Shown here piece after piece: positions 1 to 64,000 of a stretch of DNA of 64,000 bases. A model generated the notes under the pieces. It was not told the origin of the DNA and did no database searches. It was given only the letters and a program-made list of their open reading frames with translations. Source of the stretch: Amoebidium appalachense (taxonomy: Eukaryota; Protista; Ichthyosporea); contig CAVNZM010000013.1 of NCBI GenBank assembly GCA_963693365.1, positions 4,368,722-4,432,721 of the forward strand. Direction: 5' to 3'. Each line of letters begins with the position of its first letter. The first letter of the stretch is position 1. The translations under genes were made by a program, and so were the position numbers.

Positions 1-341
1 ATCCTTGAAAGAAAAATCCAGCGCGCGTGATTCCCCATGAACGAAAATCCACAAACAGAAAGAAGATTGTATATTTAAGAGCGGGGCCAAGGAGATGCAT
101 AAAATGTACAAAACCATAAGAATGAAGGTAGTGGTGAGAGAGGGGTGGAAGGAGGGTCAAGGGGCGAACTGAGGGGAGGAGGGGGAGGGGAGGGGGGGGG
201 GGGGGGGGGGGGGGGAAGGGATCGAAGTGTACATGCAGAGAAACAAGGGATAAAGCAAAAGGGGGTGGGGGAAAAACCCAAGGGGAAGGAAAGGGGAAGG
301 ACGTAGACAGAGGTTGGGTGGGGAGGCGGGGGGGGGGGGGG

Positions 342-415
342 AGATGTATGCACCCAAAAGGTTGGCGATATGGAGGAGACACCAAGGGACAAATATAAAA
401 TGCCACAAAGAGATG
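342..415 (-). mobile_element. poly(C)-tailed repeat family, subfamily C, short 3' fragment
   Basis: Reverse complement reads ...gtcccttggtgtctcctccatatcgccaacc...gcatacatc followed by poly(C), matching the 3' ends at 49450-49513 and 59780-59843. Confidence 0.7.
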
Positions 416-436
416 GGGCCGGGGGGGGGGGGGGGG

Positions 437-836
437 TTTGAATGCGGAACACAGTACGAAGTACGCATAGACGATGAGAAGCATGGTGCAGGACACATGC
501 AAAGGCAAACATTCAAGTATGCAGCATCAGCCATGCGCACAGTATGCGTCATAAGCAGAGCCCATCCTCAGGGAGGGCCCAAGTCATCAATTGCGTCTGA
601 GTTTCGACCCCTTAGCCCGCGTATATACGACGCTCCAACTCAGACAGCAGCATCAACTGAACTTGGGTGGGTCAACCCGTCTTGATCAAAGACGAGCAGG
701 GTTGCTTATGCAAGCAAGGTGAGCAAAACGGTGAAGATGTGTGTGCAAACTAATGCAGTGCAGCGACAAACGCGTATGTGCTTACAGATGCACGAAACAG
801 AGCAACCATGCCCGGTTGCATGGAAGTAAAGATGTC
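437..836 (-). mobile_element. poly(C)-tailed non-autonomous retroposon-like repeat, subfamily A, near full length (~400 bp)
   Basis: Near-identical in reverse complement to 9574-9978, 49549-49961 and 58141-58539; flanked on both sides by G/C homopolymers; ends ...ccgcattcaaa-(C)n. Confidence 0.9.
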
Positions 837-860
837 GGGGGGGGGGGGGGGGGGGGGGGG

Positions 861-1045
861 TCATAATGTGTTATGGAGCACAAAGTAAATATCCATGACA
901 TGTACAGACAGCACAAAACGCAGACTGTGAAGCCCACATAATGAGAATGCATAATAAACGAAACCCAGCTTCTAGGGGGAACCCAGGTCATCAACAGTAT
1001 CCAAGTTTCGACCCACTGAGCTCGCCAACAAAACCCAAAGGGCAA
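861..1045 (-). mobile_element. poly(C)-tailed repeat, diverged subfamily B-like 5'-truncated copy
   Basis: Reverse complement contains gggtcgaaacttggatactgttgatgacctggg...ttattatgcat... and ends in poly(C); alignable by eye to 34590-34760. Confidence 0.7.
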
Positions 1046-1194
1046 AGAGTGGTGTGGTGTGGTGTGTGTGTGTGTGTGTATAGGGGAGGGGTTGCGTGGG
1101 GTGGGGGGGTGGGTGGGTGGCGCTAAAAATGAACATCGAGGAAGCCGCGGGAGAACGAAGAAGAAAGGGGGGGGGGGGGGGGGGGGAGGGATAC

Positions 1195-1342
1195 CATGGC
1201 CGGGACGGATAATCTCCTTGGTCACACCCTCAGATACCTGAACGGTCGTCATTTTCGGAGTCTGTGTGTGTGTGTGTGCGTTGGGGGGATGGGGGGGGGC
1301 GCAGAGGGGGGGGGGGGGGGGGGAGGGGTACGTGTACGAGTT

Positions 1343-1378
<36 letters not shown>

Positions 1379-1808
1379 CGCACGCGCGAGTGTGTGTGTG
1401 TGTGTGGAAGTGCTTAATGTGCAAGCGAATGTTGGTGTGAGTGAGTGACCGAACAATTTTGTGGGTGTGTGTCGTGTTGGCCGCACGAGGGAATGAAGCC
1501 ATGGAAGTAGACGGGGGTAGGGAAGAGCCCGGGAGAAGTTATTACATCAAGAAAGGGGGAGGACGGGGGAGAGAGAGAGGAAGGGGGGGGGGGGGGAGGA
1601 GCGTGAGGGTATGGGAGTGGGAGAGAGAGGGGAAGGGGGAGGGGTAGGGGGTGTGGTTAGGAAAGCGAGCAAGCCAGGGATAGAGGGAGAGGAGACTATG
1701 AGAAACAAATAGAGAGAGAGGTGTGGGGGTGAAGGGAGGGAGGGAGGGAGGGAGGGAGGGAGGGATGTTTAGGGGGGGAGGGGGGGGGAGGGCGGGGGGG
1801 GGGGGGGG

Positions 1809-1847
<39 letters not shown>

Positions 1848-2563
1848 CGAGAGCGAGAGAGAAAAAGAAATTGAGAGAAAGAAGGTGGGAAAGATGGAGG
1901 GAGAGGGGTAAGAGGGAGGGAGATAAGGGGGAGGTTGGAGGGGGGGGGGGGGGGGGGGGGGGGGTCCCGTGGAGGGGTAGGGGCGGGGTGGGGGGTGGGT
2001 GCCACGCTCGGGGGGGGGGGGGGGGGGGGGGGGGGGGAGGGGGGGAGAAAGTACGGTTGGGGGGAGAGTGCACGTTGTGCATGCAAAATGCCTGAAGACT
2101 CCAATGTTTAGGCGTGGAAATGGTTGTGGAATGTTTCGTAATAGACTTGTCACACCTCCACACACGTGTGTCACTGCGCAGAACGAAACTAGGACGGACG
2201 TTGGCCAGAGCGGGGGGCCTGCGAGGAGCTACGGAGAGGAAAAGAGCGAGGGGCCAATGAGGAGAGGGTGTGGCGGGCCCGGGGACCGGAGGGGAGGGTA
2301 GTGTGATTTAGCATACCACAGCGTGAGGAGGATTTAGCATACCACAGTATATTATGAAAAGGCACAACGAAAAGCAGAGTAAGTGGCAAAAAGTGTGCGC
2401 ATGCAGAGGTTTTGCAGCACAAAATAAACTATATATCGTAATGGGAGTTACAGGGAGGTGCGAGGGGAGGGGGGGGGGAGGGGGGGGGGGGGGGGGGGGA
2501 GGGGGTTAAAAGGATATAGGGGTGGGTGGGTGGGTGGGGCTGGGAAAAGAGGGATAGGGACGG

Positions 2564-2594
<31 letters not shown>

Positions 2595-2723
2595 AAAGGG
2601 GGAGGGGGGAGGGGGGGAGAGGGGAGGCACCTCTGTTGAAAAGGGGCGTTGTATGGGATAAAAGGCTCTGTAAGTGGTGGGGAGTAGAAGGGACCGGCGA
2701 GTGAGAGTTGCAGTAAAACTCAT
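1195..2723 (-). CDS. 5' exons of an FKBP-type peptidyl-prolyl isomerase with a putative mitochondrial presequence (gene continues toward or beyond position 1)
   Basis: Exon 2723-2631 ([33 protein letters not shown] at 2630) joins in phase 0 to exon 1261-1195 ([25 protein letters not shown] after a (CA)n run, GT at 1194). [12 protein letters not shown] is the typical FKBP12-like N-terminal strand. Downstream exons were not located. Confidence 0.6.
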
Positions 2724-4080
2724 AGCGGTTGTGAGGGGAAATGAGAAGGTTGCTGGAAAAAAAAAATGGAAAGGCTACATATCTCCCTATACTTTTGTGG
2801 GGTCAAAGGCATTGAGACGTTATTTCTTTTGATTTTAATATAGTGTATCTATTCAACAGATTGTTGCCTTACTTCACACGGGCATTTGTTGTATTTAAAA
2901 CAGGCAAAATTGGTTTGTAGTGTAGTCAAGGCACTTCGTTATACTTGCTGTTTAGTATAATGCAGTACACAAACTTTCAAGTTTGACGCTGCGTGAGTGG
3001 AGGGGTAGCTACTGGGTCGTCAAGGAGCTTTCCTTGTGGCTGCCGGCGCCGTGCTTACAGCCTTCAGCAGTATGGCAATGACTGGGTTTGCTTGCATGCA
3101 TTCTGTAGTTGTGTTTTCCTGTGTGTCCTGCCACAACTAGGCCACCTTGTCAAAGAGTTAGAGACAGCTTCTGCGGGTTTTCTAGGGGACGGGCCCGTGG
3201 GGATTGTTTTCTCGCTCGGATTTGGTCTGCATTGCTCTTTAAAAGGCTGACTTGCTTGCTGTGCCCCGGTAGGTTTGAGGGGGGCCTGTTGGGGGGCAGC
3301 AGTAATGATGTCTTCTTGCGGAGTGTGGCCTGGTCATCATCGCTGCATATGACTAGTTGGAGCAAACTAGTTTCACGCATACACGTGCACTTGTACCTTT
3401 GCCCGCTGGTGTCCTTTGGTCACTTGTTGTTTTATTTTTTATTTCATCGCTGTGGCTCTTTCGAAGTCGGTTATTTTGGTGGTCATGTAGCCTGTGGCTG
3501 CACGTTACCTTCATATCCACTGGACCCCTGATCAATAAATCCCAGTCAAGAGAAAAAAAGTTTGACGACCCATATTAAAACCCCACTAGTCTACAGCAAC
3601 TTCAAAACCAATCAGCAGCTTTCTTATTTAACCAATCAGGTAGCTGATTTTCGGTTTTTGGCGCGAAACCATCCCAGCCTGCCCCTCTCTCTCGATGCTC
3701 CAAAGTCAAGCGAAAGGTGGCAAGGCGCGGAAATGCTTGGGGGCTTGCATTAAACTTCTCTGACTCCAACAAACGATATATAAGGGGAAAGGGGAACTTC
3801 AAGTCTATTCCATATACGCTTTTCTCGCTCTTTATTCCTTCTTCTCGAACGCGAAGTGTTCCTTCCTTGTAGACACAGCTCTTACAGTAGGTTCTTGGAA
3901 ACAAAGCTTTGTCGTTGTCGCGGTCGTCGCTACATAGGTAACAAACAAGCAAGAGAGAAAAAAAACACATGATATCTTGTCCAAATATCATATCTTATAT
4001 AGAGGTGCGCTATACATTTTGAGCATCTTCCACACACTCCTTCCCTCGCCACCACCCTCAGTTTTGCGCAAAACAGCAAC

Positions 4081-13226
<9,146 letters not shown>

Positions 13227-13276
13227 AAGTGTGTGGAAGGGGCACCACACGTGCACATGTGTGTGTGTGTGTGTGT

Positions 13277-13323
<47 letters not shown>

Positions 13324-13603
13324 CATGGGTTTGCGTGTGTGCGTATATTTGCATGTGTTTTGTATGTTTGCGTGTTGTCTGTATGCATGCACCTGTACAC
13401 CCCCCTATGTACGACACTTTTGGTGAATGACCTTTGTTATTTGGGTTTAAACCTTCAGAAAGCTTTGTCGTAGTAGTTTTTCTCGTTTTTTTTTTCCGAA
13501 GTTGGGATAGCCTTGTGCGTGTTTAGTCACCCTGTTGCATTTTGTCATGTGTATCCATACATTCCTTCCGTGCAACTGTACCTGCATTCTTACAGTTCTT
13601 CAC

Positions 13604-13703
13604 TTAAAAGGGTAAGAAGTCATCCTGATAGACCCTGTAAATCCGTTTCTAACATAAAAGGGTAAGAAGTCATACTGAAAGACCCTGTAAATCCGTTCCT
13701 AAC
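13604..13703. repeat. ~50-bp tandem duplication
   Basis: taaaagggtaagaagtcatmctgawagaccctgtaaatccgttyctaaca occurs twice. Confidence 0.85.
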
Positions 13704-14050
13704 AACGTAATTCCGGGGGAAGCTTCTTGCAATACTTGCATGTTTTTCGCTCCGAAATTTTGGTATATCTTTGTTTGTGTTGCAGTGACAGGTCGTAACC
13801 CAAATGTCTCACCCATACATACACGGGTTCACTCGGCACACATCTCAAGTAAAGTGGCCACACGCCAATACGGAAAAGAAGATACTATGTGACAATGGGC
13901 CCGGAGTATGTCTGTACATAACAGTGTCACCGTGCGCACACACACACACACACGTACGTGTGTTACAATAACACGCAGACACAGACACACGCACGCGCAC
14001 ACGCACACACACATGCACACGCACGCTCTTGCACACACACAGACAAACCC

Positions 14051-14158
<108 letters not shown>

Positions 14159-14173
14159 CCCCCCCCCTCAGAG

Positions 14174-14221
<48 letters not shown>

Positions 14222-15140
14222 TAGCTAGATCTATCTCTGTCCTTGCGCGTGTCCGAGTATTCTCACAACTATAATAATCCCCGCACGACGGACACACACC
14301 TGGCAAGGACCCACTCACTGAGTTTACTCGTGCTATCCGATTCATTCCGATCCTCCGAAGTTGTCATTCACGGCGATCATGAACGCTCCTCATCTCTCCT
14401 GTCCTCCCACAGCCATGGTGACCACCGCTCTGTGCTCTTTTGCCGGATACTGGCTTCGGAATTCCCCCCTGGGTCCTCCCCTCCCTCCCGGCTAGCTACC
14501 CTAGGCCTCCTCTCTCCTTCTGGGGCATGCACGGTGATGCATGCGCCTCTCTAGCAGAACATTTTTACACGTACACAGGCAAACGCAGACACGCACGTGC
14601 AGAGACAGCCACACACACGTGCGCGTACACCATACACACGCACGCTTGCGAACGCACACGCATTTACTGCACATCTACATACAACCACATACACGTGTCA
14701 GTGTACGTGTCACGTTCCTGTGGCGCGTACACCACACGCACGCATGCTTACAACACACACACACACCGTGACAAACAAACGTAAACACACACGCACGCGC
14801 GCACGCACGCACGCACGCACGCACTCACGCCGGCGCCTGGGACGCACACCAGCTTGTTCATGAAGCAGGCAACGGTTCACTTTTCTGTTCCCGCCCGCAC
14901 AGTAATTGGTGTACAGCGCACCCTTCCTTGTTTGTAATTGGAGGAATAAAAGTCACTCAGATATAACCAAACATGGTTTGATCTCTAGCTTCTTGATTGG
15001 GTGGATAAACATAAGAGGGACCGGCGCTGCAGACTTGACAAGTTGACGTCGGAGGCGGAGGCACACAAGCATGTCTCCTATACGTGAAACGATACATCAT
15101 ATGCAAATAATAGTTATAATAAGTATATTGCACCGGTAGA

Positions 15141-15836
15141 ATGATATTACAACTATCACTTCTGGCTCTTTCGGCCGCCGTTTCACATGCAACACGTGCA
15201 ATGACAGGCAACCCAACCCCCATCTACCCAAGCACACACACAGTTCTCACAACGTACTACCCAACACAAACAGACTATCCTATTCCGAAAACCACGTACA
15301 ACATTACCGTAACAACAACCATTAACCCAACCGACCCACCCGATTATTGCCAAGGGGGGATCGTTTTTCAGGTGGATGGGAACTACACGTCACCCACAAT
15401 TGTCGGACTATTTCTCGCAAAAGGTGCAGCCATTGCAAGGATTAACATGAATCAATACCTGGTTTTGGACGCACAGTTCGATGTCAACTCATTGTCATCA
15501 ACAATCACAACGCTCGTGTGCAACAAGGAAGCATATGAAGAAACACTCTTTTCCTTCACGCACGCTCCGGCCGAATGGGCAATGATAGGGGATCTTTGCA
15601 ACCACCTCATTCCGGCGCAAGGTACATCTGTCGAATTATGCACGGGATGTCTCGACGGTACATTTCTCGTTGTGGGCCAATGTGCTCCATGCACCCCATT
15701 GCCGTCGGGAAAAACATGTGCGGATGGTGAGCTACTGGTTTGTAGCACACCTTCGGATTCCCAATGCACCGATATGACAGCAGGCCTTGTCCCTAATTCT
15801 TCTGCATCTTCAAAGTGCAGTCGCGGTACTGTTTAG
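15141..15836 (+). CDS. intronless secreted or surface protein: signal peptide, Thr/Pro-rich stalk, Cys-rich (TNFR/furin-like) C-terminus
   Basis: 231-aa non-repetitive ORF; hydrophobic N-terminus MILQLSLLALSAAVSHA; CTGCLDGTF...CAPCTP...C...CSTPSDSQC cysteine spacing. Confidence 0.7.
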   Translation: MILQLSLLALSAAVSHATRAMTGNPTPIYPSTHTVLTTYYPTQTDYPIPKTTYNITVTTTINPTDPPDYCQGGIVFQVDGNYTSPTIVGLFLAKGAAIARINMNQYLVLDAQFDVNSLSSTITTLVCNKEAYEETLFSFTHAPAEWAMIGDLCNHLIPAQGTSVELCTGCLDGTFLVVGQCAPCTPLPSGKTCADGELLVCSTPSDSQCTDMTAGLVPNSSASSKCSRGTV

Positions 15837-16651
15837 TTTCACTTTTTTTTGGGAAGGTTAGCCGAACGCAAAAGGGTGGAAGGGTTCTTTAGATTTTGCG
15901 ATGCGTGTTGCCTTTCTTGTGCTCTTCTTTTCTTCTTTTCTGCTGGCAAGAGTTATTTACTGTGATAATGATTGATCCTTAGTAGAAACCGTTTTCCATG
16001 TCAATGGATATCAGTTTTGAAACACAGCAGATGCAAACATCCCGAAGGACCCAAAGGTAGCCAGCCATATCAGGACACTGTGAAGATACTGTAGATATGA
16101 AGAACTTATGCATGTTGTTGCCATTTATTTTAGAACACGGCCCGTGAACTTGCAATGTCAGTGTGATGTTTTTTTTTGGAAGTTGCAGAAACCACTACAA
16201 TGGTAAGCACCGGTTGCCGCGGTGTGCACAGCAATCAAGAGAGAACCCTTTTGAGAGCAATGTGATCTACATAGAGGTCGAGATCTTTGAAGCACACCAC
16301 CTTTTCCCCCTGATTAATAGAATGCTACGCTGATTACAATCGTTTTGGCAGGCAAACTTTGCCTAGGAAAAAGAAACTGTACATGTGATACCAACAGATA
16401 TCCTTTCCTCCACACGACATTCGCGGCTGCACACCCGTGTAGACGTCCGTCTGCGAGTACACATACACGCACATGCGCACACACGCGCGCACACACACAT
16501 ACACACCCACGTGCGCGCAAGGGACACGTACAGCCCAGTCCCTCGTCTCCCGTTCCCGACACACACACACACACACGCACACGCACATGCGCACGCACAC
16601 GTGCCTAGTTGCGCAGTTTTACGGATACGCATACCCTCTTCCCCCCCCCCC

Positions 16652-16690
<39 letters not shown>

Positions 16691-17511
16691 CTTCCGGGAT
16701 CCCGCCTCCTCCTCCTCCTCCTCCCACCAGCGCAAGTATGTGCCGCTGTCAGAGACTGTTGATATTTTGGTGGTGGTTGTGTGTGTGTCTGTGTATGTGC
16801 GTGTTGAAGGGGGCAGGGAAGGGGGGAGGGGGGGGGAGGGGGGGGGAAGCGGAGAGCGCTAGTCCGCCGCGATGGCTCGAGCCGTCGGGCTTCCTCGATG
16901 GTGTCTTACAAGACACTCGAATATATCATGTCCTTCTTCGCCGAGCAGTTGCTCGCGCAGATCTCGCAAGCTCAAGGCGGAAAAAAAAAAACAAAAAAAA
17001 AAAACTGGATGAATATCTCAAGGGGGAGTTAGTTGTGCTGTGTGACACTCTACGACGTGGCGGGGTCTCAAGGCTTTGTCACTAACAGAAACACATGTAG
17101 CACATTCCCCCCGGGTGCCACAGCGTCTTCCTCGTTAATCGATAAGAGAAGCCAATAACGCGGACTCGATACCATCGAGGGGAGGGGGCATTTTTTCCGA
17201 GCAGCTCGGCTCCTCCCGAGTCGACGTCACGGGCCGTTTCAAATGCATATATGGGCTCCAAGGTACGGTAGCCGTAAAGCATTTCGGATCCTAGCGGAGA
17301 AACGACTGTGAGTTGAGTTGCTTGAATATTACATAGGAATTAACACGACACAATAACACAAGCACTCACAAGGCTTCTAAAGCCAAAGCAGAAACCTGTT
17401 GTTTTCCACAGAACATGAGCCGAATCCCACGCTTATGAGTCCCCTTCTGCTCCTCCTCTCCCTCCAGCCCAGGCCACATCTCTGTCTTTTTTCTCATCAC
17501 AATCTGACAAA

Positions 17512-17889
17512 ATGCACCTGCACAAGGCCGTACCAGTGCATCTCAACGTAGGCGGCAAGCACTACGAAACTACCACCCATACCCTTTTCAACGTGCACGG
17601 TACCATCTTCCACGACCTTTTAGAAGACGGACGTGGCACAGCTGAAAACCCCATCTTCATCGATCGTGACGGCGAGCTCTTCGAACATGTGCTCAATTAC
17701 ATGCGTGACCCTGCCAATGACGTTGTTTGTGCCAGTTTGACCGCCCTTCCTAAAGCGACCAAGCTGGGTGTTGTTGCCGAGGCCCACTTCTACAAGATCC
17801 ACGGGTTGGTGACTTTGCTGAATTCGGAGCTCCCTGCCATGAGCTCCCATGGAAAAGTCTGGTCTGGTCTTCCGACTAGCGGGCCTTAG
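17512..17889 (+). CDS. KCTD-type BTB/POZ (T1 tetramerisation) domain protein; C-terminus uncertain
   Basis: Motifs VHLNVGGKHYETTTHTL, IFIDRDGELFEHVLNYMRD and EAHFYKIHGLV. Confidence 0.9.
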   Translation: MHLHKAVPVHLNVGGKHYETTTHTLFNVHGTIFHDLLEDGRGTAENPIFIDRDGELFEHVLNYMRDPANDVVCASLTALPKATKLGVVAEAHFYKIHGLVTLLNSELPAMSSHGKVWSGLPTSGP

Positions 17890-18619
17890 ATGCAAACCCA
17901 CCTCCCCCCTTCCCCTCCCCTCTCCCCCCCCCCCCCCCCCAGCCCCCGCCCCCCCGCGCGCAGTTGTTTCTTTCTACAACTCTGAATTCTCTTATCTACA
18001 AAGCATTTCGGGCTCATCCCACCTCTCCTCGATCTTTCCTCTCGTTTCCCAGCATCTTCGTCTGACACCATCCCTTCTTTAGTAGGTGCCTTTAGGCTTA
18101 ATAGCGCCCGGCCTGCATCTTGCACTGTATACCATGGGTAATAACTCACGAGTAGTTTCTTTAGTATTAGAAATAACGTTGTTCAGTAGTAGAATGAAGC
18201 GTAATGCCGTGGAGATTTATGGGGTCTCATACGATGGCATTTAGTCACTTTATAGTCACCTCATGTACCTGTAACCCAACTAAAAATAACGTGTGATTCC
18301 CTAAAATGAAAGGGTTTTATTCCATTTATGCATGCTTATCTTTACCTAATCACATCCTGGGCCGTGTGTTGTGGCCTTGCAAAGCGAGTGCTTGGAGACT
18401 ATGAGCAGACACGAAGGGGGTGTGGCTGTGGGTAGGGATAAGTGGGTGGAAGTGTGAGAGATGAACTAGGAGTGGCCGGGGGGAGGGGGGGGGGGGGGGG
18501 GGGGGCGCCTCCGGAAGGGGGGGGGGGGGGGGGGGGGGGAGGGAGGGGGATCGGTCATGATAAGCGAAGCTTTGGATCCGGACTTGCAAGTTCTAGGGGA
18601 CGGGGGTGAGGGTAGGGGG

Positions 18620-18664
<45 letters not shown>

Positions 18665-19245
18665 CTCACGGATGTGCACCCCCAGGCTGGCAGACCATCG
18701 CAAGTGATGGGCTATATCAGGGGAGTTAGTGTTTGTGTGTATACCACCTACCCCACAGGCAACCTCAGGGCCCGTTCTGACCTACCCTCGTTGAAATCTC
18801 ATTCATTACTGTACCAGTTTCGAAGATAGCTCGAGGCCCCCTCCCGGGCCGGCGAGCCGGCGCAACTGGTTCATGCAATGATCATGAATTCGAAACGGTC
18901 AAATGACACTTGGGTAACGTTCGAGGAACCACTGTCTGCTTCAGCCGGGGCCTGAGGCCTTCCTTGTCTACGTGTGCTGCTCAGATACAGCGCGTCGACT
19001 CCCGGACACACGTGTTTATGGTCCTACTGCAACAATGGTGCCTTTGAGAGCCAAGTTTCCCGGTGCTTGAGCTGCCGACATACCCCATTCCAACTTGCTG
19101 GACGTTAGCTTTTGTCTGGTGTGTTCTAGTTCTAGTTATCACAAATTCCGAAGCGCTTGAAGTCTTGGCGTTTCTCAGAACAAGTCCTACTCTTTCCATT
19201 CTCTCCCGTTCTCTTCCTTTAATAGTTGCGGAGGGAACGCACAAC

Positions 19246-19974
19246 ATGGCAGCTGTACATCCAGAAAACGAAACAGCAGCGTGCTTGGTGGAGAAGGGGA
19301 GGCCAACAAGGGCGCAGCTGCACGTGTGGGTACAATCGGTCCAGGCAAAAACGGTGGCAAAGGCAAGGGCCGAAGAGGTTTCAGTGGTTGAGGTGTGTGA
19401 AAAGGGGACACATTTCCTTGTTTTTGAGACTGAACTTACGGAGGTGAGAATGAGGATAGTCCGAGATTGGGTTAGTGGTGGTCAGATGCCGGGGTTGAAA
19501 GAGGCACATGACGGGCTAAGGGCGCTGGTTGAACTGAAAGCAGGGTTTATGTGGGCTGTTTTTCTTGTAAGTGGAGGCTATTTTAGTGGCGGGATCGTGG
19601 AAAATGGAAATTTTAAACAGCACAAATCCTTTCATTTGTACATGCCTGATTTCAAGAAGGGACGGAAAGATAGGAGCAATCACTCGTCATCCTCGGGTCT
19701 CAGGGTTGAAATGAAAACGAAATTCAAGCAGCGACTTGAGGGAATTTTGGGAGAATGGGGCCCGCTGATTGCTAACTGTCAGTTTCTTTTCTGTTATTGT
19801 CCAGGTGAAAACATTAATCTTCTTTCACCATGGGTGACTAGGAATGATACTCGCTATAGGAGTATAAGCTCAAGGATTAGCAATGCATCATACCAAGAGC
19901 TAACAAGGATAGTTGCTGTTTTGGGCTCGGTGCATTTAATCCAGCAGCACGCGCCTGAACCGAATAAAGAGTGA
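19246..19974 (+). CDS. stand-alone divergent VLRF1 (Vms1/ANKZF1-like release factor 1) domain protein
   Basis: First ATG at 19246. WAVFLVSGGYFSGGIVENG...HKSFHLY...SGLR...ILGEW...CQFLFCYCPG...NDTRYRSI...ASYQELTRI parallels the VLRF1 pattern GGHFAG..HKTFHRY..SAGAxLRRYNE..W..I..DxR..IPF..T..EL.R as recalled. Confidence 0.7.
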   Translation: MAAVHPENETAACLVEKGRPTRAQLHVWVQSVQAKTVAKARAEEVSVVEVCEKGTHFLVFETELTEVRMRIVRDWVSGGQMPGLKEAHDGLRALVELKAGFMWAVFLVSGGYFSGGIVENGNFKQHKSFHLYMPDFKKGRKDRSNHSSSSGLRVEMKTKFKQRLEGILGEWGPLIANCQFLFCYCPGENINLLSPWVTRNDTRYRSISSRISNASYQELTRIVAVLGSVHLIQQHAPEPNKE

Positions 19975-20485
19975 CTAGAAGAGCGAGTTTCTTGCCGTTC
20001 AAGAAAGTTGGGTGTTGGGAGTATTTATCATCGCTCACCAACATACACACACTTTTGCAACTTTCACATAAACCGTGACCACAGCCTTACGTGTACACTA
20101 AAGCGGTGTGTGTGTGTGTGCGCCGGGGGGGGGGGGAGGGGGGGGGGGGGGGAGGGGGGGGGGGGCTGCTCGGGCCCCCTACACACCACACACACACACA
20201 CGCACCCTGCATCCGTTTGCCCCCTTATCACCCCCCCCCCCCCCCCCCCGCCCTTCCTCCACCACCACTTGGTCCACCACCACCACCGGGCCATGCCTGT
20301 ATACCAGCTCCGTAAACCAAAACACACACACACATACACATTCACACATGCACACGTAAGGCTTACACGCGCACACAACACACACACGCGTACACACACA
20401 CACACACACACACACGTGACACATACCACACACACGTGACTCACAGACACACGAACACATGCTCGCACGCACACCTCTATCTCCT

Positions 20486-20523
<38 letters not shown>

Positions 20524-21097
20524 CGTTGGCTCCACAACTACCACCCTAACCACCTTTGCATCCACGCATGTGGCACCTGTTTCAGGTACATCAACGCTTA
20601 TAATTTTAGTAACCATATTTTTGTGCCAGCACAGATGGTTATTTTGTGTTCTGTTATTATTGTGAGCATAGACAAGACTCGTGAGTAAGTACCCTAGCGT
20701 CCAGGTATGTAGACAAGACTAAAGGGGCGTGGACTCGCCGTGGAGCCTACCACATACTGAGGTAGTGCCTCATTTTCCTTCCTACCTCAACAGAAATGTC
20801 TCGCTAGTAATGCGGACAATGCTTATCTGTGTACGCGAAGTGACTGCTGCGAAGAAGGAAGGCTGCGAAGAAAAAGACTGCGGGCTGCGAAGAAGGAAGG
20901 AAAAATCGATAGCTCACTGTGCTGGCCGGCCTGCCACGCCTACTGCGCATGCGGAAACTGCAGAAGTCGATGGTGATAAGGGTGTGAAATTATTTGCCCG
21001 TTCTGGCGGGCCCAGAACTTGCCCGCTTTGAGCTTTGGCAAAATCTCTTGCGAGAGGGCAAACAAACAACGGTGTGAGGGTATACTGTAGGGCCATG

Positions 21098-21305
21098 TAA
21101 ATCTATCCCAAACAACTGCCTATCTATCCCAACGCACTATCCTAGATCTCTCCCAAAGTGACCTAACTATCATAGATTCTATCCCGGATAATCCTTTTCT
21201 CTTGACTGGATTTGCACTCAAAATGTGCCTAGATATCCCGACGATCTATCCCGAGGAGCCCCATCTATCACGAGATATATCATATTCGACCGGGATAGTT
21301 AGGCG
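21098..21305. repeat. cluster of short dispersed tctatcc(c/y) motifs, possibly a transposon subterminal region
   Basis: About 7 direct copies of (a)tctatccc-like motifs plus one inverted copy (gggatag at ~21292). Confidence 0.45.
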
Positions 21306-21870
21306 ATTCTAGGAGAAAAATTTTCTTTTGACTCGGATCAATAAAACCGAAGTTTTTTATTGTCTTCTACGGGTGTCTGCTACACTGGCTGGCAATGTGA
21401 CCACTTTAGACTTTTTGTTGAATTCTGTTGGTGTGAAAAAGGGTTAAAAGTAAAAGGAAAAAAGTTTTTATTGTCTTCTCAGTATGCCGTGCATACTTGC
21501 ATAATCTTTCCGTCGAATAAATCCAGTCAAAAGAAAAAAAATTACTCACGTACGCGTCCATTCTCCATACACACTGTACCGTTCTATCGATAACAAATAC
21601 TACGCTGTTGACACTCGGCGGCCAGTTTGCTAATATGTGGTAGCTAGGCTAGTTCGCAAGTTGCAACCGAGGGAGCGAAGTCAGTTTTTATTTTTTAAGT
21701 AAGCTCAGGTAGTAATCAATGCCTTTCCTTCTAACTTGAGCAAGAGCGGAGTTACGAAAGAACAGCCGTTTTATTCGTCATAGTGGAACCTTTGAAAACC
21801 CACACACACACACACTTGAGCGCGCTGGGAGGCTAGGGCTACTAATTATAGCCGCACGACGTATAATAAA

Positions 21871-25440
<3,570 letters not shown>

Positions 25441-25458
25441 GTGGGTGATTGGCTTTTT

Positions 25459-25489
<31 letters not shown>

Positions 25490-26364
25490 GGGGGGAGGGG
25501 GGAGAGGGGGGGGGAGAGGGGGAGAGGGGGCATAACAGAGGTGCTTTATGGGCCCAGCTGCAGTGGTACTATGGGGCATGAAAGATATCATTTGATCGTG
25601 CTTATTCACATGTGTGCCTGTGTGCCTGTGTGCCTGCCTGCTTGCGTGCATGCTGGGAGAACTGGTGTGGGTCTTTGTTCGAGCAAGTGCGTATGACGGG
25701 CGGATGGGGGGAGGGGGATGGGGGGGGGGAAAGGGGGGGAGGGGGGGGGGACGGGGGGGAAGCATTGTGAGGGTGTTCCATAAGGGTACTGAGACTGTGG
25801 AATAACTGGTGAAATGTGTGATGTGATTGTGCTTGTTCGCATGTCTTCCTGCCTGCCTGCCTGCCTGCCTGCCTGTGGCATGTGTGCATGTGGGGTGAAT
25901 TCGTTCGGGCCTTTGTGGCCCAGGGCCCCTGGTGTGCGTGTGGGGCGGAAGAATGGGGCAGGGGGGGGGGGGGGGGGGGGGGGGAGGGGGGGGGGGGGGA
26001 GGAGGGGAGTATTATCTTGAACTTCTTATCCTCTTCAAAGTGATGTGCTACGAACTTTAAAGCCCTTTTGTGGCCCTGGCGAGTTTATTATGGCGTGAAA
26101 AGTCGTATGGCCAATCAGACTATTTAGCTGCCTTTACTGAATGAAAGCCATGATCAAACTAGTTTAAAGGAACTCGCTAGGTCGCCCACAGAGCTAAGTT
26201 AGCTCCCTAATGAACTCCTTAAGTCAGGCTATTAATAACCAAACTTGGTTGTGGATATGCGTGTGTGTGTGCATGTCGGCGCGCAGGTGTGCTTTTGTGT
26301 GTGTGTGTGTGTGAGTGAGTGAGTGTGTGTGTGTCTGTGTGTGTGTACTGGAGGAAGGGATGAT

Positions 26365-26405
<41 letters not shown>

Positions 26406-27619
26406 CTGGTGTGGGTGCGGTATAGTACCCCTCCCCCCCCCCCCCCCTCCCCCAACATGCACACATGCACACACAGACGCACACGCACACACACCACCAC
26501 CACGACCGCCTCCATGCGGCCAGGTGTAGTTTCGAGGGTGTTTGCTGGCGCACACACACATATGAATGCACATTCTGGCCCATGGATGCACAGGCGTCGA
26601 TGGATCTAGTTACGAGAATGATATGCTCCGCGGGCACCATCTACGGTGTATTCCTAGCCAACTGTCATCTATTCGTTACGAATTATTTTTTTTGAATAGT
26701 TAGTTCGCAACTAGCGTGTAGGGATATATATCCAATCTCGATTCACTAAGCGCCATATCGATTATATTATATGTGTTAACCGTATGAACAATAATGCTGT
26801 CAGCAATCGCCTTTATACGGAAGACAACACATACAATATTTATCCAAAAAACACATTGCAAGTCAATCTCCCCGAAGAAAGCAGCTCTAGTAAGTATCCA
26901 GATCTTCTTGTCCAAGCAACTAATATCATGGCATCCACACAAGCATCTACAATAAACTTAGGACTATCACAATTTCCATGCTACCTTCGTTCGCTATGTA
27001 TCTTCATATGGGTTCCTTTGTTTCAAACACCGCGAAATATGGTATCATAACTAGACAGCTATGTAGCTATCATCGCAAGTGCTCCTGATTGCATGCTTTC
27101 TCCACTCACACAGGTGCCGAAATATCTAGACTACTAGCAAAATTTAGAATATTCCCACTTTCTTTTAGTTTTATGGAACCTTTTTTTTCACACATTATAT
27201 CTACAAAACAAACTCATTTATAAAACCAGATCATACAACGTGAAACAATCAATCTAGGTATTGCGGTACCTGTATACACTGTCCATTTATTTCAAGCCCA
27301 TCATTCAAAGAAATTGACTACCATTATCACCTTAGTCTCACACACGACATTACAATTTGGCTACCGTTTGATCTCTCTAAAGCCCATGGGCACGATGTGA
27401 ATGCTGGCGGGTCGCCAGGGGCTTAGTTCGAATACGTTAAGTTTCACCCGGTCAGGTGCACTGGCCCCCAGTGGCAGACTACCCTCTCTATAGGTTAGGG
27501 AGTTGTGGAACTTTGTAGAAGCCCGACTTATGCCCTACTTCTTTGCTTGAGTTTAAATTTCTTTGTTATTGCCTGCTTGCAGGTATCGTAGGCTCCGTGT
27601 TCTTAGATTTTTGCTCCTT

Positions 27620-27896
27620 GAACAAACCTGCATGTCTTTGGTCAAAATGGGTTTGCTTGTCTATTACTGTGAAAACAGAACCGAGTGGAGCCACATGCAA
27701 GAGAGTTAAGACTTGAAACCCATTTTTTTGTGGAGGCATAGGAACCTTTCTGATGATCGCCACTGACCAAGTGTCTTCTGCTGCCCAATTTTTGTTTGTT
27801 CCAATTTTAGGTTTTTATTTAGGGTTTTCATTTTTTGACGTTTTTGGTTTGTCCTTTGGTGTCTCCTCGATATTTCCAACCGTCTAATGCATACAT
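27620..27896 (+). mobile_element. poly(C)-tailed repeat, subfamily C, long diverged copy
   Basis: gaaacccattttttgtggaggcataggaacctttctgatga...ggtgtctcctcgatatttccaaccgtctaatgcatacat-(C)n; parallels 59670-59843. Confidence 0.8.
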
Positions 27897-27922
27897 CCCC
27901 CCCCCCTCCCCCCCCCCCCCCC

Positions 27923-27981
<59 letters not shown>

Positions 27982-28072
27982 ACACACACCACCCACCCAC
28001 CCACCCACCCACCCATCCACCCCCTGCAACCACCACCACCTATCCACCAATGCACCCACACACATGCGCGCA

Positions 28073-28141
<69 letters not shown>

Positions 28142-28510
28142 CACACACACACTACACACCACATGTTTCATGCAGGTAGAAACAAAAAAGTGAATTTCCC
28201 CCGGATGAAGACGTATGCACAGCACACCATAACATTGAGGCGATATTTTGCAAACATGTAAGTGCCAGCCTCAACCCGCACCCCCACCCATCCCACTTTC
28301 CCCGCTCTCACTCTTCCTTTCGCCCTAGCCCCACCTCTGTCTCCATCTCTCATGGCCCCCTTCCTCCCTCTTTCTTGGCAAGACCCACCATCTCTCTCTC
28401 TCGTTCTCGCTCTTGCCCCCCCCCCCCCCCCCCCCCCCCCCCCGCGCACACACACACGTACACGTGCGCACACACACTCTCTCTCTTCCCCCCCCCCCCC
28501 CCCTCTCTCC

Positions 28511-28555
<45 letters not shown>

Positions 28556-29035
28556 CGCGCGCGCTCGCGCGCGCGTGCACACACACTTTCTCAGCAGAAC
28601 CGGATTTTGTCGTTCCTATGTCGTCACATATGTATATCTGTCTTGCCATCCCAGATTACTTCATGCACGATCCAAAAAGGGCCATAAACATGCCTGCCTT
28701 TACCGGGAAAACAGCCCTTAACACTGGTGTTAAGGCGAAAGGATGTTTTTGCATGGAAAGGAGCCTAGGCGCTTAACAGGACTCGGTGTTTGAATAATAT
28801 GAGAAACGGCGAGGACAGAAATGGCAGGATCGAGGGGTGTACAGATAAGTGATTAACAACAGTACAAAGGGATGGGACTATGAGTTTGAGCCAAGCAAGA
28901 AAGCAAGCAAGAAAGAATGAAAAAAGACTAATTCCTCCCATCCCCGCGGACACTCTACGGGGTGCATACACACACACACACACACACACACACATGCAAG
29001 CACGCACACACGGACGCATGCACACACGCACACAC

Positions 29036-29088
<53 letters not shown>

Positions 29089-29094
29089 GGCACA

Positions 29095-29187
29095 CACACC
29101 GGCACACACACAGACTCACATCTGAGGAATATGAAACAGATTTTGTCAACACACCCACACGAGAGTATTTGGTGGTCTGTGTATCCC

Positions 29188-29219
<32 letters not shown>

Positions 29220-29370
29220 ATTATCCCCTCCCCTTGCCCCCACCACGACCACCACACACACACATACATACACACACAAACACCGGCACACACACAGACT
29301 CACACCTGAGGAAATCGAGGAAACAGAAGTTGTCAACACACCCACACGAGAGTATTTGGTGGTCTGTATA
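29095..29370. repeat. direct duplication of a ~90-bp exon-like segment
   Basis: caccggcacacacacagactcaca..tgaggaa..gaaacaga..ttgtcaacacacccacacgagagtatttggtggtctgt at ~29097-29185 and ~29281-29370. Confidence 0.85.
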
Positions 29371-29474
29371 CCCCCCCCCCCCTCCCCCTCCTCCCCCATG
29401 ACGCATTCAACCCCCCCCCCCCCCCCCCCCCCCCAATATCCCCTCCCCTTCTTCCCCCCGCAACCATCACGACC

Positions 29475-29682
<208 letters not shown>

Positions 29683-30329
29683 CGCACGAACAAGTGTGCG
29701 CCTGCGCGCACGAACGAACGAGCGTACGATCGAACGAATAAACTTGTCAACTAGTTCAACTTGGTGGAGGCGTAAAGTCATTGTACCCGTCTGCCAGCTG
29801 TCAGCCAGATCGACTTAATGTTGTATGAGTTCACATAGGTCGTGTCGTAAGCTTTTCTTCATATGTTGGGTACTATTGCGGTCAGAGCCCATTGCATACT
29901 TTTGAGGCACTGTGAAGACACTGATGAAACATCAAGCGCTTATTTTGATACCAGTGTCTACTAGGTGCAGCACGAATCGTCAGACATCCGATCATTGAGA
30001 CCTTGACCCCCCTATGTTATAGCAAGAATCTCGAAAAGTGGACTGTTCATCTACATGACAAAACTAAGTGCTCCAGCAGTATTTGTGTCTTCCCCTCGGC
30101 GGCAGGACCATAACGGCTTTTTGGACTGGCGCGCTGCAAGCTGAATTGGTAGAGATGTTAAAACTTGGCCTCTGGATCCTATTTTTTCTATCTCTCCCCA
30201 ATAATCGCTGGTTCTGTCACAAAACACGTGTTTTCCCTGACATCTTACGGTTATTGTTTAGTAGAATAAATCGTCCTGCCGGCCATGCTGGCCGTCAGGC
30301 CTGGTAACAAGGCTAACTTTAATTGCTAG

Positions 30330-30895
30330 CCACCTGCCAAATTGACCAATTTCAGATCTATAATTGATCGGCGGCGACTCAAAAGTTGGGCTTAGATCTA
30401 CTATGAAGGTCATCGTCCAAAGTCATTTAAAGTGCATCAAGTCCAAAACTACAATAGAAAACGGGCTTTGTGTGTATATAAAAAAAAAAAGTTAAAAAAA
30501 AATTAAAAAATTGGTAGAGACAAAAACGCGTCAAGTTTATATAAGCAACATATGGTGTCTGGCCCGTTCTTCATGGTCTAAACAGGGCAAAACCACGACC
30601 ACAGCGGCCCAGAGGCATATTCGGGTGAGCCCAGGTCGCTACCAGCCTGGGCCCAAGTCCAGGCGGTTTTGGCCTGTTTTGACAGTGAAGGCGGTGTCGG
30701 ATACCCCTAGTCACTTATATAAACTTTGCGCGTTTTTATATTTACCAATTTTTTACTTAGAACACCAAACTCTCTTCTCTAAGTAAAATCGGTCTTAACT
30801 TGACTTTCAACACATGGATCATAGTATTTGGCCCAGATTCTAAGCCCAACTTTTTGACCCAATTAGATCTGATATTGGTCAATTCATGAGGTGCC
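30330..30895. mobile_element. foldback/MITE-like long imperfect palindrome (~565 bp)
   Basis: Arms pair in reverse complement: aattgaccaatttcagatcta..aaaagttgggcttaga (30340-30396) with 30838-30884; aaaaaattggta..aaaaacgcg..aagtttatataag (30505-30545) with 30713-30753; aaacagggcaaaacc with ggttttggcctgttt near the centre (~30630). Confidence 0.75.
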
Positions 30896-31321
30896 CACAA
30901 ATCTACTAATGTGGTTGAGGGAAAACTACGATCATGCTAGTGGCATGTCTTGTGAGCAGATAATCCGTGCTATTTTCAGGCCATAGAGTGGTGATATTCA
31001 TCACTAGAGAACCAGGTGTTGCTTTAAACCTGTGATATTTTCCTGAGGAACGTATAGTATGCATAAATCAAAGGAAGACTTCTTATCACTCTTCCCATAA
31101 CACTCAACGCTAAAAGTGGATACCGCATGTAAACTGGCCGGCTAGGTTTATGTATAGATATCAATGGATCACCGGCACCTTTGATAGTTTCCGATTGGTG
31201 CTGTGTTTTACTCCCGTTCCTGTCCCACTACGGTCTATGAAACCTCCCAACTTCCTGCGGCAAATCGTCTTTCTCTTCTGTTTCCTTAAAACTCATGCAT
31301 TTGTGGATGTAACGGGACCCA

Positions 31322-31461
31322 CATGATGACATGCTCTGTTCAAGTATCTTCTGCCTGCACGCTCAAAATTTTTGATTTCAGGGCTATCAATTTTGTAGCG
31401 TTTTGCAGTTGTCCTTTAGTCTCTCTCCATATTTCCAACCCTGTAACACATACATACAACA
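31322..31461 (+). mobile_element. poly(C)-tailed repeat, subfamily C, 5'-truncated, directly upstream of the RT
   Basis: gctctgttcaagtatcttctgcctgcacgct...ctccatatttccaaccctgtaacacatacatac...-(C)n matches 59720-59843 and 58810-58943. Confidence 0.8.
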
Positions 31462-31473
31462 CCCCCCCCCCCA

Positions 31474-32709
31474 CGTCGCACTGCACGCTTGCCCACATTT
31501 CAGGCCATAGTTAAAATGCACAAAACACCACCCACCTTCCGTTTCATTGCCAACTCCTCTGCCACATCACTTGAACCTCTCTCCCGCCTTCTCACTAGTG
31601 TGTTTAAGTTCGTCTCCCCTGATGTCGAACGTATGTGGTGTGATGTTGTCAAACCCCACCTGCCACACAACACTAGCTCTTGGATTCTCACGGATAGCAC
31701 CGCACTCACACACACAATCAACGCCCTTAACCGTACCACACGCCAACACGAAAATACGCCCGTGTCTGTGTTTGATTTTTCCACACTCTACACCAAGATT
31801 GACTTGCATGATTTGAAAGCTCGCCTCACTACACTGATTGACGCAATATTTGTCAAAAAATGCACGGACGCTCGCAAACCACACATGTTTATTAAGAAAA
31901 CCGGCTCCACGTTGTCCTGGGTGGATCGTGTAGATGATGATTCCCAGGATGATTCCTTTGAGCCTAAAGAACACTCTCTACATCTCTCTAAGGCACAGCT
32001 TGTGGATTTTCTATGTTTCCTCGTAGATAACATATATGTTGTGTTTGGCGATACCCTCTACAAACAGGACATTGGTATCCCCATGGGTACAAACTGTGCT
32101 GTTTTCTTGGCTAATTTCTATCTCTTTACTTATGAGTTGGATTTTGTTCGCAAGCTTATTGCACACGAACGCATTGATGTCTTGGTAGATTTTCAGTTTA
32201 CTCGCCGCTACATAGATGATTTGATCTCCCTTCATAATCCTCGCATTCTCTCCCACCTCTATTTAGAAGATTGTGATTTCGGTCTATATCCCAAGACCAG
32301 CCTTCAACTCAACCCTGCCGGTTCCTCCCCCTCTGTCCCCTACCTCGACTTGCATATCACCTGCACTAATCACGGCATTCACACAACCATCTACAACAAG
32401 CTCGACACACCCACGTTCAATACACTAGACATCGTTCGTTTCCCACATCACGACTCATTCATCTCCCGCACTGCAAAATACGGCATCATGACAAGTCAAA
32501 TGCATAGCTACCAGCGCAAATGCTCCACACTTGCTGCATTCACCACATGCACTGCACGACTTGCTAAAACATTGCTTAACAAAGGCTACTCGTTTAGACT
32601 CTTGCACCACAAAATGCACAGCTTTCTCGCCACACACCCGCACATATACCGTGGCGTTCACTCCTCTCACATACTCTCCATCATCACTAAAAAGATCAAC
32701 ACTCCCTAG
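31474..32709 (+). mobile_element. Penelope-like element (PLE) reverse transcriptase, 5'-truncated, no GIY-YIG endonuclease visible
   Basis: Uninterrupted ~410-codon frame with PLE/TERT-clade motifs KMHKTPPTFRFIANS, FDFSTLYTKID, YKQDIGIPMGTNCAVFLANFYL, RYIDD, YLDL, TTIYNK, FPHHDS and LLNKGY. The frame runs back into a poly(C) tract with no ATG before the conserved motifs; the stop is followed by ~20 nt and then poly(C). Confidence 0.9.
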
Positions 32710-33110
32710 TCCCCCACTCTATCCCGGTTCCCCCCCCCCCCCCCCCCCCTCCCCCCTACCAGCCCCTACACCTCCCCCCCCCCCCCCTCCCCCCCCCTCC
32801 CTCTCTCTCTCCCTCTCTCTCTCCCTCTCCCTCTCTCTCCCTCCCTCTCTCTCTCTCTGTCTCCCTCTCTCGCTCTCTTTCGTTCTCTCTCGTTCTCTCC
32901 CTCCCTCTCTCTCTCTCTCCCTCTCCCCCTCTCTCCCCCTCTCCCCCCCCCTTCCCCTCCCCCCCCCCCCCCCCCCCCCCCCCTCTCTCTCTCCCCCGCT
33001 CCTTTTCCCAAACAATTCCCCCGCCGTTCTTCTTTCTCAGCCGGCTAGGTTTTTTGGGTTGCCTGGTAAGTTTTGAAATGGAGGTCTCGTCTCTGATCTG
33101 TCCACCACAG

Positions 33111-33146
<36 letters not shown>

Positions 33147-33174
33147 CCCCTCCCTCCCTCCCCTCCCTTCCCTC

Positions 33175-33216
<42 letters not shown>

Positions 33217-33735
33217 CCCCCTTCTCCTCCCCCCCCCCCCCCCCCTTCCCCTCCTACCTTCTTTTTCCCCCCCCTTCCCCCCCCCCCCCCCCCCCCCCTG
33301 GCCAAACCCTGTATACACTCTTCTCATCAGCAGGTCTCTAACCCACTCTGCAGAACGTTTTACGCATTTCTCCCCTCGGAGAACTTGGTCGTTGGTGCGT
33401 TTTTGTCTGACATCTAACGACTCTGCAGGGTCCCCTGAGACTACTGACACTCTAACATTCCCTCCCCTCTCTTACTTCCCCCCCCCCCCCTCCCCCTTTC
33501 CCTCCTCCTTCCCCTCCCATTTTCTCTGCACACCCAACAGGTCTTAACCAGATCTGCACATCGTTAGTCACAATCTTCTCACATATATGAGAGAATGATC
33601 GTATTGGTACGATTTGTCTAATATCTGACGATTCTGCAGCATCCCTAAGACCCCCCTCCCCCTCCCCTCCCCCCCCTCCCCCCCCCCCCCCCCCCCCCAC
33701 CTTCTCTCTCTCTCTCTCCCTCTCCCTCTCTCCCC

Positions 33736-33822
<87 letters not shown>

Positions 33823-33827
33823 TTCCT

Positions 33828-33862
<35 letters not shown>

Positions 33863-33923
33863 GCGCCTGTTGTTTTGCTTGTCATTTGTTGTTCTGGTTG
33901 ATTACCTGTAATCTTCGCTTATT

Positions 33924-33958
<35 letters not shown>

Positions 33959-34509
33959 TGTGCGGGGTTGCACATACCGGTGTCTACTTTTCTTCTTACT
34001 GTTTTTCTCTCCACACACTTCATCTGTCCACTTCTGCATACCCCCTTTCATAGCTATAGACACACTTCACACATTGCGTTACGCGCACGCATGCACACAC
34101 CGCTCTGTTGGCGACAGCTCCCTTGGAACCCATGCGGCATGTTACCCGCCGGCGTAACATAACTCGGACTATCGGTTTGGCTTTTTTCAAGCCCAAAGCA
34201 ATGGGTGATACCATATTTCCGGCTGACATCCGGGGGCATAGCTTTCCGTTCGAAGACGATAAAGTTCCGCCCTAGTAAGCGTGTTACTACCCTGCGGCGT
34301 GGGTCAAATCTCATATTTTCCCCTCTGATTACGAATTCTGTGGCCTTCGGGACTTAATTCTTTTCAGCTGGTGTAGTATGTTAGCCAGGGAAGTATCGAC
34401 TTAGGTATCGACGGGGGAGCTTCCTAGAAGCCCCGTCTCCTGAGTTCCTATCTATATTTTTCTTGCTTCTGCTTACTGCTGCAACTTTAACCCCCGGCCT
34501 TTCCCACTG

Positions 34510-34760
34510 CCCTTGCCTGCATAAGCAACCCTGCTCGTCTCTGATCAAGACGGGTGACCTACTCATGTTCAAGTGAAACAGTATCTGAGTTGGGTTTCGT
34601 TAACGAGGGGAATAGGTCGAAACTCGGGTACTGTGGATGACGTGGGCCCCCCCTGAGGATGGGCTCTGCTTATTATGCATACTCTTTATGTATGGCTTGC
34701 ATTCTGCATCGTGTTATCCGTTTGTTCTTGTGTACTTCGTACTTTTTGACGCATTCAAAA
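34510..34760 (+). mobile_element. poly(C)-tailed repeat, subfamily B
   Basis: Shares gcataagcaaccctgctcgtct..gatcaagacggg with subfamily A; 3' half near-identical to 58572-58740; ends gcattcaaaa-(C)n. Confidence 0.88.
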
Positions 34761-34790
34761 CCCCCCCCCCCTCTCCCCGCCCCAATCCCT

Positions 34791-34993
34791 ATGGTGTCTT
34801 CTCCATACTTCCAACCCCCTAATGCATTATTCCCCCCCCCCCCCCCCCCCCCCCCCTCTTCCCGCGTGCACAGGGGTGACTAGGCCTTTCCCTAAGGATT
34901 TGCTGTGCATAATATGCATACCCTTTATGTGTGGTTTGCACTCCACATTTTGTTTTTCCGTCATAAATGTCTACCCCGTACCTTATGACGCAT
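34791..34993 (+). mobile_element. two further short 3' fragments of the family (C-type 34791-34831; B-like 34860-34993) chained through poly(C)
   Basis: tggtgtcttctccatacttccaaccccctaatgcat and ...cttatgacgcat, each followed by (C)n. Confidence 0.65.
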
Positions 34994-35221
34994 CCCCCCC
35001 CCCCCCCCCCCCCCCGGGCGCCTTTTTCTGGTGAGCCCTGTAACCTGCATGCGAGTTGTCACCTTTCTTTCCCATGCATAGCCTAAAGAAAGAAGAGAAG
35101 GTATTGTACGTGTGTGAGTGCGAAGTGTCTGTAGGCGTGGGTGTGCGTGTGACGGTGATAGTTGCGGTGGTGGTTGTAGGCAATAACACTATGGGTGGCC
35201 TCTAATGGGGTTTCAACACAG

Positions 35222-35637
35222 GAAATCATCAGTGAAATGGACTACGAAAGCCTCTGCCTGTCGGAGGAGGTGCGGGTCAGGCAGACGGAGGTATGCCATA
35301 TGCCCAGTTATGATTACCCTAAGGCTTGTGTTTTCATTTCTTCTAGTGAATGTGTTGCATTTTCAGCATGCTGCGAGTTTATCATTGTTATGTGCAAACG
35401 TAGCGAATTGTCACTTAGGGAATCGCATCGTGGTTTGTCCAATCAAGTGTGAGGGAAGTGCCATCGTATTAACCTATTTGGTGGGTTTAAGGGAAGTGCC
35501 ATCGTATTAACCTATTTGGTGGGTTGGGGAGTTATGTGTTCATCTTGGCACGAGCACTCGTGCGCATATGGACCCGTGCACACGGGCTCACGCGATGCGT
35601 GCGCACACACACACAAACAAACACACGGGCGCGCGTG

Positions 35638-35705
<68 letters not shown>

Positions 35706-37289
35706 CTGCGGCACTTTATCGACACCATTGTTGTGCCTGCGTGTATTATGGACCGGTCTGCCATTATTTTTGAAGCCAACACTGGGTTTTACGAAATGCT
35801 GAGAATGACGAAGAAGGAAGCCCGAAGTCGCTGCTACCTGCAGGTAACCCCTCCCCCCCCCCCTCCCTCCCCCCCCCTCCCTCACCACCACCACCACCAT
35901 CACACCCACCCACCCACCCTACCACCACCATCCCCACTGCGGGCTTTTGATGGCACCCTCTGAGGAGCGACCGAGAAAGCCCACACATTGTGCAATTTGC
36001 TCACTTCAGTGAACTGTCTCCAATGGTTTGTTGTGTTTGATGGTGTCCTGTGTGCATGTGTCGTCGTGTGTATGTGGATGTGTCCACGGCGGCTGATGGA
36101 ACAATTGGACGGTTTAAAACTAGCAGGCCGGTCACATTGACATATGTAAATATAGCTACTTTGTACTCGATAATGCATCCCTCAAATCCGACAGAAAGCA
36201 ATACATGCCTGATAGTTGACGCCTAAAAAGCATGTACCCTTGTTTCGATAGAAGCTGATGCATAATGTGTGCATGTGTGAAGTCGTGTTCTGAGGTTGGG
36301 GGTGTCATCTGTGTTGTGTACATATGTGTGATATACACATGCTGTAGCAACAGTAGCCCTTGCACCATGGCTACACACGCACACACACACAGAGAGAGCG
36401 AGACACACACACAAGCACAAGCCTTCACAGGAGCACACACCGTTGAACGCACGCACGACTCATGACGAAGGCGAAAGTAGAATAGAATGGCGGGAGGGGG
36501 AAGAAGTAAAGGAGGGGAAAGAAAGCAGAAGGACGGGGGGGGGGGGGGGGGGGGGAGGGGGGGGGAGGGGGGGGGGGACGAGGAAAACGAGGCACAGAAG
36601 AATTAGAAAGGCACAAAGAAAAGAAGAAAAACGAGTGGCTGCATTTCCCCATCCACTTACCCTGTGCAGTAAGCCAATCCATATGCAATAATTTGACTGC
36701 TATGCCCCCACCTGTTTTGCTCCTTCCTTTAAATGACATACAAACTGAACATCCCCAGCTCATTCACCGTGACGAGCTTGTAAATTTTTATCGCATTGGG
36801 ATGACAAGGGTGATGACTGCAAGTAAAACAAAGCAGCTTGTAAGTCTCCCCCTTACCCCACCACATTTGCGACACAGTCAAAACCAACCACACCCACATC
36901 TTTGCATCTCTTCCCAAGGTACCTAGCTAGTGTCTCTGCCGTGCAACCCGTGAGAAATTTTTGTAATGTTACTTTTTTTTCGTTTCGTTTAGTTTTTCTG
37001 AAACCTCGATGTATTGCTATCCCAATATTGTAGCCGCCTATTAGGGGAATTTCAAACCGCAGTGGTCAATCTTTGCTGGGGGTACTGACGCTTTGGGAGC
37101 GGCGGCGGTGGCGGTGGGAGGGGGGGAAGGGGGGGGTAGGGGGAGGGGGGAGGGGGCAACTTGAATCATGGCACTGGGCTAAGGTTATGTGAGCACCGTG
37201 TACATGAAGATACCTTGCATGCAAGTGTGTACTCTATGTACTAATCGTGCGCGCGCACACACATGCATGCACGCACGAGCGTGCGTGTA

Positions 37290-37324
<35 letters not shown>

Positions 37325-37386
37325 CGACAGACACAAACACACACACACACACACACGAACCGTGACGCGCACACACACACACACAG

Positions 37387-37472
<86 letters not shown>

Positions 37473-38144
37473 GCACCCAGACACACACACACACACATTG
37501 ATGCTTACGCATTCCTCCTTCAATTCTGCTCCACAGACTAGTAGTCGGGTGTAGGGAAGTCAGGGTAAATCATCCCTGGCTGGGTCATCTGATCAAACCA
37601 ACGGCTATTATTCTGTAGCCTGAGTTGCAGAATTTTTGATGGTCGAAATCACGGGCTAAAATTAGAGCGCTCATCACGTTATTGACTTATTGCTTGATTT
37701 CTCAAATCAAGTTTTGCCGATGGAAGTTCTAATCTCTATAGGTATTCCTTCTGTTTCATAAGCTGGCATACAATTTTGTTTATCGATTGAAGTCTGCGTC
37801 TTAAAATAGTGTGTGGCCACCTTGCTTTTCTTACCATGGGAACCATCATTTCAATTTCTTTGTCCAGGATCGGTTGACTATTGCATAACGGTACAGTAAG
37901 GGAGAGCAAGTGGTGTGAAAACCATGGCACGTGCTGCATGACCTATGTCGCTGACGTCTCTGACACCCCCTCCCAGATCATGGACGTAACCCTCCGCCGG
38001 GTGTCTGACAATCAGCCAATCAAATGTCGAGTAGCCCTCAACATCCACAGGGATGTGTTTGGATTGCCTGTGGTCATATCGGCAGTCCACATCCCGTATC
38101 CAAACGTGTCAATCCCTTCCTTTCCGGACCTTACAATCATGTGA
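35222..38144 (+). CDS. C-terminal exons of an ERT1/RDS2/AcuK-like PAS-fold protein (N-terminus not resolved; may be a pseudogene)
   Basis: Phase-0 GT-AG exons 35222-35290, 35703-35843 and 36759-36839 give [81 protein letters not shown]. The segment ~37946-38144 gives [26 protein letters not shown], resembling the RDVFxIP end of fungal gluconeogenesis Zn-cluster factors. The acceptor of the last segment is not evident. Confidence 0.6.
35452..35525. repeat. ~38-bp tandem duplication
   Basis: agggaagtgccatcgtattaacctatttggtgggtt occurs twice. Confidence 0.9.
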
Positions 38145-39577
38145 TCAGAACGACATAAATATATGCACCATGATATCTTTATTACCATATCTCGTCCACT
38201 CACGAGCACCGTGACACACGCCCCTCACAGACACGCGCGCGCGCTCGCAAGCACGCACATATACATACACACGCGCCCACACGCACGCGCGCGCGCACCC
38301 GCGTGCACATGCACGCACACACACACACACATGCGCGCGCACACACACACCGCGCGCGCGCCCGCACGCCATGGCACTGACACTGACACATCTCATATCT
38401 CATCCATCGGTACTTGGATGATGTTGGTTGGCAAAGACATTTACTTCATCGACTGAATGTTTCGCTGGCCATGGGGGCGACTCCCTGTGCAACGGGTGAA
38501 TATGATCATGAGATTATCTGCTGGTTTCAGAAAATTGCCCTGCCTCAGATTAGCATTAGTTTTGTCTGTCGAATGCGGGTGTAACACAGGGATCGGTATA
38601 CTTTCGGCGAGCCGATAACCTGAAGTATTTTGTTACATATGCTAGGTGACATATGATGACATGACGAAATGAGTTACAGCCGGGCGTATGCGATAACCTG
38701 ATAGTATTTAAATATCGTAGAATTCATTATGATGAGCGAAGATTGGTTCAAAAGTCATCAGATGCATCATGTCAGACTTTATGGTATCATCTTTGACTGT
38801 AACATACCCATGTTGTTGTACAAAGGTGTTTATAGTGGCACTGGCATGGCAGCAGCAACATATCATGGAAAGGACCCTTCTTTGTAAACTGTTAATGCGA
38901 AATGTGTGTACATGTGTACCTACATTTTGGCAAACATTGGTTTAATTTTTTAAATGCATATTGTTGAAATACAATCATAATACTAGGATCGTTAGTTGCC
39001 CCCCCCCCCCCCCCCCCCCCCCCTCCCTGCACGCTAGCAACAAATCAAGCCTTGCGACATGCAAAGGACATGACATGCATGCAGGAACATAGTGTCATGC
39101 ACACGCTGACTTGAAGGTGAGCTGGATTGATCCAAATCATAAGGGCCAACAAATTGCTTGCTCCGAAATTACAGTCAATGGTGACAAACCTGACATTGTA
39201 AGTTGTCTGAACTTAAAGAGGACTTCCGTTGACCAATGATTGTCCTTACAACTAAGTTAAACTCAAATCATGAAAATTTCATGATAAGTTTTGTCGGTGG
39301 GTGGCAGTGTATGTGGGTAGGGCAGGGTGTTCGTGGTGGTGGTGGTGTGTGTGTGTTTGGAGAGGGGGGGGGGGGGGGGGGGGGGGGAGGGGGGGGGGGG
39401 TAATCATCTTGGGTACTCTGAGTCAGCTGGTGTGAGCATGACCTTCACTTTGAGGAGGTTGCAATCTCTGTCCCGTATAGCTGTATGGAGCTGGCCCCAG
39501 GTAAAAAGGTGTGGTAGTGTGGAAACCAACCTGCAAAATAGTACAGTAATACACATACATGCATCCTCTTGTTGTAG

Positions 39578-39781
39578 TTCTGACGTCTCTAACACCCCCT
39601 CCCAGATCTTGGACGTAACCCTCCGCCGGATGTCTGACAATCAACCAATTAAGTCTCGAGTTGCGTTCGTCGTCCACAGGGATGTCTTCGGTTTGCCTGT
39701 TGTCTATACAGCGGTGCACATGCGCATGCCCTATCCGAACGTGTCGATCCCGTCATTCCCGGATCTTGCAATTATGTACGC
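39578..39781 (+). pseudogene. paralogous copy of the PAS-gene terminal exon
   Basis: [42 protein letters not shown] after ttgtag; many differences from 37950-38140 fall at third codon positions in the + frame. Confidence 0.6.
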
Positions 39782-39940
39782 GAAAGTCCAATTTTTTTTC
39801 CTTATTATATCGGCTCTCTGTACTGCAGAAAATTTCCTTCTTTCTTTTTTCATTCGGATTTTTTTTGATGTAATCAACTAGCAACGAAATCTGGCGTTGC
39901 AGGTAGCGCTTTGAATCAATTATAAAGCGAACAGATATTG

Positions 39941-40031
<91 letters not shown>

Positions 40032-40069
40032 GGGGGGGGCGGGAGGGAGGGAGGGGGGACGGGTCTTAC

Positions 40070-40150
40070 AAGCTGCTTAGTTTTGTTTGTCCTTTGCAGT
40101 TCTGTAGTCACGAGGCAAAAGAAACTCATAACCTCGCTGTGGCAAAAAAA
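40070..40150 (-). pseudogene. inverted paralogous fragment of the PAS-gene exon ending KTKQL
   Basis: Minus strand reads ...EVMSFFCLVTTELQRTNKTKQL|gtaaga, comparable to [22 protein letters not shown]|gtaagt at 36759-36839. Confidence 0.55.
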
Positions 40151-40243
40151 CTTTTGTGATGGGACCCGGTATGTTACTTAGATGGAAAGCAAAAAGGAAA
40201 AACAGGCAGGGGCTGGCACACCCTTACGGTCGGATGGGAAGCA

Positions 40244-40286
<43 letters not shown>

Positions 40287-40289
<3 letters not shown>

Positions 40290-40789
40290 TATTTGTCTGA
40301 CGCAATTTCATCCATGCACCATGCGCCATCATGCATGCTCATCATTTGCAATTGAACAACAGAAACGTGACTGTGACACATGATAGTATGGCAATTCAGA
40401 CACACATGCCATGGAAGGCACATGCGCGTGTGCAGATTTGTGCCAGAGAATTTGGGAGCTCTCCAAATCACTGACACACACACACACAACACACACACAT
40501 GCACACAAATGCACACACAGGCAAACCCGCACTGAGACACACATGCACAGTGACACCCACACGTGTACACGCACCCTCTTCAGAATCCCTAACACACACG
40601 TGAAATGCCATGTAATCCTGCACATGCTAAGCGCATTATGTCCACACAGCTTGCACATGCCAGCACGACGTTTACCCGCCTGGTAGTGTCACTGCCAGGC
40701 CACTATAGTGATTAGCACCGGCCCGGGTTCGCATGCCCACCCACCTTAGGCTTTTTTGATTTCGAAACGGGGAGGGGGGTCGTAGTAAA

Positions 40790-40831
<42 letters not shown>

Positions 40832-42242
40832 CCACCACCCCTCCGCTGGCTGGGTAAGGGGAGAGGGGGGGACCCACCACCACTCAGGGGGGTGGGGGGT
40901 GGGGAGGAGGGGGGAGGAGGGGGCTACCCAAATATTACTAATATATACTAGTATGTATATTGGATACCAACTTGAAAACATATTGGCATGGCACATAGTA
41001 TATCCACCAATTGTAATCAATTATCAGGCCCTGGGTCAAATTGGACCTGCTTACTAGCTAGGCATCCCCCTCCCCCCCCTCCCCCTCCCCCCCCCCCCCC
41101 CCCCACCCTCCCCCCTCCCTCCCTCCCCTTTCTACGCCCCTCTTAAGATCTCATACCGAGACCGGAATGACTGGTTACTCATGACCACTGATTTTCTCGA
41201 CAATATACAGTAAAGCACCTTTGCACACGCAGGCACACACACGTGCGTGCACGCTTTCCAATACGCTCATGATCACAGACTGCCGTAGGGCAATATGCAA
41301 TTCTCTGTGGTGGCACATAATGATGCGCGCGCGCACACGTGGCACACATTCCGAATTCCTTTTTTCATCTCTAACTGCTTCCCCTTAATACCCCCCCCTC
41401 CCCCCTTCCCCCACCACCACCAACATCACACCACCACCACCACCACCGCGCCCTCTTCAAGTTTTCGCTCTTTATCTATCCCCCCCCCCCCCCCCCCCCC
41501 CCCCCTGGTTATTTGTCTGGCGCAATTGCATCCATGCATCATGCGCCATCATGCATGCTGATCATTTGCAATTGAACAACAGAAACACACACACGCACAT
41601 ATTATGGCAATTCAGACAGACGCGTGCAGATTTGTGCCAGAGAATTTGGGAGCTATCTCAATCACTAACACGCACACACACAACTTGAGACACACGCACA
41701 CATGTGCACACAAACGCCGCGACACACAGGCAAACATGCACTGAGACACACATGCACAGTGACACCCACACGTGCGCACACACCGGGCCCTCTTCTCTAG
41801 CACACACGTGAAATGCCATGTAATTTTTGCACATGCTAAGCGCATTGCGTCGTGACACAGCTTTGCACGTGTGGCACGACGTTTACTTGCACACTGTCCA
41901 GGCCACCACAGTGATTAGGAGTGCCGAATGCCCGCCCACCTTAAAGACACATACACACACGGTCCCACGTCTACACCGCAAAAAATTGCAGACGCACACT
42001 CCCAGTGACATGTTGTGCATAATAGATTTGCCTTAACTTTGTCAAAATTCGAAGTGCTGGTTAAAACGAAGGGAAGAAGACTTGGTACAAACTTAATGTT
42101 GGTGATCGTGGTTGATGAGAGGGGGGAGGGGAGGGGGCGGGGGGAGGGGGGGGGGGGGGGGGAGGGGGGAGGAGGCGAGCGTCCCAGAACTTGAGAGGGT
42201 ACGCAGCCGCGGCCGGCGCGGAGGGGCCCTTTAGATTCCCCG

Positions 42243-42279
<37 letters not shown>

Positions 42280-42321
42280 GAACCCACCACCCCACCAAAG
42301 AGGTGGGTCCGCCCTCCCCCC

Positions 42322-42371
<50 letters not shown>

Positions 42372-42775
42372 GGGGGGCACCACCCCGGTGGTCAGCTTAG
42401 GGAGGGGGGGGACCCACCACCAGGGGGGACCTCAATACTTACTACTGCCCACCCCCCCATTTCAAATTCAAAAATGCCTTACGGACACATACACACACGG
42501 TCCCACGTCTACATACACCGCACAACATATTGCAGACGCACACTCCCAGTGACATGTTGTGCATGATAGATTTTCCCTAACTTTGTCAATTCGAAGTGCT
42601 GGTTAAAACGAAGCTAGGGAAGAAGATCTAGTACAAACTTAATGTTGGTGATCGTGGTGGATGAGAGGGGGGGAGGGGGGGGGAGGGGGGGGGGGGGGGG
42701 GGGGGGACCCACCACCAGGGGGGACCTCAATACTTACTACTGCCCACCCCCCCATTTCAAATTCAATAATGCCTA
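40287..42775. repeat. patchwork of local direct duplications delimited by poly(G/C) tracts
   Basis: 40287-40745 resembles 41507-41942; 41946-42120 resembles 42485-42667; 42410-42478 resembles 42705-42775; recurrent ggacccaccacc motif. Confidence 0.85.
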
Positions 42776-44208
42776 ATGTGTTTCTCAAGCCAATCAATAC
42801 ATCTAATAAACGGGTTATAACATAGTCATATGTGTTTAGTATAAAATCAAGGATGTTGTAATTTTCAGGCAAGCCATCTTTCTGGGTGTCTGTTGTGAAT
42901 GTGTCGTGTCACAGTGTGTGCTGCGGTATTATGTGGTCTATCAAAATACATTTGGCAATACATGACCGTTTAAACTGGTGTATATACGTATACGTGTGTG
43001 TGTTGTTTGGGCGTGCAAACGATGCCACGTGCACCTTATACTTATTAGATCTCCACTGTATGGCACGTGTACAGTAAAATCGTGGTAAGTCGTCAATAAT
43101 ACCGTCAGCTAGAGAAAGTCCAATTCTACAGGAAGGTAATATGTATTTACGTGTTACACATTTGCGACGGTGCCATTTTTGGCAATATGATTTAGGCAGT
43201 CATTGATCAATGATAAAAAACGAAATTTCTAAAAAAGATCAGGCTTAGTTTTTCAAGGTGTCTGCTTCGGGTCTAGTGTCGTTTGGTATCTTTTTCCATT
43301 TGTTATATTGTGTAATTATTTTGTGATTATTATGTACCTGTCTAATAAGTAAGTGGCAGTCCAAAGTCACACGCACACTTTTGCGGGGTTTATATGATTT
43401 GTGCCCGGGGAAGAAGCTTGAGAGAGAGAGGGAATGAAAGAGGGGAGAGGTGGGGAGGGGCTAGGTCGGATAGAGAAGCGAGGGTGGGAGGGCAAATAAT
43501 TCTTTAAGCGGCTTATGTGCTTATTGAATTTCAGCGCGAGATGGGATACTCTCAGCAGCTATTGGGACCAGACCATATATCGAGCTCGAGCTCGTTACAG
43601 GCCCAGGTTTACAACAGTTTTTAGATATCATTAAATAAAGAGGCAACTTCTACTTCAAGGAAATTTGCCAATATATTTAGATAAGGAGCTGATAAATAGA
43701 TAAACAAAATGTATACTGTAAAAGCGAGTGTATCGTAATACTACTGTATCATAGTATACGGTATTCATCCGAGCCCATATAAATACTCTGTAATTGCCTC
43801 TGTTACGTCACACCGGCCCGTCGGAGACTCGCTCTGGGGAAAATGGCGCGAAGATTTTTGGACCACCAGTGAATATCACGAGACATGATATAAAACCAAT
43901 CAAGTCATTTCTGCCTTTCTACATACTAAAGTGGACAACACACTCGCCATTTCCCTGTAACTAAAGCACTGTATATGAGCCTTTAGTTTATTGTAATATA
44001 TTCGCTAAAATAACTTACAAGTATTTTTGGGTGTGGCTTTCTGGTGTTATAACCGTGTAGAGGACCTCACAATCCTATAGACATCATCAGTGATTTCGTA
44101 AAGCTTTTTTTGGACCCGCTGCTGGCCACTCTTTTTCGCCGGTCCATAAGTCAACCAATCACATCGCGCCTTGCTCTTCAACAACAAGAAACAGCACACT
44201 GTTTCTTT

Positions 44209-45891
44209 CAAGGCCTCCTTATCACCCGGGCCTGGAAACTGAGGAGTGCGAATCGGAACGCAAAAATGGAACCGGCCGGGTTTGAGATGATGCGATCGAA
44301 TGACTGAGTCATATCCAGCGAGAAGAGCTCCGATCGAGACGCGGTCGCTGCAAAGAAGGATGAAGGATGCCACATTGCGTGCACGCATGCGCATGCGGCC
44401 AGAGCGGGTGTGGTTGTGTTTCATCCCAGGGTGGGGTGGGTGGAGGTGGGGTAGTCGGTTTGACCATTTTGTTGGGGCCTTATTCCGTTTTCGCATCGGT
44501 AGCGGCCCCGTGAGATCCATCAACCAACGACTGAGCCTGCCTACCGTAGTAATTATTAGTCATGATTAGCAGAACTGTTTGGCAAGGGGGCGGGGGGTGT
44601 GGAAGGGTGCAGCTGAGCACCAGAGGCTTCGGCTGCCATGCCGGCACACACATACTTCGTATACAAATACACGTGCATATGCTCTCATTTTTCAGTACCT
44701 ATTGAGTAAAGCGCCAGCGAGGGAGAGATTGTGAAACGACACATGCCCACGCCGGACACGCACTATCTTCGAATTCAGGCAGACACAAACGCAGTGAGCT
44801 CGCACGCGCGCACACACAAACTACACTACAACGACAACACCCAAACACGTACGCATAGTAGTTCAAGTAGCACATACACACGCACACACGTCTGCCGCCT
44901 GCACACGTAGCATGCAGACACGCCCGCATACACTGTGAGTCAGACACACAAACACATACCATCGCCGCGCACAGACATACATACCATGTCCGAGCACGAA
45001 TAAGTTTTTTCTGGAATAATATTGAAGTTTGCTCATCACGAATGTGTGAAGAAAAGGTTGGTAAGTGAGGACGGAGAGACAAAAAGATAACGGTTTTGGA
45101 AGAGGGGACCCATGACCGTCCATGAGATGGGGCTCGTGAACAGCGAACCACACGCTTAGCTGGAAAAGGTAAGAACGGGGAGACACACTAACCAAGCACC
45201 CTGACACCCTTCCCCCTGATCATGTGGAGGGGGGGAGGTGAGTCAGATGTTCAGTTTCTTCCCGCTGCCACCCCTCCCCTCCCCCCTTTGCAATGATGGT
45301 TTTATCTTAACGTGTCTAACCCGCCACCCGCTTTACGTGTGTTTGTTGAAAAGAGGTTCAAACCACTTGTACACGAGCACATCGTTCTTGCCCGTCCGGG
45401 CTCTGAGGCGAAGTTGGGCTGGCAGCCGCAAACAGACTTGAGTGAGCTGACATTTCTACCACTCGCGTTCGAGACTCAAAAAACCTACACAAAGAAATGA
45501 GTTTATGGATTACAAATGTGATTGGGGTCTCTGTCATAAAAATAAAAGCATTAACACTCAAGCTTTCACAGGAATGCGCCATCGGCATATACACCAACGA
45601 AACGTTAACACGAAAGTCAACGAAACACAAAAGTAAAACATATAAAACAGCCGAACTTCAGGCGAAGCGACGAATGGGCTAATATTCCCGCCAAACCCGG
45701 CTTGTTACTATTTGTGGAACAGGCCTCTGATTTCTGATGCTATTTTCGGATCCGGAACAGGCCGGGTGCAGACATCATTTCGGGTCAGGCCGGTGTAGGC
45801 CTGACGGGTCAGGCCGGTGTAGGCCTGACCCGGATTTCAGCTTCAGATCGTGACGTTTCCGTTTCCAGGCCCGGGTGATAAGGAGGCCTTG
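44209..45891. mobile_element. putative non-autonomous DNA transposon with 31-bp perfect terminal inverted repeats
   Basis: caaggcctccttatcacccgggcctggaaac (44209-44239) and its exact reverse complement (45861-45891). No transposase ORF and no obvious TSD. Confidence 0.65.
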
Positions 45892-46131
45892 GGTGCATAT
45901 GTCACTAGCTGCATTTGATTGGCTGCGCTGGAAAACGCAGTAGGCCGTTGAGTGTGGCGGGCCCCCGGCAGTTTCCACGCAATAAAAAGTGTGTAAACCC
46001 TTCTTTCCGCTCAGAGCGAAAACTTCCGTTTTCTTTTTTCCTCGACACAGGACTAAGATTTTGTAGTATTCACAAGATACCCTTGCTAGCTTATCACCAC
46101 ATAGAGAGTTGGTAGGGTTAGTTTGGCAAAG

Positions 46132-48591
46132 ATGTCGCGCGCGACCACAAAAGCCGCGGAGCCGGCTGAAAACGGACTAGCAAAAGAAGTCGTGAACAAG
46201 CAAAAGGGGGGAGAAACGAAAACCAAGAAGGAAAAGAAGGAGAAGAACAACGACACATCCTCTCCCGCACAGACAGAGCCCACGACAGAAGAGTCATCCG
46301 ACCCGTTTGTGGAGTCTCTAAACAAGCGTGTACGAAACATCAACAAGAGGTTGGGCCGCATCTCGAAGATTGAGGAGGCACAGAGGCAGGGGAAAACCCT
46401 CGACAAGGACCAGCAGGAGACGCTGGCAAAGAGAGATAGTGTCAACGCCATACTCGAGGAGCTGACCAGCCTCACCAAGAACTTCACCGCACTGGAGATT
46501 GAAGACGCAAAGGTGTGTTAATGCTTCCTCCCCCTCCCTTTCTGGCTCCCTCCCTCTTTCCCTCCTCCTCATCCCCTCCCCCTCCCCCCCCCCCCCCCCC
46601 CTTTCCTCTCTCTCTCTCCCCCCCCTTCCCCCCTCCACACCCTACTCTTGCTTTTTTTGGAGGGGTTGGACCGCTCCCCTCTTTTTCTCCGTCTGCATGC
46701 CTCCCCTCCTCCTTCACTCACTTTTTCTCTCTCTGTCTCTCTCTCCCCCTACCTCCCTTCCTTCCTTCCTTCCCCCCCCCTCCGCGCCCCCCCTCTCTCT
46801 TTCGCTCTCTCGCTCTGCCTCTCTCCCCCCTTCCCTCTCTCCTCTCTCTCTGTTTCTTCCTTCTGTTCTCCCCTCCCCTCCGCCACCCAACTCTTCTTCC
46901 TCCCTCCCCTCCCCCTTTTTCCTTTTCTCCGCCCCCCGTGTTCCCCCCCCCCCCCCCCCCCCCCCCCCCCCGCCCCCGCCCCTCCCCCATGTTTTTCCAC
47001 CCCTTCTCCCTCCTCCCCCCACCTGCAGACTGTTACCAGCACACCTCCCTGTTTCTCCCTCCCACTCATCATTCTCCCCCCCTCCCCCCACGCCCCCTCC
47101 CTCCCTTCCTCTCCCTCTCCCTTCCCCCTTCTCGCCCACTTCTCCCAGAGACCTCGGCCAGATGTGTTTTTCCCGAAATGTGAGGTGGACAAAAGGAAGC
47201 CTTTTTTGATTTTTTTTTTCTTTCCATCACCTACTGAAAGGAAGGAGAGCGGAGGAGTTGAGTGGAAGGGGGCAGCACAGGGTGTGTGTGTGTAGGGGGG
47301 GGGGGGGGAGGGGGAGAAGAAGGAGGAGGGGGAAAGGAAGGGAGAGAGGAGGTTTGCGGCAGACACGCACAAAGCAGGTTATGGTTAATTGGTTTGGGGT
47401 TAACAACGAGGTCGATGGATGGGTGCTGGGTGGGTGGATGGCTATATTAGTGGTCTGGCGTCCGTGCTGGGTGTGTGTGTTTGAGGAGGGGGGGGAAGGG
47501 GGGGGACGGGAGGGAGAATGGGGATGGAGTTTGAAGGGTGTGTGCGACCTGCGTGTGTGTGTTTGGGTGAGGGGGGCGGTGGTGATGAAGATGAAAGAGT
47601 GTGTGTGGGGGGGAGGGGGTGTTAGACATGTGCCTAAACCCCATGAACCTCTCTCATGAACCACGTCATTGTGCTCTTACAATTATATATTACTAACAAC
47701 ATGACCAACAGGAGCAACGGGCAGCCGAGCAAAAGGCAAGACAAGCCGTCGACGCCGCTGTTGCCGTGGCCGTTGAAAAGGAGGTGCGCCGTGTGATCAC
47801 CATCTTCACCCTCGTCCACACGCTTGCAAACGAAAGCGTCTCAGAGGCAATGCGTTCCGGCCCCCTTGGTGACGACCTCTCCCACATCCACCGGCTGTAC
47901 TACCTTCTTTTCCCTTCGCACAACCCCAAAACGAGCATTTCCGACGTGTGTTCCTCCGTGTATGAGCACATGACGCACATGTTGACGTCCGCGGACATTG
48001 TTCCCTCGGAGGAAGGGCATGAGGTGTCGTATGGGCACATGGTCGAGTTGCTGACTACGGCTGAGAATTCGGTTATTCTGAACCCCCCTGCTGAGGCGAA
48101 TCCTGAACCAACCCCTGATGGTATTGAACCCCTCCCTCTCCCCCCTCTCCCCCCCCCCCCACACACACACACCTGCCTCGCTCTCTCTATCCGTCTCCCT
48201 CTCTATCCCCCCCCCCCCCCCCCTCCCTCCCCCTGTTATGGGCTCTGTTCAAGCGTCTTCTGCCTGCACGCTTTTCATTTTTGTGACGTTTTTGCTGTTG
48301 CTCTTTGTTGTCTCCTCCATATTCCCGAACCTCGAACACATACATCCCCCCCCCCCCCCCCCTCCTTTTGCCGTTTTTCAGGTTTCAGTCTCTCTATCCC
48401 CCCCCCCCCCCCTTCCCCTTCTCCTTATGGTACATACTCTGTATGCTCTTCGACTTCCGCAAGACGTTGTCCGTCGTAACACATACTTCGTCCTTGCAAC
48501 ACATTATTAACCCGTCCCCTCGTGCTGCTTTTCTCTACACCCTGTTCTCTCAATATAAGCATCTCTTTCTCTTCCCCCCCCCCCCCCCCCC

Positions 48592-48624
<33 letters not shown>

Positions 48625-50089
48625 CTCCCCCCCCTCCCCCCCCCCCCCCCCCCCCCCCCCCGCCCCTCTCCTCCTCGACCTGCTCCTGAGCCGCCTTACT
48701 TTTTGGCCAGTAGCTTCTTTCTTCTGTTGCCTCATTCCAGTTTTCATGCATGCATGCTCTTGTTGCTGTTACTTTTCTGGCCTCTGATCTTAAATAATCT
48801 CCCCCCCCCCCTCCTCCTCCTCCCCCTTGCCCCCCACCCCGGTCCCTCACCTTCCGGTCTTCCCGTCCCCTGTCCCCTTGTCTACCACCCTTCCTCTACT
48901 CCGAATTCGTTAAACCCCCCTCTCCCCCGGACTGACACATACAGATAAACAACTTGCTCTTCTCTCTCCTTTGGTCTTCCCTTAACCCCCCACCTCCCCC
49001 TCCCCCCCCCCCCCCCCCCCCTCTCCCCCGGCCCTGAATATGTAATCATACTGTTTAACAGACTCCATCCCCCCCCCCCCCCCCCCCCCCCCCCTCCCCC
49101 CCCCCTCCCCCTCCCCTTCCAAACCAAAAAAAAAAAGCCACGAAACTTTACCTTGCAGTGCCTGTTTGCACCCTTCCCCCCTCCCCCCCCCCCCTCCCCC
49201 CCCCCCCCCCCCTCTCCCCCATTCATCCCAGGCCACGCCTCGTCCCCTTTCTTCTTCAATGTTCTTTCACCGTTGTGAATTGGTGTATATCTGAGCCCTC
49301 GTCCTTCTCCCTTGCCAGGTTCCCTGTGCATTGTGTGTGTGCGTGTGTTTGCGTTTGCATTTTTCACTTGTGTCTGCACTCTGCATCATCCTCCCCCCCC
49401 TCCCCCCGAGGTTAGGCTTCCCCCTGTTTGATTTCGGGTTTCTCATTTTTGTGACGTTTTGTTGTTGTCCTCTGGTGTCTCCTCCATATTTCCAACTCTC
49501 TAGCGCATACATCATGCCCCCTCCCTCCCCCCCCCCCCTCCCCCCCCCTCCGGAGACATCTTTACTTCCATGCAACCGGGCATGGCTGCTCTGTGTCGTG
49601 CATCTGTAAGCAGACACGTATTTTTCGCTGCACTGCATTAGTTTGCACACACAACTTCACCGTTTTGCTCACCTTGCTTGCATAAGCAACCCTGCTCGTC
49701 TTTGATCAAGACGGGTTGACCCTCCCAAGTTCAGTTGATGCTGCTGTCTGGGTTAGAGCGTGTATATATGCGGGCTAAGGGGTCGAAACCCAAACGCAAT
49801 GATGACTTGGGCCCTCCCTGAACCTCCCTGAGGATAGGCTCTGCTTATGACGCATACTGTGCGCATGGCTGATATTGCATACTTGAATGTTTGCCTTTGC
49901 ATGTGTCCTGCACCATGCTTCTCATCGTGTATGCGTACTTCGTACCGTGTTCCGCGTTCAACCCCCCCCCCCCCCCCCCCCCCGGGAGGTCGGGCTGTAC
50001 TTATGGTGTATATCCTCTGTGTGCTTTGCAATCTGCTTTGTATTGTCCGTGGCAAATGGTTAACTCGTACTCTGAAGACACATTACTAT

Positions 50090-50120
<31 letters not shown>

Positions 50121-50216
50121 TCCCTGTCATTCGCACACTGCCCGTCTTGTCGTATGTCTATGCCAAGTGGCTCTTTTCTTCTTCTGAAACACACCGCCAC
50201 TTCCACCCTCTCTTCT

Positions 50217-50249
<33 letters not shown>

Positions 50250-51321
50250 ACCACCACCACCACCACCACCACCACCACCACCTCCCCATTATGCACACTC
50301 TGTGTGTGGTTTGGACTTTGCATTGTGTTGTCCCTTAAGAATGTGTACGTCGCACTCAATAACACATTCTAACCCACCTCCTCCTCCTTCTCCCCCCCCC
50401 CCCCCCCCCCCTCCCTCCCCCTCTCCTACACACACACACACATGCACATACACCCACACACACACACACATGCACATACACCCACACACACACACACATG
50501 CACATACACCCACACACACACACACATGCACATACACCCACACACACACACACATGCACATACACCCACACACACACACACATGCACATACACCCACACA
50601 CACACACACATCCACATACACCCACACACACACACACATGCACATACACCCACACACACACACACATGCACATACACCCACACACACACACACATGCACA
50701 TACACCCACACACACACACACATGCACATACACCCACACACACACACACATGCACATACACCCACACACACACACACATGCACATACACCCACACACACA
50801 CACACATGCACATACACCCACACACACACACACATGCACATACACCCACACACACACACACATGCACATACACACACACACACACACACACATGCACATA
50901 CACCCACACACACACACACATGCACATACACACACACACACACACACATGCACATACACACACACACACACACACATGCACATACACACACACACACACA
51001 CACATGCACATATACACACACACACACACACATGCACATACACACACACACACACACACATGCACATACACCCACACACACACACACATGCACATACACA
51101 CACACACACACACACATGCACATACACATACACACACACACACACACATGCACATGCACATACACCCACACACACACACACATGCACATACACACACACA
51201 CACACACACATGCACATACACACACACACACACACACATGCACATACACACACACACACACACATGCACATACACCCACACACACACACACATGCACATA
51301 CACCCACACACACACACACAT

Positions 51322-51354
<33 letters not shown>

Positions 51355-51467
51355 TGCACATACACACACACACACACACACATGCACATACACACACACA
51401 CACACACACATGCACATACACCCACACACACACACACATGCACATACACCCACACACACACACACAT

Positions 51468-51549
<82 letters not shown>

Positions 51550-52351
51550 CAGAGACAACCCCCGTCGTTACATCCGACACGACCCACGCCGCACCTCCGT
51601 CTTCTGCGTCGACATCGGCGGCAACACCCGAGGTTTCTGACGTCACCGAAGGAGGGGCCGAAGCCTTTTTCCTGGCCCAGAAACAACAACTCGAAGAGAC
51701 GGAGGCCGCCGCCGCCGCCGCCGCCGCCATGACGTCAACCCTTGCTGCGGAATCGGCAATTTCCACCCCGCCCAAGACCATTTCCAGCCCTGCAGCGGGG
51801 GAAATCTCGTCGACCAATCACGGAGAAGAAAACTCTGAGGAGTTGCAGATTACTGGTCCGGCTGTTCCTGAAGCAGCGGGTGGGAACGTGCCAGGGGAGG
51901 GGGAAAGACACGGAGGTGAGAGGGGTGGGCACCGCGGGAGGGGGGAGGGGGAGAGGCTGGGGTGGTCCGCGCGGCCCCCGCCCCCCCGCAACCACGACGA
52001 AGGAGGGGAGAGGGGGAGGCGAGCCCCGGGAGCCCCGGGGGGAGAGGGGTGATAGACCTCCCCGCCCCCCTCGCGCTCCCAGATTCGAAGGTGGTGACGC
52101 GAATGGAGGAGGGGAGGGAGGTGCGCCACGTCCCCCCCCGCCCCGAGGGGAGGGGGAGGAGCAGGGGTACTGGGGGTGGAAGGGGGCGGAGCGCTGTTCC
52201 CCGTGGGGGAAACGTAGGGGGGGATAGGGGGAGGGAGAGGGGGTGCGGGTGCCGGGGGACCGCCCCGCCGCCCCCCTGGGGTCCCTCAGAACTCACAAGG
52301 TGTGGGTGCAGCTCCGTCTGCTACCCCCGCTGCCCAGTAGAAATCAAGTGA
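46132..52351 (+). CDS. Caprin-like RNA-granule protein (N-terminal coiled-coil HR1-like motif, C-terminal RG/RGG-rich tail)
   Basis: Exons 46132-46512, 47712-48120 and 51553-~52350 are phase-consistent. Motif LNKRVRNINKRLGRISKIEEAQRQGKTLDKDQQETLAKRDSVNAILEEL. The RGG-rich end shifts frame within G runs (~51945-52250, probably homopolymer errors), so the stop is approximate. Confidence 0.7.
48234..48345 (+). mobile_element. poly(C)-tailed repeat, subfamily C, 5'-truncated
   Basis: atgggctctgttcaagcgtcttctgcctgcacgct...gtctcctccatattcc...acatacat-(C)n. Confidence 0.8.
49410..50089 (+). mobile_element. head-to-tail chain of the repeat family: C fragment (49410-49516), full A copy (49549-49961), B-like fragment (49985-50089)
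   Basis: Each unit ends in poly(C) and all share one orientation; the A copy carries a compensatory stem change (ctggg/cccaa) and a small internal duplication. Confidence 0.88.
50428..51545. repeat. CA-based compound minisatellite (~28-bp unit catgcacatacacccacacacacacaca)
   Basis: About 35-40 units grading into pure (CA)n just before the acceptor at 51552. Confidence 0.95.
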
Positions 52352-53285
52352 TTGGTTGTGTGCGGGTGGGAAATTGGTTTCGGCGGATTAAAAAATTTAC
52401 CATCAATTGACAATAAGAACACGTGCGGGTGTCCTGTTTTTTTGTCGGTGGGTGGTCTGTTGTGGCTGTGTGAGTGAGGCTGTGTGCCAGCAAACTTTCT
52501 ATTTTAGGATAGAAGGCACGAGAAGATACGAGAGCGGGTTGCATGTGTGACCAATGATATGGCCCCTACGGCTTGTCTTTCTAGTTGACGGGCTCTATTC
52601 TGGTGCCAATAAATTGTTCTGTGATCCGGAAGGGAAACCGTGAAGTGATTCCCCTCACCTCCCCCTCTCCCCCCTCCCTCCCCCACTCACCCACCCACCC
52701 CGGGAAAAAAGAAAAAAAAGCCCCTTTTAAAATTCAGTGTGTTTAAAAGTGACACAGACACACACACACATTCGCGCGCACATACGTCCACACACACCTT
52801 CGTTTCTTCCTGTTGCTTGCCCGACGGCGTCCAAAAGTAACTGTTGCACTTCTAGCCCCCCCCCCCCCCACCACCACAAAGCCCACTAGATTGGACCTAG
52901 GAGAGATCCGCATGCATTGTACCCAGACACATGTACACGCGCAAACACACTGTCTGTCCCACATGCGATACTCGTGTACATATTGAGCGTATGTTGCTAC
53001 GTAGTACTAGCTACCGTAGGGACATGCCCCCCCCCCCCCCCCCCCCCCCCCCTCCCCCCTCTCCAAGGGGGCCCCATGCGGCCATCGGTCACTGGGAGTA
53101 GACGTTAACGGCAGCACATGCATGCATGGAACGGGTTTGACGTGCTTCATACGGATACCGTCGGTCCTGTCAGATAGGGCCAAAATTTTATTTTTTTATT
53201 GATTTAAATAATATGTATAATAATATAATAATTATTGTCAGGCTGCAGTGACAAGGGGATCCGGTGGAAGAGGGAGAGGGGGAGT

Positions 53286-53366
<81 letters not shown>

Positions 53367-53577
53367 TCGCCCGTGGGTGGCGCCTAATTGACGTCATTAT
53401 TGTTTTCCGATTGGGAAAATATGATTGCAGAAGGGAAGCGCTGATCAGACTACAGCCGCACACATGCATCAATATCGTTCCGCAGTTTGAACTTCAGTGA
53501 AGTGTCACGCTAGCTTACTCGATTCTAGACCTAGTAACCGTTTCTCCTTGCGGATTTCCCGACACAAGAGCCTAAAA

Positions 53578-60274
<6,697 letters not shown>

Positions 60275-60541
60275 ATTTAAACGTTTTAACCAATCGCGTA
60301 GGAAAAGTACTGCTTGTGGGGTAGCCCATTGTGATGGATTTTTTCACAGCTTGCTGTGAGTATAAAAGGGCTTTATCGTCTCTCTGTTTCTCTCTTAGCA
60401 CTTCTTTTTGTTTTTTTATCTTTGGATAGGTCGTCGTATGTGTCCGCACGTACGAAAAATTATCATGAAAGTACATCAACAGACAGACACAAGGAGAGAG
60501 AGGGCGAGGGAGGGAGAGACAGAACACACACACACACACAT

Positions 60542-60590
<49 letters not shown>

Positions 60591-60944
60591 CACACACACA
60601 GACACACACACCCGGCGTGCACATGCTTTTCACATCTTCACTTTATACGCATGCACATAATGTGGAACTAATTCATATAAAATATGGTTGTGTTACATGT
60701 GTATGGACCAAACAACGCACAATTCATGCATGGTGACTTTTCGGGAGGGCACATTGTTGCAACTAGTTAACACAAACAAAACTCCCGGAGATTTCCGAAG
60801 TAAAAATAAAAAATTTGAAACGAAATATGAATCGACTTTATGCTCTTGATTAAGCGGTATTTTGGAGTTTGAAGGCATGGATGTCTCTGAGCGATAAACT
60901 TGACCACTGCGATAACCCCCCCCCCCCCCCCCCCCCCCCCTCCC

Positions 60945-61047
60945 TTATGACGCATGCTGTGCGCATGGCTGATGTTGCATACTTGAATGTTTGCCTTTGC
61001 ATTTGTCGTTCGTGTATGCGTACTTCGTACCGTGTTCCGCATTCAAA
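60945..61047 (+). mobile_element. poly(C)-tailed repeat, subfamily A, heavily 5'-truncated
   Basis: ttatgacgcatgctgtgcgcatggctgatg...ccgcattcaaa-(C)n, starting right after a C run. Confidence 0.85.
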
Positions 61048-61607
61048 CCCCCCCCTCCCCTCCCCTCCCCTTCCCCCCACATCCGCACATGCATGCACGC
61101 GTTCACACAAACACAACTGCCCACTTTGGCTATTGAGCTACTACGTATACCCACCCACCCAGGGACGGAGGGGGGGGGGGGGGGGGGGGGGTATATGGGT
61201 ATGTCACGGTGGTGCACGTGTTTTGTTTTTTTTGTTTCTTTTTTTTGTTTTTGTTTTTTTTTTTGTTTTTTTTGGGGGGGTTTTTGGCATGCTTTTTGGG
61301 TGAGTGGTTGGGTGGGGGGGCACGTCGTTCTTCGACCGAATGTACATTCAGATCTAATGTGTGATCGAATGTGACAGTTCATACAGAACACAAATTTTAA
61401 AAACGAATCATCGAAATTCACCGTGACGTAACAATCACTTCTTTCGTGCCTTACAAGAGTCGAGGCCTACATACAATATCGATATCATTGATTGTCAACT
61501 ATGTTCAATCTCCTAATCGAAACAAACACCAAGGTCAACAGTACACCTAACATCGTGCATAGGTAGATAATAGATCACGAGATGTATGTCATACGCGGAC
61601 AGAAAAC

Positions 61608-62410
<803 letters not shown>

Positions 62411-62495
62411 GTGCCGCCTTTTACCATCACAACTTGACTGACAACCTCTCCTCCCTTCCCGCCCCCCCCCCCCCCCCCCCCCCCCCTCCCCCTCC

Positions 62496-63804
62496 CTACC
62501 GTGGCTTCACCACCACCACCTTCCCGTCCTCACACGCACACACAATCCTCTCCCCAACCACACACACGTCCGCAACAGCCGTATTGAGCGGCAATTTAAA
62601 CCTTATCTCCCTAGACCTCTCCACCGGTACCCCATCGGACCCCCCCTCCCCTGCCGCTCCGGATCCCCCCCCATTCGTAGCAGTGCATTCGTAAATGACC
62701 AAAGCGGAATCTCGCGAAACGTCGACCGCGATCACGCAATTTTTGGAAACGGGATAGGAAATTATGCTCTCCCCGCGTATGACAGACACGCGTTTCCCCG
62801 TGGCAGGGTTAAAGAAACCGTAGTAAATGTCCTGCTCCGAAGTTTGGTAATCTTCATACGCAACCATAATCAGCCCGCAATCGGGCATCGGGAACACGCG
62901 GTGCGCGAGGACCTGCGGCGATCCAATCGAAATTTCGGTAATTACGTCGCCACCCAAACTCACTAGGCATAACACGTCGTCCCGTGTGAATACCAACATC
63001 TGGTCGAAAAACCCGAACCGATCTATGTCGTCATACCCCCGGAATTTGCATATCTGTCCCTTTGTCTGCAAATCCCACACGTATATAATTCCGGCCATGC
63101 CGACGGCCAGCGCCCTCCCGTCGATCGCAACAGTGTTCACGCGATTTTCCTCCTGAAAGAATTTGCCCTCCTCCCGACCGCTTTCGGCGTCAAAAACTAC
63201 GACATCGCCGTTGCTAAATCCGGCGGCTACAAAATTTCCATTTATGACGACGCAGCACACGGGCCCGCTGTGGCGTGGGGGGGAGGTCCATTTTTCCTCG
63301 AAATTTCGCATATCCCAAACTTTCACCGCCTGGTCTATCCCGCCCGACACGATGAATTTCTCGTCCGCCGCAACACAAAGCACTGCGGCATGACTGCCTT
63401 CGCTATCCAACACAGTCATATCCCAATCTGAATTTTCCCTCTGCAAAATTCCCGGAAGTTGTTCAGAAAACGGCAACGGGACACAGAAAAAATCGAATTC
63501 CTCGCAAAGACGCCCTTCCTGAATATTGGGGGGTATATCCCATCTACGGCTACACCCACATCGTAGATAGTCCAACAGGCACGAAAAAACGGCGGGGTCT
63601 CTATCGAGGAAAATTTCACCGTTTTCGTTTTTTCGCAAGGGGTGTCGGCCGCTGAACCAGGCAGCGAGCATGGAACTTCGGCTAGCCGTGAGGGTCTTTC
63701 GGGTTGTTTCGATTAAGGAACCCCCTACTCGAAATTTGACTATCTCTTGTTGCGACTCGAAGTCTAGTTGCTCCAGCCAGCGTGCTTCTCGATCGAACTT
63801 CTCC
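62496..63804 (-). CDS. KCTD-type BTB domain plus WD40-repeat protein, large terminal exon (5' exons outside the window or unresolved)
   Basis: Acceptor cacag at 63805. EIVKFRVGGSLIETTRKTL...SMLAAWFSGRH...IFLDRDPAVFSCLLDYLR...EEFDFF (BTB), then SHAAVLCVAADEKFIVSGGIDQAVKVWD and further WD40-like blades. Confidence 0.9.
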
Positions 63805-63824
63805 CTGTGTATGTGTGTGTGTGT

Positions 63825-63855
<31 letters not shown>

Positions 63856-64000
63856 GGGGAGGGGGGGAGAATGGGGGGATGGTAGTGATGTGCACGGTGA
63901 GGGGGAGAGGGGAGGGGGGGGGGGGGGGGGGGGGGGGAGGGTACGATGTGTGTCTGTGTGTGTTTGGGGGGAGGGGGGGGGAGGGGGGGGGGGAGGGGGG

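What the first reader, a model, noticed from the sequence alone, without database searches (positions are those of the whole stretch)
34535..34700. Covariation across subfamilies indicates a conserved, strand-specific pseudoknotted RNA fold
Main stem: gtctgagtt/aactcagac (A), gtctgggtt/aacccaaac (49756 copy), cagtatctgagtt/aactcgggtactg (B, G-U pairs), aagtatgggtt/aacccatgttt (C). Outer stem: cccaagt/acttggg (A), ctcatgt/acgtggg (B), ttcctatgcttc/gaggcataggaa (C, interrupted by a C run). Inner hairpin: cgtatatacg (A) versus tcgttaacga (B). Pseudoknot from upstream into the loop: gaccc/gggtc (A), gaccta/taggtc (B), gacttt/agagtc (C). There is also a 5' hairpin ctcgtctt/aagacggg and a 3' hairpin that differs in sequence between A and B. 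The wobble pairs work only on the strand that ends in poly(C), which points to selection on RNA rather than on a DNA cruciform. The pseudoknot competes with the putative hammerhead stem II, suggesting a conformational switch.
Basis: seen in the sequence. Interest (0 to 1): 0.8.

Follow-up and report, generated by a model that had tools for sequence, protein, structure and literature searches.

The report
Split-core hammerhead in poly(C) retroelement
The conserved fold holds every core letter of a hammerhead self-cutting RNA, in a scrambled order and with a kink-turn motif, inside short repeats that end in runs of C; it likely cuts its own transcript, possibly only as a pair of molecules, and likely serves a Penelope-type jumping gene, but cutting is untested.

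Summary
The stems are real and under pairing selection. Between subfamilies A, B and C, 6/6, 14/14 and 13/13 two-sided changes stay paired, and 1 of 37 pairs breaks against 9-18 expected. The fold has all hammerhead core letters in the order: stem-II 5' strand (34556-61), site GUU| (cut 34591/34592), GAAAC (34619-23), then stem I' plus CUGAGGA (34653-59). The core is opened between A9 and G10.1, where two helices sit. The same order can be read by eye in 8 published Naiad Penelope-like elements reported to lack canonical hammerheads. The carrier is a poly(C)-tailed, 5'-truncated repeat, and 2 of 12 short copies start at the predicted cut. A rough geometric estimate says the rod cannot close as a monomer, and the loop holds a 10-nt palindrome in A and B, so a strand-swapped dimer is likely. 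Not shown: cleavage, transcription, a partner reverse transcriptase, the host lineage. Other windows of this scan reported the same motif class.

The parts
33968..34760 (+). Subfamily-B copy of the repeat. It is at least this long; the 5' end is not fixed because the (GT)n run upstream was masked when contigs were laid. No ORF with a Pfam hit.
34518..34531 (+). P0 5' strand (outer helix closing the domain next to A9)
   Evidence: three two-sided changes A to C
34533..34555 (+). 5' hairpin, ending one base before G10.1
   Evidence: no two-sided change seen
34556..34561 (+).
34562..34571 (+). Outer (canonical) stem of the kink-turn, 5' strand; pairs 34638-34646
34572..34577 (+). Kink-turn bulged strand: 3-nt bulge AGU, then G1b A2b A3b; partner G3n G2n A1n at 34635-34637
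   Evidence: consensus from abstracts of PMC5435971 and PMC4382518
34578..34591 (+). Stem III 16.x strand (13 bp with 34622-34634) and site triplet GUU; predicted cut between 34591 and 34592
34592..34594 (+). Stem I 1.x strand; pairs 34650-34652 (3 bp; 4 bp in A, with an A-U/G-C change at pair 3)
34597..34606 (+). Perfect 10-nt palindrome in the linker between stem I and stem II (hairpin, or intermolecular duplex)
34613..34634 (+). Stem II 3' strand (34613-18), G12 A13 A14 A15.1 C15.2 (34619-23) and stem III 15.x strand
34647..34659 (+). Linker, stem I 2.x strand and core C3-A9 = CUGAGGA (CUGAUGA in subfamily C; only position 7 differs among intact cores)
34661..34679 (+). P0 3' strand; its first part overlaps the rival stem-II partner at 34662-34667
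34761..34771 (+). Poly(C) run at the 3' end of the copy
436..836 (-). Subfamily A, full copy with intact core (first base after the cut 636)
9573..9979 (+). Subfamily A, full copy (first base after the cut 9779)
49549..49961 (+). Subfamily A, full copy; pair 1.1-2.1 broken and a short duplication before the core
58142..58539 (+). Subfamily A, full copy (first base after the cut 58343), outer stem damaged
9429..9552 (+). B-like copy (B2), ending at its internal C run where an A copy begins
58572..58740 (+). B copy, 98.8% identical, starting 1 base before the predicted cut
838..1038 (-). Diverged B copy starting 2 bases before the predicted cut (two T that may belong to the flank)
59585..59843 (+). 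Subfamily C copy with intact core (first base after the cut 59644), C run expanded inside the outer stem
27612..27896 (+). Decayed subfamily C copy that keeps the P0 5' strand and 5' hairpin

Best explanation
The fold carries a complete hammerhead core in non-circular order, split into four strands and opened between A9 and G10.1, and it likely self-cleaves after GUU (34591) in transcripts of a short poly(C)-tailed repeat that is probably a non-autonomous Penelope-like (Naiad/Chlamys-type) retroelement. Shown: the core letters, helices I, II, III, the outer stem and P0, with pair-keeping changes; a kink-turn sequence pattern; 5'-truncated copies sharing a 3' end before poly(C); head-to-tail joints. 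Inferred: (1) P0 and the 5' hairpin hold A9 next to G10.1 in place of the missing backbone link. (2) Stem III, the kink-turn and the outer stem form a rod with the site and GAAA strands at one end and CUGANGA plus the stem-II strand at the other. Two neighbouring units of a tandem transcript would then swap strands to build the active cores, helped by the palindrome (about 45%; otherwise a monomer with the outer stem open). (3) Cleavage would release unit-length RNA. A partner reverse transcriptase primed on the internal C run would give copies that start at the cut from linear RNA, and C-run-to-C-run copies from ligated or uncut RNA.
For: Core: NUH=GUU, GAAAC and CUGANGA, with stems I (3-4 bp), II (5-6 bp) and III (5-13 bp), are present together in 5 copies from 3 subfamilies. 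The descriptor has 0 hits in 30 block shuffles of the window. It has 2 minimal hits (one sequence, stems 4/5/4) in 140 control loci of 158,524 bases that were fetched because they carry the core words. Rfam gave no hit at gathering score, but its Hammerhead_1 model aligned the upstream strand as stem II (E 4.5, weak). Covariation. Independent lineages: the same split order, with different strand sequences, read by eye in 8 Naiad consensus records shown by my supplement searches of PMC8557442. One of them has the 5' hairpin directly before G10.1 and P0 directly after A9; two have a kink-turn pattern. That paper marks 8 Naiads 'HHR_half_core' and names (C)n as a Chlamys target. Retroposition: 17 of 19 fragments (3 are the references) reach within 6 nt of the family 3' end and are followed by 16-25 C in 25 bases; 2 of the 12 short ones start within 2 nt of the cut. 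Contigs of 3 of 4 runs join the A 3' end to its 5' start. Dimer: the gap to close in a monomer is 51-68 A against a reach of 24-30 A; in a dimer the long helices would lie 13-26 A apart (recalled helix dimensions). Different 10-nt palindromes occur in A and B (73/5000 and 42/5000 shuffles reach that length). Minimal PLE hammerheads are described as dimeric (PMC4209133).
Against: No cleavage or expression data: the runs are contigs only and show no molecule ends. No reverse transcriptase or GIY-YIG hit among the 140 of 462 stop-to-stop frames scanned, and no genome is held, so the partner is inferred. I saw no such motif by eye in the last ~500 nt of 8 Chlamydomonas Chlamys consensus records, although (C)n targeting points to Chlamys rather than to the Naiads, which mostly target (TA)n. 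Stem I is only 3-4 bp. Ten of the 12 short copies start well after the cut (+17 to +163), several at the internal C run, and the 5 long copies start 200-624 nt before it. The palindrome is 6 nt or less in B2, B3, C1, C2 and one A copy. The minimum-energy fold of B does not give the 5' hairpin or the outer stem as drawn. Head-to-tail joints could come simply from one copy landing in the C run of another, as at 58539-58942. The geometry is a trigonometric estimate, not a 3D model, and PMC10085705 notes a similar unresolved distance in some SGC ribozymes, a class whose tested members do cleave.
Confidence: 0.7

Rival explanations
1. Plain type-SGC hammerhead with a switch. Stem II is formed by the six letters two bases after A9; the upstream strand, P0 and the kinked outer stem form an off state that has to open.
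For: A plain-SGC descriptor allowing a 2-nt insert fits the same 5 copies. Changes on the 11.x strand are compatible with that partner in A and C (U-G/U-A), and in C it is the stronger duplex. PMC10085705 allows 1-2 nt inserts next to CUGAnGA.
Against: The partner strand is invariant and gives 4 pairs, 2 of them G-U, in B. The upstream strand shows two-sided changes. The octopus Naiad version has no usable 3' partner by eye.
Confidence: 0.12
2. Split-core hammerhead that cleaves as a monomer, with the outer stem and kink-turn opening or bending; the kink-turn serves as a protein-binding brake or scaffold. This differs from the best explanation only in step 2 and is counted within its 0.7.
For: With the outer stem unpaired, the 15-16-nt linkers are long enough (by hand). 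SGC ribozymes were tested as single constructs and cleaved. The palindrome is not kept in C.
Against: The outer stem is kept by compensatory changes (5 of 9 pairs) and joins stem II with 0-1 nt, which fits a formed helix rather than a linker.
Confidence: 0.3
3. A catalytically retired hammerhead-derived scaffold: the fold now serves to bind the reverse transcriptase or a Snu13/L7Ae-family protein, or to end or stabilise the transcript.
For: Short stem I, a GUU site, the geometric strain, and long copies that begin far upstream of the cut.
Against: All core letters are kept across three subfamilies that differ at 17-33 of 74 helix letters, with only position 7 varying. Two copies begin at the cut.
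Confidence: 0.13
4. A SECIS- or snoRNA-like kink-turn element, or DNA-level palindromes, with the hammerhead words as coincidence.
For: The GA/GA quartet with a 13-bp helix resembles a SECIS core (recalled), and some Naiads carry SECIS elements.
Against: No Rfam SECIS or snoRNA match at gathering score or at E up to 10. No upstream ORF. Stems I and II and P0 are unexplained. The descriptor gives 0 hits in shuffles.
Confidence: 0.04

Closest known systems
Type-SGC and type-CSG non-circularly permuted hammerheads (Eckert et al. 2023, PMC10085705; read parts 1, 3, 4, 5, 6 of 8, not part 2, not the supplements)
   Same: Same cyclic order of site, GAAA and CUGAnGA blocks. Site strand linked to the stem-II 3' strand. 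A helix formed by the strand after stem II and the strand before stem I (their helix 'I', here the outer stem).
   Different: That paper assumes block C cannot be interrupted; here it is opened between A9 and G10.1 with two helices in the gap. The outer helix continues stem III through a kink-turn. The linker is about 20 nt with a palindrome rather than about 3 nt. Their SGC examples came from environmental sequences, not from genomes of known organisms.
Naiad/Chlamys Penelope-like elements and non-autonomous partners such as MRC1 (Craig et al. 2021, PMC8557442; passages, section 10, supplement search hits)
   Same: Microsatellite targeting ((C)n in Chlamys), 5' truncation, head-to-tail copies; A and B end in AAC/AAA before the C run, and three Chlamydomonas records end in AAC before C runs. 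The same split core is readable in 8 Naiad records.
   Different: The paper reports no canonical hammerhead in Naiads and most Chlamys. The kink-turn here faces the other way from the octopus Naiad one and sits about one helical turn further from the core. No ORF or pLTR pair with an RT was found here.
Minimal PLE hammerheads and non-LTR retrozymes (PMC4209133, passages; bioRxiv 10.64898/2026.07.22.740005, part 1 of 5 and passages)
   Same: Small hammerhead-bearing repeats tied to PLEs, proposed dimeric activity, and an unpaired base at the 5' end of stem II, which is the spot where this core is opened.
   Different: Those are type I (circular order) with an unstable stem III; here stem III is long and stable and the order is non-circular.
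Standard kink-turn (abstracts of PMC5435971 and PMC4382518)
   Same: [quoted passage not shown]
   Different: A has U-U at 3b-3n and B2 has A-U. I found no paper pairing a kink-turn with a retroelement hammerhead (0 papers).

Membership tests
Hammerhead ribozyme | Core C3 U4 G5 A6 N7 G8 A9, G12 A13 A14, A15.1-U16.1 and H17 | tested here: met
   All present in 5 copies of 3 subfamilies
Hammerhead ribozyme | Stems I, II, III flanking the core in register | tested here: met
   I 3-4 bp, II 5-6 bp, III 5-13 bp, each with two-sided changes
Hammerhead ribozyme | Site-specific self-cleavage after NUH | not testable with these tools
   Only contigs were available; 2 of 12 short copies start at the site, which is indirect
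Hammerhead types I, II, III (Rfam clan CL00010) | Circular order of the three blocks | tested here: not met
   Order is site, GAAA, CUGANGA; no Rfam hit at gathering score, best Hammerhead_1 14.2 bits against 34
Type-SGC hammerhead (Eckert 2023) | Order S, G, C | tested here: met
Type-SGC hammerhead (Eckert 2023) | Stem-II 5' strand follows CUGAnGA directly (block C unbroken) | tested here: inconclusive
   Covariation favours a strand 36-37 nt before the cut (56 nt in C); a 3' partner after a 2-nt insert is possible in A and C and weak in B
Kink-turn | Canonical stem, 3-nt bulge, tandem G-A/A-G | tested here: met
   Pattern found in A, B, B2, C1; not in the decayed C2 5' strand (4 of 5)
Kink-turn | Kinked fold or L7Ae/Snu13 binding | not testable with these tools
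   needs FRET, gel shift or a structure
Penelope-like element (Naiad/Chlamys), non-autonomous | 5' truncation, shared 3' end, microsatellite target, head-to-tail copies | tested here: met
Penelope-like element (Naiad/Chlamys), non-autonomous | 3'-end similarity to an autonomous element with N-terminal GIY-YIG and RT | tested here: inconclusive
   No RT or GIY-YIG in 140 of 462 frames scanned; no genome held
SECIS element | Rfam SECIS model match downstream of a UGA-containing ORF | tested here: not met

The most novel reading that the evidence does not exclude
An obligate-dimer hammerhead by design. A rigid, kinked rod keeps the two halves of a four-stranded core at opposite ends of one molecule, so that only two adjacent units, locked by a palindromic loop and possibly gated by a kink-turn-binding protein, can cut. 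This would let the element process tandem transcripts while sparing monomers or circles. It would also extend the split-core hammerhead from animal Naiads to a poly(C)-targeting family in a probably non-animal eukaryote.
Probability: 0.3. Interest if true: 0.85.

Novelty: new variant of a known kind. Interest (0 to 1): 0.68.

Why it matters
If it cleaves, the hammerhead core tolerates a break at a junction that the paper defining its permutations assumed unbreakable. A large retroelement clade reported to lack canonical hammerheads would carry one that descriptor searches miss, which bears on the open question of what hammerheads do in Penelope-like retrotransposition. This window adds three subfamilies diverged enough to fix every helix by covariation. 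It also adds a reversed, more distant kink-turn, a poly(C) target, and a cheap, sharp test of monomer against dimer. The motif class itself is not unique to this window: other reports of this scan describe it in other genomes.

Tried and rejected
Rfam: no gathering-score hit in the window; only weak hits around the finding and in the 5' part of B. No tRNA. Outside relatives: the one metagenome scan used a 30-55-nt spacer, which fits C but not A or B (28 nt), so it does not test for A/B relatives. None of its 37 loci had long stems. Viral scans (4 and 85 loci) and the prokaryote scan (14 loci) gave no hit with the structural descriptor; across all 140 loci the only hits were 2 minimal ones from one metagenome sequence. 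Sequencing runs: no RNA holder listed, which says nothing on expression; contigs showed no molecule ends. No whole genome is held. Host lineage not determined: two homolog searches with the VLRF1-domain frame found nothing; five exact look-ups were absent; the BTB-WD40 protein gave only 24-36% identity WD40 hits and eukaryotic BTB clusters. A covariance model from 6 rows found the known copies and no convincing new subfamily (14 hits at E up to 1; the only one outside known copies, 40666-40720, has E 0.12 and no core words). Rejected: CUGAUCA in the 5' hairpin loop as block C (G8 is missing and the letters sit in a hairpin); SECIS; DNA cruciform. Earlier-findings look-ups by sequence, by genome and for the dimer wording returned nothing. 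Supplements of PMC10085705 were not opened and those of the bioRxiv preprint are closed; an alignment there could hold a split-core form.

Full report
Setting. The window is eukaryotic, about 52% GC, rich in (CA)n, (CT)n and long C runs, with scattered frames for BTB, BTB-WD40, VLRF1 and PHD domains. The lineage could not be determined. The finding lies in a dispersed repeat. Self-comparison gives three subfamilies: A (about 410 nt, four full copies), B (at least 790 nt) and C. Leaving out hits to bare C runs, one search lists 19 fragments; two more short ones appear. Seventeen of the 19 (three are the references) reach within 6 nt of the family 3' end and are followed by 16-25 C in 25 bases, while their 5' ends vary. 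That is the pattern of target-primed reverse transcription from a C-tailed RNA (established knowledge, applied by inference). Contigs from four coded runs cover A and B deeply, and three join the 3' end of A to its 5' start across 42 letters.

The observation. Of the 22 quoted words, 21 are exact. On 37 paired positions per comparison, A/B, A/C and B/C differ at 17, 33 and 31 letters. All 6, 14 and 13 pairs changed on both sides still pair, and 1 pair is broken in each comparison against 9-18 expected (0 of 20000 simulations). The alignment-based count agrees (18 of 51 pairs with two-sided change, 9.0 in shuffles), although MAFFT misplaces the 5' part of C1. The helices were picked from these sequences and there are only 3-4 lineages, so these numbers are not a phylogeny-corrected P value. 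Folding energy alone is unimpressive (z -0.3 to -2.7) and does not choose a strand; G-U outnumbers A-C 13 to 4 in 124 cells.

What it is. Read from the core, B has GUU at 34589-91, whose upstream strand pairs 13 bp with the strand starting at A15.1 of GAAAC (34619-23). The three G after the site pair with the three C before CUGAGGA (34653-59), and the six letters before GAAAC pair with 34556-61, which starts with G10.1. A has the same frame, with a 4-bp stem I and an A-U for G-C change. C has CUGAUGA, so only position 7 varies, as in hammerheads generally. A descriptor for this arrangement finds 5 copies in the window, none in 30 shuffles, and 2 minimal hits of one sequence in 140 loci chosen for holding the core words. 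The order site, GAAA, CUGANGA is the non-circular SGC class of PMC10085705, but the stem-II strand is not attached to A9. Instead A9 leads into an outer helix P0, whose other strand leads through a hairpin to G10.1. P0 has three two-sided changes between A and C (strands from two C copies). Between stem III and the outer stem lies a 3-nt bulge followed by tandem G-A pairs, in 4 of 5 copies examined. This is the kink-turn pattern (abstracts).

Independent support. Craig et al. 2021 report that Naiad and most Chlamys elements lack canonical hammerheads but flag 8 Naiads with the second half of the core 35-50 nt away on either side. In the supplement passages returned by my word searches I read the same split order by eye in 8 Naiad records. 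Two precede the Ovul and Omin headers and have a kink-turn facing the other way. Three precede the Aacu, Anas and Movir headers and have a 13-bp stem III and a 10-bp outer stem. One lies near part 12, one near part 19 with hairpin and P0 placed exactly as here, and one near part 9. Records around the Nbra and Hcon headers show the unbroken CSG order. This was not a systematic count. The last ~500 nt of 8 Chlamydomonas Chlamys records showed no such motif, which weakens the link to the (C)n-targeting clade.

A second partner for the stem-II 3' strand does exist two bases after A9. It is invariant, overlaps P0, is weak in B, stronger in C, and absent in the octopus version. I give it about 12%.

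How it likely works. The site and GAAA strands sit at one end of a rod made of stem III, kink and outer stem; CUGANGA and the stem-II strand hang from the other end by 0-3 nt. With recalled dimensions (2.8 A per pair, coaxial II/III, kink angle 30-70 degrees) a monomer leaves 51-68 A to bridge with a reach of 24-30 A. Two molecules side by side fit, with the long helices 13-26 A apart. The compact octopus version is borderline as a monomer (25-40 A against 36 A). The linker holds different perfect 10-nt palindromes in A and B (73 and 42 of 5000 shuffles reach 10 nt), but not in C or the worn copies. Minimal PLE hammerheads are thought to act as dimers in tandem transcripts, and palindromic loops are noted for repeat-type hammerheads. 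I therefore favour a strand-swapped dimer (about 45%) over a monomer with the outer stem open (about 30%). Cleavage would yield unit RNAs starting at 34592. Two B copies begin 1 and 2 nt before that point; by hand that is about a 3% event for 12 short copies, so it is a hint only, and ten others begin later. The four full A copies run from C run to C run, as expected from a circular, tandem or uncut template.

Novelty. Seven full-text searches found only the SGC paper, the Naiad/Chlamys paper and the retrozyme preprint as directly relevant. In the parts I read, none describes a core opened at A9/G10.1 or a kink-turn in a PLE hammerhead. The library lacks most subscription journals, and I did not see the SGC paper's supplements. 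My reading was noted before I opened earlier findings. Those findings then showed several unchecked reports of the same motif class in animal Naiads and one in a moss element; they are not independent evidence. Verdict: a new variant of the hammerhead, very likely real as a selected fold, with catalysis, the dimer and the partner element still to be shown.

Noticed in passing
window 40287-40715 and 41506-41918 (+): A second repeat family, two copies about 77% alike, each starting right after a long C run (a G run at the end if read on the minus strand); no hammerhead core words seen by eye.
   Followed up: partly
window 41939-42160 and 42477-42706 (+): A third repeat pair, 88% alike, ending in G runs.
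   Followed up: no
window 37951-38142 and 39580-39777 (+): Duplicated stretch, 81% alike, overlapping open frames; one gives a weak PAS_13 hit (E 7e-4).
   Followed up: no
window 13113-13226 (+): A lone PHD finger (E 6e-8) of about 38 codons ending in a stop, directly after a (CA)n tract that ends in CAG; looks like a last exon. Some Chlamys elements carry PHD fingers, but no link was found.
   Followed up: partly
window 58142-58942, 34761-34993, 9429-9979, 49425-49961, 344-1038: Chains of A, B and C copies, each starting in the C run of the previous one and all on the same strand within a chain.
   Followed up: partly
window about 9630-9712 (A) and 34276-34525 (B): Both subfamilies have GTAAGC upstream and a pyrimidine-rich stretch ending in TAAG inside the P0 5' strand, like a retained intron (Penelope and Chlamys-3 have one in the pLTR). 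C lacks the AG there, and no skipping joint was seen.
   Followed up: partly
L004 and L036: Two metagenome loci hold a canonical minimal hammerhead (CUGAUGA, extra U, stem II, GAAAC) within an inverted repeat, like PLE ends.
   Followed up: no
window 19063-19974 (+), 62496-63998 (-), 17512-17889 (+): Long uninterrupted frames for a VLRF1-domain protein, a BTB-WD40 protein and a BTB protein, with no close relatives found; this suggests a poorly sampled eukaryote.
   Followed up: partly
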